Notes: generated by a model from the letters alone, not told the origin. DNA of 64,000 nt from a virus (IMGVR_UViG_3300025707_000003:32001-96000), one strand, 5' to 3'. Shown: positions 1 through 64,000, counted from the first letter of the stretch. Program-made: numbers and translations.

Positions 1-155
1 AAAAATCACAATCCAAACCGAGAGAAGATCAAACTAGTTCGAGCTAGAAAGCGATCCATAGAAGTGATTTGGTCAAGTCTTTGAGAAGAAGATCGAAGTC
101 TATTTTAGAGAAATCCTTTAGAGTAGATTCTGGGTACCCTTGAGTTATCATGTGC

Positions 156-172
156 GTAACCCTTTATATATA
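156..172 (+). promoter_or_regulatory. Class B motif (GTAACCCYTTAWNTAT), putative early promoter
   Basis: gtaaccctttatatata upstream of GGAGG RBS and ATG 191; 6 copies in the window, each upstream of a non-structural gene or the tRNA-like element. Confidence 0.55.
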
Positions 173-190
173 ACTAGTAAGGAGGTAAAC

Positions 191-541
191 ATGATTACCA
201 CAAAGAAAAATGGAATGACAAAAATTGAGGTCGATGTTCTCGACTGCGATGAGTTCAAGTACGCATACGCAGACCAAATCCTACAGGAGTTGGGGGTGGA
301 TCGTAGGGACGGGGTTGAGCCTTTAAGGGGTGGTGACCCTTGGTACATACAGGGGGATTTACATGGAATCCATGTCTCTGCAACCTTCAATTCCTACGAA
401 AATCTCACCCTGAGTGTTTTCGACAAGAAAGTTTCATATAAAGATTCAATGAAAGATACTTTAAACAAATTTATTGAAACTTATAGGGAAGGGTGGAATG
501 AACATCACCACAGTACAAGAAAAAGAGAGGGTAATGTGTGA
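191..541 (+). CDS. Hypothetical protein
   Basis: ORF track 140..541; start moved to ATG 191 because of the GGAGG RBS at 181-185. Confidence 0.7.
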   Translation: MITTKKNGMTKIEVDVLDCDEFKYAYADQILQELGVDRRDGVEPLRGGDPWYIQGDLHGIHVSATFNSYENLTLSVFDKKVSYKDSMKDTLNKFIETYREGWNEHHHSTRKREGNV

Positions 542-881
542 ACCCTCATATTATAAATGGTGGCAGAATTGCTCCCCATCATTTAAAGATGTCTTGGAGA
601 AAGTCTGCAAAGAATGTGGGTCGTCTGACCCCCCGACCTTTGATGACGATACCTCAACGGTGATCTCATGCACCATTCATGGAGTTGAGATTACCATTGT
701 CAAAAACACAAACCTAAACCCGAACCTCATTAAAACAAAAATGAGGTGCAAGACTGCAAAACATGATTGGATTTCTCTTGAGGTTCAAGAGTCTAATCTT
801 TACATCCCCTATTTCCAAACATTCCTAAGCAATCTAAGGAATGTTTGGTATCAGCAATACAGAGTCGATATAGGCGTTTAA
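534..881 (+). CDS. Hypothetical protein
   Basis: ORF track 474..881; ATG 534 follows GAGAGG and overlaps the upstream stop. Confidence 0.6.
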   Translation: MCEPSYYKWWQNCSPSFKDVLEKVCKECGSSDPPTFDDDTSTVISCTIHGVEITIVKNTNLNPNLIKTKMRCKTAKHDWISLEVQESNLYIPYFQTFLSNLRNVWYQQYRVDIGV

Positions 882-1810
882 GCCTCTTCAATGCCCTTTT
901 GGATGGCTGTGATTACACCTTTAGTCTCAACAGCCATGATCGCTTCAAGAGTCGCTTGGTCATCACCGTACATCTCTAAAGCGATCTTAGCTCTCTTACT
1001 CCAATGCTTAGAGGTGTCCCACTCGATACCTCCTAAAAGAAATTTAATCTTAGAGTTATCTTTACCTACTGCAACAGCACCCTGTGCAGGATCAACATCT
1101 CCATCAATCGCTTGAAGGATTTGAGCGTTCTCTAGGTCTTGCTCATCTACTTCCTCATCAAGATCAAGATCAGAGAAAAGATCATCCTCTTCTGTGACCA
1201 CTGGCTCGACAGTAGCAGTCTTGGTCACAGAGGCTTGCATATTGTCGAGTTTAGAAACTTCCGAACTTGCTTGATTCCCATCAGAAATCACAGTCTTGGT
1301 GCTAGTCGCTGTCTTGAGATTGACCTTACCCACAGATTTAGCCCCTTGATACTCTGCGACACCATCACCTGCACTTGAAGCACCAGCAATTTCTGCTCCC
1401 GATTTATTCACCACCTTAGCAACAGGTCGAATGTCGTTATCTTGGTTCTCCACAACGAGAGGGAACTTCTTAGTTTTAGCAACCTTTTTTGGTTTAACCT
1501 CTGCAACAGCTCTTTCCTCATCATAGACGGTCTGAATAGGCATTGCTTTTTTAGGTGGTGCAGGTGCAGGTGCAGGTGCAACTTCTGCTACAGGATCACT
1601 CACACCCTCCTCAACAAGTGTTAGCCACCCTCGCTTAAGACCTGCCTTAAGTTCGGGCATATCTGTATTTTGTCCGTTGAACTTGAGTGAGAAGCCGTCA
1701 AAGTCAACGATGTCTCCCTCATAGATGTTCCTCTCAAGGCGACCAAGATGAATGGTTGAGTTTGCCTTGAGCTGAACGAAGGTCCCTTTTTTGAATGTAA
1801 AGTCACTCAT
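878..1810 (-). CDS. Hypothetical acidic protein, possibly virion-associated
   Basis: 310 aa ORF with PAPAPAP linker and acidic C-terminal part; class A motif upstream (1856-1868). Confidence 0.7.
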   Translation of the reverse strand: MSDFTFKKGTFVQLKANSTIHLGRLERNIYEGDIVDFDGFSLKFNGQNTDMPELKAGLKRGWLTLVEEGVSDPVAEVAPAPAPAPPKKAMPIQTVYDEERAVAEVKPKKVAKTKKFPLVVENQDNDIRPVAKVVNKSGAEIAGASSAGDGVAEYQGAKSVGKVNLKTATSTKTVISDGNQASSEVSKLDNMQASVTKTATVEPVVTEEDDLFSDLDLDEEVDEQDLENAQILQAIDGDVDPAQGAVAVGKDNSKIKFLLGGIEWDTSKHWSKRAKIALEMYGDDQATLEAIMAVETKGVITAIQKGIEEA

Positions 1811-1855
1811 TTATTTATTCTCCATTAATGTAGATTAGGTTATTTATACTCTACC

Positions 1856-1868
1856 TATAAACAAACTA
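1856..1868 (-). promoter_or_regulatory. Class A motif (TAGT-N3-TTTATW), putative late promoter
   Basis: tagtttgtttata on the minus strand upstream of 878..1810. Confidence 0.6.
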
Positions 1869-1924
1869 AAAATCGCAACCTATATTACCATGAACCCTAC
1901 AAATCTACACAAAAAGGAGTTCCC

Positions 1925-2392
1925 ATGTTTCTTTTATACGCTATACTATCCTACCTCCTCTGGGCATACATACACGAGTACGCTCACCTGCTAACCGCTA
2001 AAAAACTCGTAGGAGTCAAGTCTTACTCCATGAAGATCTATCCTCATACCCATCCTCGACTTGGACTTGTGTTCGCCTCTGTCAGTTATGAGTTTGAAAA
2101 AACCATGACCAAAGCTGAAAAAACTAAGATCTCTTTCGCTCCACGAATCCCAGACGCAATCGCTCTTTTCCTGTTCCCCTTCACTTATAACTTAGATCTC
2201 TTTTGGATCATATTAGTTGGAGGGGGTTTGGTCGATACCATAAGAGGTTCGTTTATCTTTAGCCCTACAAGCGACATCAAGAGATATTGTGATGGTTGGG
2301 GTTTACATTACCCCTACATCAGAACAGTCCAGTTATCGCTTGTAGGATTAAGTCTCTCTCTCTTTATTCTCCTTAGAGGATTACAAAGTTGA
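1925..2392 (+). CDS. Membrane zinc metallopeptidase-like protein (HExxH)
   Basis: Hydrophobic N-terminus with IHEYAH, further hydrophobic segments; AAGGAG RBS. Confidence 0.6.
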   Translation: MFLLYAILSYLLWAYIHEYAHLLTAKKLVGVKSYSMKIYPHTHPRLGLVFASVSYEFEKTMTKAEKTKISFAPRIPDAIALFLFPFTYNLDLFWIILVGGGLVDTIRGSFIFSPTSDIKRYCDGWGLHYPYIRTVQLSLVGLSLSLFILLRGLQS

Positions 2393-5300
2393 TAACAAGA
2401 GTTGCATCTGCGGAAAGTTCTCCACCTGTACGATTTACAGCACAAAACTTAAAGCTAGTTGCATTAACGATAGTGTGTGCATAAACCTCAACATTCTTGT
2501 CTTGGCAAGTAGCGAGGATTACGCTTGTGGATAATGCAGAGGTATTATTCACAAGAAAATCGATTGAGTGTGCGTCATCTGCAATTGCAGTGTCTATTGT
2601 TGCTGTCACTTGGAAAGACTTAGTGTTGGTAGCAAGTAATGGGTTGTTACTTGCTCCTTCATCTCCTGTAAGCCCTGTAGTTTTAGTGATTGTAAGACTA
2701 CCCGAATCAATGGTGACTTCTTGATCGTCCTCAATAGTCATAGCAAGAGTTCGAGCGTTTTCTACTGACGCTCCACCATCGGCTGATCCACCTGTCTTAA
2801 ACTCAATCGCACCACCTGTGGCATTACCTGTGGAAGCACCACCACTGATCGTAAGAGTAGTACCTGCGGTATTATCTGCACCAAGAGCAGAACCACCACG
2901 AAGCGTTCCGAGATCCACAGTAGAAAGATCTCCATCAGGAACAGCATAAGTATCCGCTGGCTCTGCTACAGATGCTCTACCATGAAAAACCTTAAAGACA
3001 CCACCCTTACCACCTGCGGTGTCTGCGGTTTCATAAACCATACCCATTAAGTAGTCGGCAGAGTTTGTATCTCCATACGCACCCACAAAACCAACATCTC
3101 TATCATCAGCCGTACTCTGATAACCAAGATAAACAGTTGGGTCTTTAAAGAGCAAGGAGGTCGAGACCGCACTGCTATTTTGAATCACACCTGAGACAGT
3201 TAAGTTCCCAACTATAGCTGTTGTAGCTTCGGTTATGGTAAGAGTAGCGTTATCTGTATTAACGATGGTCGCACCACTACCGAAGTCTAAAGTATTACCT
3301 GTTACTGTAAGATCTCCTGCTGTGATTACAGTCGAACCTGTGTGTCCACCAAGAGTCATTGAGTGGGTATTTCCTACAGAAGCACCGAGAATAGTTCCGT
3401 TTGAGAAGTCAATGTCTCCAGCGAAGGTTGCTTTCTTTAAATGAGTTAGAGTGAGGACAGGAGCAAGAACCGCACCATTCGCACCCGCTGTCTGAAGAAC
3501 AAGATCACCACCATCGCCTGTACCAACACCTCTACCAGAAGATAAGGTAAGAGTAGCTCCATCTGTGTTCCCTGCGGTTTGAGTTGGAGCTTTAATGGTC
3601 GTTGCAGTCGAAGTACCCACCCCTAATACGATGTCATTCCCACCAACAGTAAGATCACCCGCAACAGTAAGCATTTCATCAGTGTCCATAGTAAGAGTAG
3701 TAGTACCCTCACTATTTTGAATGATGTTATTGTTGATTCTGAGATCACCCGAAAGAATCGTAGTGGTTGCAGTTAGAGTGGTTGAAAACCCTGCTCCTGC
3801 AAAGGTAATGACAGTATCTGCATTCGCATTTTTAATATCATTTCCACCAACTTGAAGATCAGCAGAGGTCTTAACAATGTCTTCTGTTAAGAGTAGTGTA
3901 CCTGCTGTAGTTGAGTCGATGATTGAACCTTCAGTTAGGTTGATCTTACCACCAAGTACCGTAACATCACCTGCAAAGGAGGCATTTGATGAAGTTGCAG
4001 TGTCATGTGAGGTTAAAGTGAGAACACCTTGATAACTAGCATCGCCTGTCTTCTGACCACTGATGGTAAGAGTACGAGTACCCTCATCTGATCCTGTGAT
4101 CGTCCAACTATCACCATTCGCAGTACCCAAAGAGGACTGAATGTTGATCACTGCATTTGTAGCGTCTGCCGCTTTGACTGTAAGATCACCACCATTAATA
4201 TTAGCATCACCTGCAATAGTGAGGACACCTGCTTCATCAATAGAAGCGATTTCTGCGTCTAATCCATTCTGGAAAGTGAACTTATTATCGCCATCGGCAT
4301 TCTCGTCCACCCTAAAGAGAATGTCCCCATCTGAGTGGAACGCTAATGTCGGACTTGCAATTTTACCATTGGTAAGAGTGAGATTACCAATGGTAGTGCC
4401 TGTAAAGAAAGAGGAAGCTACTGTGGTGTCAGTGATACCACCTACTGATACTACTGCACCCCCAGTGCTAACAGTAAAGTTTTGTGTTCCAATCGCAGTA
4501 CCCACAGAGAAGTTGGTGTTTGAATGAAATTTACCACCATCTACAGTGAATGAATCTGCCGAATCATCCCACTTCAAGTAAGCGTCAGTGCCATTATCTC
4601 CACCCTTTACAAACAAGAGACTGACATCTGTGTTCGCTCCACCTTTCGCCACATCAGTGCGATCAGAATTGAAGATGATAGCGTTTCCGTCAGTGGGTGC
4701 TGACTTGACCTTAAGCGTATCGTCTAAGGTAGAAATACCTGTGACACCCAAAGTGGTCGTGATAACAGTCGCACCCGTATTTGATACGGTGAAGACAGAA
4801 GCATTAACATCAATACCACCATTAAGGTCTGCAAGACCACTGACTCCAAGAGTACCTGTAATGTCGAGGTCATAAGCAGGAGCGGCAGTCTTGATACCAA
4901 CTCGATCATTACTCGCTTGAGCAAAGATCAAGTTAGCATTGCCATCACCCTCAACCCTAAAGTCGATGTCCACACCACCTTGATTGAACACAACCTCTTC
5001 TGTGGTATTTGTAGTGACGAAGGTGAGGTAAGATTGAGTACCGTTAGCCTTAACATCTCCTTTGACTTCAAGAGATGTCGCTTCATTATCAGTGAGGTTA
5101 ATATCGAGGTCAGAACCTGCGATACTTGAAACACCACTGATCGCACCTGCTAGCGTGATACCACCACCAGAAGCGTCCAAAGAATCAACTGTAGTCGCAC
5201 CGAAGTCACAAACACCTGTTGTTGTTAAAGTGTCATTACCAAAGGTAATCGCATCAGTACCAGAGGCGATTGATCCATTATTGATAGTGAAGTTAGCAAT

Positions 5301-7121
5301 CGTGTGTCCCACGCTATCGGTGGTGATCACACCTGTATTACTTACTGAGAAGTTTGAAGCTCCATCAACAGCACCTTGTGTGATTGCACCTACAACATTT
5401 AATCCATCGGTAACTGAGAAATAAGCCGAGCTTGTGTCCCAAACTAATGAGGAGTATGTAGCACCACGATCCACTCTAATAAGAGTCTGATTCTCATCAT
5501 CGGCTTCGTCATGTCTGAAAGTGATTCCTGTGGAGCCTACAGCATCAGTGATATTAATGTTTCTTGTAACAATAAGATCTTGTCCAACAGTCAAGTCTGT
5601 TGCAGTAGAAACATTATTACTAAACGCCCATGTTGAAGAAGCGTTTGTCCAAGTAAGAGTCGCGTATGTTGGGCCATTGGTAAGGGCTACACCGATTACA
5701 GCATTTGCGGGGGTGTTATCTGTAACAACATCACTATTAAGAAGAAGGCTATGGGTTGCCCCTTTCTTAATATTAAGGTTTTTATTAGATGCAACAGTCA
5801 CATTATCATTAAGGGCAGAAGTACCCGCAATCGTAAGTGTCCCTGCCCCTGTTGTCGAAACATTCCCACTTGTAGTTAGGTCTTCTGCTCCGAAGTCTAG
5901 GTCATTACCCGCTGAATTGATTGCTCCATCAGCTAAAACAAGATTACCAATGGTAGTGCCTGTTTTGAAGGAAGAAGCTACTGTGGTGTCAGTGATACCA
6001 CCAACAGAAACAACAGCACCCCCAGTGCTAACAGTAAACTTATTCCCGCCATTATCAATCTCAATACCACCATCAGCATTTAAGAGTCCTGTAACTCCAA
6101 CAGTAGTACCAAAAGTACCTGCACCTGTGGCTGTAAGAGTTAATAACTGCAATTCTCCAAGGGTGAGGTTTCCACCAAAATCTGTTGCAGTGTGGGCATC
6201 AGTGGTCGTACCAAGTTTGAAGATGTCATCACCTTCATCCCAGAAAATAACAGCGTCATTCCCTGTTGTACCACGCTCTAAGAATAATCCGATGTCATTG
6301 GTGTTTGCAACACCAGCAACACCCTTATTAAGTCTAATGACAGTATCTTCTACATCTAAAGTTGCGGTGTTTACTGTGGTAGTGTCTCCATTAACAGTGA
6401 GATCACCTGCAATCGTCATGTCGTTTGCAATCGCAACAGTAGAAGTACCACCACCTAAAGTAAGAGTCTTCGCTCCAATATTTGCCGCAATACTAGCGTG
6501 TTCAACTGTAAAGTCAATCCCTGTCATACCAGCAAGGGTAGTGGAGCCTGCACCTAAAGAAATGCTTGTTGAGCCTACTGTCAGAGATGAGTTCTCCAAC
6601 TTAGCGTTGGTCACATTATCATCTAAGATTTTTGCAGTGATGACTTTATCTGCACCGATTGAGGAAACCCCCGCATTAGTGATTGTCACATCACCTGAGA
6701 GGGTTACATTTTTCCATTGGTCATCTGCATCCCCACCATCATTATCATAGACGAGAACTTGAGCGTCAGCGACACCTGCAATCGTCACATCATCAATGTC
6801 ATTCAGATTTGCAGACCCACCCAAGTCAACATATGCTTTGGTAGCGGCATCATTATTTGCAGTAGGGGTAGCGAGGTTTGTAATTCTTACAGTGGCATCC
6901 CCTGCGGAGTCTGCAACAGAGATCGTACCATCCACAGCCAAGGCATTTGTGCCGAGATTGGACATATCCGCTTTTAGCGTTTCAGTACCACCTTGAGTTG
7001 CCCCATCATGTACAAGAATGGTTTTCTTTGTGGTGTCGATGGTAATTTCACCAACTGCACCTGTGAAAGCCTCATTTTCAGCAGTTGTACCTCTTCTTAA
7101 TTGAACTCTTCTTACAGACAT
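2373..7121 (-). CDS. Long tail fibre / receptor-binding-like protein with Mtd-type N-terminal anchor domain
   Basis: 1582 aa, G/T/A/D-rich beta-repeat composition; N-terminus VQLRRGTTAENEAFTGAVGEITIDT matches the common phage fibre N-terminal (Mtd_N-like) motif. Confidence 0.75.
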   Translation of the reverse strand: MSVRRVQLRRGTTAENEAFTGAVGEITIDTTKKTILVHDGATQGGTETLKADMSNLGTNALAVDGTISVADSAGDATVRITNLATPTANNDAATKAYVDLGGSANLNDIDDVTIAGVADAQVLVYDNDGGDADDQWKNVTLSGDVTITNAGVSSIGADKVITAKILDDNVTNAKLENSSLTVGSTSISLGAGSTTLAGMTGIDFTVEHASIAANIGAKTLTLGGGTSTVAIANDMTIAGDLTVNGDTTTVNTATLDVEDTVIRLNKGVAGVANTNDIGLFLERGTTGNDAVIFWDEGDDIFKLGTTTDAHTATDFGGNLTLGELQLLTLTATGAGTFGTTVGVTGLLNADGGIEIDNGGNKFTVSTGGAVVSVGGITDTTVASSFKTGTTIGNLVLADGAINSAGNDLDFGAEDLTTSGNVSTTGAGTLTIAGTSALNDNVTVASNKNLNIKKGATHSLLLNSDVVTDNTPANAVIGVALTNGPTYATLTWTNASSTWAFSNNVSTATDLTVGQDLIVTRNINITDAVGSTGITFRHDEADDENQTLIRVDRGATYSSLVWDTSSAYFSVTDGLNVVGAITQGAVDGASNFSVSNTGVITTDSVGHTIANFTINNGSIASGTDAITFGNDTLTTTGVCDFGATTVDSLDASGGGITLAGAISGVSSIAGSDLDINLTDNEATSLEVKGDVKANGTQSYLTFVTTNTTEEVVFNQGGVDIDFRVEGDGNANLIFAQASNDRVGIKTAAPAYDLDITGTLGVSGLADLNGGIDVNASVFTVSNTGATVITTTLGVTGISTLDDTLKVKSAPTDGNAIIFNSDRTDVAKGGANTDVSLLFVKGGDNGTDAYLKWDDSADSFTVDGGKFHSNTNFSVGTAIGTQNFTVSTGGAVVSVGGITDTTVASSFFTGTTIGNLTLTNGKIASPTLAFHSDGDILFRVDENADGDNKFTFQNGLDAEIASIDEAGVLTIAGDANINGGDLTVKAADATNAVINIQSSLGTANGDSWTITGSDEGTRTLTISGQKTGDASYQGVLTLTSHDTATSSNASFAGDVTVLGGKINLTEGSIIDSTTAGTLLLTEDIVKTSADLQVGGNDIKNANADTVITFAGAGFSTTLTATTTILSGDLRINNNIIQNSEGTTTLTMDTDEMLTVAGDLTVGGNDIVLGVGTSTATTIKAPTQTAGNTDGATLTLSSGRGVGTGDGGDLVLQTAGANGAVLAPVLTLTHLKKATFAGDIDFSNGTILGASVGNTHSMTLGGHTGSTVITAGDLTVTGNTLDFGSGATIVNTDNATLTITEATTAIVGNLTVSGVIQNSSAVSTSLLFKDPTVYLGYQSTADDRDVGFVGAYGDTNSADYLMGMVYETADTAGGKGGVFKVFHGRASVAEPADTYAVPDGDLSTVDLGTLRGGSALGADNTAGTTLTISGGASTGNATGGAIEFKTGGSADGGASVENARTLAMTIEDDQEVTIDSGSLTITKTTGLTGDEGASNNPLLATNTKSFQVTATIDTAIADDAHSIDFLVNNTSALSTSVILATCQDKNVEVYAHTIVNATSFKFCAVNRTGGELSADATLVINFVIL
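4381..4478. repeat. Internal 98 bp duplication in the fibre gene (second copy 5941-6038)
   Basis: About 11 mismatches, mostly at synonymous positions; both copies encode FTVSTGGAVVSVGGITDTTVASSF.TGTTIGNL. Confidence 0.9.
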
Positions 7122-7163
7122 TTTAATCTCCTATGGGTAGGTGTGTTTCATATAAAGGTTAAG

Positions 7164-7176
7164 TATAAAAAGACTA
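7164..7176 (-). promoter_or_regulatory. Class A motif, putative late promoter
   Basis: tagtctttttata upstream of the fibre gene 2373..7121. Confidence 0.6.
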
Positions 7177-7186
7177 TTAATCTTAA

Positions 7187-10100
7187 TCAGCAGACTAATA
7201 CTCCGTAGTCTTCTTCAGCATAGATAACCACAAGATTAAGGAAGGTGTCATTTAAGCCATCTCCATTAAAATCAAGTGCGAAATCATTATTGACATTAAA
7301 GGCATCAGACACGAGTCCATAGTCAATAGTCTCAATATATCGACCTTTAATTATTAGATCTGCGGTTTCATTTGCTGATAAAGCAGATAAATAATGGGTT
7401 GTTAAAACAGGGATTTCTCCATTAGAGGTTCCAGTATCAACAGTGGAAGCCGTACCTAAAGTTGTTGGCACATATTTATTCTGATCATCTCCCGCATCAG
7501 TCGTGTACTTTAACACCTGCCCATTTGTAGGGTCAGTGGTAGAAATATCTGAGATTTCTTTTGCCTCAGTATTTCCTATTTCTTGAGTCACAAATGCGGT
7601 GGTAGCGATCTGTGTAGTGTCCGTATTGGTGACAGCGGTAGGTGCTGTGGGTGTTCCAGTCAGTGCGGTATCTGCAAGTTGTAATTGGACAAATGCAGTA
7701 GTGGCGACTAAAGTTGTATCGTTAGCTTTCGCTTGAGTCGTGGCTTCCACCCCATCTGCGAAAGTCTGAGCACCATCTAAAAGAGCAATGTTTGCAGTAT
7801 CCGATAAATCCTCGGAATCTATTCTTTGGTTTACAAACTGACCTGCACCATTATGGACTAATAAATGCTTGGTTGTTTCATCCCCATCCAAAGTGACATT
7901 TGATAATGCCCCAACAGAAAACGAAGTTAAAGACACAGTAGCTTCTATGGTGTCTTCCGCATCATTATTTAAGAAAGTAATACCTGTATGTGTTCCTCCA
8001 GCTAATGCTGTACCTACGGTGTCTCTAGCTTGTTCATCAGTATAATCCGCAATGTTCGCCACTGCTTCAAATTGATCATTGACCGCTGACCATGCGAGTA
8101 CATGACCATCAGTGTCATTAAGATTCGTTAAATCTACATCTGATAACCCACCAACAGAAGTCGATCCTATTTCTGTCTCTACATAAGCGGTGGTCGCAAT
8201 ACTTGTAGAATTATTTCCTTGAGCTTGAGTGGGGGCAGTGGGGTTTCCCGTTAGGGCTGGTGAAGCAAGAAACGCAATATCAGCAACATTAGAAAGATCA
8301 GCAGAAGAAATAAGTCGGTTGACATATTGGCCTGCACCATTCTCAACCAAGAAATGCTTATCCGCACCTCCCGCAATAGTCACATTATTAAGATCGTTTA
8401 GCCCCGCATTGGAGGCTAAGAAATCACCTGTATTTGAAGTAGAAGCAGTTCCAAGACCTAGAGTTGTTCTTACTGCACCTGCATCAGCATCGTCTATAAT
8501 TGAGCGACCAAAAGCAGAAATACTCGTTGTAGAAAAAGCATCTGCACCTGTAGCGTAAATGAGCTTATTTGCACCTGTAGCGACACCTGCAAGAGCCGTA
8601 AGAGTAGCATCTAAACCTTGATATGTGCCCCCAAGATTAAGAGTTACAAGATCAGCATCAATTTGAGCATCCACATAAGCAGTAGTGGCGACTTTTGTTG
8701 AATTATTTGAAGCACCTTGTGTGGTTGCAGTTGCCGTAGCAACTGTCAAATCAACGGCTCCTGTAAATACTTTATCTCCACTTAAAGTCTGATCTCCACC
8801 TAATAAAGAAATATTTCCTGTGTTAGTTAGGTCAGTGGAGGCGAGACTAACCGTTGCTGTGATCGTTCCGTCATTTGCACCTTCAGTGTCATCATACGCA
8901 AAGGTGAGATGAGTATTACCTGCGTTATTCGCAGTAAACATTGTGCCAACGAGATCTTGTACTTCTTCATCTGTAAGTTGTGTGTTGGTGTCATCCCCAA
9001 CAACAAGATTTAATGCTCCATTGAACCTAAGAACTTTACCTTCTGCTTTATTTGTAGTGTCAACATCCGACAAGATGTTGATCGAACCTAGACTCGTAAG
9101 ATCTGCACCCGAAACAGCGGGTAATCCATTTGCTCCGAGTTCTACAACATCCCCATTTGCGACACCTACATTTTTTTGAGAGGCTGTACCCAAGCTGAGG
9201 GTTGTGACCTCAGTCTGAACATAAGCTGTGGTAGCGATTTGGGTTGTATTTACACCTTGAATAGCAGTTGGAGCAGTAGGTGTGCCTGTAAGATCGGGGT
9301 CACTTAGTCTTGCGACAGTATTATCGACAACAAAGTTTAGTTTCCCACCTGCATCGTCATAAGAAACAGTAATATCTGTTTCAGTATTACCTGAAACCAT
9401 ACCTCCAACGAGATCTTGCACTTGCTCGTCAGTTAGCTGAGTATTTGTGTCTGTCTCATCGGCTTGAGTTATTTCTCCTGCAACAACTTTAAGAATCTTT
9501 CCATTAACTAATGCCCCACCTAAAGCGACATCATTTAAGTCATCAATACTTGAATTGGAAGCGAGGAAGTCACCAGTTGCGTTTGCAGAGGCAGTACCGA
9601 GATTTGAGGCAGTGATATTCCCTGTGAGTTCTAAAGCCCCTGTAATCTTGGTATCCCCTACGACATCTAGGGGTACAGTAGGGGCGTTTTGAAAGATACC
9701 GACTCGATCCGTCCCACCATCGGAGAAGATTGCGTGAGTTTTTGTACCTGTCTCTACTCTGAAGTCGATTCCATTACCTGCTTCATTAATGACTACATCA
9801 TTGTGGAAATCTACTTTAAAGTTGAAAGCAGAAGGTTTGTTGAAGACAATATTTTCAATATTGTCGGTCGTATTAAAAGTAAGATAACTATTATTTCCCT
9901 CTTTGATAGAGAAAGCAGAAGCAGTGTTATCTGTCATAGAAACTGAGACAGTAGTTCCATCAGCAGAGATGGTATCTAATGCGACATCACCTACATTCGT
10001 GAGGTTAAAATCCCCCAAAGACACATGACCTGTGAAAGTTACAGTACCATCTCTAAGAATAATGTCTGCGTTATTGGAGAGATCGGCAGAAGAGACTAAC

Positions 10101-10672
10101 TGGTTTACATATTGACCAGCACCATTTCTCACTAAAAAATGAAACTCTGCTCCTCCTGCAATGGTGACATCCCCTAAATCTGTAAGATTTGTAGCCCCAC
10201 CACCACCACCTTCTCCTGGAACCCATTCGCCAGCATTATTATCCCAAACAATCGTATTTCCATCAGCTAGACCCGCTAGATTCACATCAGAAATAAGACT
10301 TAGATTTAGGGTAGCATTTTTCCATTTCCCTGTGGCTAAATCATACTGCAAAAACTGATCGTCAGCTAAACCTGCAATCGTTACATCAGCTAACGCAGAT
10401 AATTGTGCGTTTCCTGCAAGAACTGCATTACCTACAACATCTTGCACAAATTCTGTGGTTGCAATTCGATCTGAACTTTCAGCAAGGGCGATTCCCCCTT
10501 TTATGTTAAGAGTCCAATCGCCATTTGCCCCCAAAAGATAACTTTCTTGAGCAACTGAAGGACCAGGAACGAGTCCGTCAGTCCCTGCTTTAACTCCATT
10601 TGTGCCTTCAAAAGCGGTGAGTGTGATAGATGCACCTGCTGTGGTGGTAGAACCTGATCCAAATGAACTCAT
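7187..10672 (-). CDS. Tail fibre-like protein
   Basis: 1161 aa; repeated fibre motifs TGTPTAPT...TQIATTAYV and LxDLxDV repeats. Confidence 0.75.
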   Translation of the reverse strand: MSSFGSGSTTTAGASITLTAFEGTNGVKAGTDGLVPGPSVAQESYLLGANGDWTLNIKGGIALAESSDRIATTEFVQDVVGNAVLAGNAQLSALADVTIAGLADDQFLQYDLATGKWKNATLNLSLISDVNLAGLADGNTIVWDNNAGEWVPGEGGGGGATNLTDLGDVTIAGGAEFHFLVRNGAGQYVNQLVSSADLSNNADIILRDGTVTFTGHVSLGDFNLTNVGDVALDTISADGTTVSVSMTDNTASAFSIKEGNNSYLTFNTTDNIENIVFNKPSAFNFKVDFHNDVVINEAGNGIDFRVETGTKTHAIFSDGGTDRVGIFQNAPTVPLDVVGDTKITGALELTGNITASNLGTASANATGDFLASNSSIDDLNDVALGGALVNGKILKVVAGEITQADETDTNTQLTDEQVQDLVGGMVSGNTETDITVSYDDAGGKLNFVVDNTVARLSDPDLTGTPTAPTAIQGVNTTQIATTAYVQTEVTTLSLGTASQKNVGVANGDVVELGANGLPAVSGADLTSLGSINILSDVDTTNKAEGKVLRFNGALNLVVGDDTNTQLTDEEVQDLVGTMFTANNAGNTHLTFAYDDTEGANDGTITATVSLASTDLTNTGNISLLGGDQTLSGDKVFTGAVDLTVATATATTQGASNNSTKVATTAYVDAQIDADLVTLNLGGTYQGLDATLTALAGVATGANKLIYATGADAFSTTSISAFGRSIIDDADAGAVRTTLGLGTASTSNTGDFLASNAGLNDLNNVTIAGGADKHFLVENGAGQYVNRLISSADLSNVADIAFLASPALTGNPTAPTQAQGNNSTSIATTAYVETEIGSTSVGGLSDVDLTNLNDTDGHVLAWSAVNDQFEAVANIADYTDEQARDTVGTALAGGTHTGITFLNNDAEDTIEATVSLTSFSVGALSNVTLDGDETTKHLLVHNGAGQFVNQRIDSEDLSDTANIALLDGAQTFADGVEATTQAKANDTTLVATTAFVQLQLADTALTGTPTAPTAVTNTDTTQIATTAFVTQEIGNTEAKEISDISTTDPTNGQVLKYTTDAGDDQNKYVPTTLGTASTVDTGTSNGEIPVLTTHYLSALSANETADLIIKGRYIETIDYGLVSDAFNVNNDFALDFNGDGLNDTFLNLVVIYAEEDYGVLVC

Positions 10673-10710
10673 GGTGAACTCCTTTATTTTTATACCTATT
10701 AATGTCGAGG

Positions 10711-10723
10711 TATAAAAAGAGTA
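10711..10723 (-). promoter_or_regulatory. Class A motif variant, putative late promoter
   Basis: tactctttttata upstream of 7187..10672. Confidence 0.5.
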
Positions 10724-10763
10724 TTAAAGGAGATTGCGAATGATCTATTTAAACTATGTACCC

Positions 10764-11636
10764 TTAAATCTCTTCAATGACATAGTTAAGTTTAGTTCTA
10801 AGTCGCTTACCACTAGATGCGAGATATTGAAACGACTCCTCAGAAGCACCAAGTTGACGAATAATACTTTTTCGCTCATCTTCATCTAGGTATCCGAACG
10901 CTTCAAGAACTTGCTTCTCACTCCACCCTCTCTCCTCATAAAGATACTCATAAGGGTACTGTTTAAGAGCTTTCTCGATCTCTTCTTCTGCTTCTCCCAT
11001 AAGATCATTGCGGGCAGACTCTGGTAACTCGTTCAACATATTATTATAGTCAAATACCATTACTTCTGCACGATCAGAATAAAGACGATTGATCTCTCCA
11101 TTAACTTCTGGATCCATCCTCGCTTCCCAATAAGCCAGCTCCTCTTCATATGACTCTTTCTTTTCGGTCAAATCTGCCCTCTCAAGGATTTCGTCATCGT
11201 CTAAGTCTTCGATTTGTTCCTCCGCCCATTGAGTAGCCCACATTCCAATATCACCGTAAGGTAGACTCGCAGTGGTTACAATGATGTCTCTTGCCCAAGG
11301 CACTCTTACAACCACTTCTTTAACAGAATGGTTATCGAGCATCTCATCCATGATCTCTTCATTCATCTGTGTCTTAACATCATCATCCTCATAGATGATG
11401 TAATCACTCCAATCAGAAGAAACCAAGATCACATCTTTATGACCTTGAAAGTATTCCCAGACTTGACCGTTTCTTCTCTCTTTAAGATCAGACCTAGTTT
11501 GGGCTTTAGTTTCTCGACTTTCAACTAGAACTTCTAAAGCCCAAGTTATCCATTGAGGTTCTTTCTTAGATTGCTTTTCAAGTTGGGCAATCCTATTCTC
11601 AAGTTTATTAATGATTTCTGATGCTGATTTTCTCAT
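10764..11636 (-). CDS. Leader-family protein (MRKSASEIINKLENRIAQLE) with acidic cargo domain
   Basis: Shared N-terminal leader; aaatggagaaaaatcATG translation initiation region. Confidence 0.8.
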   Translation of the reverse strand: MRKSASEIINKLENRIAQLEKQSKKEPQWITWALEVLVESRETKAQTRSDLKERRNGQVWEYFQGHKDVILVSSDWSDYIIYEDDDVKTQMNEEIMDEMLDNHSVKEVVVRVPWARDIIVTTASLPYGDIGMWATQWAEEQIEDLDDDEILERADLTEKKESYEEELAYWEARMDPEVNGEINRLYSDRAEVMVFDYNNMLNELPESARNDLMGEAEEEIEKALKQYPYEYLYEERGWSEKQVLEAFGYLDEDERKSIIRQLGASEESFQYLASSGKRLRTKLNYVIEEI

Positions 11637-11663
11637 GATTTTTCTCCATTTGATTAAAATAAA

Positions 11664-12071
11664 TTAGTACGCACCCTTGATGCTTTTGATCTCTGATTTG
11701 ACTTCTTCATGTAGGTCATACCATCGATCAGAGATGGAAGCATAAAAGCGATCCTCTCTCATTGAAAATGAAGGCATACTCTCTAATGCTTGCTCCAGCT
11801 CTTGCATCGCTTCAAGAACTTTGACTGCACTCTCTCTTACAGATAATTGACGAGCAGTCTTGTTTCCCTTGTACTCAGGAGTTTTACGATACTCTTTAAC
11901 GAGTCTTTCGTATTCTTCATTTTGAGACTTGGTGAGATTATCATCGTCTTCAAGTTTTTGCAGGTCATCAAGTCTCGACCTGTCTTTTTTAGACATAGTG
12001 TGTGCTGATATTTCAAGTTGTGCGATTCTTGATTCAAGATCCCTGAGTACTTCACTTGCTGATTTTCTCAT
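11664..12071 (-). CDS. Leader-family protein (MRKSASEVLRDLESRIAQLE), 135 aa
   Basis: Start reassigned to ATG 12071 after aaatggagg; C-terminal ~60 aa resemble the C-terminus of 42383..43147. Confidence 0.8.
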   Translation of the reverse strand: MRKSASEVLRDLESRIAQLEISAHTMSKKDRSRLDDLQKLEDDDNLTKSQNEEYERLVKEYRKTPEYKGNKTARQLSVRESAVKVLEAMQELEQALESMPSFSMREDRFYASISDRWYDLHEEVKSEIKSIKGAY

Positions 12072-12148
12072 AAGAGTCCTCCATTTTTGGCTAGGGTTGC
12101 TGAGATTATATAAGTATAATAATAGATAAACTATCAAAGGATTAGCAT

Positions 12149-13123
12149 ATGATAAAGCTACTATGGAGAACAGATGTCCACATGGGAGATAAAACCCCAC
12201 GCAGACGCACTGGAAACTGGACGGATGATGTGGTCAACAAGCTCAAGTGGATTGGTGATCTCGCTAAGGATAAAGAGATTGACGCTGTACTTGATGGTGG
12301 AGACTTCTTTGATGTCAAATCACCCACCAAGAATAGCCATAGTTTAGTCCGTAAGGCTTGTGACGCACATGAGGGGTATCCTTGCCCTACTTATGGTCTA
12401 GTCGGCAACCACGATGTAAAATATGGCAATATAGACTACCTACCCGAACAACCTCTAGGAGTCCTATTCTCATCGGGTGTCTTTAAGCAGTTTGGCGATG
12501 ATGTAGAAATAAACTTTGAAAAAGATGGGGTCAAAGTTCGTGTAGTCGGTGTGCCTTATCATGGTGTCATTTATGACTTTGATCGGATCAAGAACATAAA
12601 AAAGAAAGACGAGGATTACCTACTAGTCGCTAGCCACCTCCTCGCTCGACAAGGTAAGACTGGATCAATGTTTGAGAATGAGGATATAGTTGGATATGAC
12701 TTCCTTAATGAGAACACAGAAGTAGACGCTTGGTTCTTTGGTCATTGGCACAAAGATCAAGGCATCTCCACGCTCTTAAATGGAGCAAGGGTTGTCAATG
12801 TAGGGTCATTAACAAGAGGTTCTTTACACCTTGATGACTTAGACCGTAGACCTTGTGTGGTAGAGGTTCAAGCCACCAAAGAGTCGCTTAACTTCATCAG
12901 ACACGATGTTCCTGTACGAGATGCCAATGAGGTATTCAAGATCGAGGAAACTGTGCGTGAAAAGGAAGATAAGCAACGAATGATCGACATTGTAGACAAG
13001 ATGAAAGCAGTAGCCACATCGGGTTGGTCTGAACTTACTCTTAAAGAGCGTGTAATGCAGACTATGGGTTCAAATGGAGCTAAGGAAATGGCTATCTCTT
13101 ATCTTGAACAAGTCGAGGATTAA
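12149..13123 (+). CDS. SbcD/Mre11-like metallophosphoesterase nuclease
   Basis: Calcineurin-like motifs DVH, GDFFD, GNHD, GHWH and VNVGSL. Confidence 0.8.
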   Translation: MIKLLWRTDVHMGDKTPRRRTGNWTDDVVNKLKWIGDLAKDKEIDAVLDGGDFFDVKSPTKNSHSLVRKACDAHEGYPCPTYGLVGNHDVKYGNIDYLPEQPLGVLFSSGVFKQFGDDVEINFEKDGVKVRVVGVPYHGVIYDFDRIKNIKKKDEDYLLVASHLLARQGKTGSMFENEDIVGYDFLNENTEVDAWFFGHWHKDQGISTLLNGARVVNVGSLTRGSLHLDDLDRRPCVVEVQATKESLNFIRHDVPVRDANEVFKIEETVREKEDKQRMIDIVDKMKAVATSGWSELTLKERVMQTMGSNGAKEMAISYLEQVED

Positions 13124-13124
13124 G
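13088..13124. repeat. 37 bp direct repeat copy 1 (3' end of SbcD-like gene)
   Basis: atggctatctcttatcttgaacaagtcgaggattaag; copy 2 at 13614-13650 has 2 mismatches. Confidence 0.95.
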
Positions 13125-13125
13125 A

Positions 13126-13512
13126 TTAAAGACTTTTAAGATAATCTAAAATGTCTTCATCTCTTCTTAATCCGTTTGGTTGGCCTTGGTCATGGTAGAT
13201 AATCTCGATTAAGTCGGTTGCGATAAGCACCTGGTCTTTTCTCGGTCTTTCCATAGACATACCAACTACATAACTATGATCAATGTCATCACTAGTTGAG
13301 AAGTGGTTAAAGATTTCGCCTTTTGACATGAAATAAGTTTTCATTCTGCGACCTCCACCATCTTGACCGTACTTATCTTTAAATGGTGCGAAGAGGGTAA
13401 ATTGCCCTTGCCCAAGAGCTTCCCTAGCTGGGTGCTTTCGGCCTGCTTGTCTTTCAAGTCTTGCAATCCTTGACTCAAGATTACGAATAACTTCGGTTGC
13501 TGATCTTCTCAT
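13126..13512 (-). CDS. Leader-family protein (MRRSATEVIRNLESRIARLERQA), 128 aa
   Basis: Start reassigned to ATG 13512; conserved UTR and class A motif at 13560-13572. Confidence 0.8.
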   Translation of the reverse strand: MRRSATEVIRNLESRIARLERQAGRKHPAREALGQGQFTLFAPFKDKYGQDGGGRRMKTYFMSKGEIFNHFSTSDDIDHSYVVGMSMERPRKDQVLIATDLIEIIYHDQGQPNGLRRDEDILDYLKSL

Positions 13513-13613
13513 GGTTTTCTCCATTTTGTTTGTGGTTAAAGAGATCACTTATGAGAACCTATAAAAGAACTATTAAAACAAGAAATAGATAAAAGTAGGA
13601 ATAAGGGGTGGGG

Positions 13614-13650
13614 ATGGCTATCTCTTATCTTGAACGAGTCGAGGACTAAG
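13614..13650. repeat. 37 bp direct repeat copy 2 (duplicate of SbcD-like gene end)
   Basis: atggctatctcttatcttgaacgagtcgaggactaag lying between two leader cassettes. Confidence 0.95.
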
Positions 13651-13653
13651 TTA

Positions 13654-14121
13654 TTAGGCTTTTGTGATGTCATAGTCTGCACGAGCCTTTAGATTGCTCT
13701 TTAGGATGCTCTGTAGTTTATTAGCACAAGAGTTATAACTTTGGCTCTCACATCCAGTAGCAACAAATACTTGATAGAGACAACTCCAACAACCACCTTG
13801 AAGATTGTCTGATCCGTCATCAAGACCCCAACTGATTTGTAGTTGACCCCCCCCTATATCAACATATGCGTATAGGCTTGTTCCTCTCTCAATGTCTCCT
13901 TCCTCGATTCCTTCTTCAAGACTGGATTTAGCAGACTCAATATCACTGTTAACTTCTGCAATAATCTCTGCAAAAGTCATGTCGGTGTTTCGATCTCTTG
14001 GGTGACCTGTGTACCAACCTGTACTGATCTTTAGACCAGAATGTTTGTTGGCAGTACGACCTTCAAGACGAGCAATCCTCATCTGAAGGTTGCGAATAAT
14101 TTCTGATGCTGATCTTTTCAT
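13654..14121 (-). CDS. Leader-family protein (MKRSASEIIRNLQMRIARLEGRTA), 155 aa
   Basis: Start reassigned to ATG 14121; conserved UTR; class A motif 14169-14181 directly after the RecD2 stop. Confidence 0.8.
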   Translation of the reverse strand: MKRSASEIIRNLQMRIARLEGRTANKHSGLKISTGWYTGHPRDRNTDMTFAEIIAEVNSDIESAKSSLEEGIEEGDIERGTSLYAYVDIGGGQLQISWGLDDGSDNLQGGCWSCLYQVFVATGCESQSYNSCANKLQSILKSNLKARADYDITKA

Positions 14122-14181
14122 GGTTTTTCTCCATTTTGTTAAGGTTAATGAGATCACTTAAGATCAATTATAAATAAACTA

Positions 14182-16260
14182 TTAAAATCTATACCTCAAC
14201 CTAGAGTACCTAAGACCACTAGACGAGTTTCCTACACAAATCGCTACTGCGTCCTTATCTCCAATCAGCACTGCCTTATCCTTCGCTCTCGTGACAGCGG
14301 TGTAGAGCAAAGAGCGTTGTAAGAGGTTTGAACTATGTTCGGTGGTCATAGGCATAATGATGGTGTCGTACTCAAGACCTTGGCTCTTATGAACAGTCGT
14401 AGCATAAGCGAGTCTCAATAGCTTCCTTACTTGATCAGAAGGGATGTCTACGATTTGATCTTTTACACCTTTGATGAGTACGCTCACGCTTGTTTTATCA
14501 ATCGACCTAATACGACCTATATCACCATTATAAACATTGAGGTCATACTCATTCTTGGTGATCATAACTCGATCACCTACTCGGATTGAATCTTTACCTA
14601 CCCGAATGAAAGCACCTCCTATATCGGGGTTCAAAGCAGATCTAAGCTCTCTGTTAAGATTAGTAACACCCACTTTGCCATGATGAGTAGGACTAACCAC
14701 ATGGAAATCTATTTGATCCATGTGAAGCTCTTTACACCGTCCCACAATTTCATCGAGAATGTCTTGTGAGGTATAACGATCAATGAACTGATAATCTTTA
14801 TTGTGTTGTGGCACTTCACCTGCATGGATCTTGTGAGCGGCAATTGTCACCCCACTCCCCTCTCCTTGCCTAAAGATTTCTGTAAGGTGTTCTCTCGGTA
14901 CTGCGTTCGACTCAATAAGTTCCGAAAGAACAAACCCTGCACCAACAGGTGGAAGCTGTGCTATATCACCTACCATGATGACTCGACACTTGGGTGAGAT
15001 GCCTTTCATCACACGCCACATGAGGTGTAAGTCAATCATAGAGGATTCGTCTATAATGACAACTGACTCTGGTCGAGGATTCTGAGGATTATGTCTCCAT
15101 AGTTCTCGACTTGGGTCATTGCTATTGCCAATACCTTTAACTCCACTTTCTTCATCTTTCTTAACCCCTTCATAATCAGACTTGTCCTTCTTATCCTCTG
15201 AGGGCAATCCTGCACCGAACGCTCTATGGACTGTGAAAGCGTCCATATTGGTTAATGCACTAGCTCGTTTAGCGGCTATTCCTGTGGGGGCGATGAGTAA
15301 GATACTTTCTTTACGATCACGCAAGATTTTACAGAGCGTATTAAGGATAGTCGTCTTACCTGTTCCTGGTAATCCTGTCACGATTGAAAAAGGCTCTATA
15401 AGACCCTGTTGGATTGCTTTGAGTTGTGTATTGGTCAATGGGTAGCGTGAATATGCTTTAATGTCATCAATACTTATTGATTGAAGCATACTATTCACTC
15501 GGAGAGGAGATTTAATTTCTTCGGCAACAGCTACCTCCATTTTATGATAAGAAGGCAAATAAAGGGCAATAGAGGAGTCTTGTGATATCTTATCTACCAC
15601 AATGCGAGTCGGCTTCGCCTCTTTCATCGACTTGATGACTTGACCTATCTCTTTCGGGTTCGTCAAGCCTGTGAGGATAGCAGTATCTTTGAATACCGTA
15701 TTTGTGTCTAAATAACAATGACCTTGATACACACCTTGAAGCATAGACCAAAAGATAGAGGCTTCAACTCGACCTTCATTTTCTGGGTCAAAGTCCTTTT
15801 TAAGAAGCGTCTTAGCAATTTCATCAGCACCTTGAAAAGAGACACCTTTATAAACCAACGACCAAGGGTTTTTAGCAATAGAACTCGGAGATATTTGAAC
15901 ATCATTCCAAATAGAGTTTATGATGTTCAAAGGCACTCCTGCTTCAGACAGACTTGAGATAACCTCGATGGACTCTTGCATAAGAGGGTCAGACCAATCT
16001 GCCCAACTGTAGAGAGCCGACCCTTTAAGATACTTAGGGTTAATCGGATTACGAACTATATCAAGGTTCTTCTTCCCATTACGCTTGTCGAGGACTTCCT
16101 TACCTTGAAAGGTAAATACTTGACCTTTTGAAACAGGGCCTGCAATCTTACCTTTGACCACGATAGGCTTTGTATCGGCCTCAGAAGCTACGATACACCT
16201 TAGAATATAATAAGGTGGGTTGGCAAAAATCTGCCCCAACACTTTGGCAACATAAAACAC
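14182..16260 (-). CDS. recD2: RecD2-like (RecD/TraA family) SF1B helicase
   Basis: Walker A GLPGTGKTT, APTGIAAKR, IIDESSM, GDIAQLPPVG, AYATTVHKSQGLEY, LLYTAVTRAK; HhH-like N-terminal region. Confidence 0.85.
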   Translation of the reverse strand: MFYVAKVLGQIFANPPYYILRCIVASEADTKPIVVKGKIAGPVSKGQVFTFQGKEVLDKRNGKKNLDIVRNPINPKYLKGSALYSWADWSDPLMQESIEVISSLSEAGVPLNIINSIWNDVQISPSSIAKNPWSLVYKGVSFQGADEIAKTLLKKDFDPENEGRVEASIFWSMLQGVYQGHCYLDTNTVFKDTAILTGLTNPKEIGQVIKSMKEAKPTRIVVDKISQDSSIALYLPSYHKMEVAVAEEIKSPLRVNSMLQSISIDDIKAYSRYPLTNTQLKAIQQGLIEPFSIVTGLPGTGKTTILNTLCKILRDRKESILLIAPTGIAAKRASALTNMDAFTVHRAFGAGLPSEDKKDKSDYEGVKKDEESGVKGIGNSNDPSRELWRHNPQNPRPESVVIIDESSMIDLHLMWRVMKGISPKCRVIMVGDIAQLPPVGAGFVLSELIESNAVPREHLTEIFRQGEGSGVTIAAHKIHAGEVPQHNKDYQFIDRYTSQDILDEIVGRCKELHMDQIDFHVVSPTHHGKVGVTNLNRELRSALNPDIGGAFIRVGKDSIRVGDRVMITKNEYDLNVYNGDIGRIRSIDKTSVSVLIKGVKDQIVDIPSDQVRKLLRLAYATTVHKSQGLEYDTIIMPMTTEHSSNLLQRSLLYTAVTRAKDKAVLIGDKDAVAICVGNSSSGLRYSRLRYRF

Positions 16261-16374
16261 GAGAAGTCCTTTCTCTACTTAGGAGATCATTTTCTTGTGT
16301 TATATGATTTAACCCTAATACATCTAGCTGTTCGAGAGGAACTGCTCCATAGTAGTTGAACTCATCTTAGCCCC

Positions 16375-16971
16375 TTATTTTAAAAGATCGAACTCTTCTT
16401 TAGTTATATCTACTGGGTAGGGGTTGGGTTTGATGAGATGAGGATGGAACTCCACAAACATCGGCCCATGACAAACCTTTTGGATTGCGTCAAGATTCTT
16501 CTGTGTGTCTTCCCAAACAGAAACACTTGTGATGTTTGGGTACTTCTTTAAGAGATCAAATACTAACTTGGCTTTATACCTCGCTGTCGATCCAGTTCCT
16601 GGCTTTAAGTGAACCTCATCAAAATCAAGACCCTTCCCCTTTAACAACTCTGCAACACGATAACGCATCGCACCATTGTCATTAGGGCGACCTGTACACA
16701 TGATCGCAAGAGTGTCCATATCAGAGATTGATCTCTTAGCCTCAGAAACAACCCCACCATACCAATAATCCCCACTTGGCTTTTGAGGGACAAAAGGTTC
16801 ACTCAAACTAATTGCCTCATTAAACCAATAGCCCATCTTTTTCTTCGACCACCACTCTGGTGGTTCGGGGCTTCTGAAGAGGGTATTGTCAAAGTCAAAT
16901 ATGTGAAGCTCAAGATTTTCTGAGCTTGTTTTCATATACTTTGTAGCAACTCTCGCAACAAGATTTCTCAT
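16375..16971 (-). CDS. HAD-family phosphatase (Swiss Army Knife RNA-repair-like HAD) with RVATKYM leader
   Basis: HIFDFDNTLFRSP motif I, CTGR motif II, VWED motif IV; paralog of the N-terminal part of 42383..43147. Confidence 0.7.
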   Translation of the reverse strand: MRNLVARVATKYMKTSSENLELHIFDFDNTLFRSPEPPEWWSKKKMGYWFNEAISLSEPFVPQKPSGDYWYGGVVSEAKRSISDMDTLAIMCTGRPNDNGAMRYRVAELLKGKGLDFDEVHLKPGTGSTARYKAKLVFDLLKKYPNITSVSVWEDTQKNLDAIQKVCHGPMFVEFHPHLIKPNPYPVDITKEEFDLLK

Positions 16972-17025
16972 GTTCGTTCTCCTTTAAGGTATTATAAACA
17001 ATCAACAGTAATAAAGGATCTACAA

Positions 17026-17907
17026 ATGATTGTTATACTTTCTCCGACATCACAGTTAGCTACCGACACTCTTAGGGTATCAAACCCTCCTGCATTATCA
17101 GTTGAAGCAGAATATGGAGGGTTCGTCCTTGAGGGTACAAAATACACTGCCGCTCACCATCAACCTCTAGGTTCTCCTTATGTTGGAAGACACCTCACAC
17201 CCTTTGGTAGACCTGCCCCTTGTAATGATGCAGGCATACCGAAACTCAATGAAGATGAGGTCGCACTGATCTCTCATATAGACATCGACACTCTAGGTGG
17301 GCTTATGCGAGCTACAGATCAGTTCGTGGATAATGGAGTCTTTTGGTTCTATGCTGAACATATTGACACCAACGGAATCCACAAGGCAAAACAAGACCAC
17401 CCTTGTTGGGTTCTATATAATGGATTAATTGCATGGATTAACGAGAACCACCCAGAGATAGACCCGAAAAGAAACAACGATGTAACCGATTTCTGCTATC
17501 AGGCGTTCGACTTCATTAAAGAAATGCTCACTGATGGTCAGATCGCTACTCAAATGGGTAATGCTCATATCTCTATTCAAGAAAAGCTCGATGAGTCTAC
17601 CCTCGTAGAGATGCGACCCTGTGGCTTGATCGTTAGACGAACAAGAGGAGAAAAGGTAAATCATCTTTATCGTGAAGAAAATGCAGTCATAACCTTCGAT
17701 GAAAAGTATAAGAAGATTAGGATTTCTACTGCTGACCCCATTAAAAATCTATCTTGCAGACGACTCGTTCAAGAATGGTGGGGTGATCGAGCTGGTGGAC
17801 ATGATCAGATCGCAGGTTCTGCAAGAGGTCAAATCATGTCCGAAGATCAGTTTAAAGAAGCAATAGAAAGGTTTGAAACTGAACTGACTAGATCATTACA
17901 AAGGTAA
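17026..17907 (+). CDS. Hypothetical protein, possibly a DHH-like phosphoesterase
   Basis: 293 aa; HH, SHIDID and C-terminal AGGH motifs are suggestive only. Confidence 0.55.
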   Translation: MIVILSPTSQLATDTLRVSNPPALSVEAEYGGFVLEGTKYTAAHHQPLGSPYVGRHLTPFGRPAPCNDAGIPKLNEDEVALISHIDIDTLGGLMRATDQFVDNGVFWFYAEHIDTNGIHKAKQDHPCWVLYNGLIAWINENHPEIDPKRNNDVTDFCYQAFDFIKEMLTDGQIATQMGNAHISIQEKLDESTLVEMRPCGLIVRRTRGEKVNHLYREENAVITFDEKYKKIRISTADPIKNLSCRRLVQEWWGDRAGGHDQIAGSARGQIMSEDQFKEAIERFETELTRSLQR

Positions 17908-17909
17908 AG

Positions 17910-18503
17910 CTAAAAACCCTTCTCTTTGAGTGTCTTCTTATACTCAGACCATGATCTCCTAAAGGTTAGCATGAAACCCTCAAGATCATCATAAAGACTA
18001 GATGGAGTGAGTACACCAGAGAGCTTAGGTAAACCCCAACCACCGTTAAAGAGATCCTGTAAAAAGTCATCTGTAGATGTGTGGCCAGTATGTTCTCGTT
18101 CATCGCTGAAGTTGATCGAATACTCGACCATCTCTTCACCATAGCTAAACTCGATGTCGATCTGTAAACGATCTTCATCACAGATCATCACACCACAAAA
18201 GTCACATTCTTCCTCTGTAGTTTCTTCGACTCGAAACCCAAGCTCATGTAGAACTTTGAGGAACGCACCAATTGCGTAAAAAGTGTTCTGACCTTCTAGG
18301 ATCTCATCAGTGACCCCACGAACACCATTACGCTTCTCAGTCATGGATTGCTCGATGAGATTCTGTCGAGCGTTTTCCTCGATAGCACACTCAAACATCA
18401 AACCATAAGTTTTAAAGGTATCGAGGACACCTTTTAGTGCTGTGTCAGCTTCAAGAAAGTCTGCGAAGATGAACTTCTCGTCCTCTTGATAATCTTCTTG
18501 CAT
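17910..18503 (-). CDS. Hypothetical acidic protein
   Basis: 197 aa ORF with GGAGG RBS and class B motif at 18525-18541. Confidence 0.7.
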   Translation of the reverse strand: MQEDYQEDEKFIFADFLEADTALKGVLDTFKTYGLMFECAIEENARQNLIEQSMTEKRNGVRGVTDEILEGQNTFYAIGAFLKVLHELGFRVEETTEEECDFCGVMICDEDRLQIDIEFSYGEEMVEYSINFSDEREHTGHTSTDDFLQDLFNGGWGLPKLSGVLTPSSLYDDLEGFMLTFRRSWSEYKKTLKEKGF

Positions 18504-18602
18504 ATTGTCCTCCGTTCTAAGGGGTATAAATAAAGGGTTACAAATCGACCCTCATATCTACTAACGAACCCTAGAACACAAATCGGACAACTTTTCTTCG
18601 AT

Positions 18603-19166
18603 TTATTTTTTATCTTGACCGAAATCCCAAGGTAAATCGTACATATCTTGACCCGAACGAGCATCTTTCCAACCGATCCTAGCTTGGAGTGAACCACGAG
18701 CGGGGATGATTTCTCCCTTTGCAAGAAGCTCGTTGCTGTATTTAGCTCCCACGCCATTGGTTGCGATGGTGATGTGAGGATCATCATTCTTAACAAGTCG
18801 AGATAGAGGGCCTTTAGGCTCTACAAGTACAGCCATCCCCTTATCATCATGTGCGTAGCCCACGATGTCTAATACAACGGGTTTGCCGATTAGATCAGCA
18901 TAAGGTTCAAGAATGTTGGACTCGGCCCGACCTTCTCTCTTAAGAGCTTTCTTATCCTTTTTATCAAAGAACTCGATGGTCATGTGGTGAGCGGCAACTT
19001 TCCACCCCATTGCTTCGGGATCAAGACCTGCTTGATCCTGAAACCAATTAAGTAAGTCTCTCGTGTCGATAACTGCTTCTGCAAACATAACACTTGCAGG
19101 TTTCTCTTCGGCAAGCTTCCTCATGTGTGTAGAGGCAACTCTTCGGATCATGCGATTGTAGTTCAT
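18603..19166 (-). CDS. 2H phosphoesterase (tRNA-ligase CPD-like) with RRVASTHM leader
   Basis: Two HxT motifs (AHHMTI, DPHITI); class A motif at 19212-19224. Confidence 0.7.
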   Translation of the reverse strand: MNYNRMIRRVASTHMRKLAEEKPASVMFAEAVIDTRDLLNWFQDQAGLDPEAMGWKVAAHHMTIEFFDKKDKKALKREGRAESNILEPYADLIGKPVVLDIVGYAHDDKGMAVLVEPKGPLSRLVKNDDPHITIATNGVGAKYSNELLAKGEIIPARGSLQARIGWKDARSGQDMYDLPWDFGQDKK

Positions 19167-19234
19167 ATTAAACTCCTTTTAGGTTTGATTAAATGCATAT
19201 AAACTAGAGCTTATAAACAATCTACAAATAGAGT

Positions 19235-19250
19235 GTAACCCCTTATCTAT
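19235..19250 (+). promoter_or_regulatory. Class B motif, putative early promoter
   Basis: gtaaccccttatctat upstream of the SNF2 helicase; identical to 48521-48536 on the minus strand. Confidence 0.55.
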
Positions 19251-19314
19251 TGAGTTGTGTGGGAAAGGTATATAGACCGAACCCAAACCCCTTACTCCAA
19301 ACAAGGAGATCCCA

Positions 19315-21441
19315 ATGAGAGTTTTCAAGAACAAGTTCGCTAAAAAATGCCAAGTCTGCTCAGTACGAGTAGATGAGGGTCAAGGCTTCACCTATCAGCC
19401 TAATGGTGGTGCTTATACCACCATCTGCAACTCATCTCAGTGTGTGGACGCAAGTCCTGCACAGGTGAAGGCTCTCCTCTCAGCACCCTCTGTGCGAGAG
19501 ATCAACGCTCAAGGAGAGATCAAGATGCCCTATGAGGCTGAAGCTCTCCCCATCTTGCGTGGTATGCCAGGTGCGAGGTGGGATGGTGATCTGAAGTGTT
19601 GGACTGTAAGCCTCGCTCCGAAGGATCGTGAGCGTGTGATGGAAGGGGTTAAGCGTCTTAACCTCAGTTTCCCCATCGGGTTTGATGGTGTTCAGCACGA
19701 CAGCACTGTCTTAGACGCTATCACTCGTGCAAAGAGTGGTGGGGCGTACACCTATCAGCTTGATGGTGTGAAGTTCCTTAGTTCTCACGAAAACTGCCTC
19801 CTCGCAGATGACATGGGCTTGGGTAAGACACTCCAAGCTCTCATGGCTATCGAAGAGGGTGGTCGAGCAATCGTAATCTGCCCTGCAACCTTGAAGCTCA
19901 ATTGGGCGAACGAGGTTCGCAAATGGAGATCTGATCTCTCCCCAGTGGTCTGTAAAGGTCGCAAGGGTTTCAAACTCCCTCAAGCTAACGAGGTGGTCAT
20001 CATCAACTATGACATCTTGCCTACCGAGATGACCCCTACATCTCAGTGGGGCGATGACTCTGAGAATGTGCCACAAGCGTGGCGTGATGTACTTGCAAAG
20101 ACCGTCCTCATCGCTGATGAGGCACACCTCTGTAAGAGCCACAAAGCTATGCGTAGCAAGCGTACAAAGGTTTTGAGCAACCTCTGTCAGCGATCTTGGG
20201 CAATGACAGGGACTCCACTCTTGAGCAAGGGTTTTGACCTTTGGGGAGTGGTCAGCACCTTCGGAATGGGTCGCACAGTGTTTGGTGGATTCAAAGGGTT
20301 CATCAGAGACATGAACGGTTATAAGAACTATCATGGGGGGTATGAGTTCGGCACACCTAACCCATGTGTACCTGAGAAGCTCCGTAGGGTCATGCTTAGA
20401 CGACTCAAGACAGAGGTACTCACAAGCCTCCCTCCTAAGACTTACCAAGATGTACTTGTCGAGGTAGGCTCAAAGCGTCTGCTCAAGATGAGTGAGAAGA
20501 TGCTCAAGGCAATGAAAGAGCATGGCTCAAGCTCACTACCCGACTTTAGCGAGTTTAGTCGAATCCGAGCCGAGCTTGCAAAGTCTCGTATCTCTGCTCT
20601 TGAAGAGATGGTAGAGAGCTTTGAGGAGGCTAACGAGCCTGTGGTCGTGTTCTCAGCACATCGTGCCCCTATCGAAGCTATGGCGAAGCGTCATGGTTGG
20701 GCTGTCATCATGGGTGATACTCATCAGTCTGACCGAGAGGACGCAGTACAAGCCTTCCAAGCAGGTATGCTCAAGGGTATCGCTTGCACCATCAAGGCAG
20801 GTGGTGTCGGGATCACGCTCACCAAAGCAAGCAAGATGATCTTCTGTGATCAAGAGTGGAATCCAGCTCTTAATCTTCAAGCCGAAGACCGTATCTGTCG
20901 TATCGGTCAAACGGCACAAAACCTTCAGTACATCCGACTCGTCAGCGACTGTGCTATGGATCTCCATGTCCTTAAGCTCATCGACAAGAAGAAGGCTCTC
21001 ATCAAGGCTTCGATTGAGAAGGAATGTGGAGCTTTGACCTCTACCACTAGGACTAAGGGAGTGGCGATCAAACAAGAGACTCGCTCAGAGCGTGATGCAA
21101 GGGTAACTAAAGCTATCGCACAACAGGCTCAAAATGAGGTTCTAAGCCAAATCCCTGTGTGGACTAGTGTAATCCCCTCAAAGATCCTCAATCGTTCAGT
21201 AGACACTAATATACAAGCTCAAATCATCACTGCAAGTGAGGCTCTCGATGGAGCGTGTGATGGAGCGACTGATAAAGACGGAATGGGATTTAACAAACCC
21301 GATTCTTATGTGATGAAGAACATCAACTCAAGCGGTATGCTTCACGACCTCGACCAACAAGACCTCCTCAAGTACACATGGTCTAAGTTGATCAAATATC
21401 GAGGGCAAATCGGTCAAGTAGCACCAAGCCTGTTCATCTGA
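19315..21441 (+). CDS. SNF2-family (SF2) helicase
   Basis: LADDMGLGKT, IADEAH, MTGTP, RRLK, NLQAEDRICRIGQ motifs; Cys-rich N-terminus. Confidence 0.85.
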   Translation: MRVFKNKFAKKCQVCSVRVDEGQGFTYQPNGGAYTTICNSSQCVDASPAQVKALLSAPSVREINAQGEIKMPYEAEALPILRGMPGARWDGDLKCWTVSLAPKDRERVMEGVKRLNLSFPIGFDGVQHDSTVLDAITRAKSGGAYTYQLDGVKFLSSHENCLLADDMGLGKTLQALMAIEEGGRAIVICPATLKLNWANEVRKWRSDLSPVVCKGRKGFKLPQANEVVIINYDILPTEMTPTSQWGDDSENVPQAWRDVLAKTVLIADEAHLCKSHKAMRSKRTKVLSNLCQRSWAMTGTPLLSKGFDLWGVVSTFGMGRTVFGGFKGFIRDMNGYKNYHGGYEFGTPNPCVPEKLRRVMLRRLKTEVLTSLPPKTYQDVLVEVGSKRLLKMSEKMLKAMKEHGSSSLPDFSEFSRIRAELAKSRISALEEMVESFEEANEPVVVFSAHRAPIEAMAKRHGWAVIMGDTHQSDREDAVQAFQAGMLKGIACTIKAGGVGITLTKASKMIFCDQEWNPALNLQAEDRICRIGQTAQNLQYIRLVSDCAMDLHVLKLIDKKKALIKASIEKECGALTSTTRTKGVAIKQETRSERDARVTKAIAQQAQNEVLSQIPVWTSVIPSKILNRSVDTNIQAQIITASEALDGACDGATDKDGMGFNKPDSYVMKNINSSGMLHDLDQQDLLKYTWSKLIKYRGQIGQVAPSLFI

Positions 21442-21524
21442 AAGGAGAGCAAGAATGGATTTATAATAGCGTATTCATATAAGTATTAACACAACAACAA
21501 AACACTCTATAAGGAGAATCACAA

Positions 21525-23486
21525 ATGCCACACTCACCATTAACAGACAAAAACCCCACTCATTACTTGAAAAGGTTCGGGCGTGATGTCCATCCTTCTC
21601 AACACTTAAGAGAATTGGTACAAAACGCTATCGAGTCAGAAGCGACTAAGATTGACATCCTAAATGAACCCACATTAGCGAAAAAAGACATCCTCAAACT
21701 TTGTGTTCGAGATAACGGTGCGGGTATGACCGCAAGCGAGATGTACAAATACCTTGGTTCGATGAACTCAAGTTCTAAGTCATCGAACTCAGACCCACAC
21801 GAAAACTATGGGATTGGAGCTAAAGTTACAACTGCCCATAACAATCCTTATGGTGTGGTTTTTATGTCATGGACAAAGGGTAATCCTGTGGGGAACTTGG
21901 TCTGGCTTTCACTTGAAAATGATCGCTTTGGAATGAAGTCATTCCCTATCACAGATGAGTTTGAAGATGAAGATGGAGAGGTGTTCACTGAGACCTCAGA
22001 CATTGTTTCTTACATTGACGGTAAAGCCACGAATGTAATCCCACTCCACCATGAAGACTATGGAGACTTTACTGTGGATGGAGTAAACTGGAATAAACAT
22101 AAACCCAGATGTGGGCATGGTTCTGTCGTGGTTCTTATGGGTAAAAGTCTTGAGGACAACTCTTGGACTGATACTGAAGGTAAACTTTATTCTGCTAGGG
22201 GTGTTTCTCATTATCTCAATCAGAGATACGCATATATCCCCAAAGACACAAAGATTAAAGTGCTAAGAGGCAAGGGTAAATTACAATTACGGGTAGAGGG
22301 TCTACTAGCGACTTTTAGAGCAAAAGGATTCCTAAAAAGCCAATCGTTCGTTGAATGTCCAGATGGATTCAAAGTGGAAGTATTGATCACCGAAAAGCAT
22401 TCTACTTGGAGAGAAAAACAAGGCAAAGAGTCTCGCAAACAGTTTGGAGGAAGCTCTCCATTACTCAGTTTCTTTGAAGTCAAAGACATTGAAAAGGGTT
22501 TTGTAGCTGTTCAATACAAGAGTGAAAAGACTACCGAACTTTATAATATACAGAGGGGGATTAATACTGCTAGGGATTGGGGCTTGAGTTGTGAATCAGT
22601 GATCCCAAATGTGAAGTTAATCGTACACCCTCCACAGTTAGATGATACTAATCAAACTAAGGGAGTCTACCCGAATGAAGGTAGAGATCAGCTCTTGTGG
22701 CGAGACTATGGGAGTTTAAAGGGGTCGGGTCGTAAACTTGATCTTAGTAAAGTAAGAGAACACTTTATTAATAATATGCCCCAAGAGTTGAGATCCTTGA
22801 TCGACAATGCCTATGAAGGTTATCAAGGCAAGCAACTTGATATCACAAAGATCTTAAATCGCTGGAAAAGCATCTTTAAATCGAGAAATAATTTGGATGC
22901 TGTTATAGAGTCTCATGCTAAGGGAGATATTAACTTCGACCCCACAGGTATGGGGGGTACTAAAGAGTACGACAAAAAAGAGGTTGGAGACTCTAAAGGG
23001 GGGGTGCGTAAAGGACTTGAGAGCGGAGGACATGGGCATACGGGGGATGAAGAGAATAAAAAAGGCAAGGTTAAAGGTAGGAAAAGAAAGACAAAGAAGC
23101 AAAAAGACATCATTATCAGGTGGGAAACTAAAAGAGACATTGGATTTGATAGTACCAAGACAGAAGAAAAGTTCCTCTTCTTTGCAGTGGAAGACACTGA
23201 CAGGATCGTGGTAACTGGAAACCCAAACCATGACCTTATTAAAGAGGTACTAGCTTTCTTTGTGGTCGAGAATAAAAAAGTACCAAAAGTCTTCATCCAT
23301 GAGACAATAAAAGAGGTATATGAGGGTGAACTTCAATCTTACATCTTACACCTTCTTAACTTCAATAAGAAGAAAGGCTCTTCTGTCACCCCTTATCTCA
23401 CCCACGAGACATTACAATCTAAGTTTATGGGGTGTCATATGCTATGGGGGAAAATTTCAAGGAAGATCAACAATAGGTTTAGATGA
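21525..23486 (+). CDS. GHKL (HSP90/MORC/MutL-like) ATPase
   Basis: ELVQNAIES, RDNGAGM and ENYGIGAK Bergerat-fold motifs. Confidence 0.7.
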   Translation: MPHSPLTDKNPTHYLKRFGRDVHPSQHLRELVQNAIESEATKIDILNEPTLAKKDILKLCVRDNGAGMTASEMYKYLGSMNSSSKSSNSDPHENYGIGAKVTTAHNNPYGVVFMSWTKGNPVGNLVWLSLENDRFGMKSFPITDEFEDEDGEVFTETSDIVSYIDGKATNVIPLHHEDYGDFTVDGVNWNKHKPRCGHGSVVVLMGKSLEDNSWTDTEGKLYSARGVSHYLNQRYAYIPKDTKIKVLRGKGKLQLRVEGLLATFRAKGFLKSQSFVECPDGFKVEVLITEKHSTWREKQGKESRKQFGGSSPLLSFFEVKDIEKGFVAVQYKSEKTTELYNIQRGINTARDWGLSCESVIPNVKLIVHPPQLDDTNQTKGVYPNEGRDQLLWRDYGSLKGSGRKLDLSKVREHFINNMPQELRSLIDNAYEGYQGKQLDITKILNRWKSIFKSRNNLDAVIESHAKGDINFDPTGMGGTKEYDKKEVGDSKGGVRKGLESGGHGHTGDEENKKGKVKGRKRKTKKQKDIIIRWETKRDIGFDSTKTEEKFLFFAVEDTDRIVVTGNPNHDLIKEVLAFFVVENKKVPKVFIHETIKEVYEGELQSYILHLLNFNKKKGSSVTPYLTHETLQSKFMGCHMLWGKISRKINNRFR

Positions 23487-25904
23487 TTAACTGCACTTCC
23501 CATAACCACAATCGGTACATGAAACACACCCGTCTTGATAGATCAACGAGTCGTTTCCACAGTCATCACATCTTTTATCACTGGGTACTTCTCCGTTCTC
23601 TATATACCCTTTCAAGATACGAGCAATGCACTTACTGAAGCTGAACATATCGCTGTTTCGATCTTTCAAGAGTTGCTCGACCATAAACTTAGCTTTTGCT
23701 CCATGTCTCAAACCTAATGAGATCATACGAGCAAAGGCTAAGTTATTTGGGTTATTGAAGACTGAGACTACATCCTTTATGACTAGCCCTTCATCTCCAA
23801 TATGCAGATCATACTTACCGTTTTGAGTTTTGAACTGACGCTTAGAGATTTTCCCTGTGGTGTACTTCTTAGGGATCTCTATCAAACTCGCTTTCCCCCC
23901 AAATATCTCATATGGTTTATCTTCAAGCAACCCGACTAAAATGATCCATTTCTCACTTTGAATCTGAGAGTAATGAATATCACACTCAAGTAGAGCAGGT
24001 CGTTTTGGAGCTTGGTTTTGTGGGAAAGTTTCTTTTTCTTTCTTTGTCACCAAGACACCAGATCTTGAACCATCAACATAAACAGTGACCCCTTTTAACT
24101 TTAGTCTCCAAGATTTCAAGTATATTTCACTGACCGTTTCCTCTGTCGTGTCTGAGGGGAGATTTATTGTGGATGAGATAGCATGGTCAATATGCTGTTG
24201 AATGGTTGCCTGGATCTCTACTCTTTTTTCCCATTTGATATTCTGACTTTCAGTGAAGAAATCTGGTAATGGTTGATCTGGATTTAATGTTTTCCACTCT
24301 AAGATGTTGTGGTGGAACACTTCGTACTCATCCCAAACATCACCGACATCATCTACAAAACTTTTTTCAGTTTTGTTCTTCTCTTCAATCTTCCTTCTTC
24401 GCACATAAGAATTACGAAAGACGGGTTCTAATCCAGAACTTGTCTGAGACATTAGAGAAACACTACCTGTTGGAGCGTTAGTCAAGATGCTGATGTTTCT
24501 TCGCCCATGCAGTTTGATCCCATCTTGGATTTCTTGAGGAAGAGACTTTATGAAGAGGTTGTCTTTTTCTAAGTCATAATTGAAAGCTGGGAACGCACCT
24601 CGTTCTTGAGCTAGGTTTATGCTCTCTTTATACGCTTCACATTTAAGAGTCTTGTAGATCTCATCTGTTATTTTTAAAGCCTCATCACTATCATAGGGAA
24701 GATTAAGCCTAGCGAGTGCGTCAGCTAATCCATGAGTTCCTAATCCTGTGCGTCTACCATTTTCACAAGCAGTCAGTAGCTTTCCCCATAGGCTCTTTTC
24801 ATCTTCGGTGTCTGATATTTGAATCAGGTTAGAGAGCTTTTCTAATTCTAACTCTACAAGATCATCGGAGAGTCTCATCGCACTTTGTACCGTTTTTGAG
24901 AAGTCCTCAAAGTTAAAAGCGGGATACTCTTCAAACGCATTTAGCACAAAGTGTTTCAGGTTGATGGAAATCAACCTACAAGAGTCATAAGCGGACAAGG
25001 GGATTTCGGCACAAGGATTTGTGCATATCGTTTTGAACTCTGGATATGCATTTGCAGGTAGGTAGTTTAAAATGTTATCCCACATCAAGAGTCCAGGTTC
25101 TGCTGTAGTTTTAGCCGAACGAACAATTGTTTCCCATAGATCCTTCGCAGAAATCGTCTTTGTATGTGTTGGGGATTCACTCTCCACAGGATACTGGAGT
25201 GTGAAATCTGAATCAGACTCCACGGCCTTCATGAACTCATCATTGATCCTGATGCTAATGTTAGCACCTGTCACTTTTGTGAGGTCATTCTTCATTGTGG
25301 TGAAGTTTTCGATGTCGGGGTGTCTGATGTCCATAGAGAGCATCAAAGCTCCTCTTCGACCATTCTGACCAACCATGCGACAGACATGACTGTAGAAGTC
25401 GGCAAAGCTCCAAGCACCAGTAGTTGTACCCGCTGAATTTGAAACTTTAGAACCAGAGGGTCTTAATGAACTCAAATCGAGTCCAACACCACACCTTCTT
25501 TTAAAGAGGTTAGCGAGATCTCGCCCTGCATTCATGATGCTACTCATGTCATCACTTGGAGACTCCACAACCACACAATTTGAGAGAGAGGTATTTATTT
25601 GGTTGTTACCGATCCCCATCATAGGAGATCCTTGAGGTACGATCTTCTTAAAATCTTTTAACAAGTCATAGATGTCTTCCTCACTCATTTGTCCATCATT
25701 GGAAAACTTTGATTCGATCCTCGCAAATTCTGCACTTAATCTCTGGTGCATTTGATCTGGAGTTACCTCTAAGAACTCCCCATGCTTATTCTTCAACGCA
25801 TACTTTGAAACCCAGACCTGACTTGCCAAAGAATCCCCGTTAAAGTACCTTAATGATTCTTCGGACACCTTACTTAAAGAATACTCACCATTCATTATCC
25901 ACAT
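23487..25904 (-). CDS. nrdJ: Class II (B12-dependent) ribonucleotide reductase
   Basis: TNPCAEI active-site motif, NAPTGSVS, C-terminal CxxC...CxxC domain; no NrdB-like partner adjacent. Confidence 0.8.
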   Translation of the reverse strand: MWIMNGEYSLSKVSEESLRYFNGDSLASQVWVSKYALKNKHGEFLEVTPDQMHQRLSAEFARIESKFSNDGQMSEEDIYDLLKDFKKIVPQGSPMMGIGNNQINTSLSNCVVVESPSDDMSSIMNAGRDLANLFKRRCGVGLDLSSLRPSGSKVSNSAGTTTGAWSFADFYSHVCRMVGQNGRRGALMLSMDIRHPDIENFTTMKNDLTKVTGANISIRINDEFMKAVESDSDFTLQYPVESESPTHTKTISAKDLWETIVRSAKTTAEPGLLMWDNILNYLPANAYPEFKTICTNPCAEIPLSAYDSCRLISINLKHFVLNAFEEYPAFNFEDFSKTVQSAMRLSDDLVELELEKLSNLIQISDTEDEKSLWGKLLTACENGRRTGLGTHGLADALARLNLPYDSDEALKITDEIYKTLKCEAYKESINLAQERGAFPAFNYDLEKDNLFIKSLPQEIQDGIKLHGRRNISILTNAPTGSVSLMSQTSSGLEPVFRNSYVRRRKIEEKNKTEKSFVDDVGDVWDEYEVFHHNILEWKTLNPDQPLPDFFTESQNIKWEKRVEIQATIQQHIDHAISSTINLPSDTTEETVSEIYLKSWRLKLKGVTVYVDGSRSGVLVTKKEKETFPQNQAPKRPALLECDIHYSQIQSEKWIILVGLLEDKPYEIFGGKASLIEIPKKYTTGKISKRQFKTQNGKYDLHIGDEGLVIKDVVSVFNNPNNLAFARMISLGLRHGAKAKFMVEQLLKDRNSDMFSFSKCIARILKGYIENGEVPSDKRCDDCGNDSLIYQDGCVSCTDCGYGKCS

Positions 25905-26007
25905 ACCTTTCGATGTTTAGAAACTTAGTTCAAAAATAAGTTTGTTGAACCCCCCACCTTAAAAAGTACCAACCAAAGGAGGGTTTCAAAGAGGGTGTAT
26001 TTATTAA

Positions 26008-26943
26008 CTATAAAATACCAAGCACTCCGACTTTAAATTTCAACCAGGAACTCCTACCACCAGAAACCACATTGTTTTCGCACTCATAAAGCACATTTAG
26101 AAGTCTTCTCAGATTAACAACCCCCCCAAAAGTATAAATCTTGGGTGTCATAAAGTTTTTTATGGCATAAGGATTTTTCCCTAAATCTTCTGCGATATGA
26201 TCCAAAGACATCTTTGCTTCCACTCGCAGACCTACCTCAAGTAGGTTGATACAGTTCGACAATAAGATCCCATTACAGACTGCCATCGTTTGATCTGTCT
26301 TGGACGAACGCTCTATCTTTTCACAAACCTTGATGAACGCTTTATGATTCCTCTCCATGATCGCATTTGAAAGATCAATAAAGCTCGCTTCTGTTAAGTC
26401 AGAAATCAAGTTCATTACAATGTTGGGAGTGATCTCTTCTTCTTCCCCCACTGCATAAACATATTTGACGACTTCCCATCGTAAAGCACCAAGATCAATC
26501 CCTACACGATTAACAATTGCACGACACAACACAGGGTCGATCTTCTTCGCATACTTTCCAACATACTTATGCAACCAATCACTCGCCCATTCTTTTTTCT
26601 GATCCTCATATTGAGGTTCGTCTAGTTTACGATTCAGATAACCTTCTAAGGCTTTCGGTAAACGATCATTCGTGTGAACTACTAAGACCTCACTACCACT
26701 CCTCGATTTGAGGTGCTGTTCTAACTTCTTGTTCTTTGTTGGATTGGTCAACACCACAAAGATCGGGTCGGTATCAAATAAACCAGATTCAAAAGATGAT
26801 GTAAGATCATCTGTCTTAGCGTCTACCTCACGAACATCATATCCATTAGCCCGATACTCAAGGGTGATGTCTCTAGCTGTCAACTCAATCCACTGTTTTG
26901 ATGACCCATATAAGACCATCACATTCTCATCATTCCCTCTCAT
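26008..26943 (-). CDS. DNA polymerase III delta (HolA)-like clamp-loader subunit
   Basis: 311 aa; VGIDLGALRWEVVK resembles the HolA G.dl..l..EleK motif; C-terminal lid and collar helices. Confidence 0.6.
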   Translation of the reverse strand: MRGNDENVMVLYGSSKQWIELTARDITLEYRANGYDVREVDAKTDDLTSSFESGLFDTDPIFVVLTNPTKNKKLEQHLKSRSGSEVLVVHTNDRLPKALEGYLNRKLDEPQYEDQKKEWASDWLHKYVGKYAKKIDPVLCRAIVNRVGIDLGALRWEVVKYVYAVGEEEEITPNIVMNLISDLTEASFIDLSNAIMERNHKAFIKVCEKIERSSKTDQTMAVCNGILLSNCINLLEVGLRVEAKMSLDHIAEDLGKNPYAIKNFMTPKIYTFGGVVNLRRLLNVLYECENNVVSGGRSSWLKFKVGVLGIL

Positions 26944-27524
26944 TATTTAACCCCCAAGAAATAACCATATACGCACACTTTGCGTATATGAGGTCGTTTA
27001 AGGACTGCTTTAAGTTCATCGTCATAACGCTCTACCAACCCCTCATCAACCAACACATCCACATATGCTTCAAGAAAAGCTCTATGTTGCCCCTTTTCGA
27101 TCTTTTTAAGACAATCAGATACTAGGACAAGGTTTTCATCTAAAGTAGCCTTAGAGAGCGTTTTAGCGTCCTCATAAAGTGGGTGTTGAGGTTGAGGCTG
27201 ATAATGAAACCTCTCCCCACATCTTGAACGAATGGTTTCGGGTACAGAACCATAGTCTCTAGCCCATAAGATCAGTTCGGGGGCTGAGGGGTAGGGTTCT
27301 TCAATCCTCTTAAGTAAGATATCTAAGGTTTGAGGATTCGCTTCGTCAAGAGGACCTGCTACTAAGAGAGGATTATCATGAGGCCAAACTTGAGAGTACA
27401 TCTCCACAAGCTCTTTAACAGCGTCAGTCTTTAAGTCTTGATAGGGAGGTTTGATGAGGGTTTTCCCCTCCATGAGGTCAGATAAAGCCCTCTCTACTCC
27501 CGATCCATGATGTATAAACAGCAT
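26943..27524 (-). CDS. Clamp-loader delta-prime (HolB)-like subunit
   Basis: LDILLKRIEEP and VPETIRSRC (SRC motif) typical of clamp-loader AAA+ subunits. Confidence 0.6.
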   Translation of the reverse strand: MLFIHHGSGVERALSDLMEGKTLIKPPYQDLKTDAVKELVEMYSQVWPHDNPLLVAGPLDEANPQTLDILLKRIEEPYPSAPELILWARDYGSVPETIRSRCGERFHYQPQPQHPLYEDAKTLSKATLDENLVLVSDCLKKIEKGQHRAFLEAYVDVLVDEGLVERYDDELKAVLKRPHIRKVCVYGYFLGVK

Positions 27525-28222
27525 ATAGTCTCCTTTCTTTTACTCTTATAGGTTTTACCCTTTACATCAACTCGTAAGTTTCATATAAGAGTGATCGTGT
27601 CATCCCTTTGGGGAGTTGTCTCTAGTCCTCTTAAGTGAGATCAAGACAGGAGATGGATAACAACCATTAGGTGGGATAGTCTACTTGTAGTACGCACCTA
27701 ACGACACAAGATTAACTGTTCATACGCCGTGGCTTACATATATCCCTAACCTCTTAGTCGAGATTGGGTATGCTCCAGGGGAGAAGATCTGACTTAATAC
27801 ACTTGTTAAGTTTCATTCTAGGAATACCTCAACTAGATCAGATTAGTCTCTTGCCCGTAACTTACATTAGATACTCTTTAGAGTAGATAAACTCTTAGAG
27901 GAGTATACTCTAAGAGTTAGTAAGATACGAAGTATCGCTAGAGTTAAAAATAATACTAAGAAAAAAACTACAACAACTTTAACTGTTACAAGTTCAAGTT
28001 CTACATCTACGAATATAGCTTCAGCTAATATGAGTTCTTCTACTATATGTCCTATAACATCTTAACCTACATCTTCTACATCTTCGATTCTTCCAGATGT
28101 ATGTCTTTTAAAGACACCTTATCAGTAAGGATAAGGTATCAAAAGATAGTATTTCCTCTTAGTAAACAGAGGAAATACGATATAATCTCTCTAAGATACT
28201 AAGAGAGAGATTAATAGAAAAA
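27525..28222. other. ~700 bp non-coding region with several hairpins (candidate origin or regulatory/ncRNA region)
   Basis: No ORF of 60 aa or more; inverted repeats 27890-27918 (11 bp), 28149-28178 (11 bp), 28183-28213 (10 bp); lies between divergent gene blocks. Confidence 0.4.
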
Positions 28223-28546
28223 ATGAAATTAATAGAAATCAACCTATCTGGAACAAAGGAAGAAAAGGTAAAGAGTTTATGTGAAGCTCTTAGCAGGAGG
28301 TTCTCAGGTTGTACTCTCTACAGGACTATCGGTTATTGGAGTGATGAGGGTTATCTGTTTAAGGAATCTTATGAGGGTATCAAAGAGGAACAGGGGTATG
28401 GGATAAAGGTCTTAATAGAAGAAGATCTTGATCAAGTGGAAAAGATCATAAGAACCTACTTATCGGAAACAGAAATAAACTGGGTTCAAGTAGTCTCTTA
28501 TAGGGTAGATATTCATCATGTAAACTTGGGGAGTTTAAGGGGGTAG
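28223..28546 (+). CDS. Hypothetical protein
   Basis: 107 aa ORF. Confidence 0.55.
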   Translation: MKLIEINLSGTKEEKVKSLCEALSRRFSGCTLYRTIGYWSDEGYLFKESYEGIKEEQGYGIKVLIEEDLDQVEKIIRTYLSETEINWVQVVSYRVDIHHVNLGSLRG

Positions 28547-28594
28547 TTCATATAAAGGTAAGTGAACTACCGACCTAAAAGGAGACTCACCCTT

Positions 28595-28942
28595 ATGAGT
28601 GATGTAAAAGATTTAAAAGAGCAGATCGTTCGTATCCGAAATTATACTGAGATTTCACAAATCACAGTCAGTCGAAGTGTAAAGATGCCTAGAGGTGGGG
28701 GGGATGTTTTTGTATCATTAACAGGCAACTATGGGGATCAAAATGAGTGTGTTGGTCCAGGTCTAAGTTTAGAGGATGCAAGGGTTGCAACTCATTTACT
28801 TGGACTTGAAGCAAATATCATGGCTTTTCAACAAGCTCATTCAGCAGGTATCTTATCGGGGGAGCAATGCGAGAGTGCTATCCGACACACAAAGAACAAC
28901 TTTGGTCAGCTCCTTATGAACCTAGATGGAGATAAAAAATGA
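28595..28942 (+). CDS. Hypothetical protein
   Basis: Start reassigned to ATG 28595 after the AGGAG RBS. Confidence 0.65.
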   Translation: MSDVKDLKEQIVRIRNYTEISQITVSRSVKMPRGGGDVFVSLTGNYGDQNECVGPGLSLEDARVATHLLGLEANIMAFQQAHSAGILSGEQCESAIRHTKNNFGQLLMNLDGDKK

Positions 28943-29778
28943 TTGAACAAGCGTATATTGATCGCATTTATGCACGACTTACGGAGATGGATGTCGTGTT
29001 AGACGCAGATCCTATTGAGTTTGGGCCTAGTCGGTTAAATTATAAAGTGTCTATCGTGCGTGGACACCTTTCCTCGACTGAAAAGATTTTCATGGAAGTC
29101 AGCCATAACCTCCAAAAATTCAAGCGTGATCTGTTGATCAAAAATACCGAGTATTCACTTGAGCAAACACAGCTCATTGCTAATGATCCTCATGTGCGTT
29201 CGGGTCGATCTCAAAAAGAGCGAGAAGCCTTAGCGGCAACTCGACTTGTCCATATCCAATCTAAGATCAACGACCACACGCTCTCCTCACATGACCTTGA
29301 GGACTTGATGACGGTTATCAAGGCAAAGCGTACAGACCTTAAAGACATTCAAGGTCGATTACGAGATCAGCTCAAGTTATGCCAAGAACAGATCGCTCTT
29401 GGACAGCGTTGGGGTTCAAAGACAATGACCTCTAAGACATTCAATGATCCGAATGTTATCTCTACTGAAGTCAACACAGCTAAACTTGTCGATCAGTTTA
29501 TCACTCAGCGTCAAAACGCAGAAGCCAAAGTCGACCAGCAGGCTGAACAAATGACACAGGCAGAGCAACTATCAGTCAAGCGAGAATCAATATCTGCTGA
29601 TGATGAACTTGCAGTCGCTTTGGCTCAAGCACCAACAGAAAGCACCCCTTTAAATGGCACAAATACCACAGCCAATGAGGATGAGATCAATGGCTTTGTA
29701 AAGACTCCTTTGGAGGATATTGATACGAATGTTGATGCGATTGACCTTGACGACCTTTTTGCTGAGTTTGGTGGGTAG
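28939..29778 (+). CDS. Coiled-coil protein with acidic tail, possibly a UvsY-like recombination mediator
   Basis: Helical N-terminus with SQKEREALA; acidic C-terminus DLDDLFAEFGG; function is a weak guess. Confidence 0.5.
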   Translation: MIEQAYIDRIYARLTEMDVVLDADPIEFGPSRLNYKVSIVRGHLSSTEKIFMEVSHNLQKFKRDLLIKNTEYSLEQTQLIANDPHVRSGRSQKEREALAATRLVHIQSKINDHTLSSHDLEDLMTVIKAKRTDLKDIQGRLRDQLKLCQEQIALGQRWGSKTMTSKTFNDPNVISTEVNTAKLVDQFITQRQNAEAKVDQQAEQMTQAEQLSVKRESISADDELAVALAQAPTESTPLNGTNTTANEDEINGFVKTPLEDIDTNVDAIDLDDLFAEFGG

Positions 29779-29825
29779 GACACTCAAGGTAGAGTTCTTT
29801 TGCATTGAGCATGACCTGAAGGGCA

Positions 29826-29978
29826 TTAAACAAATCTTATAGAAGAGACTCGATAAAGAAGATTTAAGGGTTCGTCTTTGAACCTTTTTCTTGTCTCTTT
29901 GATTTCTCTGACTGGCTTCGCTGAATCTTCGCTACAACAAAGCGTACAGCATATCAATAGTATATAAGTCAGTTTCAT
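29826..29978 (-). CDS. Small 50 aa signal-peptide or lipoprotein-like ORF (not in ORF track)
   Basis: Manual translation MKLTYILLICCTLCCSEDSAKPVREIKE... Confidence 0.3.
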   Translation of the reverse strand: MKLTYILLICCTLCCSEDSAKPVREIKETRKRFKDEPLNLLYRVSSIRFV

Positions 29979-30034
29979 CAGAAAAACCCCCCATTGTTAA
30001 ATTATGAACATAGGGAGTATTTAATGATTATAAA

Positions 30035-30571
30035 TCAAATCTTGAGTGGGTCTCCGTTGTCGTCAAAAAGACGCTCAACATCAAATGAACCATCCTCTGA
30101 TACTTTCATGCTCCATAGGTCTTTGGTCGCTTTGTGTACAAGAGTGGACTCACCACCTGCTTGACTTAAAAAGCTCGCTGAAAGATTAGGTCCACTCAAC
30201 ACAATAAAGTGGTCATTGATGTTTGCCACTTTCATACTCGCTACACGCAAAAAGTTAGCAGGAATACGATCAATCTTATTCCGACCATCGAACTTAACGA
30301 ACACTTCACCATCAAGAGAGGTAACATCACCTGTTGCGGTCTTAACAGATACAACAGTTCCCTTAGTACCAGATGTCGGTAGTTGTCCAGGTAGTATAAC
30401 ACCGTTATTAGTGTGAGATACTACACGCATACCGTCATCAAAGTTAAGTGCTTCTCTTGTGTTCTGACGACCACGATCTGTTAGATCAGAAATCCTAGTT
30501 TCAAGAACCGCGTCCATGCTTGAGGTCTTTTGAAACGACCCGAATACAATGTCATTTTCTTTCATAACCAT
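30035..30571 (-). CDS. Hypothetical late protein
   Basis: 178 aa; class A motif at 30610-30622; contains LRVASMKVA. Confidence 0.7.
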   Translation of the reverse strand: MVMKENDIVFGSFQKTSSMDAVLETRISDLTDRGRQNTREALNFDDGMRVVSHTNNGVILPGQLPTSGTKGTVVSVKTATGDVTSLDGEVFVKFDGRNKIDRIPANFLRVASMKVANINDHFIVLSGPNLSASFLSQAGGESTLVHKATKDLWSMKVSEDGSFDVERLFDDNGDPLKI

Positions 30572-30622
30572 TCTCCTATTGTGAATAGAGTGTTTGATTA
30601 TGTGGGCGATATAAAGAGACTA

Positions 30623-30754
30623 TTAAACTCTCTCGTATTTGAGGACTACCTCAAGGCACTTCTCTGGGTTCATCCAAAGATCACGCTTTAGGAGTTGTTT
30701 GATTTGCTCCTTAATGCTTGTGTGTTTGAGATAAATACTCTCCAACATTCCCAT
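30623..30754 (-). pseudogene. ClpP C-terminal remnant (43 aa)
   Basis: MGMLESIYLKHTSIKEQIKQLLKRDLWMNPEKCLE resembles the ClpP C-terminal segment (IY..hT......l..D.wm.aeec); no N-terminal catalytic region. Confidence 0.4.
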
Positions 30755-30772
30755 AAGTCCATCGACTCTTTC

Positions 30773-31195
30773 TCATCTACTCTCACGAATAATGTAAAAA
30801 CCCTCTAACCAAGCTAAAACTAGAGGTCTTAGCGATTTTGTTGCTATTGGGGAAAAACAATCTGGCATTTTCCGATGCCCTAAGATGCAGTGGTCTTTTT
30901 TATACGAAAGGCAGTGGTCTTTTTCATCACACGCTTTGGATACATCGAGGAGTTTTAGACATCCTCTCGGATCTCTAAGGTTTTGGTTCATCAGTGGTGT
31001 TGTGAACCCTCTCATCGCTTGATCAAGTACTTCGTGAGACACTTCGGGTATTAAACGCTCAACAGATGTTCCTATCAAGTCCGAAAACTCTCCCCAATTT
31101 GTACTCTCATATGGAAGGATCTTAGCAATCTTAGGGTTATTCCAGTTTTTATCCTTGAGTGTCATAAAGATTAGCCCATCTCTACGATACATCAT
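30773..31195 (-). CDS. Hypothetical Cys-containing protein
   Basis: 140 aa ORF, tightly packed with its neighbours. Confidence 0.65.
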   Translation of the reverse strand: MMYRRDGLIFMTLKDKNWNNPKIAKILPYESTNWGEFSDLIGTSVERLIPEVSHEVLDQAMRGFTTPLMNQNLRDPRGCLKLLDVSKACDEKDHCLSYKKDHCILGHRKMPDCFSPIATKSLRPLVLAWLEGFYIIRESR

Positions 31196-31515
31196 TAATG
31201 ATATACCTTTGATTCTTCAATCGCTTTGATCTCTTCTAAGCAAAGGTTAGCTAGGTCTTCTGTTAAGATCCCCTCTGAGGTTAGATGATCCACCACCAAA
31301 GGGAGGACAGTACCTATAAGTAGTACAGGTTGGTTTTCACCTTGGTTGTCTGGAGTTACTACAACCTGCATTTCTGGGAATATCTCACTGATACCCATCA
31401 TTCGCCCTATGTAGAACCATATCCTAATTAGTTCTTCTTTAGAATCTGATTGATTGACAATCTGATTAAGTATGGTCTGCAATACTGTAACAGGATCTAT
31501 TGAGTCGTTATCCAT
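31195..31515 (-). CDS. Hypothetical protein
   Basis: 106 aa ORF. Confidence 0.6.
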   Translation of the reverse strand: MDNDSIDPVTVLQTILNQIVNQSDSKEELIRIWFYIGRMMGISEIFPEMQVVVTPDNQGENQPVLLIGTVLPLVVDHLTSEGILTEDLANLCLEEIKAIEESKVYH

Positions 31516-31565
31516 GACATATCCCTTCTTTTTGTCAGAAGGGATAATATCTAAAGACTACAAAC

Positions 31566-31856
31566 TTACCTTCCGAACAAACACCTAGATTTTACCTCAT
31601 TGAGCATGGATTCAATCTTATTGAACTGATCTAAAAATTGTTGGTAAGGTAGAAGCACACTTTCACCACTAAGACCATCTAGCATTTCTGAAGCGTCCTC
31701 AAGTAGTTTTTGAACCTCACGATTTTCTCTAAGAAATTCATGACCCACAAAATTCTCTTTGATTGAATAGAGTCTACCTAGATTTTCATCTAGGTTTTCT
31801 TTTACCTTTTGAAACATCTTAGTCTTTGAGAGATGGCGATCAGCGTTTTTCACCAT
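31566..31856 (-). CDS. Hypothetical protein
   Basis: 96 aa ORF overlapping the upstream stop. Confidence 0.55.
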   Translation of the reverse strand: MVKNADRHLSKTKMFQKVKENLDENLGRLYSIKENFVGHEFLRENREVQKLLEDASEMLDGLSGESVLLPYQQFLDQFNKIESMLNEVKSRCLFGR

Positions 31857-33589
31857 CCTTTTTTTTTATTCCTTCTTAGTGAAGCTCTTCTACGACCACC
31901 AGTCATAGCACCATCAAGTTTACGCATAAGTTTCTGTAGACTCTTAATTGCATTGCGAGTACGAACCTCAATAGGTTGACGACCTGCACGACCAGTTCCT
32001 TGGATACGGTCAAGTACGAGTTTAATTTCTGAAGCACTCTCTTGTGAAAGCTGATCTCGGTTAGTGCTGAGTGAACGCTGTGTTGACATAAGTTGTGCAA
32101 CAGCCCTCTCATCAACGATACCGTCCTCGTTAAAAGATGTAATCGCCGCACGAATGACAGAGATAGTATCTGTGATCATACCCTGTGCGTAAGCGATGTC
32201 TTGGTTCTGCCAAGGTCCAGGTGTTGAAGTAAGACCGATAGGGTATTTACCATAGAGAGGTCCACTTTTACGATGTTCACCACGCTGTGAGAACGCAGAG
32301 ACATAACCCTTTTTGAGCTTAGACTTGAGTTGCTTTGCAAAAAACATCTCGGCATCATAAGAGTCCATAAATGATTTGTCAGAACTGCGACCAGTTGAAC
32401 CGAGGCGACCATAAAGAATTTCTACTGTTGAACCATTGATGACCATCTCGTAGAACTTGCTCTTGTTCTCAGACTCACCGATGAGATAAAGCATACAAGA
32501 GGTAGCGTCAGCGATTGAGCGACCATCGTGATAAGCAGTGCCTGAGCGAACTCCTTCAAGTTGTGGTTTACCTGCGGCTTCACGAGTCATGCGAGCTGTA
32601 CGGTTGAGGTTTCCTTCAAGACGAGCAATCCTCATCTCAAGATTTCTGATTACTTCACTAGCTGATTTACGCATAGTGTTTCCTTTCTTTAGAAGCCTTC
32701 TGACTTCATCTTTAGAATAAGAGTTGTTGAGCCTACGCTCATTTCTGTAGATGAGATGACGCAATCGCTTACGCTCCTCATCATTGAGTGAATCAATGCC
32801 TCTACGCTGACCTTTATTGATAAGCATAAAGTCATCTCGTGATAGATTAACATTGGATTTAAGATCTGCAAGTAACTTAGACTCTGGAGAGGACTGACTA
32901 GCAATGATCTCTTCAACTACATTCATTTGTCTTTCAGAGAGCTGAATACGATCTTCAGCTTTAGACTTGAGTTGAGCCAAGAAACGATTACGAGGGTCGA
33001 GTTCAAGTGCTTCTTCAATACGAACGAGCTGATTGTTAGGCTGATTTCCAACCATCTGTACAGCATCAAGCTTTTCGTCTATAACTTCAAGTTGTCTCTC
33101 GGAAAGCTCTCGCCCTCCCATAAGCTGGTCATAAAGGCTTCTGTAGAAACGATTTGTTGGTTGCATTGCGATTAACTCATTGAGTTTCATCAAGATTTCT
33201 TGGTCTGGGTCTTCAATACGCTCTTCAGTATCGATTAGGATCTCTTCTACTCGATACCCAAGAGGTTCTCCGTGTTCAAGATACTCAAGAATACCTTTCC
33301 ACCAATCGCTGTTTGGATTAAGTGCAAGTACTGCTTGCACACGATCAATACTCTCCATATCTCGAAATTTCCCTGGGAAGTCTACCTTTAACTGTATTAA
33401 ACCCTCCCGTATAGACATACCGTCAATGCTTCTCACAAGAGTCACAAGTACAGAGTCCCCTTTTTTATTCAACTTGACTTCAAACTCATCAAAGTTGATC
33501 AAGGCATTGTCTCTCCTAGACTCCATTTCAAGCATCTCTAGTGCTTCGCCTACTGTGGTATTGTAGAATATAATCTGGTTTTCTTTCAT
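31850..33589 (-). CDS. Multidomain protein with internal leader (ATG 32674) followed by a WGR domain
   Basis: Internal MRKSASEVIRNLEMRIARLE; WGR-like SKFYEMVINGSTVEILYGRLGSTG...KLKKGY; class A motif at 33621-33633. Confidence 0.75.
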   Translation of the reverse strand: MKENQIIFYNTTVGEALEMLEMESRRDNALINFDEFEVKLNKKGDSVLVTLVRSIDGMSIREGLIQLKVDFPGKFRDMESIDRVQAVLALNPNSDWWKGILEYLEHGEPLGYRVEEILIDTEERIEDPDQEILMKLNELIAMQPTNRFYRSLYDQLMGGRELSERQLEVIDEKLDAVQMVGNQPNNQLVRIEEALELDPRNRFLAQLKSKAEDRIQLSERQMNVVEEIIASQSSPESKLLADLKSNVNLSRDDFMLINKGQRRGIDSLNDEERKRLRHLIYRNERRLNNSYSKDEVRRLLKKGNTMRKSASEVIRNLEMRIARLEGNLNRTARMTREAAGKPQLEGVRSGTAYHDGRSIADATSCMLYLIGESENKSKFYEMVINGSTVEILYGRLGSTGRSSDKSFMDSYDAEMFFAKQLKSKLKKGYVSAFSQRGEHRKSGPLYGKYPIGLTSTPGPWQNQDIAYAQGMITDTISVIRAAITSFNEDGIVDERAVAQLMSTQRSLSTNRDQLSQESASEIKLVLDRIQGTGRAGRQPIEVRTRNAIKSLQKLMRKLDGAMTGGRRRASLRRNKKKGW

Positions 33590-33646
33590 TATAAGACCCC
33601 TTTGCTTTTAAAAGGGGGGTTATAAATAAACTACAAAAAGGAACAC

Positions 33647-34159
33647 ATGAAAATCTTAAAAGTCACAGCCGAAAAACAAGAGTCTATCAACAGGACACTC
33701 GAAAATATCTTAAGTGAACATCTAATGCTCACACAGATGTACTCTTTCGAGGGGTCAGATAAAGATTTACTACAAGTCGCGGAGTTTTCTTCTACTTGTC
33801 TTGAACACCTTAGTAATATCCTTATTAGCGATACAGACATTACATGGAATTGGAAAGCGTATCAAAAGGCTCGTAAAGACTTCTCCGAGAAGCCTACCCC
33901 TCAAACCAAAGAGAAGTTGATCCTTCATATTCAGTTCAATCTTGGTGTGCATGAGTCATCTCTCCACACAGGGGAAAAGTGGGAGTTAGTAGAGGACAAA
34001 AATGGGTACTTAAAGTTTAAGTCTGTTTACCCTAACAAGTTTCACATAAGTTTGGGTCAGTTAGAGGACTTAAAGAAATCATATCCGTTTGTTGATGATG
34101 TTATATACAATCAAGATGGACTCTACATTCAGTACAACGAGGTGCAAAATGACACATGA
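33647..34159 (+). CDS. Hypothetical protein
   Basis: 170 aa ORF with AAGGA RBS. Confidence 0.65.
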   Translation: MKILKVTAEKQESINRTLENILSEHLMLTQMYSFEGSDKDLLQVAEFSSTCLEHLSNILISDTDITWNWKAYQKARKDFSEKPTPQTKEKLILHIQFNLGVHESSLHTGEKWELVEDKNGYLKFKSVYPNKFHISLGQLEDLKKSYPFVDDVIYNQDGLYIQYNEVQNDT

Positions 34160-34433
34160 TGAGATAATAACCAAATGGCAGTCTTTGTTTACAGACGAGT
34201 ACGGAGAACCGACACTCACATACCTTGAAGTATCTGAGTCTTGGTATCTATTGATTGATACTTTATGTAGTCAGATCCAAAGTCACCTCATGCAAACACC
34301 CGATGTCAGCCCTGTGCAGGTCGTTCAAATCAAAGAGAAGTTTGGAGGGTTGAGGTTTTATACTAACAACCAGGATCTTTACATAGACGGACTAATTCAA
34401 ATGGCTGAGGCTTACAGTTACCATATTGTTTGA
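34149..34433 (+). CDS. Hypothetical phage protein (QIKEKFGGLRFY motif)
   Basis: Start reassigned to ATG 34149 after GAGGT; the motif is common in small phage proteins. Confidence 0.65.
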   Translation: MTHDEIITKWQSLFTDEYGEPTLTYLEVSESWYLLIDTLCSQIQSHLMQTPDVSPVQVVQIKEKFGGLRFYTNNQDLYIDGLIQMAEAYSYHIV

Positions 34434-34473
34434 TAGTTATTTTATACTCTCGCTTTCACAAAGGGAGTATATT

Positions 34474-34740
34474 ATGTCATTACCTAGAGAACGAAAAAGA
34501 GCAGATTATCGAGTGATCGCTCGTATCTTGCAACTGAGTCATGGACAGGGAAACCCAAAAGACTCTTTGCTTGAAAATACTTCTATTGTATTTACTCTAA
34601 AGGGGGGGTCATGGGTATTATTCTTTGAAGGACACCCAAAACACAGCAAACTACTTAAAATAGTGATAAAAGCTGTCGTAAAACATAAGAAGGATCAACA
34701 TGAGCGAAGAAATAGATGCAAAACCAGTCGGGAAGATTAA
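34474..34740 (+). CDS. Hypothetical protein
   Basis: Start reassigned to ATG 34474 after GGGAG; class A motif at 34434-34446. Confidence 0.55.
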   Translation: MSLPRERKRADYRVIARILQLSHGQGNPKDSLLENTSIVFTLKGGSWVLFFEGHPKHSKLLKIVIKAVVKHKKDQHERRNRCKTSRED

Positions 34741-36376
34741 ACCTCGATCTAAAGCAACCACTCGTAAGCTCAGTCCTGCTGAGATGAAATCGAGGGTGAA
34801 GATAGCGATGACTACAGGTGGCTCTATGATGGGGTCGGGTGGAAACTTCTATTCTCCAGAGCTATCGACAGACTTTCTTGAGCTACCTCAAAGTCAAGAC
34901 GAACAACGCAACTACTTTAGGTTCTTCTATCGCACTGACCCATTCGTTGGTCAGGCGATTGACCTACATACAGAGCTACCCCTCTCTAAGATCAGATTAG
35001 GATTACCTAAAGCTCGCAATAGAGATATGGCGTATGAAGCTCTAAGGTTTTGTGAAAAGTGGTCTAAGCGAGTAGGTCTTCTTCATCGGTTAATAGAAAT
35101 CTTACATGAGTTCAATCTACTTGGTGAGGCGTTTGTCTTTTGTGAAGACAATAACCCCGATGTGCCTCAAGAGATCACACATAGTGGTCGAAATGTCCTC
35201 AAAGAAGATGGCGAAGCGTTTACCGAGTGGACTGAGTATGAGGACGCAGATGAACGAGCTTTCAAATGGCTTAAAAGGAATTATAAAGGTTGGACTGGTC
35301 TTAGAATCCTTCCACCAGAGCAAGTTCACATGGAGAGTTTTCCTTTCACTAGTGAGAAGATCATCCAACTTATTCCCGATAGTAAAACTCGTGATGTAGT
35401 TGAACGAGCTTCGGTTAATGACCCCTCTGCTCTTCGTATCGTGGACTCTATGCCAGGTGATGTTGTTGAAGCTATCCGAGATGGTCGCAACATTGATCTC
35501 AACACCGATCCCGATCAAGGTTCATTCGTTTACTATATGGCTCGTAAGAAATCACAATATGAGCCTCGTGGACACTCTATGCTTGAGCGTTGTCTTCGTG
35601 TCCTCGTTTATCGAGATAAGTTAAGACAGGCACAAACCTCAATCGCTTCAAGACACATGACTCCTATCCGTCTTGTTTATGCAGAGGATATGGATGCGTC
35701 TGATGTCGAAGAGTTGAGAGATCAAGTGGATCTTGCATTACAAGACCCAGACTACTCGATCATCGCTAACTTTCAAGTATCTTGGGAAGAAATGGGTGCA
35801 GACTCTCGCTTATTAGAACTATCGGGTGAATATGACATGACCGACCGACAAATGTATGCTGGTCTAGGTGTTACTGAATCTCTGTTGTCGGGTGAGTCTA
35901 GTTATAGTGGCGACAGGATCAACCTAGAAGTCATCAACACACGCTATATGCTTATGCGTGAGGTTCTTCAAGAGATGGTTGAGGAGAACATCTTGAAGCC
36001 AATGTGTAGACGAATGGGTTTCGTTGAAGAAGATGAAGATGGGGATGAAATTGTCGTACACCCAACTCTTAGCTTCACTAGACTTGGATTGCGAGATAAC
36101 CAAGATACCTTTGATGCTCTCTTTAATCTGTATCAGAAGGGTTCATTGGACATTGATGTCATCTTAGAACTTCTTAATGTCGATCCTATGACCACTAAAG
36201 CTAAACTTGAGCGTGATATGTGGACACTCAACGATAGTCAGTTTAATGAGGTTCTTAGAGGGGTCTATGGTGAAGCTGGTCGTATGTTAGCCGAGAATAC
36301 CGAAGCGATTGAACTCATCGCTAAGAATCTTGGCTTAAAGTACAACCCACCAGAAGAAGAAGGTGGTCGTTTCTAA
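34700..36376 (+). CDS. Portal protein (putative)
   Basis: 558 aa, helical; FYRTDPFVGQAIDL N-terminal motif and size are consistent with large-phage portals; downstream of a class A motif. Confidence 0.65.
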   Translation: MSEEIDAKPVGKIKPRSKATTRKLSPAEMKSRVKIAMTTGGSMMGSGGNFYSPELSTDFLELPQSQDEQRNYFRFFYRTDPFVGQAIDLHTELPLSKIRLGLPKARNRDMAYEALRFCEKWSKRVGLLHRLIEILHEFNLLGEAFVFCEDNNPDVPQEITHSGRNVLKEDGEAFTEWTEYEDADERAFKWLKRNYKGWTGLRILPPEQVHMESFPFTSEKIIQLIPDSKTRDVVERASVNDPSALRIVDSMPGDVVEAIRDGRNIDLNTDPDQGSFVYYMARKKSQYEPRGHSMLERCLRVLVYRDKLRQAQTSIASRHMTPIRLVYAEDMDASDVEELRDQVDLALQDPDYSIIANFQVSWEEMGADSRLLELSGEYDMTDRQMYAGLGVTESLLSGESSYSGDRINLEVINTRYMLMREVLQEMVEENILKPMCRRMGFVEEDEDGDEIVVHPTLSFTRLGLRDNQDTFDALFNLYQKGSLDIDVILELLNVDPMTTKAKLERDMWTLNDSQFNEVLRGVYGEAGRMLAENTEAIELIAKNLGLKYNPPEEEGGRF

Positions 36377-36389
36377 TAGTTTATTTATG
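36377..36389 (+). promoter_or_regulatory. Class A motif immediately after the portal stop, heading a leader cassette
   Basis: TAA|tagtttatttatg followed by gtgatcttaagtgatctctttaacc. Confidence 0.6.
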
Positions 36390-36439
36390 AGTGATCTTAA
36401 GTGATCTCTTTAACCACAAACTTGAATGGAGAAACCATT

Positions 36440-36769
36440 ATGAGAAGATCTGCAACCGAAGTTATTAATGACCTTGAGATGAGAATCGCAAGGCTTGAAA
36501 AAGAAGCAAAAGAAGCAAATGATCTTCTTTTTTCGATAAATGAGGATGAGTGGGCAATGCTTGCAGAACTGCACGAAAATTTATCGAGCCGCGGCCCTTT
36601 ACAAGATCTAAAGTCAGGTTTGCCAAGTCATGTTCAGAAAGATTTTTCTAAAGTCTTACAACGAGGTAAGAACGATTATGTTACAAAGGAACTTTTAAAT
36701 TACTCAAAGGCGGTACGAGCCGAGCAATCTAAGTTAAAAGATTCACTCGGCAATATTCTGGGTATCTAA
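36440..36769 (+). CDS. Leader-family protein (MRRSATEVINDLEMRIARLEKEA), 109 aa
   Basis: Start reassigned to ATG 36440; conserved UTR. Confidence 0.8.
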   Translation: MRRSATEVINDLEMRIARLEKEAKEANDLLFSINEDEWAMLAELHENLSSRGPLQDLKSGLPSHVQKDFSKVLQRGKNDYVTKELLNYSKAVRAEQSKLKDSLGNILGI

Positions 36770-36782
36770 TAAGGTTTCTTCT

Positions 36783-37292
36783 TTAAGAGAGAGCCTTATA
36801 TAGCTTCTCCCATTGACGAACCTTTGAGTCCTCTATCGATGAGAGCATATTGAACACCTCCCAATAGCGTAAGGTGTCATCATAATCCTCTCTCCTAGAG
36901 GTTTTCTCGTTTAATAGACCCTCTACCCTACGCACAAGTATTTCTTTGCGTGTAGGGTCTTCATAGGTGTCCTCAAAGATGTCCTTCTTAGGTTCGTACT
37001 TCCACACCTCAAGCCCATACTTACGCTCTAAGGCTGTGCAAGCTCTACCAAAGTCGAGACCCTCTTTCTCCATAACCGTTGCGATGGAGTCTCGTACCTT
37101 ACCACAAGCGAAACAGAACCATGTGTTAGTCTCTGGGTAAACACGGGCAGAAGGTGCATTATCTGAACCATCTCCATGTAGATCACAACGGAACTGTTGT
37201 TGGTGATCTCGACCATGTACATCATAGTTGTAGGCACTCAAGACAGACAGGATGGGGATCTTTTCTTTAATCCTATCTGCTCTCTTGCTCAT
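36783..37292 (-). CDS. Stand-alone CHC2 zinc-finger (primase Zn-binding domain) protein
   Basis: CDLHGDG...WFCFACG...EGLDFGRA matches the DnaG N-terminal CHC2 domain; no TOPRIM domain. Confidence 0.8.
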   Translation of the reverse strand: MSKRADRIKEKIPILSVLSAYNYDVHGRDHQQQFRCDLHGDGSDNAPSARVYPETNTWFCFACGKVRDSIATVMEKEGLDFGRACTALERKYGLEVWKYEPKKDIFEDTYEDPTRKEILVRRVEGLLNEKTSRREDYDDTLRYWEVFNMLSSIEDSKVRQWEKLYKALS

Positions 37293-37522
37293 TTCGCACC
37301 TTTTCTCATCACTCTTCTTAGTGTGCCGTAGCGTTCGTTACTCATACTTTTTATGATACAGTCACCCAACTTTAACTCGGTTGGTGGGGGTTTTTTATCT
37401 ACATAGATTGTGAGTTTATTTAACTCACAAATGTGAACCTCCACTATTCGTGTGGAGTTCAAAAAAATCATGTACCCCAATAACGCAATAAATGTGATTA
37501 GTCCTAGTGCGTCATAATTCAT
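37289..37522 (-). CDS. Small membrane protein
   Basis: 77 aa with an N-terminal hydrophobic helix. Confidence 0.5.
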   Translation of the reverse strand: MNYDALGLITFIALLGYMIFLNSTRIVEVHICELNKLTIYVDKKPPPTELKLGDCIIKSMSNERYGTLRRVMRKGAK

Positions 37523-37693
37523 CTCATTCTCCTTTTACTTCGTACTTCTTTAATCAGTTATATATTTTAGGTGACAAAACACCCCGACTCTCCTAAGAGA
37601 AGCCGAAGTGTCGGGCAAGTGAGCTGACCTCGCCAAGCATATCTGAGTCTGCGTAAAGCCCAATCGCGAGAAGAATCTCACATCCTGGCTCAA

Positions 37694-37767
37694 CCCCCCC
37701 TTTTGGGATTGAACCTACGACATGAGGTCAGAATCACTCATATCGACCACTACCCAATCTAGGGAGG
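37694..37767 (-). ncRNA. Degenerate tRNA-like element (Gln-CTG-like loop)
   Basis: 74 nt; 7 bp acceptor cctccct/agggggg, 4 bp D-stem attg/cgat with GG loop, GGTTCAATCC T-loop, gattctgac loop; T and anticodon stems are imperfect and there is no CCA; class B motif upstream at 37833-37848. Confidence 0.4.
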
Positions 37768-37895
37768 TTTACCTTTACAACAGCATAAAGGCTTTGTCGT
37801 GGGTTAGTGGTATCACCCAACTGTATTATACAATAAATAAGGGGTTACAGTTATAGTTTATTTATCATCACACAAGGTAAAGTAAAGGGGTCATC

Positions 37896-40250
37896 GTGCA
37901 GAATAAAACAAGTAGGATAAGAGTACCTAAACCATTGGTACGAGAGATTGTATCACATATATTCAGCCAAGTAGGTGTCTATAATGACCTCAGTATAAGT
38001 GTCTCAGTACCATCTCCACCGAGAGTTCATAGGTATCTTGCAGACTTAGACTTGAGAGTGGAGATAATACCTCCGAGTGCGTCTAGGAAGTTAGAATTTG
38101 AGGCTAAATACGATCCGACTAACTCTGTCATTTATGTAAATCTACCTTATTTAGAGAGTCGCTACGAAGGTAGAGAACTTGAACAATCTCTCTACAAAGT
38201 AGTCGCTCACGAGCTTGTTCATGTATATCAAATCCTCTATACAAGATCACGAGATAGCGATCCCAATGCAGTAAACCCAACAGCAGGACTTCCTGGTCTT
38301 AGAGAGAGAACTCCACAATATAGGCAAGAAGAAGGCGACATACTTCACCATCGCCTAGACGATAATGAGTTTTACCCACGCTTAGAGGATACGATCAATG
38401 CTATTAAATTTGTACTAAAGAGGAATCCTGGAAAATTAGTTGAAATAGTCTCTTATGTCTTAGGTGAGTCAAGTCGCCCTGTATATAGGTCTAAGCATTT
38501 AAAAGAGCCTATAGAATGGCTCATAGCTTTAGATAGATACGCACCTAGAAAGTTCATCAAAGCTGTAAGGAAGATTAAGAATGAGTTCCCCGAAACAGCT
38601 AAACTTACCCGTCAAGCCGATTTCTTTAGACAGGTTAGCCCACCCGATGAACTGAGTACCTTTAGCAATGGCACACCCACGGGTAAAGGTACAGATCTTG
38701 AAGATAAGGGTGAGGGGTCACAACTGCCTAATGGAGATGGGGCTAGGGACATAGGTCGTCCTAGCCCCGACTCACCGAATCTCAAATCAAGAAATCTTGA
38801 TCGTTCTGAGTCATATGGCAGGAAACCCGCTGAAAAACAAGACTTTGGTTATGTTCATGATAGTGGTAGCGGTAGTGCTAGGGTTATCCCTTATGATAGT
38901 GGTTTTGCGAACAACTCATCTCCTCTGAGAAAAGCATCCTCCAAAGTTAAACCCATGTTTTTAGGGTCTGACGGGTCAGCGATGGCTTATGATTTCTACT
39001 TTATGCGAGTCGAAAAAGACTACTATTATCACTACACATACAGAGATCGTGCTGATGAGATCATTGAAGATGGACATCTAAGACCTAACTTCTACAAAGA
39101 CCAGCCTGGTGCTAAAGGTGTGTTCGCTATTTCTGGATCTTATGGGCAAGTGGTTACGAGTCTTCAAGTCAGTGGTTCTAGGAAAGAACACATGGATAAA
39201 ATCGTAGCTCTCAAGTTTAAGACTAGAACTGAGCCTAAGTATGGATATCCCGAAGAAGTCATTTGGGATAAGCCTGTGAAACTTATTCGACCAGAGATTG
39301 TGGGCGTTTCAAAAGCAGTATCCGATCTGAACCGAAATGAAGACTTGGGAGAGAACTTCAAGGTGTTTTACGACTTCAAGAAGGCAGTCGAGATCAAAAA
39401 AGAACATGGGAAACCTAACGCTAAGTCTAAAACAGCGTCTATTAGTAGGATAGCTCATCGCTATCTTCAAAGTGCCGCCCAACCAGCTCAAGACTTGGCA
39501 GGTGTCAAAACTTGGGTTGATAAAAACCGACAAGACCAAGTTCAAAACGATACCTCTTCTCCAGATAAATCAAGAGAAGATTATGAAGATGGTAAGCCAC
39601 AGAGAGATCGAGTTCTTCCTTTACCAAATGGACACCCCGAAGGTCGAGATGAACAGCGAGTCGGCCCAGGTCAAATAAACTCACCTCCCGATTCTAGTGG
39701 TCAAGGTGGAGCGAACCGTCCAAAGAAAGACCCTAGTGCATTAAATGACCACCCCGATGGAAAAGCGTTACATGAACGACCTAGATCAAGCGGTATGCCT
39801 GGAGATGAGTATGGACACCCTTATATAGACCAATCCACATCTACGGGATTAAAGCGTAGAGTCATGGCTTCCATTGAGAAAATCTCTTATGTGGGAGAAG
39901 ATGACTTTTATGCAGAAGAAGAAGATTTCTATTGGGATATAGAAGATGGTGTGATGGTAAAAAATGCCCTCTTCAGATACAACTTCCGACCCCCAAGAGG
40001 GAATAAGAGACAGCGTTCTCAAAAGGGTCAGGCGAAACGAAAATCTCTAAAGACTAAGCGTAAATATAGAGTAAAATATCGTAGAAACCTCATTAAGCAA
40101 AAGAGGTTATACAAGCGTAAGAAACACAATCCTACTTACAAAAAGTACAAGAAAAACTATGCTAAAAACCCTCAGAAGTACAAGCGTAGACCTGGTGGTG
40201 TCAGCACAGTTAAACAAAAATCTCAAAGAGCAGAAAAAAGGAGAAAGTAA
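37896..40250 (+). CDS. Multidomain late protein: zincin-like HExxH domain, ART-like domain, highly basic C-terminus
   Basis: VAHELVH; YYHYT...I.EDGHL...GVF; K/R-rich last ~90 aa; class A motif at 37854-37866. Confidence 0.7.
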   Translation: MQNKTSRIRVPKPLVREIVSHIFSQVGVYNDLSISVSVPSPPRVHRYLADLDLRVEIIPPSASRKLEFEAKYDPTNSVIYVNLPYLESRYEGRELEQSLYKVVAHELVHVYQILYTRSRDSDPNAVNPTAGLPGLRERTPQYRQEEGDILHHRLDDNEFYPRLEDTINAIKFVLKRNPGKLVEIVSYVLGESSRPVYRSKHLKEPIEWLIALDRYAPRKFIKAVRKIKNEFPETAKLTRQADFFRQVSPPDELSTFSNGTPTGKGTDLEDKGEGSQLPNGDGARDIGRPSPDSPNLKSRNLDRSESYGRKPAEKQDFGYVHDSGSGSARVIPYDSGFANNSSPLRKASSKVKPMFLGSDGSAMAYDFYFMRVEKDYYYHYTYRDRADEIIEDGHLRPNFYKDQPGAKGVFAISGSYGQVVTSLQVSGSRKEHMDKIVALKFKTRTEPKYGYPEEVIWDKPVKLIRPEIVGVSKAVSDLNRNEDLGENFKVFYDFKKAVEIKKEHGKPNAKSKTASISRIAHRYLQSAAQPAQDLAGVKTWVDKNRQDQVQNDTSSPDKSREDYEDGKPQRDRVLPLPNGHPEGRDEQRVGPGQINSPPDSSGQGGANRPKKDPSALNDHPDGKALHERPRSSGMPGDEYGHPYIDQSTSTGLKRRVMASIEKISYVGEDDFYAEEEDFYWDIEDGVMVKNALFRYNFRPPRGNKRQRSQKGQAKRKSLKTKRKYRVKYRRNLIKQKRLYKRKKHNPTYKKYKKNYAKNPQKYKRRPGGVSTVKQKSQRAEKRRK

Positions 40251-40252
40251 CT

Positions 40253-41317
40253 ATGAGTGATTTCTTATCCGAAGAATTGTTTGCAGAGGAATTATCTGCC
40301 GAAGAGTTATTAGCTGGTCGAGCTAGACGAAAGACCAAGTATAAAATCAAACGCAGAAGGCGTATGAAAACTAGAACTAAGTCTTTACGCAAGAGAAACA
40401 CTAATGTGTCTCAAAAGCGTCAAAACAGAAAGAAGTATAAAAAGCGTATGAAGACGGACTCTAACTACAGGAAAAATCGTAAAGACTATCGTAAGCAGTA
40501 CTACAAGAAGAACAAGAGGGGTTCTATCGGGTATAGTTTGCCCTTTGGATTAGAATTCTTATATCAAGGAATACCTGCTTATCTTATGTCTCTTTCTGAG
40601 ATGTTTGATGCGGTCAATATCTATGTTGAAGGTGAAACTGCAATCTTAGTTGACCTCAATCATTTCTTAGATAACACTGAATGGTATGAAGAAGATGATG
40701 CTAACCTTTTCATCGATTTGATAGAGGAATCTTATGCTGTTTTAGAGGAAGATCCAGAGGATGCTTGGTCTGAGTATACCCTTGATGAGCGAGATCCCCC
40801 TGCCAAGTCTAATATAGATAAGAAATCTTCGAGGGCTACTGATATTTGTGATCGGACAGATAACCTTGCACTTCTTCAGATGCTCCTAGCTGTTCTTCGT
40901 GGTGCTCATTTTGCTCATTGGACTAGTCACTGGCAGGTTAAAGGCTCAAACTTCTATGGTGATCATGAAATGATGGATAACATTTACAGTACCCTCATTG
41001 AAGAAATCGACACCCTTGCAGAGAAGATTGTTGGTACATACGGTGGGGAAGCCGTTAATATGGTCGAACAGTCCCAACTAATGGCTAATCAGCTTTTACC
41101 TCTAGCCGAAGCACATAGCATGAATAACCCTATTCGTAGAGCCTTGCTGATTGAGGAGGGTTTACAGGTCATCTTTAGGAACACTTATGATATGCTCAAG
41201 GAACAAGGCGGTCTTACTTTAGGTATGGACGATTTTATTATGTCTATGGCTAACACACACGAGACTAACCTTTACCTTTTAAGACAGAGATGCGATACTC
41301 GACCAAAGATTAATTGA
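40253..41317 (+). CDS. Basic N-terminal region fused to a Dps/ferritin-like domain
   Basis: HWTSHWQVKGSNFYGDHEMMDNIY...EIDTLAEKI matches the Dps HWNVKG..F...H..f...y......D.iAER pattern. Confidence 0.7.
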   Translation: MSDFLSEELFAEELSAEELLAGRARRKTKYKIKRRRRMKTRTKSLRKRNTNVSQKRQNRKKYKKRMKTDSNYRKNRKDYRKQYYKKNKRGSIGYSLPFGLEFLYQGIPAYLMSLSEMFDAVNIYVEGETAILVDLNHFLDNTEWYEEDDANLFIDLIEESYAVLEEDPEDAWSEYTLDERDPPAKSNIDKKSSRATDICDRTDNLALLQMLLAVLRGAHFAHWTSHWQVKGSNFYGDHEMMDNIYSTLIEEIDTLAEKIVGTYGGEAVNMVEQSQLMANQLLPLAEAHSMNNPIRRALLIEEGLQVIFRNTYDMLKEQGGLTLGMDDFIMSMANTHETNLYLLRQRCDTRPKIN

Positions 41318-41478
41318 TATTATTCATCAGATATTATCGACACTTGGGTGAATCTAAAAAATAAATAAGAAAAGTTGGGCGACTTCTTGTGTATATCGTA
41401 TAAGAGTATGTGAGCAACAGAGCCAATCACTTAGGATGACTCGCTAAAGCTCTTAACCATTTATACAGGAGATCACAC

Positions 41479-42198
41479 ATGAGTGGATTTTCAGATTTCA
41501 GTCTCGGTTCTCAGTCCCCAATCCTTTCAGGTGGCAAAGTACGATGGAAGCCTCAAAAGGGTAAATTTCGTGTCACTTTTGCCGCTCTTCCAGGTCTTGA
41601 GGAAGAGGATGTTAAGTTTGAGGATAGCAACGGAGATCCTACTAACCCTTCTTTTAAAGGTGGTCGTAGACTTTACGCAAAAGATGTTGGGTACTTCTTG
41701 GATCATGGGCCAGAGTATCAAAAAATCGCAGGCAACCCTTCAAAGACTTCGATTGCTACTACTTTAATCTTTTGGCCTACAGATGCTAACGGTTCATTAG
41801 ATAAGGCTCGTTTCTCCAATGGTGAGTTTGAGATCAAAACTTGGATCTTCTCACTCGACAAGTATCGTCAACTTGAGTCAATCAACACTGAGTTCCCTTT
41901 GAGTCAACATGACATTTCAATCACTGTGACTGACCCTCAGTTCCATAAGATGACCTTTGCACCCTGTAAAGAGTCTTTGTTCAAGACCTTACATGATAAG
42001 GGATCTGATATGTTCAAGACTTGTATGGAGGCTGTAAAGCCTATCCACGCAAACATCCAGAATGATATCGCTCAAGACCTCACCATTGATCAGATTCGTG
42101 AGAAGATGAGTGGCTCAGTCGGTTCTCCTACAGGCAAGAGTGGTGGTGGATTCAATTCTAGCTTTGACGCAGATGAGATTCTTGACGGTATGCTCTAA
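41479..42198 (+). CDS. Single-stranded DNA-binding protein (gp32-like), putative
   Basis: 239 aa; Gly-rich linker and acidic tail FDADEILDGML; aromatic-rich core. Confidence 0.6.
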   Translation: MSGFSDFSLGSQSPILSGGKVRWKPQKGKFRVTFAALPGLEEEDVKFEDSNGDPTNPSFKGGRRLYAKDVGYFLDHGPEYQKIAGNPSKTSIATTLIFWPTDANGSLDKARFSNGEFEIKTWIFSLDKYRQLESINTEFPLSQHDISITVTDPQFHKMTFAPCKESLFKTLHDKGSDMFKTCMEAVKPIHANIQNDIAQDLTIDQIREKMSGSVGSPTGKSGGGFNSSFDADEILDGML

Positions 42199-42200
42199 AG
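42165..42200. repeat. 36 bp direct repeat copy 1 (3' end of SSB gene)
   Basis: tgacgcagatgagattcttgacggtatgctctaaag; identical copy at 43187-43222. Confidence 0.95.
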
Positions 42201-42266
42201 TCCTTGACTTTTTGACTTCGGTCATGGTTGAATATGCTCAATAGCCTTTGATTCATCTAAAGGCTC

Positions 42267-42314
42267 AATGCCCCTTAGACCCCTCATCGCCACAGAGGGT
42301 GTTTAAGGGGCATT
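42267..42314 (+). terminator. Long hairpin after the SSB gene, putative terminator
   Basis: aatgcccctta...taaggggcatt stem followed by a T-run. Confidence 0.5.
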
Positions 42315-42382
42315 ACTTTTTGTAGTCCTTTTATAGCCTCTCCTTTGGTGATCTCATTAACCCGAACCAATGGAGAAAAACC

Positions 42383-43147
42383 ATGAGAGCAGTACACATC
42401 TACGATTTTGACGGGACTTTATTTAGAACTCCACAAAGACCAAACTGGTATGACAATAACTTGGATGGGGTTTGGCATCAAAACCCATTGAGTTTTGCAG
42501 AACCTTGTCTACCTAAAGGTGAGCGTTGGGTTAAGTCTATTGTTTCAGAAGCTAAGAGAAGCATCGCCTCAAAGGATGTTTACACCATCGTCCTTACAGG
42601 GCGTAAGACACCTTTTCAAAGAGTAGTTGAGGATCTTTTAAGATCAAAAGGATTAAAGTTTGATGAGGTCATCTTGAAAGACAGAGGAGATACTGAGTCT
42701 TTTAAAAACAGAGTAATAGATCGCCTTATGGCACTGTTTCCTGATGCAGAGATCCACATCTGGGAAGATAGACATAATCATTTAAAAGTATTCATGGATC
42801 ACATCGAGATGAGAGGTGGCGTTGGAATCCCTCACGCAGTACCGCAAAACTACTCGGTGGCTGAATGTTCTGAAGAGGAGTTTAGGGATATGAGAAGATC
42901 AGCATCAGAAACTATTAGAAATCTTGAGCATCGCATTGCTCGACTTGAGGGGTCTAGGACAGCTTCAAGCGATGTTCGTAGAGCTGGCAAGAAAGTTATT
43001 GAAGCAATAGACAAGCTACAGGAAGAGCTTGAGAAGATGCCTTCCTTCAACAGTGATGAGTCTTACTATGAGGATTTAAGAGAGCGTTTTGAGGCACTTC
43101 ACCTTAGCGTCCATAAAGAGGTTCAGTTCATCACAGGTGCTTACTAA
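42383..43147 (+). CDS. HAD (Swiss Army Knife-like) phosphatase fused to an internal leader (ATG 42890) and a small helical domain
   Basis: IYDFDGTLFRTP, LTGR, IWEDR; internal MRRSASETIRNLEHRIARLEGSRTAS; conserved cassette UTR at 42348-42385. Confidence 0.8.
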   Translation: MRAVHIYDFDGTLFRTPQRPNWYDNNLDGVWHQNPLSFAEPCLPKGERWVKSIVSEAKRSIASKDVYTIVLTGRKTPFQRVVEDLLRSKGLKFDEVILKDRGDTESFKNRVIDRLMALFPDAEIHIWEDRHNHLKVFMDHIEMRGGVGIPHAVPQNYSVAECSEEEFRDMRRSASETIRNLEHRIARLEGSRTASSDVRRAGKKVIEAIDKLQEELEKMPSFNSDESYYEDLRERFEALHLSVHKEVQFITGAY

Positions 43148-43186
43148 GACTTAATCGTCTGAGACTCGAACACAGAGTTATACTGC

Positions 43187-43222
43187 TGACGCAGATGAGA
43201 TTCTTGACGGTATGCTCTAAAG
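43187..43222. repeat. 36 bp direct repeat copy 2 (duplicate SSB gene end)
   Basis: Perfect match to 42165-42200. Confidence 0.95.
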
Positions 43223-43247
43223 AAAAAGTGGGAGTGAAGGGTTACCT

Positions 43248-43910
43248 TCACTTTGAGGGTAAGATAACAGCGTATTTGCCACCCCATTGTGAAGAAGGTG
43301 GGATGTTAGGATCACCAGGAAAAGCTGTCAATAGGGAATAAGATTTACCCGCTTTGACATCTGAAAGGATAGCCTTTACACTCTTAGCATCATCGGGTAA
43401 AAACTTAGAGTTACTTGGTCGAATGACGAGGCTGATCTGATTGGTAGCGAAATCCCTTAGAGAAGCTGTAGTCTGAACAGCAGGTACAGTGATTTTCTTA
43501 CCCCTCTCTTCTTTTTGGACTGTTGTCTGAGTCGCACCAGGCAGTCTCATCGCTTCCTCAATCGGGAGGACAAGGTTATACCCTACATTGGAAGCCTTCA
43601 TGGTGTAGAGGCCACCTTGACCCTTAACAGGAGCTTTCTGAATGAGTTTGATAAGAGTACGCTCATCAATGCCTCTCGCAAAGACTGAACCTGTACCAAT
43701 GTCATTGTGTGCGGTAATGTGTTTAACAGCCCACTGAGATAAAAGAACATGACCTGCCCGTACTGGGATCTTCCATGTTCCTTTTTGAAGTTGACGAGGT
43801 TTGTCTCCTGTACCTGCTGACTTTAGATGTGCAAGTTTACGCTCAATGCCATTGATCCTTAGATCGAAGCTAACGATCTCTGCAAGTACCGATTGGATTT
43901 CTTTGTTCAT
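43248..43910 (-). CDS. Hypothetical late protein with a coiled-coil-like N-terminus
   Basis: 220 aa; class A motif 43949-43961 at the upstream stop; N-terminus ...LRINGIERKLAHLKSA. Confidence 0.7.
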   Translation of the reverse strand: MNKEIQSVLAEIVSFDLRINGIERKLAHLKSAGTGDKPRQLQKGTWKIPVRAGHVLLSQWAVKHITAHNDIGTGSVFARGIDERTLIKLIQKAPVKGQGGLYTMKASNVGYNLVLPIEEAMRLPGATQTTVQKEERGKKITVPAVQTTASLRDFATNQISLVIRPSNSKFLPDDAKSVKAILSDVKAGKSYSLLTAFPGDPNIPPSSQWGGKYAVILPSK

Positions 43911-43961
43911 GTCTGTTCTCCATATTTAAGGTTTTGTATGAAGGACAGTATAAAGAAACTA

Positions 43962-44585
43962 TTAAAGTCTTGACTTTTTAATCGCTTCTTTGAGCTTCTT
44001 TTCGTCATACACTTTGATGTTACTCTCACTTTGAAAAAGGTTGTGAGCTGATTTAACTTGAGATTGATTGAGCTTCATATTACCAGTAACCGTAATATCA
44101 TGTGTGTCTTTATCTTCAAGCCTAGTTGTAAATCCTGTGACCGAGGGCATGAGTAGCTTAATCAGTTTGGGGTCAATGTACTTGAGGGCTATATCCCAAA
44201 CCATTTCAAGTTCGACCTCGTTGGAGATGTTAATGGGGGAGTTACCATAAGAGGTAGGCATCTTTTGCCTATAGAGACTAATACCAGATTGAGTCCGAAG
44301 ATCCATATCAAAGAAAGGTACAGGTTTACCTGGTGGTGGAGGTGCATTTTCAAATGAAATCTTAATGTGTGCATGAATGATTTTATCCCCAAATGTCACC
44401 TTTGGCAGTACCGTACCCCAACCATGAAACACGACCAAGATTTCTCCTTGTTCAACAAGGCGGGCGATGAACTCTTGCTCAATGTCAGACATCGGAATGT
44501 AAAGGGAGTTTTCATTACCACCTCCAAATGTGTTCTTCCCTTTTTTCCGATTGGGGTCGTTTTTAATACCATTGATGTTGGTCAT
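43962..44585 (-). CDS. Hypothetical protein
   Basis: Start reassigned to ATG 44585 after AGGAG. Confidence 0.7.
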   Translation of the reverse strand: MTNINGIKNDPNRKKGKNTFGGGNENSLYIPMSDIEQEFIARLVEQGEILVVFHGWGTVLPKVTFGDKIIHAHIKISFENAPPPPGKPVPFFDMDLRTQSGISLYRQKMPTSYGNSPINISNEVELEMVWDIALKYIDPKLIKLLMPSVTGFTTRLEDKDTHDITVTGNMKLNQSQVKSAHNLFQSESNIKVYDEKKLKEAIKKSRL

Positions 44586-44612
44586 TGCTAGCAATCTCCT
44601 CATTTTAGGGTT

Positions 44613-46040
44613 TCAACCCTCTACTATACCACTCTCAAAAATGTGTTCTAGCATATCTACAATTGTTTCTATGCTCTCTAGTGTTCTCCCCGATGCAGTG
44701 AGCCTACGCATACTTGCTGTTCGAGTCGCCTCTCGAACAAACATCAGAGGGTCGAAGTGGAGCTTGGTCTTACCTGTGGTAATACTTTCTTTGAGCGTGT
44801 TTTGCATGGACGCAGTACTTAAGAATCTTAGCAAAACTTCTGGGTTGATATAAGATTTCTTAGTTGTACTGCCACTATCATGGCTTAATGCCACCTGTGC
44901 TCTTTCATGTGCTTTATTGATTGTGTCTGATACAATTTCAACAACCCGTTGGGTCAAGTCTTCAGTTTCTAGTTCTGCGACTTCTTTAATCTTTTCAAGC
45001 ATCGAGTCTCTTTCTTCTTGGAGTCCATCAAACACCTCTTGGGTCGCTCTTAACTTCCTAAAGTCAGTGATCTTAAAACCTTTGAAATTCTCTTTAAAGT
45101 ATTTCGCAAGATGTCTATAAGTGAACTTCTCTCCCTCACTAGTAACGAAGATATACTCAGAGCCAGATTCTAAGGCGTTGTCTACATAGTCCTTTAAAAC
45201 TTTGATGATAGATGAGTTGGATATGGAAGCTGTATTTACCGTTCCCATTTTCCCTCTGAAGACCAACTCGACAAAATTGTTTCGGACAAAGTTGACATGG
45301 GTGGCGTTCAAAGTGATTGCACCGAATGTTTCAACCTGCACTTCTTGTTCCTCCACAGTTTCTACAATCCCATTCCCTATTTGTCCTGGTCTTATTCCTG
45401 TTTCCATGATGATTGAAGTAATGATTGCAGATAACTTGGTTAGTTCATCTTTTGACTTGAGGTCTTTTTTAATCTTTTTTACGATGGTGTTGTACTTTTT
45501 GATGAGCTTCTTTTGAGACTTGATCTTCTCGGCTAAAGTATAAGTCTTGTTGCCGAACATATCGTTAATCGTCTTGATGTATCCCTCATCATCTACATCA
45601 ATCGTGATTGTGTCGGGCAGGTACGCCCTTAACTCCACAGGAATGGCAGATTTAAGAGGGGTTTGTTTTTTGTGGAGTTCTATCGCCTTAAAAGACCTAA
45701 CACTGTTTTTTTTGAATGTCTCGCTTACCTCTTTAAGAGGCTTTTGCCCAGCTAGGTAGTCTCGTATGAGGTACATCGTTGCATTTCTCCACGAATATGC
45801 TTTATCGCTTACCTCATCTGACCCCACAAACTTATTCATGAACCCTAAGACTTGAGACAAGTTTTTAATCGACTTAACTATATGTCTTTTCCTCTTACCT
45901 ATAACTGCTTTTCCCCTACCTTTGTGTTCAGATTTAGCTTGCACCCCATAGCTTTTAAGGTCTTTCAACAGGACTTTAAAGGCAGTAAGGGATTTGCGTT
46001 GAAACGCAGAGATTTTTTTTTCCTCTTGTGGTGTCGGCAT
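44613..46040 (-). CDS. Type IB DNA topoisomerase-like protein
   Basis: Catalytic residues in the expected order: TGIRPG (R), FRGKMG (K), DFRKLRAT (R), LSHDSGSTTKKSYINP (H...Y); start after AAAGGAG. Confidence 0.75.
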   Translation of the reverse strand: MPTPQEEKKISAFQRKSLTAFKVLLKDLKSYGVQAKSEHKGRGKAVIGKRKRHIVKSIKNLSQVLGFMNKFVGSDEVSDKAYSWRNATMYLIRDYLAGQKPLKEVSETFKKNSVRSFKAIELHKKQTPLKSAIPVELRAYLPDTITIDVDDEGYIKTINDMFGNKTYTLAEKIKSQKKLIKKYNTIVKKIKKDLKSKDELTKLSAIITSIIMETGIRPGQIGNGIVETVEEQEVQVETFGAITLNATHVNFVRNNFVELVFRGKMGTVNTASISNSSIIKVLKDYVDNALESGSEYIFVTSEGEKFTYRHLAKYFKENFKGFKITDFRKLRATQEVFDGLQEERDSMLEKIKEVAELETEDLTQRVVEIVSDTINKAHERAQVALSHDSGSTTKKSYINPEVLLRFLSTASMQNTLKESITTGKTKLHFDPLMFVREATRTASMRRLTASGRTLESIETIVDMLEHIFESGIVEG

Positions 46041-46072
46041 TTTAATTCTCCTTTTCTTTAGTGGTATCATAA

Positions 46073-46375
46073 ATGAAATACCATAAAAGAACTATAAGGA
46101 GGTATTCATTGAACCCTTTGCTGAGATACAGAATAGACATATCCAAGATAGATCACATCAACGCACAGATTGAAGCATACCAAAGGATGCTCGACTGGTA
46201 TGAAGGCTGGAAAGATAGAAATGACCCCTATGAATACATAGAGGAGCGTATTGAGGATCTTAACGGACAACTCGCTGAGTATCTTATTGCTCGTGAGTTC
46301 GCCATAGAAGGTGTTAGAACTTATGACGAGAAAGATGGGGGATCATATAAAGATGGGAAACAGGAGAAAAAATGA
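46073..46375 (+). CDS. Hypothetical protein
   Basis: 100 aa ORF. Confidence 0.5.
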   Translation: MKYHKRTIRRYSLNPLLRYRIDISKIDHINAQIEAYQRMLDWYEGWKDRNDPYEYIEERIEDLNGQLAEYLIAREFAIEGVRTYDEKDGGSYKDGKQEKK

Positions 46376-46581
46376 GTATCGACCAAATTATTGAAGCATA
46401 TACCTACGCCCGTGTCACAGGTTCTGCTAAACCTTTAGATCATCTTGATCTCCAAGCCGAGAGATATGTTAAAACAGCTTCCCCACACATAAAGAATAGG
46501 ATTGATTTCTTGTTCGCAAAGAGTGAGTACGAGGCAAAGTTGAGGTGCATCAGAAATGAAAACACTAACCGAGAAAGTTGA
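46372..46581 (+). CDS. Hypothetical protein
   Basis: 69 aa; AGGAG RBS. Confidence 0.55.
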   Translation: MSIDQIIEAYTYARVTGSAKPLDHLDLQAERYVKTASPHIKNRIDFLFAKSEYEAKLRCIRNENTNRES

Positions 46582-46864
46582 TGGTCGAAGAGAATGGTCT
46601 TCCTACGGCATTAAGGAACTTCAAAAAGTAATCTCACATAATGATGACAGTATGAAAGCCATCATACTAGCTAATGCCCTTAGTGAATGTAGTATTAAGA
46701 GCGTTGGACATAGATCCTTTAAAATAGGATCTAAAATGATCCTGTCTATCACCAAAGAGGGTGTTGTAGTGATCAAAGGACTACAAGGGAAGATTGAAGA
46801 AATAAAAGACCCTAGAACTCTTTTTGATCGTATTCGGGTCCTGTGGGGAAATCGCTACCCTTGA
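46556..46864 (+). CDS. Hypothetical protein (distant paralog of the next two genes)
   Basis: R.WS..GI..L N-terminus and LF.RIR C-terminus. Confidence 0.55.
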   Translation: MKTLTEKVDGRREWSSYGIKELQKVISHNDDSMKAIILANALSECSIKSVGHRSFKIGSKMILSITKEGVVVIKGLQGKIEEIKDPRTLFDRIRVLWGNRYP

Positions 46865-47199
46865 TTTCTTTCTGACCATCTCTTTCTGATCTTATCCCAC
46901 AAGTAGATCAAGTCTCCAATATGACATTGATCCAAACCAATAACGACCAAACCACTATGTTCTACGGGAGTTATAAACTTAATGTAGCAACTCCAGTTCT
47001 CTATTTCTAAAGCCCAACCATTGAGTTGATCTTGGTTTATTGTTTCACTGAAACCTGCTTCTTTTAATGAATCGCTTAACAAAGATCTGATCGTGTAATG
47101 AACATAATCGAGGGGTCTATCATTGTGACAACAATCCAAAATCTTACCTATTGAATCTTTTGTCCATACCCTCTCTCCTTCTCGCATTTCAGTTCTCAT
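46855..47199 (-). CDS. Hypothetical protein (paralog of 47189..47539)
   Basis: Shared R.W, L..SL...GF, GW.L....W..Y and DL..LW motifs. Confidence 0.65.
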   Translation of the reverse strand: MRTEMREGERVWTKDSIGKILDCCHNDRPLDYVHYTIRSLLSDSLKEAGFSETINQDQLNGWALEIENWSCYIKFITPVEHSGLVVIGLDQCHIGDLIYLWDKIRKRWSERNQG

Positions 47200-47539
47200 A
47201 AAAGCTCTCCCTTAAAATGCCCCATAGAGGGAGAAGATCCCTTAAAGGACGCAACACCCCATTAATTGCGAATGTTATCTCATCATTATTTGTAATACCA
47301 TAGCCCAAATTAACATAAGCGACCCAACCTCCAGTGTTCAGAGACCAGCCACAATCCGAACTTCCTAACATATAGTTCTTTTCAAACCCTACTGCACAAA
47401 GACTTTCTTCTAAGACCCCTTTCAAGTCGATAAACTTTGCTCGACTATCCTCTTTTTCAAGTCTCTTTTGGATTAGGCTAATACCTTCCTCACTCCAACC
47501 CCTCTTACCATCCTTTATCCTAGATAATGAACTACTCAT
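47189..47539 (-). CDS. Hypothetical protein (paralog of 46855..47199)
   Basis: Same shared motifs as 46855..47199. Confidence 0.65.
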   Translation of the reverse strand: MSSSLSRIKDGKRGWSEEGISLIQKRLEKEDSRAKFIDLKGVLEESLCAVGFEKNYMLGSSDCGWSLNTGGWVAYVNLGYGITNNDEITFAINGVLRPLRDLLPLWGILRESFYEN

Positions 47540-47608
47540 AAAAGTCCCCCTTAAAATAGGGTCTCAGTCTTGTTAGGTAACAAGGGTGTTGAGGGATTGG
47601 TGATGCAT

Positions 47609-47779
47609 TTATAGTTGGACATCGGGATACCTCTTGATCTTCTCCCTAGACTCAAGCCAAGCCCTCTTGAGCAACCAAGACACCGTTCGGTCTTGACGCT
47701 TGGCTTCAGACTCAAGCTCCTCTGCTATCTGATCTGGTAAGTAGATTGATCTTTTGTTTTTTGATTTGTTAGTAGCCAT
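47609..47779 (-). CDS. 56 aa ribbon-helix-helix protein resembling the myxobacterial MXAN_4361/4362 (TIGR04563) family; not in ORF track
   Basis: Manual translation MATNKSKNKRSIYLPDQIAEELESEAKRQDRTVSWLLKRAWLESREKIKRYPDVQL. Confidence 0.7.
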   Translation of the reverse strand: MATNKSKNKRSIYLPDQIAEELESEAKRQDRTVSWLLKRAWLESREKIKRYPDVQL

Positions 47780-48083
47780 AGTAAAAAAGTCCTATTCGTA
47801 TTCCTAAGACATAAGAAGCAATACACGCATAAGTGAAGTACCTCGCTCTTGGGGTTGAATGAAACAACCCAACACCAAAAGAGAGGAGAAGCAAAATGAT
47901 GAGTGATAAATAGTAGGGTTCAGCCATAGTAAGTTTTCAGACCTATCGACAAAGCCAACATATAAACCATGCAAAGCACGAACATTAGCTCAAACTTGTC
48001 TGTTTTATAGACCCTATAAAAGCATACCACCATGCCGACTAGATATGCTAAGACCCATGCACTGGGGATGGTGGTGATTTGAC

Positions 48084-48476
48084 TCATTTTTCTTCACCCT
48101 CTTCTTTGTACCCTGCATGATAAACATACCCACCCCCGACCACTTTCATGTAGCTGTCGTCATCGCAGTGAGTCATACAAAATAAAACGATCTCAGATCG
48201 CTTTAGAATGTGTTTCTCGTTATCGTCTACCCACTGCCATGTGGCGATGTCAGCGTCCTCGTGAGCGACATCCTCAACCTCATAGAGAGGCATGGGGAAG
48301 CTCTGCGAGGGATTGAAGAACATCCCCATCACAGAGGGCAAAGACTTCCACCACTCGATGATGGAATCTGTGGTCATCTCATCTGGGATAACACCGATCC
48401 AATGTCGGTATCCATACTCCTCTTGGACAAAGAGGATTCGGGGATCAGTTTGTGTTGGGGTGGTTTGGTCTGTCAT
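48084..48476 (-). CDS. Hypothetical protein
   Basis: 130 aa; class B motif at 48521-48536. Confidence 0.7.
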   Translation of the reverse strand: MTDQTTPTQTDPRILFVQEEYGYRHWIGVIPDEMTTDSIIEWWKSLPSVMGMFFNPSQSFPMPLYEVEDVAHEDADIATWQWVDDNEKHILKRSEIVLFCMTHCDDDSYMKVVGGGYVYHAGYKEEGEEK

Positions 48477-48607
48477 GTTGTCTCTTTTCGAGTCGGTTGG
48501 GGGGTTGAATACATAAGGTTATAGATAAGGGGTTACACACCTTGAAGTTTAATAGTTTGTTTATATTTTCCTCACTGTAGTTAGTGCATTAAAAAAAAGG
48601 TGTAGTT

Positions 48608-49249
48608 ATGAGTAGCGATCAAGGCTTATTGCCGATTATGAGTCCTTTATATAACTTACGAGAGATCTGTAAGCAGATCGTCCTACTCGAAGATCACCTT
48701 AACCAACCTCGCAAAAGATGCCCCGATTGTATCCGTAAACATTTCCTCACCATAGAAGCATTATTTGAGGAAGCGGTATCTCTTGATAAAGAGTTGAAAT
48801 ATACAGAGGTGCTAGACAATAAGGCTGAAGAGATTAGGAAGCTCCAATCTGTATGGTTAGACACTAGAGAGAGTGAACACGCACATAGGTTTTACCTCAT
48901 CCTCGCTCAAGCACTTAGAGTTCTCAGAAAGAGCTTTGCTGAACATTGCTTTGATGTTCGCAAGATGGCGAGCATGGAGCGTAAGGCTAGTTCTTATGTC
49001 TGCCCACACATGAGGGTAGCTACTAAAACCGAATCTGAAAAAGAGGATGAAGCAGTACAGAAGCTCATTCGTAGATCTCCGAAGAAAAAGCCACCACGCA
49101 AAGACCTTCGTAAGAACAGAGTAGAAATCAGCGATGACCCCGACCTACAAGGTGTTGGTCGTGGGGATCAAGGCGACCCAGACCTTTCTCGTAGAGATCA
49201 AAAGATGGCGAAGCGTATTGCTCTTAAGCATCTGAACTTAAGAGCGTAA
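48608..49249 (+). CDS. Hypothetical late protein (Cys/His motif RCPDCIRKH)
   Basis: 213 aa; class A motif at 48553-48565; carries RKMAS, RKAS and RIALKHL motifs. Confidence 0.7.
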   Translation: MSSDQGLLPIMSPLYNLREICKQIVLLEDHLNQPRKRCPDCIRKHFLTIEALFEEAVSLDKELKYTEVLDNKAEEIRKLQSVWLDTRESEHAHRFYLILAQALRVLRKSFAEHCFDVRKMASMERKASSYVCPHMRVATKTESEKEDEAVQKLIRRSPKKKPPRKDLRKNRVEISDDPDLQGVGRGDQGDPDLSRRDQKMAKRIALKHLNLRA

Positions 49250-49252
49250 TCT

Positions 49253-52200
49253 GTGATGTTAAATATACTTCTACTCGAACTGCAAAATGAGCTAGATAAA
49301 ACAGACAGACTCCTTTTAGAGGCATATCGAGTAGCCGCACCTCTAAAAAATGAGGACGGTTCTCGTAAACCCACAGTTAAAAAGAAGCGAAAGAAACAGA
49401 AACTCACACCAGAGCAGAAGAAGAAACAGAAAAAAGAACAAAAGATCGTTAAAAAGGTCAAAGAAAAACTCAAAAGCCGCACCTATAAGAGCAGGCAAAC
49501 TGGTGATGAGTTATCCTTCAACACAGCCTATAATCGCAAACACCCTAAAGCGGTCAAAGACTTCAACAAAGCGATGGAAAAGGCTAGGGGTTCTAAAGGG
49601 GAATCAAAGAAAGAGGTCAACTACTCGGTAAAAGCTAAACTTAATGATGAACAGTACGACCTACTATCAAGAATGAACAATGGTCGAGACATGAAAGATA
49701 TGTCTCTCGTTGAAGAACGCACCATGAGAGACATCATGTCACTTCTTATGGACATCCATGAAGAGGTTCGAGAAGAGGTGGGCGAGCCTCCCCCTAAGAA
49801 GACAAGAAGTACAAGATCAGATAAAGGTAAGAAGCGTGGGCCGTATAATAAGAAGGTCAAAGAAAAGCTCACAACCTCTCTTGAAGAAGAAGGTATTGAA
49901 GCTGTTGACCTAAATGTTCAAGAGACATCCGACATTCCAGAGGAAGAGGTAAAAGAAACTAAAGGAGTCTTAGACGAAAGAGCTAAAGAGAGATCTGAAC
50001 AAACAGGAGAGGAAGAACCTAAGAAACCCAAGAAACCCAAGAAACCCAAGAAACCCAAAGAGCCTATAGATGGTGCTCCTTTACTTGAACAGCCTAGCTA
50101 TGTCCAAAAGGCAGAAATCAAAGATCGTCTTGAGAAAGCGTTTAGAGATAATTTAAGTAAAGGCACTAGCGAGAAGATGGAAAAGCTCGAAGATAAACTC
50201 CAAGACCCCTCTTTAAGTGATAAAGAAAAGAGAGATCTCCAAGAGCAGATCAAGGAACTTGAAAAAAAGGATCTTGCCTCAACTAGAAAAAGCACAAGGA
50301 CTCTTGTTCAGAGGATAAGTGAAACTGTGGACGCTCTTGATGAACTCACTGAAGATCAAGTCGAACAAATGGCTGACGCTTACGGTTCTGGTGCAGTCAC
50401 AGTCGAAGATGTCATGAGAAATAATGGACTCGATGGACTACAGTCATACCTCGATGACGAAGTGAAGAATAAAGACTTCGGCCCTCCGAAGCCCCCTTCA
50501 GACAGAGAGGGTTTTGCAGAAGAGTTAGGGAAATACCTAGCAATTACCCACGCACAAAAGAGCATTGCAGAAGACCCAGAGTTTGGGTTGCGTGAGTTTC
50601 CTAGTGATGGGGATGATCATGATAAAGAGAAACACTTAGAGAATGTACGCAGAGTCCAATCAAGACGCTTTAAGAAGATGGACACAGATCAGCGTACTAA
50701 CATGGTTTCTAGGGTCAAAGAGGATATTGACGAGGCTATAGAAACCTTAAAAGATGAAGGACTGTCCGAAGATGAAAAGAAGTCCTTACAAGGTAAGATC
50801 GCAAACTTAAAATCATCAGAAACTGCCCTCAATACAGTACGCATGATAAAAGAGGAAGGTGTCATTGATGGGTATGCTGAAGTACCCGACAAATTGCTTG
50901 AGCTTGCAAGGCAAACAGGATCTGAAGCTTGGGAAGAAGGAATTAGTTTGCTCTCCCAACAAGGCACAAACCCTAGTAAGACACGAGATCTAATTGAGTC
51001 GGTCACTGAAAACCTTGACACAGAAGATTTTAAGGCTGTGGTAGGTGGAGAACAAGGGCCTTATGGTGAAATGCTTGACTTGTTGGATGACGACTATTGT
51101 CCAGGTGGTCCAACAAATAATTCTAAAGATCTTGGTGACAGGAAGCTCAAACCATCAGATGATCCTTGCCCTAATCCTTTATCTGATGACATGAAGAAGA
51201 TGTTAAGGGATTACATGAGTGGTGGGTTCGTTAATCTCTACACAGTCGAAAAAGAATCTAAAGGTGACGGTCACTACAAACCGAAAAAGGGTGATGAGGG
51301 GGCTTCCAAGCAAGTTAAGAAGCAGATGAAGGAATTTTGGAGAGATAACAAAGAGAAGTTTTTCGAGGTGTTTGTTGATGGGATTGATCTGTCAACAAAT
51401 AAACCCTATACCGATGAACAAAGAGAAGCGGCAGGGGAGGAATTCAGAACTAGATGGTTTGCTGAAGAAACTCGGAGTAGCATTGATGGTGTCCAACTCT
51501 ACAGTGGAAACGCCAAACGCTTTAGGTGGGAGCAGATACAGCAGGAATTAGAAAAAGTGAAAAATTTAGATGGTGCGATTAAGAGGCAGAAACTTAAAGA
51601 GATAAGAACTAGGCTTACAGAGCTGTTTGATGACACAGCAACTCAAGAATCAGAGTCAGCAACCTCAAAAAAACAAGCAAATAATTTTAATAGTTCATTT
51701 ATTGACACCTACTATAAGAGTGGAGGCACTAAAATCATGCAAAAAAGATCTACACAGTATGTTGATTATCAGCGTAGATCCCAAGCGTTTGAACTTGGGA
51801 TGCGTGTCTATCCCTTTCTTGGGGGTAATCCGTCAAGGTCTGGTCTGGTTATAGCTATCTTTCCTGCTATTGGTATGGTAGATGTGCAGTTTCCTCATGG
51901 TTCGCAACGCTATCCTGTAGAGGATCTTGTAGTAGATACTTCGGGTGATTACTTGAACATTTACGAAGATGACCAAGATACTATCCCTGGTGGCGTAGGT
52001 ACTGTTCCTGTTTCATCTCGTTCTGTTAAAAAGCAAGCTAGTCGTGTCGCCTCCAAGTACATGAAGCAAGCTATTTATTGGTACAAAAGGGATCGTACAT
52101 ATCGCCAATGTCGGCATGAGGTAAAACCTTGTTGTCCTAAGTGCAAAAACCCACTCGGCAATACTGTTTACAAAAGAAGAGGAGGTAAGAGTGAGAAACT

Positions 52201-52258
52201 GCTCGCTTGTTATACTTGTCTCTTCATCATCAAACCTTCCGACATCATTAAGGGGTAA
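49253..52258 (+). CDS. Large charged head-region protein
   Basis: 1001 aa, K/E-rich, directly upstream of the protease-scaffold-capsid block. Confidence 0.7.
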   Translation: MMLNILLLELQNELDKTDRLLLEAYRVAAPLKNEDGSRKPTVKKKRKKQKLTPEQKKKQKKEQKIVKKVKEKLKSRTYKSRQTGDELSFNTAYNRKHPKAVKDFNKAMEKARGSKGESKKEVNYSVKAKLNDEQYDLLSRMNNGRDMKDMSLVEERTMRDIMSLLMDIHEEVREEVGEPPPKKTRSTRSDKGKKRGPYNKKVKEKLTTSLEEEGIEAVDLNVQETSDIPEEEVKETKGVLDERAKERSEQTGEEEPKKPKKPKKPKKPKEPIDGAPLLEQPSYVQKAEIKDRLEKAFRDNLSKGTSEKMEKLEDKLQDPSLSDKEKRDLQEQIKELEKKDLASTRKSTRTLVQRISETVDALDELTEDQVEQMADAYGSGAVTVEDVMRNNGLDGLQSYLDDEVKNKDFGPPKPPSDREGFAEELGKYLAITHAQKSIAEDPEFGLREFPSDGDDHDKEKHLENVRRVQSRRFKKMDTDQRTNMVSRVKEDIDEAIETLKDEGLSEDEKKSLQGKIANLKSSETALNTVRMIKEEGVIDGYAEVPDKLLELARQTGSEAWEEGISLLSQQGTNPSKTRDLIESVTENLDTEDFKAVVGGEQGPYGEMLDLLDDDYCPGGPTNNSKDLGDRKLKPSDDPCPNPLSDDMKKMLRDYMSGGFVNLYTVEKESKGDGHYKPKKGDEGASKQVKKQMKEFWRDNKEKFFEVFVDGIDLSTNKPYTDEQREAAGEEFRTRWFAEETRSSIDGVQLYSGNAKRFRWEQIQQELEKVKNLDGAIKRQKLKEIRTRLTELFDDTATQESESATSKKQANNFNSSFIDTYYKSGGTKIMQKRSTQYVDYQRRSQAFELGMRVYPFLGGNPSRSGLVIAIFPAIGMVDVQFPHGSQRYPVEDLVVDTSGDYLNIYEDDQDTIPGGVGTVPVSSRSVKKQASRVASKYMKQAIYWYKRDRTYRQCRHEVKPCCPKCKNPLGNTVYKRRGGKSEKLLACYTCLFIIKPSDIIKG
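50021..50056. repeat. 9 bp tandem repeat (aagaaaccc x4; KKP repeats)
   Basis: Read directly from the sequence. Confidence 0.9.
51737..52258 (+). CDS. Nested in-frame 173 aa product (SH3-like plus Zn-ribbon region)
   Basis: Internal class A motif 51691-51703, GGAGG 51722-51726 and in-frame ATG 51737; C-terminal CPKC...CYTC. Confidence 0.5.
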   Translation: MQKRSTQYVDYQRRSQAFELGMRVYPFLGGNPSRSGLVIAIFPAIGMVDVQFPHGSQRYPVEDLVVDTSGDYLNIYEDDQDTIPGGVGTVPVSSRSVKKQASRVASKYMKQAIYWYKRDRTYRQCRHEVKPCCPKCKNPLGNTVYKRRGGKSEKLLACYTCLFIIKPSDIIKG

Positions 52259-52261
52259 AGC

Positions 52262-53707
52262 ATGGCATTTTTAAGATATGCTAGGGCTAATGTAGTACAG
52301 CCCTCTATTCATGGTCTACAATGGGATAAAGTTAGAATCGCTTCTGGTGATAAAACCATCAATGCCTCGCTCAAAAAGCAAGCTGAGGATATTCTAGGCG
52401 AACCTTTCACTCCCGATAGATTTCTACTTACACACTCCACAATCGTTTGTTCTGTCGATGCTTTCACGCCTCCTAATACAAAGACAGGCTCGATCACTGA
52501 GGGTGGGCAAACCATTAACCGTAAATATGCTGACTATCGTATAAGTTCAGATACAGATAAGTTCATCAATAACAACCTCGACTCATGGTCAAGGGAAGTG
52601 ATCAAGAAGTCTTATCCGACTTTCATTGGTGCTCATAACTTTGTTGAGCATATCCAAGTAGAAGAACTCTCAAAAGGTCGCATTATAGATGCAGTCCTTA
52701 GAGACATAGGTGAATCTCTATATGTAGACATCCTTGTCGCCACTGATCGTAAGCATGAAGACTTAGTAAAACAGATCGAGTCGGGTCAAATGAACGCAAT
52801 GTCTATGGGATGTAGCGTAGACTTTACCATTTGTACTAAATGTGGTCATGTAGCCGCTGATGAAACAGAGATGTGTTCTCATGTTAAATATGAGAAGGGC
52901 AATGTTTTCTATGATGAGCAAGGAAATCAGCATAGAGTAGCAGAGCTTTGTGGGCATGAAGATATTGGTGGCACAGCAGGTGTTACCTTCATTGAGGCTT
53001 CTTGGGTCGCAACTCCTGCATTTACAGGAGCTGTTGCTCGAAACACATTAGAGATACCCTCTGCTGATATGGCAAAATCTGCTTCGGATGTGGAACTAAA
53101 TGAAGTCCCCGAAAAGTGGATCGCCAAAGCCTCTAGCTTACAAAGTTCTCCTTGGTATGACCCTCATGGTCAACTAACTAAAAAGGCTGGCCCTTTTGAT
53201 ATGGATGAGGATGAAGAAGAAGGTGGAGGCGATGACGCTTCAACCCCTTCAGAGTCTTTGCTCAAACAATTAGAATCTGTGTATGAGACTGCTATTGTAG
53301 ATCGTTTTCGTAAAAAACTAGAGAACGAGATCAAAGCAGAAAAAGCTCAAGAAGTTATGAACCCCCCAATAGATAAATCTGTCGTTGAGCAAAATGATAC
53401 GATTATCAAAGAGGGAGTTTCTGCTTCTAAATATATGAGTCTCTTAGATGCTTCTGTTAAAACAGCTAAAACTGTTGAAGAAGCTGTCTTGAACATTACT
53501 TTGGTAAACAACCATTGTAAAGTTCATGTCCCGACCCATGTTTATAAGTTGGCTAGTGTTCTAGGTACAACAACACAATATAATAGTGTTGTTGATTATC
53601 TTGAGCAAGCCAACTACTTAAACGGTAAAAAATTATCGAAGCAAGACACTCTTCGTCTTGTAAGATTAGCTAAACTGTTATCCCTTAACACTTACGGGCA
53701 GAAATAA
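52262..53707 (+). CDS. Prohead (capsid maturation) protease-like protein with Cys-rich insertion
   Basis: Position before scaffold and MCP; HNFVEH, SMGCSV, FIEASWVATPAF resemble HK97/herpes-fold prohead protease motifs. Confidence 0.6.
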   Translation: MAFLRYARANVVQPSIHGLQWDKVRIASGDKTINASLKKQAEDILGEPFTPDRFLLTHSTIVCSVDAFTPPNTKTGSITEGGQTINRKYADYRISSDTDKFINNNLDSWSREVIKKSYPTFIGAHNFVEHIQVEELSKGRIIDAVLRDIGESLYVDILVATDRKHEDLVKQIESGQMNAMSMGCSVDFTICTKCGHVAADETEMCSHVKYEKGNVFYDEQGNQHRVAELCGHEDIGGTAGVTFIEASWVATPAFTGAVARNTLEIPSADMAKSASDVELNEVPEKWIAKASSLQSSPWYDPHGQLTKKAGPFDMDEDEEEGGGDDASTPSESLLKQLESVYETAIVDRFRKKLENEIKAEKAQEVMNPPIDKSVVEQNDTIIKEGVSASKYMSLLDASVKTAKTVEEAVLNITLVNNHCKVHVPTHVYKLASVLGTTTQYNSVVDYLEQANYLNGKKLSKQDTLRLVRLAKLLSLNTYGQK

Positions 53708-53743
53708 GTCTCGCCCTGTTTCACCCCAGAAAGGAATTGCCTT

Positions 53744-55321
53744 ATGTCTAGGTATTCTCGTTCTAAGAATATGTCACGCAGGGCAGAACTTGCTCGTAGA
53801 AGAAATCGCAGAGCAAACTCTGCCCTTCCAGGTTCTGATAACCTCGGTTGGGATCACTTCGGTCATCCTGCCTCCTCTGATCAACCCGATGTTGACGCTT
53901 ATGGACTCGATTCAGAGTTCGGTGAAGGAGTCCGTAAAGGACCCTATCGCTCAGGCCCAGCTCCTGCCTCTGTAGGTTGGACTCCTGAACACCCTGCTTC
54001 TTCTGATGAGACCGCTGAGGATTATGCTCTTACTGATGATCTTCGCCAAGAGAATCTTAAGAAAGCTATGGAGCGTAAAGCGGCAAAGTGTATTCAAATC
54101 GCTGAATCTCGTCTTGGTCGTAGAGCTTCTCAAGTTGAAGTTGAAGATCTTGCACTACGCATGATGGATCTCCCTAATCGTACTGTTAATGCTCGTGTTG
54201 CTCGTCTTGCAGACAATGCTGTACAAGTCGGTACTGACTATGATGATGGTCTTGACTTCACAGGTCCAGGTAATGCAAGTGATGAGATTGAAGCTGATGG
54301 TCACATGGGTCATGGTATGTTCGATGAATATGACATTGACGGTGATGAAATGATCGACATGAGCGAATGGGGTGGTTCAGACTCTGCATTCAACTCTATG
54401 GATACAAACGAAGACGGATTCCTTTCTCGTGATGAAGTCGCTATGGGTCTTGGTGAGTCATTCGCTGATGATATTGAAGCTGATGATGAACTCGCAAACA
54501 TCATGGCTGAACTTGAAGCTGATGACATGGGTATGAATTCAGCAGATCAACTAGCAGAAGAAATCGCTATGCTCAAAGCGGCAAACGCTCGTCTTGCTCG
54601 CAAGGTTCGTAAGCTCGCTGATAATGCTGTACAAGTTGGCACAGACAATCCAGTTGAAGACCCAGAACTACAGATCGACACTTCTCCAGAAAATGAGCCA
54701 TCTGAAGGTCAACCTACTCAGCGTCTTGCTAAGATTGAACGACTCGCAGAAGCTCTTTCTGCTTATATGTCTGATCGTCAAGCAGGAGATGACATGGCTT
54801 CTCTTCTTGCAGAGCTTGAGGCTGATGACTCTCGTGAAATGAACGATTCAAACTTTGGTTACACTGCCGAAGAAACTGTTGAAGCTCATGATATTGAAGC
54901 TCATGAACTTGAAGCTCATGAACTTGAAGCTGATGATATTGAAGCTGATGATATTGAAACTCATATGATGGGTGAAGATGTCATGGGGCTTGATATGAAC
55001 GCTGACGATCTGATGGCTATGGATCCTCGCCTCGCTTCAATCTTTACTGCATCTGATGAAGAAGATTCTGATGAAGAAGATTCTAGCGAAGAAGATTCTA
55101 GCGAAGAAGATTCTAGCGAAGAAGAAAAGACTGAAGAAGATTCTGAAGAAGAAAAGACTGAGGAAAAGGCTAAGAAGAAAGCTTCTTATCGCCCACGCAC
55201 CTCAGCTCGTAAATCGGCAGTTAAGACTCTTGGGAACATTTCTCGTGAGGCTTCAAGAGGTTCAGACGAACTTTCTAAACTTTGGGAATCTGCTCCCGAT
55301 GTAAGCAAGTTCTTCGGATAA
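53744..55321 (+). CDS. Capsid scaffolding-like protein
   Basis: Very acidic, coiled-coil segments and internal repeats (R.ARLADNAVQVG, [IL]EA[DH]); lies between protease and capsid genes. Confidence 0.65.
   Translation: MSRYSRSKNMSRRAELARRRNRRANSALPGSDNLGWDHFGHPASSDQPDVDAYGLDSEFGEGVRKGPYRSGPAPASVGWTPEHPASSDETAEDYALTDDLRQENLKKAMERKAAKCIQIAESRLGRRASQVEVEDLALRMMDLPNRTVNARVARLADNAVQVGTDYDDGLDFTGPGNASDEIEADGHMGHGMFDEYDIDGDEMIDMSEWGGSDSAFNSMDTNEDGFLSRDEVAMGLGESFADDIEADDELANIMAELEADDMGMNSADQLAEEIAMLKAANARLARKVRKLADNAVQVGTDNPVEDPELQIDTSPENEPSEGQPTQRLAKIERLAEALSAYMSDRQAGDDMASLLAELEADDSREMNDSNFGYTAEETVEAHDIEAHELEAHELEADDIEADDIETHMMGEDVMGLDMNADDLMAMDPRLASIFTASDEEDSDEEDSSEEDSSEEDSSEEEKTEEDSEEEKTEEKAKKKASYRPRTSARKSAVKTLGNISREASRGSDELSKLWESAPDVSKFFG
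54881..54970. repeat. 15 bp tandem repeats encoding EA[HD][DE][IL]
   Basis: gaagctcatgatatt / gaagctcatgaactt / gaagctgatgatatt units, about 6 copies. Confidence 0.85.
55058..55117. repeat. 15 bp tandem repeats encoding EEDS[DS]
   Basis: gaagaagattct(gat/agc) x4. Confidence 0.9.
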
Positions 55322-55463
55322 GATATAAATAAACTGTAATAGTTTATTTATTAATGACGCTATTATATTGGAAAACTTTTGGGGGTCGGTTGTAAGACCA
55401 CCCTATTCTTAACTACACTACTCTCTTGAAAACAGAGAGTACGAGCTTAATAGGAGAAATCTC

Positions 55464-56051
55464 ATGGCTCTACTTGGACAAGCTAGTGGTGGTTTTACAG
55501 AGTCAAGCTCTGCGTTGCGTATACTTCATGTTGGTGTGCGTAATACTGTAGGTCAACTACACAGCAGTGCTTTCACTCAGTCAAACCCCGTTTTTGGTGC
55601 TAATGCTACATCAGCACCAGGTCTTTTAACAAATGTACTCGGAGTACTTAGCGGTTCTATCGCTTTTACTCGTGGTACTACTAACGAGCATGGTGGACCT
55701 TCAGTGGCAGCCGCTCCTGCTACTGAGCGTGTGCTTGGTGTTTTCATCAACAATGCTTCGGGCAATGCTTTTGAGAATCAACCAGGTGTTGCTTCTAACC
55801 GTGGCCCATATGTTTCTGCACAAGGTACTTTTGCGAACCTTCTGTATGAGACAGTAAATGTTGCTACCAATGCTGACATCACAGCAACTTATGTTCCTGG
55901 TGCTACATTGATTGCTTCTATCAATGGTTTCTTGACCACCGCTGTAAATAATGCAAATCACGATCATACTGATAGTGCTACTACCATCGGTATTCTTAAA
56001 ATCTCTCCCGACTCAACTTCTGATGAGTTGGTATACGACCAACGCATCTGA
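55464..56051 (+). CDS. Head decoration/cement-like protein
   Basis: 195 aa, G/A/T-rich, immediately upstream of the MCP; class A motif at 55340-55352. Confidence 0.55.
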   Translation: MALLGQASGGFTESSSALRILHVGVRNTVGQLHSSAFTQSNPVFGANATSAPGLLTNVLGVLSGSIAFTRGTTNEHGGPSVAAAPATERVLGVFINNASGNAFENQPGVASNRGPYVSAQGTFANLLYETVNVATNADITATYVPGATLIASINGFLTTAVNNANHDHTDSATTIGILKISPDSTSDELVYDQRI

Positions 56052-56073
56052 TAGAAAGGAAGAGTGATTTATT

Positions 56074-56952
56074 ATGAGTAATACAGTTGATAATGCCGTA
56101 AAACAGAAGATCATTTCTGACTACATTAAGACTCCTCAAGGTCGTGCGAAGCTCGCCGCTTCAATGACTCAACCTTTACGCCTTCGTAGAGATTACACCT
56201 CTGTTGGTCGCAAGACTTTCTTAGTCGAGCAACTTCCAGACGGTGCTTTACCTATCTACGACAAAGACCCAGATGTTACTGCATTTGTGGTTGGTGAAGA
56301 GGGTGAAAACATTCTTGCAATCACCAAACCTCGTAGGGTTATCTTCCCTCTTTTCGAGATTGCTTCAAATCCTGAGATTCCTTTGACTCAAATCAAAGAG
56401 CGTAGATTTGACCTTATCGAGAGGGCACAAGATTTAGCTCGTGCTCAAATCCAAGCGGCTGAAGACGAGCGTGTATTCGCTATTCTTGACGCAGTTGCGG
56501 CAAACGGATTTGATTCAGTTGCAGGTCAAACTAACGCTGACCTTCCTGTTATCGCTCCTCTTAATGGTGCTGTTCTTGCTGACGCATTTAGCCTCATTGA
56601 GCGTCACGACCTTCGTGTTGCCCGTATCTTCATGAATGCTCGTGATTATGCTGACATCCGTAAGTTCGGTAGAGATATCCTCGACATCGAGAGCCAAGCG
56701 GCACTTCTCAAGACTGGTCTTCAGGCTACTCTTTGGGGTGCTCAGATCATCACTAGCCGTCTTGTTCCTGTTGGAACTGTTTATGTCTGCTGTGAGCCAG
56801 AAATGTTCGGTCGTATCCCTGTTCGTACAGAATTGACCGTTCTCTCTGCTGACGATCCAAAAGCTCGTACAATTGGTTTTTCAGTGTTCGAGAATTTGGG
56901 TATTGGTGCCTACAACCCTCGTGGTCTTGCTCGTCTTACAGTACAGCGTTAA
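56074..56952 (+). CDS. Major capsid protein (HK97-like fold)
   Basis: 292 aa; follows protease-scaffold-decoration; HK97-type pattern (E-loop VVGEEG, AEDERVF, GLQATLWGAQII); followed by a strong terminator. Confidence 0.8.
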   Translation: MSNTVDNAVKQKIISDYIKTPQGRAKLAASMTQPLRLRRDYTSVGRKTFLVEQLPDGALPIYDKDPDVTAFVVGEEGENILAITKPRRVIFPLFEIASNPEIPLTQIKERRFDLIERAQDLARAQIQAAEDERVFAILDAVAANGFDSVAGQTNADLPVIAPLNGAVLADAFSLIERHDLRVARIFMNARDYADIRKFGRDILDIESQAALLKTGLQATLWGAQIITSRLVPVGTVYVCCEPEMFGRIPVRTELTVLSADDPKARTIGFSVFENLGIGAYNPRGLARLTVQR

Positions 56953-57011
56953 TATCTAGTATATTCGCTTTACTTTCGCCTACTTAGGTAGGTGTAAGAG
57001 GTCATAGAAAG

Positions 57012-57043
57012 AACCTCATCTTCTTCGGAAGGTGGGGTTTTTT
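57012..57043 (+). terminator. Rho-independent terminator
   Basis: aacctcatcttc-TTCG-gaaggtggggtt followed by a T-run. Confidence 0.8.
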
Positions 57044-57135
57044 CGTATCTAGGGTTCTTTTCTTTGGCTTAACTCACTCTCCTATGGTACAAGTCTTACA
57101 CTCTTAAACACTAAGAACCACATAAGGAGTGTAAG

Positions 57136-57621
57136 ATGAACAACAATTTTGTTCCAGTTCCCACAGTAATGGAAGCCATGACAGGTTTCCTCTGTAGTAA
57201 GGCTTTTCTTATCTATCTAATTATATTTGGTGTTCTATTTTTTATATGGCTTTTTATCAAAAAAGAGAGGAGAGAAGAAGCTGATCTCTATCGAGCATTA
57301 GTGAGAGAAGTGAGAGAAAACCAAAATCTTAAGCGAAGACTAGGACAGACACCAAATGAAGAGCAAGATGATATGTACTCCAACGAGGTACTCACCTCGT
57401 CATATGATTTATGCGAATCATATACCAAAGATATCAAATGGAGAAACGCAGGTCTCAGACATGATATAAAAATACTAAACATCGAGGATAAAGAGACACT
57501 ATTGAAAGCGAAGGCTCTACTTTTGTACTTAACTACCTCGGAGAAACAAACCCCACAATTTATTGAGGGTGTTCAGAAAACGCTCAAGGTTATTACGATC
57601 CTAGAAAAGAGTGTAAGATGA
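57136..57621 (+). CDS. Hypothetical membrane protein
   Basis: 161 aa with one TM helix (FLIYLIIFGVLFFIWLFI); AAGGAG RBS. Confidence 0.65.
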   Translation: MNNNFVPVPTVMEAMTGFLCSKAFLIYLIIFGVLFFIWLFIKKERREEADLYRALVREVRENQNLKRRLGQTPNEEQDDMYSNEVLTSSYDLCESYTKDIKWRNAGLRHDIKILNIEDKETLLKAKALLLYLTTSEKQTPQFIEGVQKTLKVITILEKSVR

Positions 57622-58529
57622 GAGCGATACCATGCCCTATATCTAAAGAGCGTTTTGAAGACCTCTATACTAAACAATACTTAACAGAGAAGCAGATTAA
57701 CGAGTTGTTGATTTCTGAGGGTATTGACTCAAGCATGAAGCGTATTGGTAGTTGGAGACTACGCTATGGGATTGAAACGGTATCTAAGTTTGATCGTCTT
57801 GAGCTACCAAAGATTGAGGGGGAGTTAAGATCAATCCTTATTGGTTCTATGCTAGGTGACGGTCGTATTGTTTTTCGTACTAACGCTTCACACTATGAGG
57901 AACGACACGCACCCAATCAGAAAGAGTATCTTGAGTGGAAGCAAGAGAAGTGGGGCGTGTGGTCATCTGGAGATTTAGCAGTAGCGATGAGTAGGGAGTT
58001 CCCTAGTTATATCTTTCGCACCCACGCTCACCCTATGCTAAATGAGTATCGAGACTTGTTCTATGAGGAGAGGGATAAGGGGTGGAAAGTTGTTAAGTCT
58101 GATGTTATAGACCAAGTAGATGAGTTAGCTTTGGCTATGTGGTATCTCGATGATGGTCATGCAGGACATTGGCCTATGATTTGTTTTGGGGCAAAACAGG
58201 GGAGTCGAGCTAACGCTTACTTAATCTTTGAGAAGTTTGGTTTAGCCCCTAACTGGACACATAAAAAAGGGGAGACAGGAGAGTTCCACTTTAAGGGTGA
58301 GAACGCTTATCGTTTCATTGAGATCATTAAGCCTCATGTACCCGATTGTATGTCTTACAAGTTGGACTTTGGTTTTCAAGGTCGTAACAATGCTATCAAG
58401 AAAAAGATGGACAAAGGCATCTTAGAGGACTTAAGGAGTAAGGGGTGGGGTAAGCGTAGGATAGCTAGGTATCTTGATGTAGGGGCGAGTACAGTGGGTC
58501 GTTGGATGGTTAAGTTTGGAGTGGAGTGA
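57618..58529 (+). CDS. Free-standing LAGLIDADG homing endonuclease with HTH extensions
   Basis: LIGSMLGDGRI and LAMWYLDDG motifs; terminal HTH-like segments. Confidence 0.8.
   Translation: MRAIPCPISKERFEDLYTKQYLTEKQINELLISEGIDSSMKRIGSWRLRYGIETVSKFDRLELPKIEGELRSILIGSMLGDGRIVFRTNASHYEERHAPNQKEYLEWKQEKWGVWSSGDLAVAMSREFPSYIFRTHAHPMLNEYRDLFYEERDKGWKVVKSDVIDQVDELALAMWYLDDGHAGHWPMICFGAKQGSRANAYLIFEKFGLAPNWTHKKGETGEFHFKGENAYRFIEIIKPHVPDCMSYKLDFGFQGRNNAIKKKMDKGILEDLRSKGWGKRRIARYLDVGASTVGRWMVKFGVE
58474..58529. repeat. 56 bp direct repeat copy 1 (3' end of LAGLIDADG gene)
   Basis: Copies at 58942-58997 (3 mismatches), 59583-59616 (34 bp, perfect) and 61341-61358 (16/18). Confidence 0.95.
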
Positions 58530-58600
58530 GGACTTTGATAGTTTATTTATAATAGATCTTAAGTGATCTCTTTAACCAAGAATCCAAATGGAGAAACATT

Positions 58601-58915
58601 ATGCGTAGATCAGCATCAGAAATCATCAATAACCTTGAGAATAGGGTTGCACGACTTGAATCAAGTTCTAACCCTCGTCAAGCTAAAGATGCTTATGATA
58701 TTTGGAGAAGGAAAGTAGATCAGTACATCATTAAGGAAATGCGGGTCACTTTTGAATACGAAACAAAAGACGGTGAACACTCCGAAGACTATATAAACAG
58801 TCTTTGGCAAGATGGAGTTAAGCCATCACGAGCCTCCAAAAATATCATGCAGAAATTTCAATGGTTAAAGTCAGCGGGTATGCTAAAGCATCATAAATAT
58901 TATGATGCTATTTGA
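58601..58915 (+). CDS. Leader-family protein (MRRSASEIINNLENRVARLE), 104 aa
   Basis: Class A motif at 58539-58551 and conserved UTR. Confidence 0.8.
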   Translation: MRRSASEIINNLENRVARLESSSNPRQAKDAYDIWRRKVDQYIIKEMRVTFEYETKDGEHSEDYINSLWQDGVKPSRASKNIMQKFQWLKSAGMLKHHKYYDAI

Positions 58916-58941
58916 ATGGTTATTGAAAGGGATCTAGGGAT

Positions 58942-58997
58942 TTGATGTAGGGGCGAGTACAGTGAGTCGTTGGATGGTTAAGTTTGGGGTGGATTGA
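58942..58997. repeat. Direct repeat copy 2 of the LAGLIDADG gene end
   Basis: ttgatgtaggggcgagtacagtgagtcgttggatggttaagtttggggtggattga. Confidence 0.95.
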
Positions 58998-59044
58998 TTT
59001 GTAGTTTATTTATTAGTGTCTATTATCCATAAAGGAGAGACACC

Positions 59045-59575
59045 ATGAGACTTACTATCGCTTTACTCTTATCTGTCTTGCTCACCTCTACGATTTCTCA
59101 CGCTGAAGAGAATAACTGGGAAGTGAGTCTAGGCACAACGCAAATGTTCATCGGTGGGTACGAAGAGGGTTCAATACCTGTACCTACGAACTCTGCCACA
59201 TTCATCTTATCTCGTAAGATGTATGAGAGCTTTGCATTATGGGTTGTGTTCAATCTACCTACCTCCTCTAACAAAAGGTTTACAGAGGAAGGTTTACTTG
59301 TAGAGTCTCAGACACCACCTAGTCTTATGCTAGGTGCGAGTTATGAGTTATTGGGCTATGAGATCTCCGACAAGAAATCTTTAGGTCTTGATGTTGGTGC
59401 TTCAGTCGGACACACGATTACGCTTAATGGTCAGTTCTTCCCTGTGGGTGCGTTTCGTTTGAAGTTCGTTAAAGACGAGGACAGCACTATGTATGCAGGG
59501 GTGACAACCTCACCATATAATCCAGATGGTGATTTGGTTTGGGGTTTGATCTATGGCATGGGGTATAGATTTTAA
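59045..59575 (+). CDS. Secreted protein, possibly an outer-membrane beta-barrel
   Basis: Sec signal peptide (…TISHA), alternating beta-strand pattern, C-terminal YGMGYRF with terminal Phe; class A motif at 59002-59014. Confidence 0.6.
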   Translation: MRLTIALLLSVLLTSTISHAEENNWEVSLGTTQMFIGGYEEGSIPVPTNSATFILSRKMYESFALWVVFNLPTSSNKRFTEEGLLVESQTPPSLMLGASYELLGYEISDKKSLGLDVGASVGHTITLNGQFFPVGAFRLKFVKDEDSTMYAGVTTSPYNPDGDLVWGLIYGMGYRF

Positions 59576-59582
59576 TGTGAGT

Positions 59583-59616
59583 GCGAGTACAGTGGGTCGT
59601 TGGATGGTTAAGTTTG
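59583..59616. repeat. Direct repeat copy 3 of the LAGLIDADG gene end
   Basis: gcgagtacagtgggtcgttggatggttaagtttg. Confidence 0.95.
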
Positions 59617-59684
59617 AGGTTTTGTAGTTTCTTTATAATAGATCTTAAGTGATCTCTTTAACCTTAATCAAATGGAGAACCATT

Positions 59685-60164
59685 ATGAGAAGATCTGCAT
59701 CAGAAATCATTAATAACCTTGAGACTCGTATCGCAAGACTTGAAAGACAAGCATATCACCCTGATGACCCACGATCACAAGAGATGGGTGGTTATAGAGA
59801 GCCTGCGGGGGGAGAGTGGCATGAGCCTGAGATTCTTACTGGAAAAAAGTTTCTCAGGTGGTTACAAAATGATCGGGAGATCAAATCCCATTTAAATAAG
59901 AGCGTGTTTATAGATGTTTCTTCATCTACTATCACCTTTGACACATCTTGGTGGTCAAAATATACAAGAAATGGTAATACCTTGGATGGGATTCTATACA
60001 GCATTTGGGACAATCCTATGTTGGGGCGGGATTGGAAGATAAGAGGGAGAAATGTGACTATCAAGGGTTTGTGGGGAGACCTTGTGTACGGGGAGGGTGA
60101 TATTTATGCACAAGAAACCTTTACCATCAAGAAGAGTCGTGGTTCTATCGTTTTAAAGGCATAG
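59685..60164 (+). CDS. Leader-family protein (MRRSASEIINNLETRIARLERQA), 159 aa
   Basis: Start reassigned to ATG 59685; class A motif at 59625-59637 and UTR. Confidence 0.8.
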   Translation: MRRSASEIINNLETRIARLERQAYHPDDPRSQEMGGYREPAGGEWHEPEILTGKKFLRWLQNDREIKSHLNKSVFIDVSSSTITFDTSWWSKYTRNGNTLDGILYSIWDNPMLGRDWKIRGRNVTIKGLWGDLVYGEGDIYAQETFTIKKSRGSIVLKA

Positions 60165-60349
60165 TCTATCTGTGGCCTTAATTAAGTTATCATCTCTGAT
60201 GATGTTTTAAACAAAGATGAGAGACAAAAGGTTTACACTTAGCCACAAGTGGGGAGTTTTTGTTCCTAGTGGAAGATAGATTTGAATAAGTTTAATAGTT
60301 TGTTTATATACCTTTTCTTGAACACACTTAACAAAGAAGGATATTCATT

Positions 60350-60715
60350 ATGAGAAACTTACTCACAATCGCACTTATTGCTCTTACCTTTATTGCTTGC
60401 GACAAGGATAAAGAAGAAACCACACCTAACGATGGTGGTATGGAAGCTGGGGCTACCGCAGGATCAGAGGCAGGATCTGAAGCAGGAACTGAAGCAGGGT
60501 CTGATGCAGGAACTGAAGCAGGGACAGAAATGGACATGATGGTTATGGGTGGTTCTGAAGAGACTACAGACATGGAAATTACTGAAGGTGGTACTGAGTC
60601 TGATATGGGTATGGACGAAGCGGGTATGGAATCTACGGACATGGAAGTAGTTGAGGGTGGTTCAGATGAATCTACGGATATGGGATCTGATACCGAAGCT
60701 GGAACTGAGGGCTAG
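60350..60715 (+). CDS. Low-complexity acidic lipoprotein
   Basis: Signal peptide with lipobox FIAC; GSEAGTEAG and DM repeats; class A motif at 60296-60308. Confidence 0.7.
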   Translation: MRNLLTIALIALTFIACDKDKEETTPNDGGMEAGATAGSEAGSEAGTEAGSDAGTEAGTEMDMMVMGGSEETTDMEITEGGTESDMGMDEAGMESTDMEVVEGGSDESTDMGSDTEAGTEG

Positions 60716-60856
60716 TAGTCTTGCTCGTCTAAATGGTCTTTAAGATCTTAGAATGAACCTCATTTCCCTTTGGGATTTGGGGTTTTTCCGTTTATAGTTT
60801 GTTTATAAGTGATCTTAAGTGATCTCATTAACCTTAAACAAAATGGAGAAACCATT

Positions 60857-61291
60857 ATGAGAAGATCAGCATCAGAAATTATTAGAGGACTTGAGAATAG
60901 GGTTGCACGACTTGAAAGACAATCCTCAACCAACCGTAGGGCTAGAAAGTACGGGAAAGCGATCACAGACGCTGTTCGGATGCTTAAGAAAGAGGTGGGC
61001 GATGCAGATGCGTCTGAGATTGAAGTGGTGGTGGTAGAGCTAGTCCATTATAAATTTGAGGATCTGCTTAGAGAGATCGAGGACAGAGGTCCTAATGCTG
61101 AAGAGTACTATGAAAATGAAGTTGTAAATAAGTACCCAGCACTGGTCAAAGCAGGTATTCTATCCGCTGAAATATGGATACAACATCCCAAAATAATCCG
61201 AGACCGATACAGGTTGAAAAACTTAAAGGAAGTTAATCTCTTCGCTGAGTGCATTGGGTCAAGAAAATTGGCTGAGGGGCTCAGTTTCTGA
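60857..61291 (+). CDS. Leader-family protein (MRRSASEIIRGLENRVARLERQS), 144 aa
   Basis: Start reassigned to ATG 60857; class A motif at 60795-60807 and UTR. Confidence 0.8.
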   Translation: MRRSASEIIRGLENRVARLERQSSTNRRARKYGKAITDAVRMLKKEVGDADASEIEVVVVELVHYKFEDLLREIEDRGPNAEEYYENEVVNKYPALVKAGILSAEIWIQHPKIIRDRYRLKNLKEVNLFAECIGSRKLAEGLSF

Positions 61292-61358
61292 TCCCTATTT
61301 AATCTTACAAGATGGGGTCTAAGTTAAGGGATAAGATGCTGTTTGGGGTAGAGTGAGG

Positions 61359-62480
61359 TTAATGGTCGATCCCTTGTTCACATAAAGGACAAGTATCTCC
61401 AATCTCGCACCTAATAGTATCAAGCTCCTCTGTGAGCCTTTCTACCTCTTGTTCGGTGCAAGATATACGACTGAATAGATCAAAGCGTTCAGAAGCGATT
61501 CTGAGGTCTTTTTCGACTTGCGAATCTACATTAGGTAAGTCTACATTAAGTTGTGTGATTTGTAAGATGGTTTGATCTAATTGATTTCTTTTGTGCAAGA
61601 CCCGCTCAAGTGGTGCAGGGTCTTTCACCTCTACATCTGGGATAGGTGGGAATGAGGTTAAGCCAACCTCTACGATACCTTCCATGATCCTTAGTCTGTT
61701 CTTTTCTATACGAACACGCTCAAGGTCTTTAATCCCCATAAAGTCATGTGGGTTCACTTGTGGGAATTTTACATTTTGCAAGGTGGATACGAACTGTGTT
61801 TGAAACATAAAGATTTCTCTCTTTTCTTTGATTGCCCCTAGCTTTTTAACTCTTTCTTCAAGAGTCTTAATCGACCCCTCAAGTGTACTTATATGATTGA
61901 TCGTTTCCCCTACTTCGTCCAACTCGTTAAACTTAGGTAAACGATCCCGCTCAGATACTAAATCTTCATGCTTTACTTTAATGCGTTGATTAAGGTTCTT
62001 AGTTTCGTTCCTAGAGAGACTTGACGCTTTCTCTAGGGCTTCTATTGTCTTTACATCAGATAAAGCACTAGAGAGGACACTAGGTGGCATATCAAGCAAG
62101 AAGATTTGTTCAAACTGTCGAGCGATCTGAGGCCATACAGTTTTTCCATCGACATCTACCGAAACAATGTTCAAGTCATCAAGTTCATCGGGAGTTTTTG
62201 ACCCTACTTTATCTAACTTTTGTCCGTTGATCTCATATTTATTAACCCCTTTACCCTTTTCCCAAATTACCGAGTTGCCATCATCAAAGTTGATGGAGAC
62301 TTTTGATGACTTTTCACCTTGCCTTACATGAGAATATCCCCTTGCATTAGAGAAAGCACCTGCTATGGCTCTTGCACAAGCAGACTTACCTGTATTATTA
62401 GCCCCTGTAATAACAGTAAGACCTTTAACTTCAAAGTCAGCGTGTTTGATAGATTGGTAGTTTTCTATTTTGACTTGCAT
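61359..62480 (-). CDS. SbcC/Rad50-like ATPase, N-terminal half (Walker A to zinc hook)
   Basis: KIENYQSI, GANNTGKS, QIARQ Q-loop, coiled coil, terminal CPLC; no signature or Walker B motif. Confidence 0.75.
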   Translation of the reverse strand: MQVKIENYQSIKHADFEVKGLTVITGANNTGKSACARAIAGAFSNARGYSHVRQGEKSSKVSINFDDGNSVIWEKGKGVNKYEINGQKLDKVGSKTPDELDDLNIVSVDVDGKTVWPQIARQFEQIFLLDMPPSVLSSALSDVKTIEALEKASSLSRNETKNLNQRIKVKHEDLVSERDRLPKFNELDEVGETINHISTLEGSIKTLEERVKKLGAIKEKREIFMFQTQFVSTLQNVKFPQVNPHDFMGIKDLERVRIEKNRLRIMEGIVEVGLTSFPPIPDVEVKDPAPLERVLHKRNQLDQTILQITQLNVDLPNVDSQVEKDLRIASERFDLFSRISCTEQEVERLTEELDTIRCEIGDTCPLCEQGIDH

Positions 62481-62532
62481 GGTGTCTTGTCTCCCATTCC
62501 CTTTATATGAATGATACCGAGTTTAGGTTTTT

Positions 62533-62549
62533 GTAACCCCTTAAATATA
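62533..62549 (+). promoter_or_regulatory. Class B motif, putative early promoter
   Basis: gtaaccccttaaatata upstream of 62582. Confidence 0.5.
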
Positions 62550-62581
62550 CCCTTATGTAACTCTTGAAAGGAGACTAAGAC

Positions 62582-62806
62582 ATGACAGATCAAAAGGCAC
62601 AACAACTAAGGGATGCATACAATAAGTTCGTTGACCACCCCGATGGTCATTGGAAAGGTTCTGCCATTGCAGTGGTCAACCAAGCTCAGAGATCAATCGT
62701 TCGGGAAGCGATGGACTTTATGGGTTCAATCGTTGACCAAGAGTTAGAACTGAGTGATGGTAATATTGCTCTTTACAGTAAAGGATATTGGGCACATGGA
62801 TTTTGA
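62582..62806 (+). CDS. Hypothetical protein
   Basis: 74 aa; AAGGAG RBS. Confidence 0.65.
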   Translation: MTDQKAQQLRDAYNKFVDHPDGHWKGSAIAVVNQAQRSIVREAMDFMGSIVDQELELSDGNIALYSKGYWAHGF

Positions 62807-63026
62807 GGTATATAAACTAACCGATGCTGAACTTGGGGCAGTAGACTTTTGTAGAGGTCGCTACCTATGGGCTGACATCGTAGCTCAAAACTTAGAGGGT
62901 GATACGCTTACCCTAGATAACATGACTCAACATGAGATGAATGAGGCTATTGAGGTAGAGGGCATTCCTCTCTTAGATGATCGCACTGATCTTTTTCGAG
63001 GACTTATCTCTCTTGAGCCTGTGTGA
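62796..63026 (+). CDS. Hypothetical protein
   Basis: Start reassigned to ATG 62796, overlapping the upstream stop. Confidence 0.6.
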   Translation: MDFEVYKLTDAELGAVDFCRGRYLWADIVAQNLEGDTLTLDNMTQHEMNEAIEVEGIPLLDDRTDLFRGLISLEPV

Positions 63027-63094
63027 ACTTTAATAGTTTATTTATAGATTCTCATAGGAGTCTCTTTAACCTTAACTTGAATGGAGAAACCATC

Positions 63095-63469
63095 ATGAGA
63101 AGATCAGCTAGTGAAATCATCCGTAACCTTGAGGGTCGTATTGCTCGTCTTGAAAAATCGGCTCGTCCGAATGACATAGGTATACATAAAGTAGTCAACA
63201 AATTGGCATATATACATCAATTTTCTTCGGGGTCCATGGTTCTATCTGTGCCTAGTAGAAATGCTGACGAAGTGGTAAGGGCAATCAAGGAGATTGGTGT
63301 GGGAGCAGAGAATCCATTTGAGGAAAACGATATCACTTATAAGAAAGATAATAAAGGACACATGGTTACATTCACTGTTTCATCACCCGAATGGTTAAGA
63401 ACACATGATGTGGTTCTAAGCCTAAAACTAGATGGTTTTTTCCTAGTGTCTCACGATGACTTTAGATGA
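63095..63469 (+). CDS. Leader-family protein (MRRSASEIIRNLEGRIARLEKSA), 124 aa
   Basis: Start reassigned to ATG 63095; class A motif at 63034-63046. Confidence 0.8.
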   Translation: MRRSASEIIRNLEGRIARLEKSARPNDIGIHKVVNKLAYIHQFSSGSMVLSVPSRNADEVVRAIKEIGVGAENPFEENDITYKKDNKGHMVTFTVSSPEWLRTHDVVLSLKLDGFFLVSHDDFR

Positions 63470-63594
63470 GGGGATGTCTGAAACTCCAATTCAGAACCAG
63501 GAATCTCTTGTTGGTAGAGGTTATCTGATCTAAGAGTCTTAAACCTCCTCTAAATAGTATAAGGGTACATATACCCTATATGAGAGGAGAGAAG

Positions 63595-64000
63595 ATGTCA
63601 TTAGACACGAAGTATAGACCTAGAACATACAGCGATGTGCTAGGTCAAAAGGCTACCATCCAAACGCTCAAAGGCTTTATTAAGTCAGATGCAGGTTGGA
63701 GGCAGTCTTACCTATTCGCTGGCCCTTATGGTTCGGGCAAAACTACACTGGGTCGGATCATGGCTCGTGCTTTATTATGTGAGTCGCCTGTTGAGGGTGT
63801 GCCTTGTGATGAATGTCATTCATGTAAAGCTATGCTTGTTGGTAGCCATGACTCATTTATCGAAGTGGATGCGGCTACCAACAGTGGGAAAGCAGATGTA
63901 AAGAAGCTACTCGAAGAGCTAGGTTATTCTTCCTTTTCGGGTAATAAGAAGCTCTACCTCTTTGACGAAAGTCACCAGCTAAGTCGGGATGCACTGGATG
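63595..64000 (+). CDS. dnaX: DNA polymerase III gamma/tau clamp-loader subunit (partial, runs off the window; not in ORF track)
   Basis: Manual translation MSLDTKYRPRTYSDVLGQ...GPYGSGKTT...CDECHSC...IEVDAATNSG...FDESHQLS. Confidence 0.9.
   Translation, partial: MSLDTKYRPRTYSDVLGQKATIQTLKGFIKSDAGWRQSYLFAGPYGSGKTTLGRIMARALLCESPVEGVPCDECHSCKAMLVGSHDSFIEVDAATNSGKADVKKLLEELGYSSFSGNKKLYLFDESHQLSRDALD

What the first reader, a model, noticed from the sequence alone, without database searches (positions are those of the whole stretch)
58474..61358. Accordion-like array of five late cassettes built on repeated copies of the homing endonuclease gene end
Seen: the 3' end of the LAGLIDADG gene recurs at 58474-58529, 58942-58997 (3 mismatches; G to S, synonymous, E to D; stop kept), 59583-59616 (34 bp perfect) and 61341-61358 (16/18; ttt ggg gta gag tga, i.e. 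FGVE-stop with synonymous changes). The first three copies are each followed within a few bp by a class A motif and a new gene. The block holds three leader proteins, a secreted beta-barrel-like protein and a lipoprotein. The last copy abuts the convergent SbcC-like gene, suggesting the endonuclease and SbcC genes were once adjacent. Inference: repeated rounds of cassette accretion at one hotspot, an integrase-free analogue of an integron array. Whether the adjacent nuclease or the phage recombination proteins drive it is speculative.
Basis: partly seen in the sequence, partly recalled or inferred. Interest (0 to 1): 0.8.

Follow-up and report, generated by a model that had tools for sequence, protein, structure and literature searches.

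The report
Phage cassette array with endonuclease-end scars
In an uncultured marine giant phage, a stretch of small self-promoted genes next to a homing endonuclease gene is gained, lost and reordered between close relatives, and the repeated copies of the endonuclease gene's end are scars of out-of-register recombination that then act as extra recombination sites, not a dedicated integron-like site.

Summary
Three of the four claimed copies of the LAGLIDADG gene's 3' end are real: 58474-58529, 58942-58997 and 59583-59616. Each lies 4-9 nt before a promoter motif. The fourth (61341-61358, 16/18) is at noise level and absent from all relatives.

The array is real and plastic. Phages with 96-99.7% identical capsid protein show at least 11 architectures between the capsid gene and the SbcC-like gene, and about nine different genes directly behind the endonuclease. 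Endonuclease-free and endonuclease-deleted alleles exist.

The endonuclease-end copies are not the general cassette boundary. Clear copies occur only in the window's lineage. The complete 375-kb relative has one. Each remnant has one fixed left junction and travels with the gene on its left. Both junctions, and an in-situ deletion of the endonuclease, break within about 5 nt of one promoter-start-like site about 57 nt before the stop.

Two other cassettes in this window are bracketed by duplicated ends of unrelated genes, one with a 5-nt microhomology junction.

Best reading: allele stacking by out-of-register recombination, then homologous deletion and permutation at the repeats. No integrase or folded site was found, and nothing shows the endonuclease cuts here. 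It is a variant of PeSL and T-even internal-protein locus shuffling. The scan had already noted the leader family on this genome.

The parts
56074..56952 (+). Major capsid protein gene, the conserved left anchor of the variable locus
   Evidence: Weak Pfam Phage_capsid hit. It is 96-99.7% identical in all relatives.
57018..57056 (+). Capsid-gene terminator ending in ATCTAGGG. The endonuclease element is inserted right after it.
   Evidence: Comparison of endonuclease-free (L007, L008) and endonuclease-carrying alleles. Part or all of the terminator is duplicated behind the endonuclease in L013, L014 and L039.
57136..57621 (+). 161-aa membrane protein gene overlapping the endonuclease start (ATGA). 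Most relatives carry an unrelated ~105-aa gene here instead.
57618..58529 (+). Free-standing LAGLIDADG homing endonuclease gene
   Evidence: Pfam LAGLIDADG_2 1e-19; PHROG 11023. Present or absent among relatives.
58474..58529 (+). Copy A: the true 3' end of the endonuclease gene
58535..58660 (+). Promoter, 5' UTR and leader module of LdrA, one of 4 copies within 57000-64000
   Evidence: Repeat family D1 at 58535, 59619, 60791 and 63029. The module occurs 20 or more times in related genomes.
58601..58915 (+). LdrA, a leader-tagged 104-aa cargo gene
   Evidence: Found in three other contexts, always followed by remnant B.
58916..58941 (+). Left junction of remnant B. It contains ATCTAGGGATTT, which is identical to a terminator-end/promoter-start junction in L013.
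58942..58997 (+). Copy B: an endonuclease-end remnant carrying the SNPs of the L011-type endonuclease allele
59045..59575 (+). Secreted 8-stranded outer-membrane beta-barrel-like protein gene
   Evidence: AF2 model and Foldseek matches to Ail, OmpX and OmpA. Present in 7 relatives at different positions.
59572..59620 (+). Copy C: an endonuclease-end remnant (34 nt perfect from 59583). It has lost about 10 nt at its right end compared with L011, L025 and L040.
59685..60164 (+). LdrB, a leader-tagged 159-aa cargo gene
   Evidence: In L011 a truncated leader-only ORF replaces it.
60350..60715 (+). Acidic repeat lipoprotein gene with its own promoter motif at 60296-60308
   Evidence: Strains differ by 12-nt repeat indels.
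60755..60807 (+). Terminator-like paralogue of the capsid-gene terminator, plus the promoter motif of LdrC
   Evidence: Family D13.
60857..61291 (+). LdrC, a leader-tagged 144-aa cargo gene
61341..61358 (+). Claimed fourth copy; not distinguishable from chance
   Evidence: 16/18 match. The score is at control noise level, and it is unique to this genome.
61359..62480 (-). SbcC/Rad50-like ATPase head gene. Its stop codon is the fixed right border of the variable array.
   Evidence: Pfam AAA_23, AAA_15 and AAA_21; PHROG exonuclease/SbcC-like. In all relatives the flank differs right up to the stop.

Best explanation
The region between the capsid gene and the SbcC-like gene is a hyperplastic locus of a group of marine jumbo phages. 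Each unit is a self-contained cassette: a promoter motif, a conserved 5' UTR, often the shared 20-aa leader, and then a variable cargo gene. Co-circulating relatives carry different cassettes directly behind the same anchor gene, the homing endonuclease. Out-of-register recombination between two such alleles joins the end of one allele's first cassette to a point inside the endonuclease 3' end of the other allele. The partners could be co-infecting genomes or concatemer copies. The join uses a short microhomology between a promoter start (TTTGAT/TTTAAT, followed by AGTTT) and a look-alike site (TCTTGAT, followed by GT) about 57 nt before the endonuclease stop. The product keeps both alleles' cassettes, separated by a 50-56 nt duplicate of the endonuclease end, and the downstream promoter stays intact. 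A variant route is a full second endonuclease copy that is later deleted at the same site, as seen in L039. Once made, the endonuclease-end copies (34-56 nt, 95-100% identical) and the promoter/UTR/leader modules are direct repeats. The phage's general homologous recombination acts on them and yields deletions, permutations or duplications, cargo swaps and SNP shuffling. Shown here: the anatomy, the single origin of each left junction, the allele diversity, the hybrid and deletion alleles, and the same signature at two unrelated genes. Inferred: which partners recombined (inter- or intramolecular), which enzymes act, and that the leader is a capsid-addressing tag.
For: Repeats are real and non-random. 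At least 11 architectures occur among phages with 96-99.7% identical capsid protein. The gene directly behind the endonuclease is LdrA, the barrel gene, four other leader genes, a 215-aa gene, a 165-aa gene, the lipoprotein gene or LdrC. Endonuclease-free alleles: L007, L008, and in run X11 a contig end that puts the capsid terminator directly before the barrel-gene promoter at 59002. Copy B is the L011-type endonuclease end plus the barrel-gene promoter, SNP for SNP. B's left junction is identical in the window, L025 and L027. C's left junction is identical in the window, L011, L025 and L040. L027 carries B's left junction fused to a C-type right side and promoter, with the barrel gene deleted. 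Run X18 has a contig joining 58473 to 58942 with 23 ambiguous letters and no LdrA. L025 and run X14 show the permuted joint from the LdrC promoter/leader into the LdrA body. SNP haplotypes in the copies show all four gametes. In L019 the barrel-gene stop overlaps a promoter start (TTTTAATAGTTTAT), and junction C sits exactly there. In L039 the endonuclease element is deleted between two ATCTTGA repeats, leaving its last ~63 nt. Non-endonuclease analogues lie in this window: 42165-42200 with 43187-43222 (36 nt perfect), and 13088-13142 with 13614-13668 (55 nt, 84%). Both are single-copy in two relatives, and comparison with the 375-kb genome shows a TGACG microhomology at the first. PeSL shuffling and T-even internal-protein loci are documented precedents for recombination at repeated regulatory cassettes with under 50 bp of homology (PMC2839356).
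Against: No recombination event was observed directly; everything is inferred from static alleles, many of them short metagenomic contigs of mixed strains. The permuted joint (L025, X14) could in principle be a graph-assembly path through the 27-nt identical leader stretch. Three breakpoints within about 5 nt of one endonuclease site could also point to a site-specific break rather than microhomology alone. Remnant B and the L039 deletion may be one event rather than two. Most relatives build similar arrays without endonuclease-end scars, so the scars explain only part of the plasticity.
Confidence: 0.68

Rival explanations
1. The homing endonuclease is the driver. It cuts at or near terminator/promoter junctions, or at the site 57 nt before its own stop, in co-infecting relatives. 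Break repair that copies from a donor and switches template produces the partial endonuclease duplicates and imports neighbouring cassettes.
For: The endonuclease sits exactly at the border between the conserved capsid gene and the hypervariable array. It is present or absent among relatives, and its insertion site is a terminator-end/promoter-start junction of the kind that recurs at cassette borders. Three rearrangements break within about 5 nt of one site in its gene. Phage nuclease genes are reported at boundaries of genetic exchange (PMC10055350).
Against: The same duplication signature occurs at two loci far from any endonuclease gene. Endonuclease-free relatives (L007, L008) also differ from each other by one cassette. 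Most arrays carry no endonuclease-end copies. The ATCTAGGG border motif is not clearly enriched, with 5 found against 1.8 expected. No cleavage data exist.
Confidence: 0.15
2. The endonuclease element itself has inserted separately in front of several promoters. Each remnant is the relic of a once complete copy that decayed by deletion, following the invasion, fixation, decay and loss cycle of selfish endonuclease genes.
For: L039 shows exactly such an in-situ deletion, leaving 9 nt of the element's left end and its last ~63 nt. B's left flank contains the terminator-end motif ATCTAGGG, which also marks the element's insertion site.
Against: In all 14 endonuclease-carrying contigs the gene sits in one place, directly after the capsid terminator. 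No genome shows a full copy between LdrA and the barrel gene, or behind the barrel gene. Junction C lies right on the barrel-gene stop with no trace of the element's left end.
Confidence: 0.12
3. The repeated 50-56 nt is kept by selection as a functional element, such as an upstream promoter element, an operator for the endonuclease's DNA-binding helix, or an attC-like recombination site.
For: All copies sit at a fixed short distance before a promoter motif. The copies are 95-100% identical, while the sequence to their left shares nothing with the endonuclease gene.
Against: Most promoters of the same class (17 in the window, 20 or more modules in relatives) have no such sequence upstream. Copy C has lost ~10 nt in the window. 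Only a 21-nt match at noise level lies at the same position in L007/L008. No RNA structure stands out, with z-scores of +1.4, -2.2 and -0.4. The high identity fits recent origin.
Confidence: 0.04
4. The repeats are an assembly artefact of a mixed metagenomic population.
For: The window is a metagenome-derived viral contig, and related strains co-occur in the same samples.
Against: Independent contigs from other samples and assemblers carry the same junctions (L011, L025, L027, L040). Contigs from the 2012 run X6 and from X1 (a run that may be the window's own source sample) bridge 58548-59612.
Confidence: 0.01

Closest known systems
PeSL (promoter-early stem-loop) cassettes and mini-circles in hyperplastic regions of T4-type phages (Arbiol et al. 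2010, PMC2839356; Comeau et al. 2014, PMC4122927)
   Same: Small, mostly orphan genes each carry their own regulatory cassette. Insertions, deletions and replacements between very close relatives lie at those repeated cassettes. No dedicated recombinase is known, and the authors themselves compare the system with integrons. A permuted joint here (L025, X14) is what a circle or a tandem duplication would give.
   Different: The repeated module here has a different promoter motif and extends through the 5' UTR into a shared N-terminal leader. Some boundaries also carry duplicated 3' ends of the neighbouring anchor gene, which that paper's abstract and discussion (the parts read here) do not mention for PeSLs. 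Circles were not tested here.
Internal-protein (IP) loci of T-even phages: more than 30 variant cargo proteins sharing a capsid targeting sequence, in two hypervariable loci (Repoila et al. 1994, as cited in PMC2839356 and PMC3012670)
   Same: Unrelated cargo proteins sit behind one conserved short N-terminal peptide. Conserved regulatory sequences lie in front of them, the locus is highly polymorphic between close relatives, and it lies near head genes.
   Different: The leader sequence is unrelated, and packaging or cleavage is untested. About 8-11 leader genes are spread over this 83-kb fragment rather than confined to two loci. The array also holds a secreted barrel protein and a lipoprotein without the leader.
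Orphan-module arrays downstream of rhs / cdiA genes. This comparison rests on recalled general knowledge and on an earlier scan note (e1-978607) that compared a restriction-gene cassette array with them.
   Same: Incoming alleles recombine in a conserved anchor gene. Modules accumulate downstream, each preceded by a short fragment of the anchor gene's 3' part.
   Different: The anchor here is a selfish endonuclease gene in a phage. The modules are not toxin-immunity pairs, and the fragments are non-coding scars in front of separate promoters, not fused coding ends.
Free-standing homing endonuclease genes at recombination boundaries in phages (Barth, Dunham and Seed 2023, PMC10055350)
   Same: A free-standing nuclease gene sits beside an essential structural gene, at the edge of a block that is exchanged between relatives.
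   Different: No endonuclease-flanked island is seen here, and no activity data exist. The plasticity also occurs without the endonuclease.

Membership tests
Integron | An IntI-type tyrosine recombinase next to the array | tested here: not met
   No integrase lies in or beside the array. Among 30 ORFs of the window scanned with Pfam, the only related hit is a topoisomerase IB-like protein at 44613-46070, with a sub-threshold Phage_integrase match (4.7e-4, 20 bits against a cut-off of 27).
Integron | Cassettes bounded by attC sites that fold as imperfect hairpins | tested here: not met
   The three repeat copies with flanks fold no better than shuffles, with z-scores of +1.38, -2.23 and -0.43 and no shared structure. 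Most cassette borders in relatives lack the repeat.
Integron | Promoterless cassettes expressed from one common promoter | tested here: not met
   Every cassette has its own promoter motif, at 58539, 59002, 59625, 60296 and 60795.
PeSL-type modular shuffling (works-like comparison) | Repeated regulatory cassettes flank non-essential ORFs in a hyperplastic region | tested here: met
   17 promoter motifs against 0.22 expected. The 126-nt promoter/UTR/leader family has 4 copies within 57000-64000 and 20 or more in relatives.
PeSL-type modular shuffling (works-like comparison) | Differences between close relatives map to those cassettes | tested here: met
   Gene maps of 11 architectures. Metagenome joints fall at the UTR or leader, for example 58577 to 60837 and 60840 to 58586, and at the endonuclease-end repeat, 58473 to 58942.
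PeSL-type modular shuffling (works-like comparison) | Sequence homology to the sigma-70-like promoter plus G/C stem-loop of RB49/phi1 PeSLs | tested here: not met
   The motif TAGTTTNTTTAT with its UTR is different, and sigma-70-like sites are depleted in the region: 4 found against 15 expected.
PeSL-type modular shuffling (works-like comparison) | Extrachromosomal mini-circles | not testable with these tools
   Only a permuted joint compatible with a circle or a tandem duplication was seen (L025; X14).
T4-type capsid-targeted internal proteins | A conserved short N-terminal peptide on otherwise unrelated proteins | tested here: met
   8 strict matches in the 83-kb genome fragment, with 3 more diverged ones. 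Cargo regions are unrelated.
T4-type capsid-targeted internal proteins | Packaging into the prohead and removal of the tag by the head protease | not testable with these tools
   No proteomic or structural data were available.
LAGLIDADG homing endonuclease | A LAGLIDADG catalytic domain | tested here: met
   Pfam LAGLIDADG_2, 1.1e-19 and 71.5 bits against a cut-off of 25; PHROG 11023.
LAGLIDADG homing endonuclease | Presence/absence polymorphism at one site, as expected of a mobile selfish gene | tested here: met
   L007 and L008 lack it. L039 has it deleted. In run X11 a contig end joins the capsid terminator directly to the barrel-gene promoter. Borders lie at the terminator end.
LAGLIDADG homing endonuclease | Site-specific cleavage of the empty allele | not testable with these tools
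   This needs an enzyme assay.
Gene accordion (tandem amplification of one gene, as in poxviruses or evolved T4) | Repeated copies of the same gene that expand and contract | tested here: not met
   The five cassettes encode different proteins. Only the short borders are repeated. A possible duplication is hinted at only by L025 and X14.

The most novel reading that the evidence does not exclude
The site about 57 nt before the endonuclease stop (ATCTTGATGTAG) is a programmed break or exchange point. A nuclease, either the LAGLIDADG enzyme itself or another phage enzyme, would cut there and at look-alike promoter starts. In that case this phage group would have a true integrase-free cassette-capture system, in which a selfish endonuclease gene serves as the docking site for new cargo genes.
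Probability: 0.1. Interest if true: 0.8.

Novelty: new variant of a known kind. Interest (0 to 1): 0.5.

Why it matters
This is a clean natural example of how giant phages add, drop and reorder accessory genes without any dedicated recombinase. The accessory genes include probable virion cargo and cell-envelope proteins. The short duplicated gene ends are readable scars that record individual stacking events. They then become new recombination sites, so a single illegitimate event makes a cassette portable by ordinary homologous recombination. The same signature at three loci of one genome suggests a general rule for this phage group. If the leader-tagged genes are injected anti-defence proteins, this locus is where their repertoire turns over. 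The rule gives a practical way to find cassette borders, and gene gain, in uncultured phage genomes.

Tried and rejected
- BLASTN of the region against 50,697 GenBank phage records gave no match.
- IMG/VR scans for relatives of LdrA and LdrB found none. LdrA relatives came only from the large protein collection. LdrC relatives only repeated the window's own arrangement, so the fourth copy could not be tested by context.
- Fourth copy: it is 16/18, with about 0.1 such matches expected in the window by a simple count. Its score is at the level of control hits. I rejected it as evidence for a former endonuclease-SbcC adjacency.
- A short look-alike of the endonuclease end sits behind the barrel gene in the endonuclease-free L007 and L008, at the same position as copy C. 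Its score of 27 is also at noise level, so I treat it only as a hint.
- RNA or DNA structure in the repeats: none.
- ATCTAGGG as a recurrent border signal: 5 found against 1.8 expected, not convincing.
- I looked for the missing C-terminal half of the SbcC/Rad50-like protein, in case the array split that gene. There was no SbcC_Walker_B match in the 83-kb record or in the complete 375-kb relative.
- A topoisomerase IB-like gene at 44613-46070 was considered as a possible illegitimate-recombination enzyme. Its usual CCCTT-type site is not a consistent feature of the junctions. This was checked by eye only and rests on recalled knowledge of poxvirus topoisomerase.
- The assembly-artefact reading was rejected (see rival explanations).

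Full report
**What is in the sequence**

The window is part of an 83-kb IMG/VR viral contig that CheckV rates 27% complete. Relatives reach 227 and 376 kb, so this is an uncultured marine jumbo phage.

From left to right the region reads as follows:
- the capsid gene (56074-56952) and its terminator;
- a 161-aa membrane protein gene;
- a free-standing LAGLIDADG endonuclease gene (57618-58529; Pfam 1e-19);
- five cassettes: LdrA (58601-58915), a secreted protein (59045-59575), LdrB (59685-60164), a lipoprotein (60350-60715) and LdrC (60857-61291);
- the convergent SbcC/Rad50-like ATPase gene (61359-62480).

The secreted protein models as an all-beta barrel (pLDDT 64). It matches Ail, OmpX and OmpA at TM about 0.5.

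**Check of the observation**

- The last 56 nt of the endonuclease gene recur at 58942-58997 (95%).
- The last part recurs at 59583-59616 (34/34, with weaker similarity from 59572).
- No such match occurs in shuffles.
- Each copy lies 4-9 nt before the promoter motif TAGTTTNTTTAT, which has 17 sites in the window against 0.22 expected.
- The fourth copy at 61341-61358 is 16/18. Its alignment score of 22-26 equals that of about six chance hits in 112 kb of control sequence.
- In seven relatives the sequence beside the ATPase stop is different each time and never resembles the endonuclease end.
- So three copies are real and the fourth is not established.

**Comparison with relatives**

IMG/VR, JGI and ENA contigs whose capsid protein is 96-99.7% identical show at least eleven architectures between the capsid gene and the ATPase or clamp-loader genes.

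| Locus | Order of genes after the capsid gene |
|---|---|
| L011 / L040 | endonuclease, barrel gene, remnant C with a truncated leader-only ORF, lipoprotein, another leader gene, ATPase |
| L012 | endonuclease, one leader gene, ATPase |
| L013 | endonuclease, leader gene, barrel gene, ATPase |
| L019 | endonuclease, 215-aa gene, barrel gene, leader gene, ATPase |
| L007 / L008 | no endonuclease at all; the two differ from each other by one leader cassette |
| L039 | endonuclease deleted in place, then three leader genes |

Logan contigs of eight marine metagenome runs add more alleles:
- endonuclease joined directly to the barrel gene (joint 58473 to 58942, run X18);
- endonuclease joined to LdrC through the shared UTR (58577 to 60837);
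- endonuclease joined to the lipoprotein cassette;
- in run X11, a contig end that puts the capsid terminator directly before the barrel-gene promoter, with no endonuclease.

The same runs also bridge the window's own order. About nine different genes can follow the endonuclease. The locus is a real hotspot.

**What the endonuclease-end copies are**

Clear copies exist only in the window's lineage: the window, L011/L040, L025 and L027. The complete 375-kb relative has a single copy.

- Copy B, with the promoter behind it, equals the true endonuclease end plus barrel-gene promoter of L011, SNP for SNP.
- Each remnant has one fixed left junction.
  - B is always joined to the same 26 nt behind LdrA. 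This holds in three contexts: behind the endonuclease in the window, behind the lipoprotein gene in L025, and behind an unrelated gene in L027.
  - C is always joined to the barrel-gene stop, in the window, L011, L025 and L040.
- Each junction therefore arose once and travels with the gene on its left.
- What lies to the right can change. In L027, B's left junction continues into a C-type right side and promoter, and the barrel gene is missing. That is the product expected from homologous recombination between B and C.
- The allele with the endonuclease joined directly to the barrel gene has its breakpoint inside the A/B repeat.
- The four variable sites in the copies occur in all four pairwise combinations.
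- The copies are therefore both scars and active recombination substrates.

**How the scars arise**

- In L019 the barrel-gene stop overlaps the start of the next promoter (TTTTAATAGTTTAT). Junction C lies exactly there, joined to the endonuclease sequence that follows TCTTGAT.
- B's left flank contains ATCTAGGGATTT, identical to a terminator-end/promoter-start junction in L013. It breaks at TTTGAT against the same endonuclease site.
- In L039 the whole endonuclease element is deleted between two ATCTTGA repeats. One of them is that same site, and the deletion leaves the last ~63 nt.
- So two or three independent events use one promoter-start-like site about 57 nt before the stop.

The same signature occurs at two unrelated genes in this window:
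- A 36-nt perfect duplicate of the end of gene 41479-42198 lies at 42165-42200 and 43187-43222. It brackets a 1-kb cassette.
- A 55-nt duplicate of the end of the Mre11-like phosphoesterase gene 12149-13123 lies at 13088-13142 and 13614-13668. It brackets a minus-strand leader cassette.

Two relatives have single copies of both. Comparison with the 375-kb genome places the first junction on a 5-nt microhomology, TGACG. The layout there is exactly that expected if two alternative alleles behind one anchor gene were joined out of register.

**Mechanism proposed**

Relatives carry different cassettes behind the same anchor gene. An out-of-register exchange at a short homology stacks both alleles. 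It duplicates the anchor's last 35-60 nt, which keeps the anchor gene and the downstream promoter intact. The duplicates and the promoter/UTR/leader modules then support ordinary homologous deletion, permutation and cargo exchange. The modules are about 126 nt long and include stretches of up to 27 identical nt. A two-step route, with a second full endonuclease copy later deleted as in L039, is not excluded for B.

Several things argue against a dedicated integron-like system:
- There is no integrase.
- The repeats do not fold better than shuffles.
- Every cassette has its own promoter.
- Most arrays lack the repeat.

Whether the endonuclease's cutting stimulates the exchanges could not be tested. 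The clustering of breakpoints at one site keeps that idea alive at low probability.

**Comparison with known systems**

- It works like PeSL-mediated modular shuffling in T4-type phages. In that system, repeated promoter-terminator cassettes flank orphan genes, mediate indels between close relatives and form mini-circles. The authors themselves compare it to integrons (PMC2839356).
- It also works like the T-even internal-protein loci, where more than 30 cargo variants share a capsid targeting sequence (PMC2839356, PMC3012670).
- The stacking of modules behind fragments of an anchor gene recalls rhs/cdi orphan arrays. That comparison rests on recalled knowledge.
- The position of a nuclease gene at an exchange boundary fits PMC10055350.
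- Three things differ from these:
  - the module's sequence;
  - its extension into a shared leader;
  - the readable gene-end scars with a recurrent junction site.
- It is not a member of the integron family, because all three defining features tested were not met.

**Earlier scan notes**

Earlier notes of this scan had already described the leader family on this genome. One of them read it as a probable capsid-addressing tag (e1-5368281). I confirmed only that the leader recurs. Another note on a tandem array with duplicated last codons elsewhere in this genome (e1-5368282) prompted my search for non-endonuclease gene-end duplicates in this window.

**Verdict**

Noticed in passing
window 42165-42200 and 43187-43222: A 36-nt perfect direct repeat duplicates the last codons and stop of gene 41479-42198. 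It brackets a ~1-kb cassette. Relatives have one copy. The right junction sits on a TGACG microhomology when compared with the 375-kb genome (locus L030).
   Followed up: yes
window 13088-13142 and 13614-13668: A 55-nt direct repeat (84%) duplicates the end of the Metallophos (Mre11/SbcD-like) gene 12149-13123. It brackets a minus-strand leader cassette (13126-13548). Two relatives carry a single copy.
   Followed up: partly
L039:60-200 (JGI Ga0181410_1008235): The endonuclease element is deleted in place between two ATCTTGA repeats. This leaves 9 nt of its left end and its last ~63 nt, followed by a duplicated half terminator and three leader genes.
   Followed up: yes
window 42383-43147: One ORF fuses a HAD_SAK_1 phosphatase-like domain (Pfam 1.3e-20) in frame to an internal copy of the leader at 42890 and a short cargo. 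This could be read-through of a leader cassette or a gene fusion.
   Followed up: no
window 61359-62480 (minus strand): The SbcC/Rad50-like protein has only the N-terminal ATPase head and a coiled region, and it ends a few residues after a CPLC motif that resembles a zinc hook. No SbcC_Walker_B half was found in this record or in the complete 375-kb relative. The gene is only 82% identical (protein) to that of L011, although its flanking genes are 100% identical, so it has been exchanged.
   Followed up: partly
window 44613-46070 (minus strand): A 485-aa protein has a eukaryotic/poxvirus-type topoisomerase IB catalytic core (Pfam 2.2e-13) and a sub-threshold tyrosine-recombinase match.
   Followed up: no
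L011:6300-6385: The leader gene behind remnant C is cut to 26 codons by a stop after a run of eight A. A 98-aa ORF follows in another frame. This is a tag-only or frameshifted cassette.
   Followed up: no
L007 and L008, about 60 nt before the ATPase stop (shown): A remnant of the 3' end of the lipoprotein gene lies beside the ATPase stop in genomes that have no lipoprotein gene. This is another gene-end relic.
   Followed up: no
window 60443-60526: The lipoprotein gene holds 12-nt tandem repeats (a GSEA/GTEA-type peptide repeat). Strains in metagenomes differ by 12-nt insertions at 60500 and 60511.
   Followed up: no
window 57136-57621 compared with L011:4390-4704: Two unrelated small membrane-protein genes (161 aa and ~105 aa) alternate directly upstream of the endonuclease. 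Both overlap its start by ATGA, and both are absent from endonuclease-free genomes, so the mobile unit seems to be a two-gene element.
   Followed up: partly
L026:345-668: A relative of LdrA is 97% identical over its first 57% and then continues with an unrelated C-terminal part. Exchange therefore also occurs inside cargo genes.
   Followed up: no
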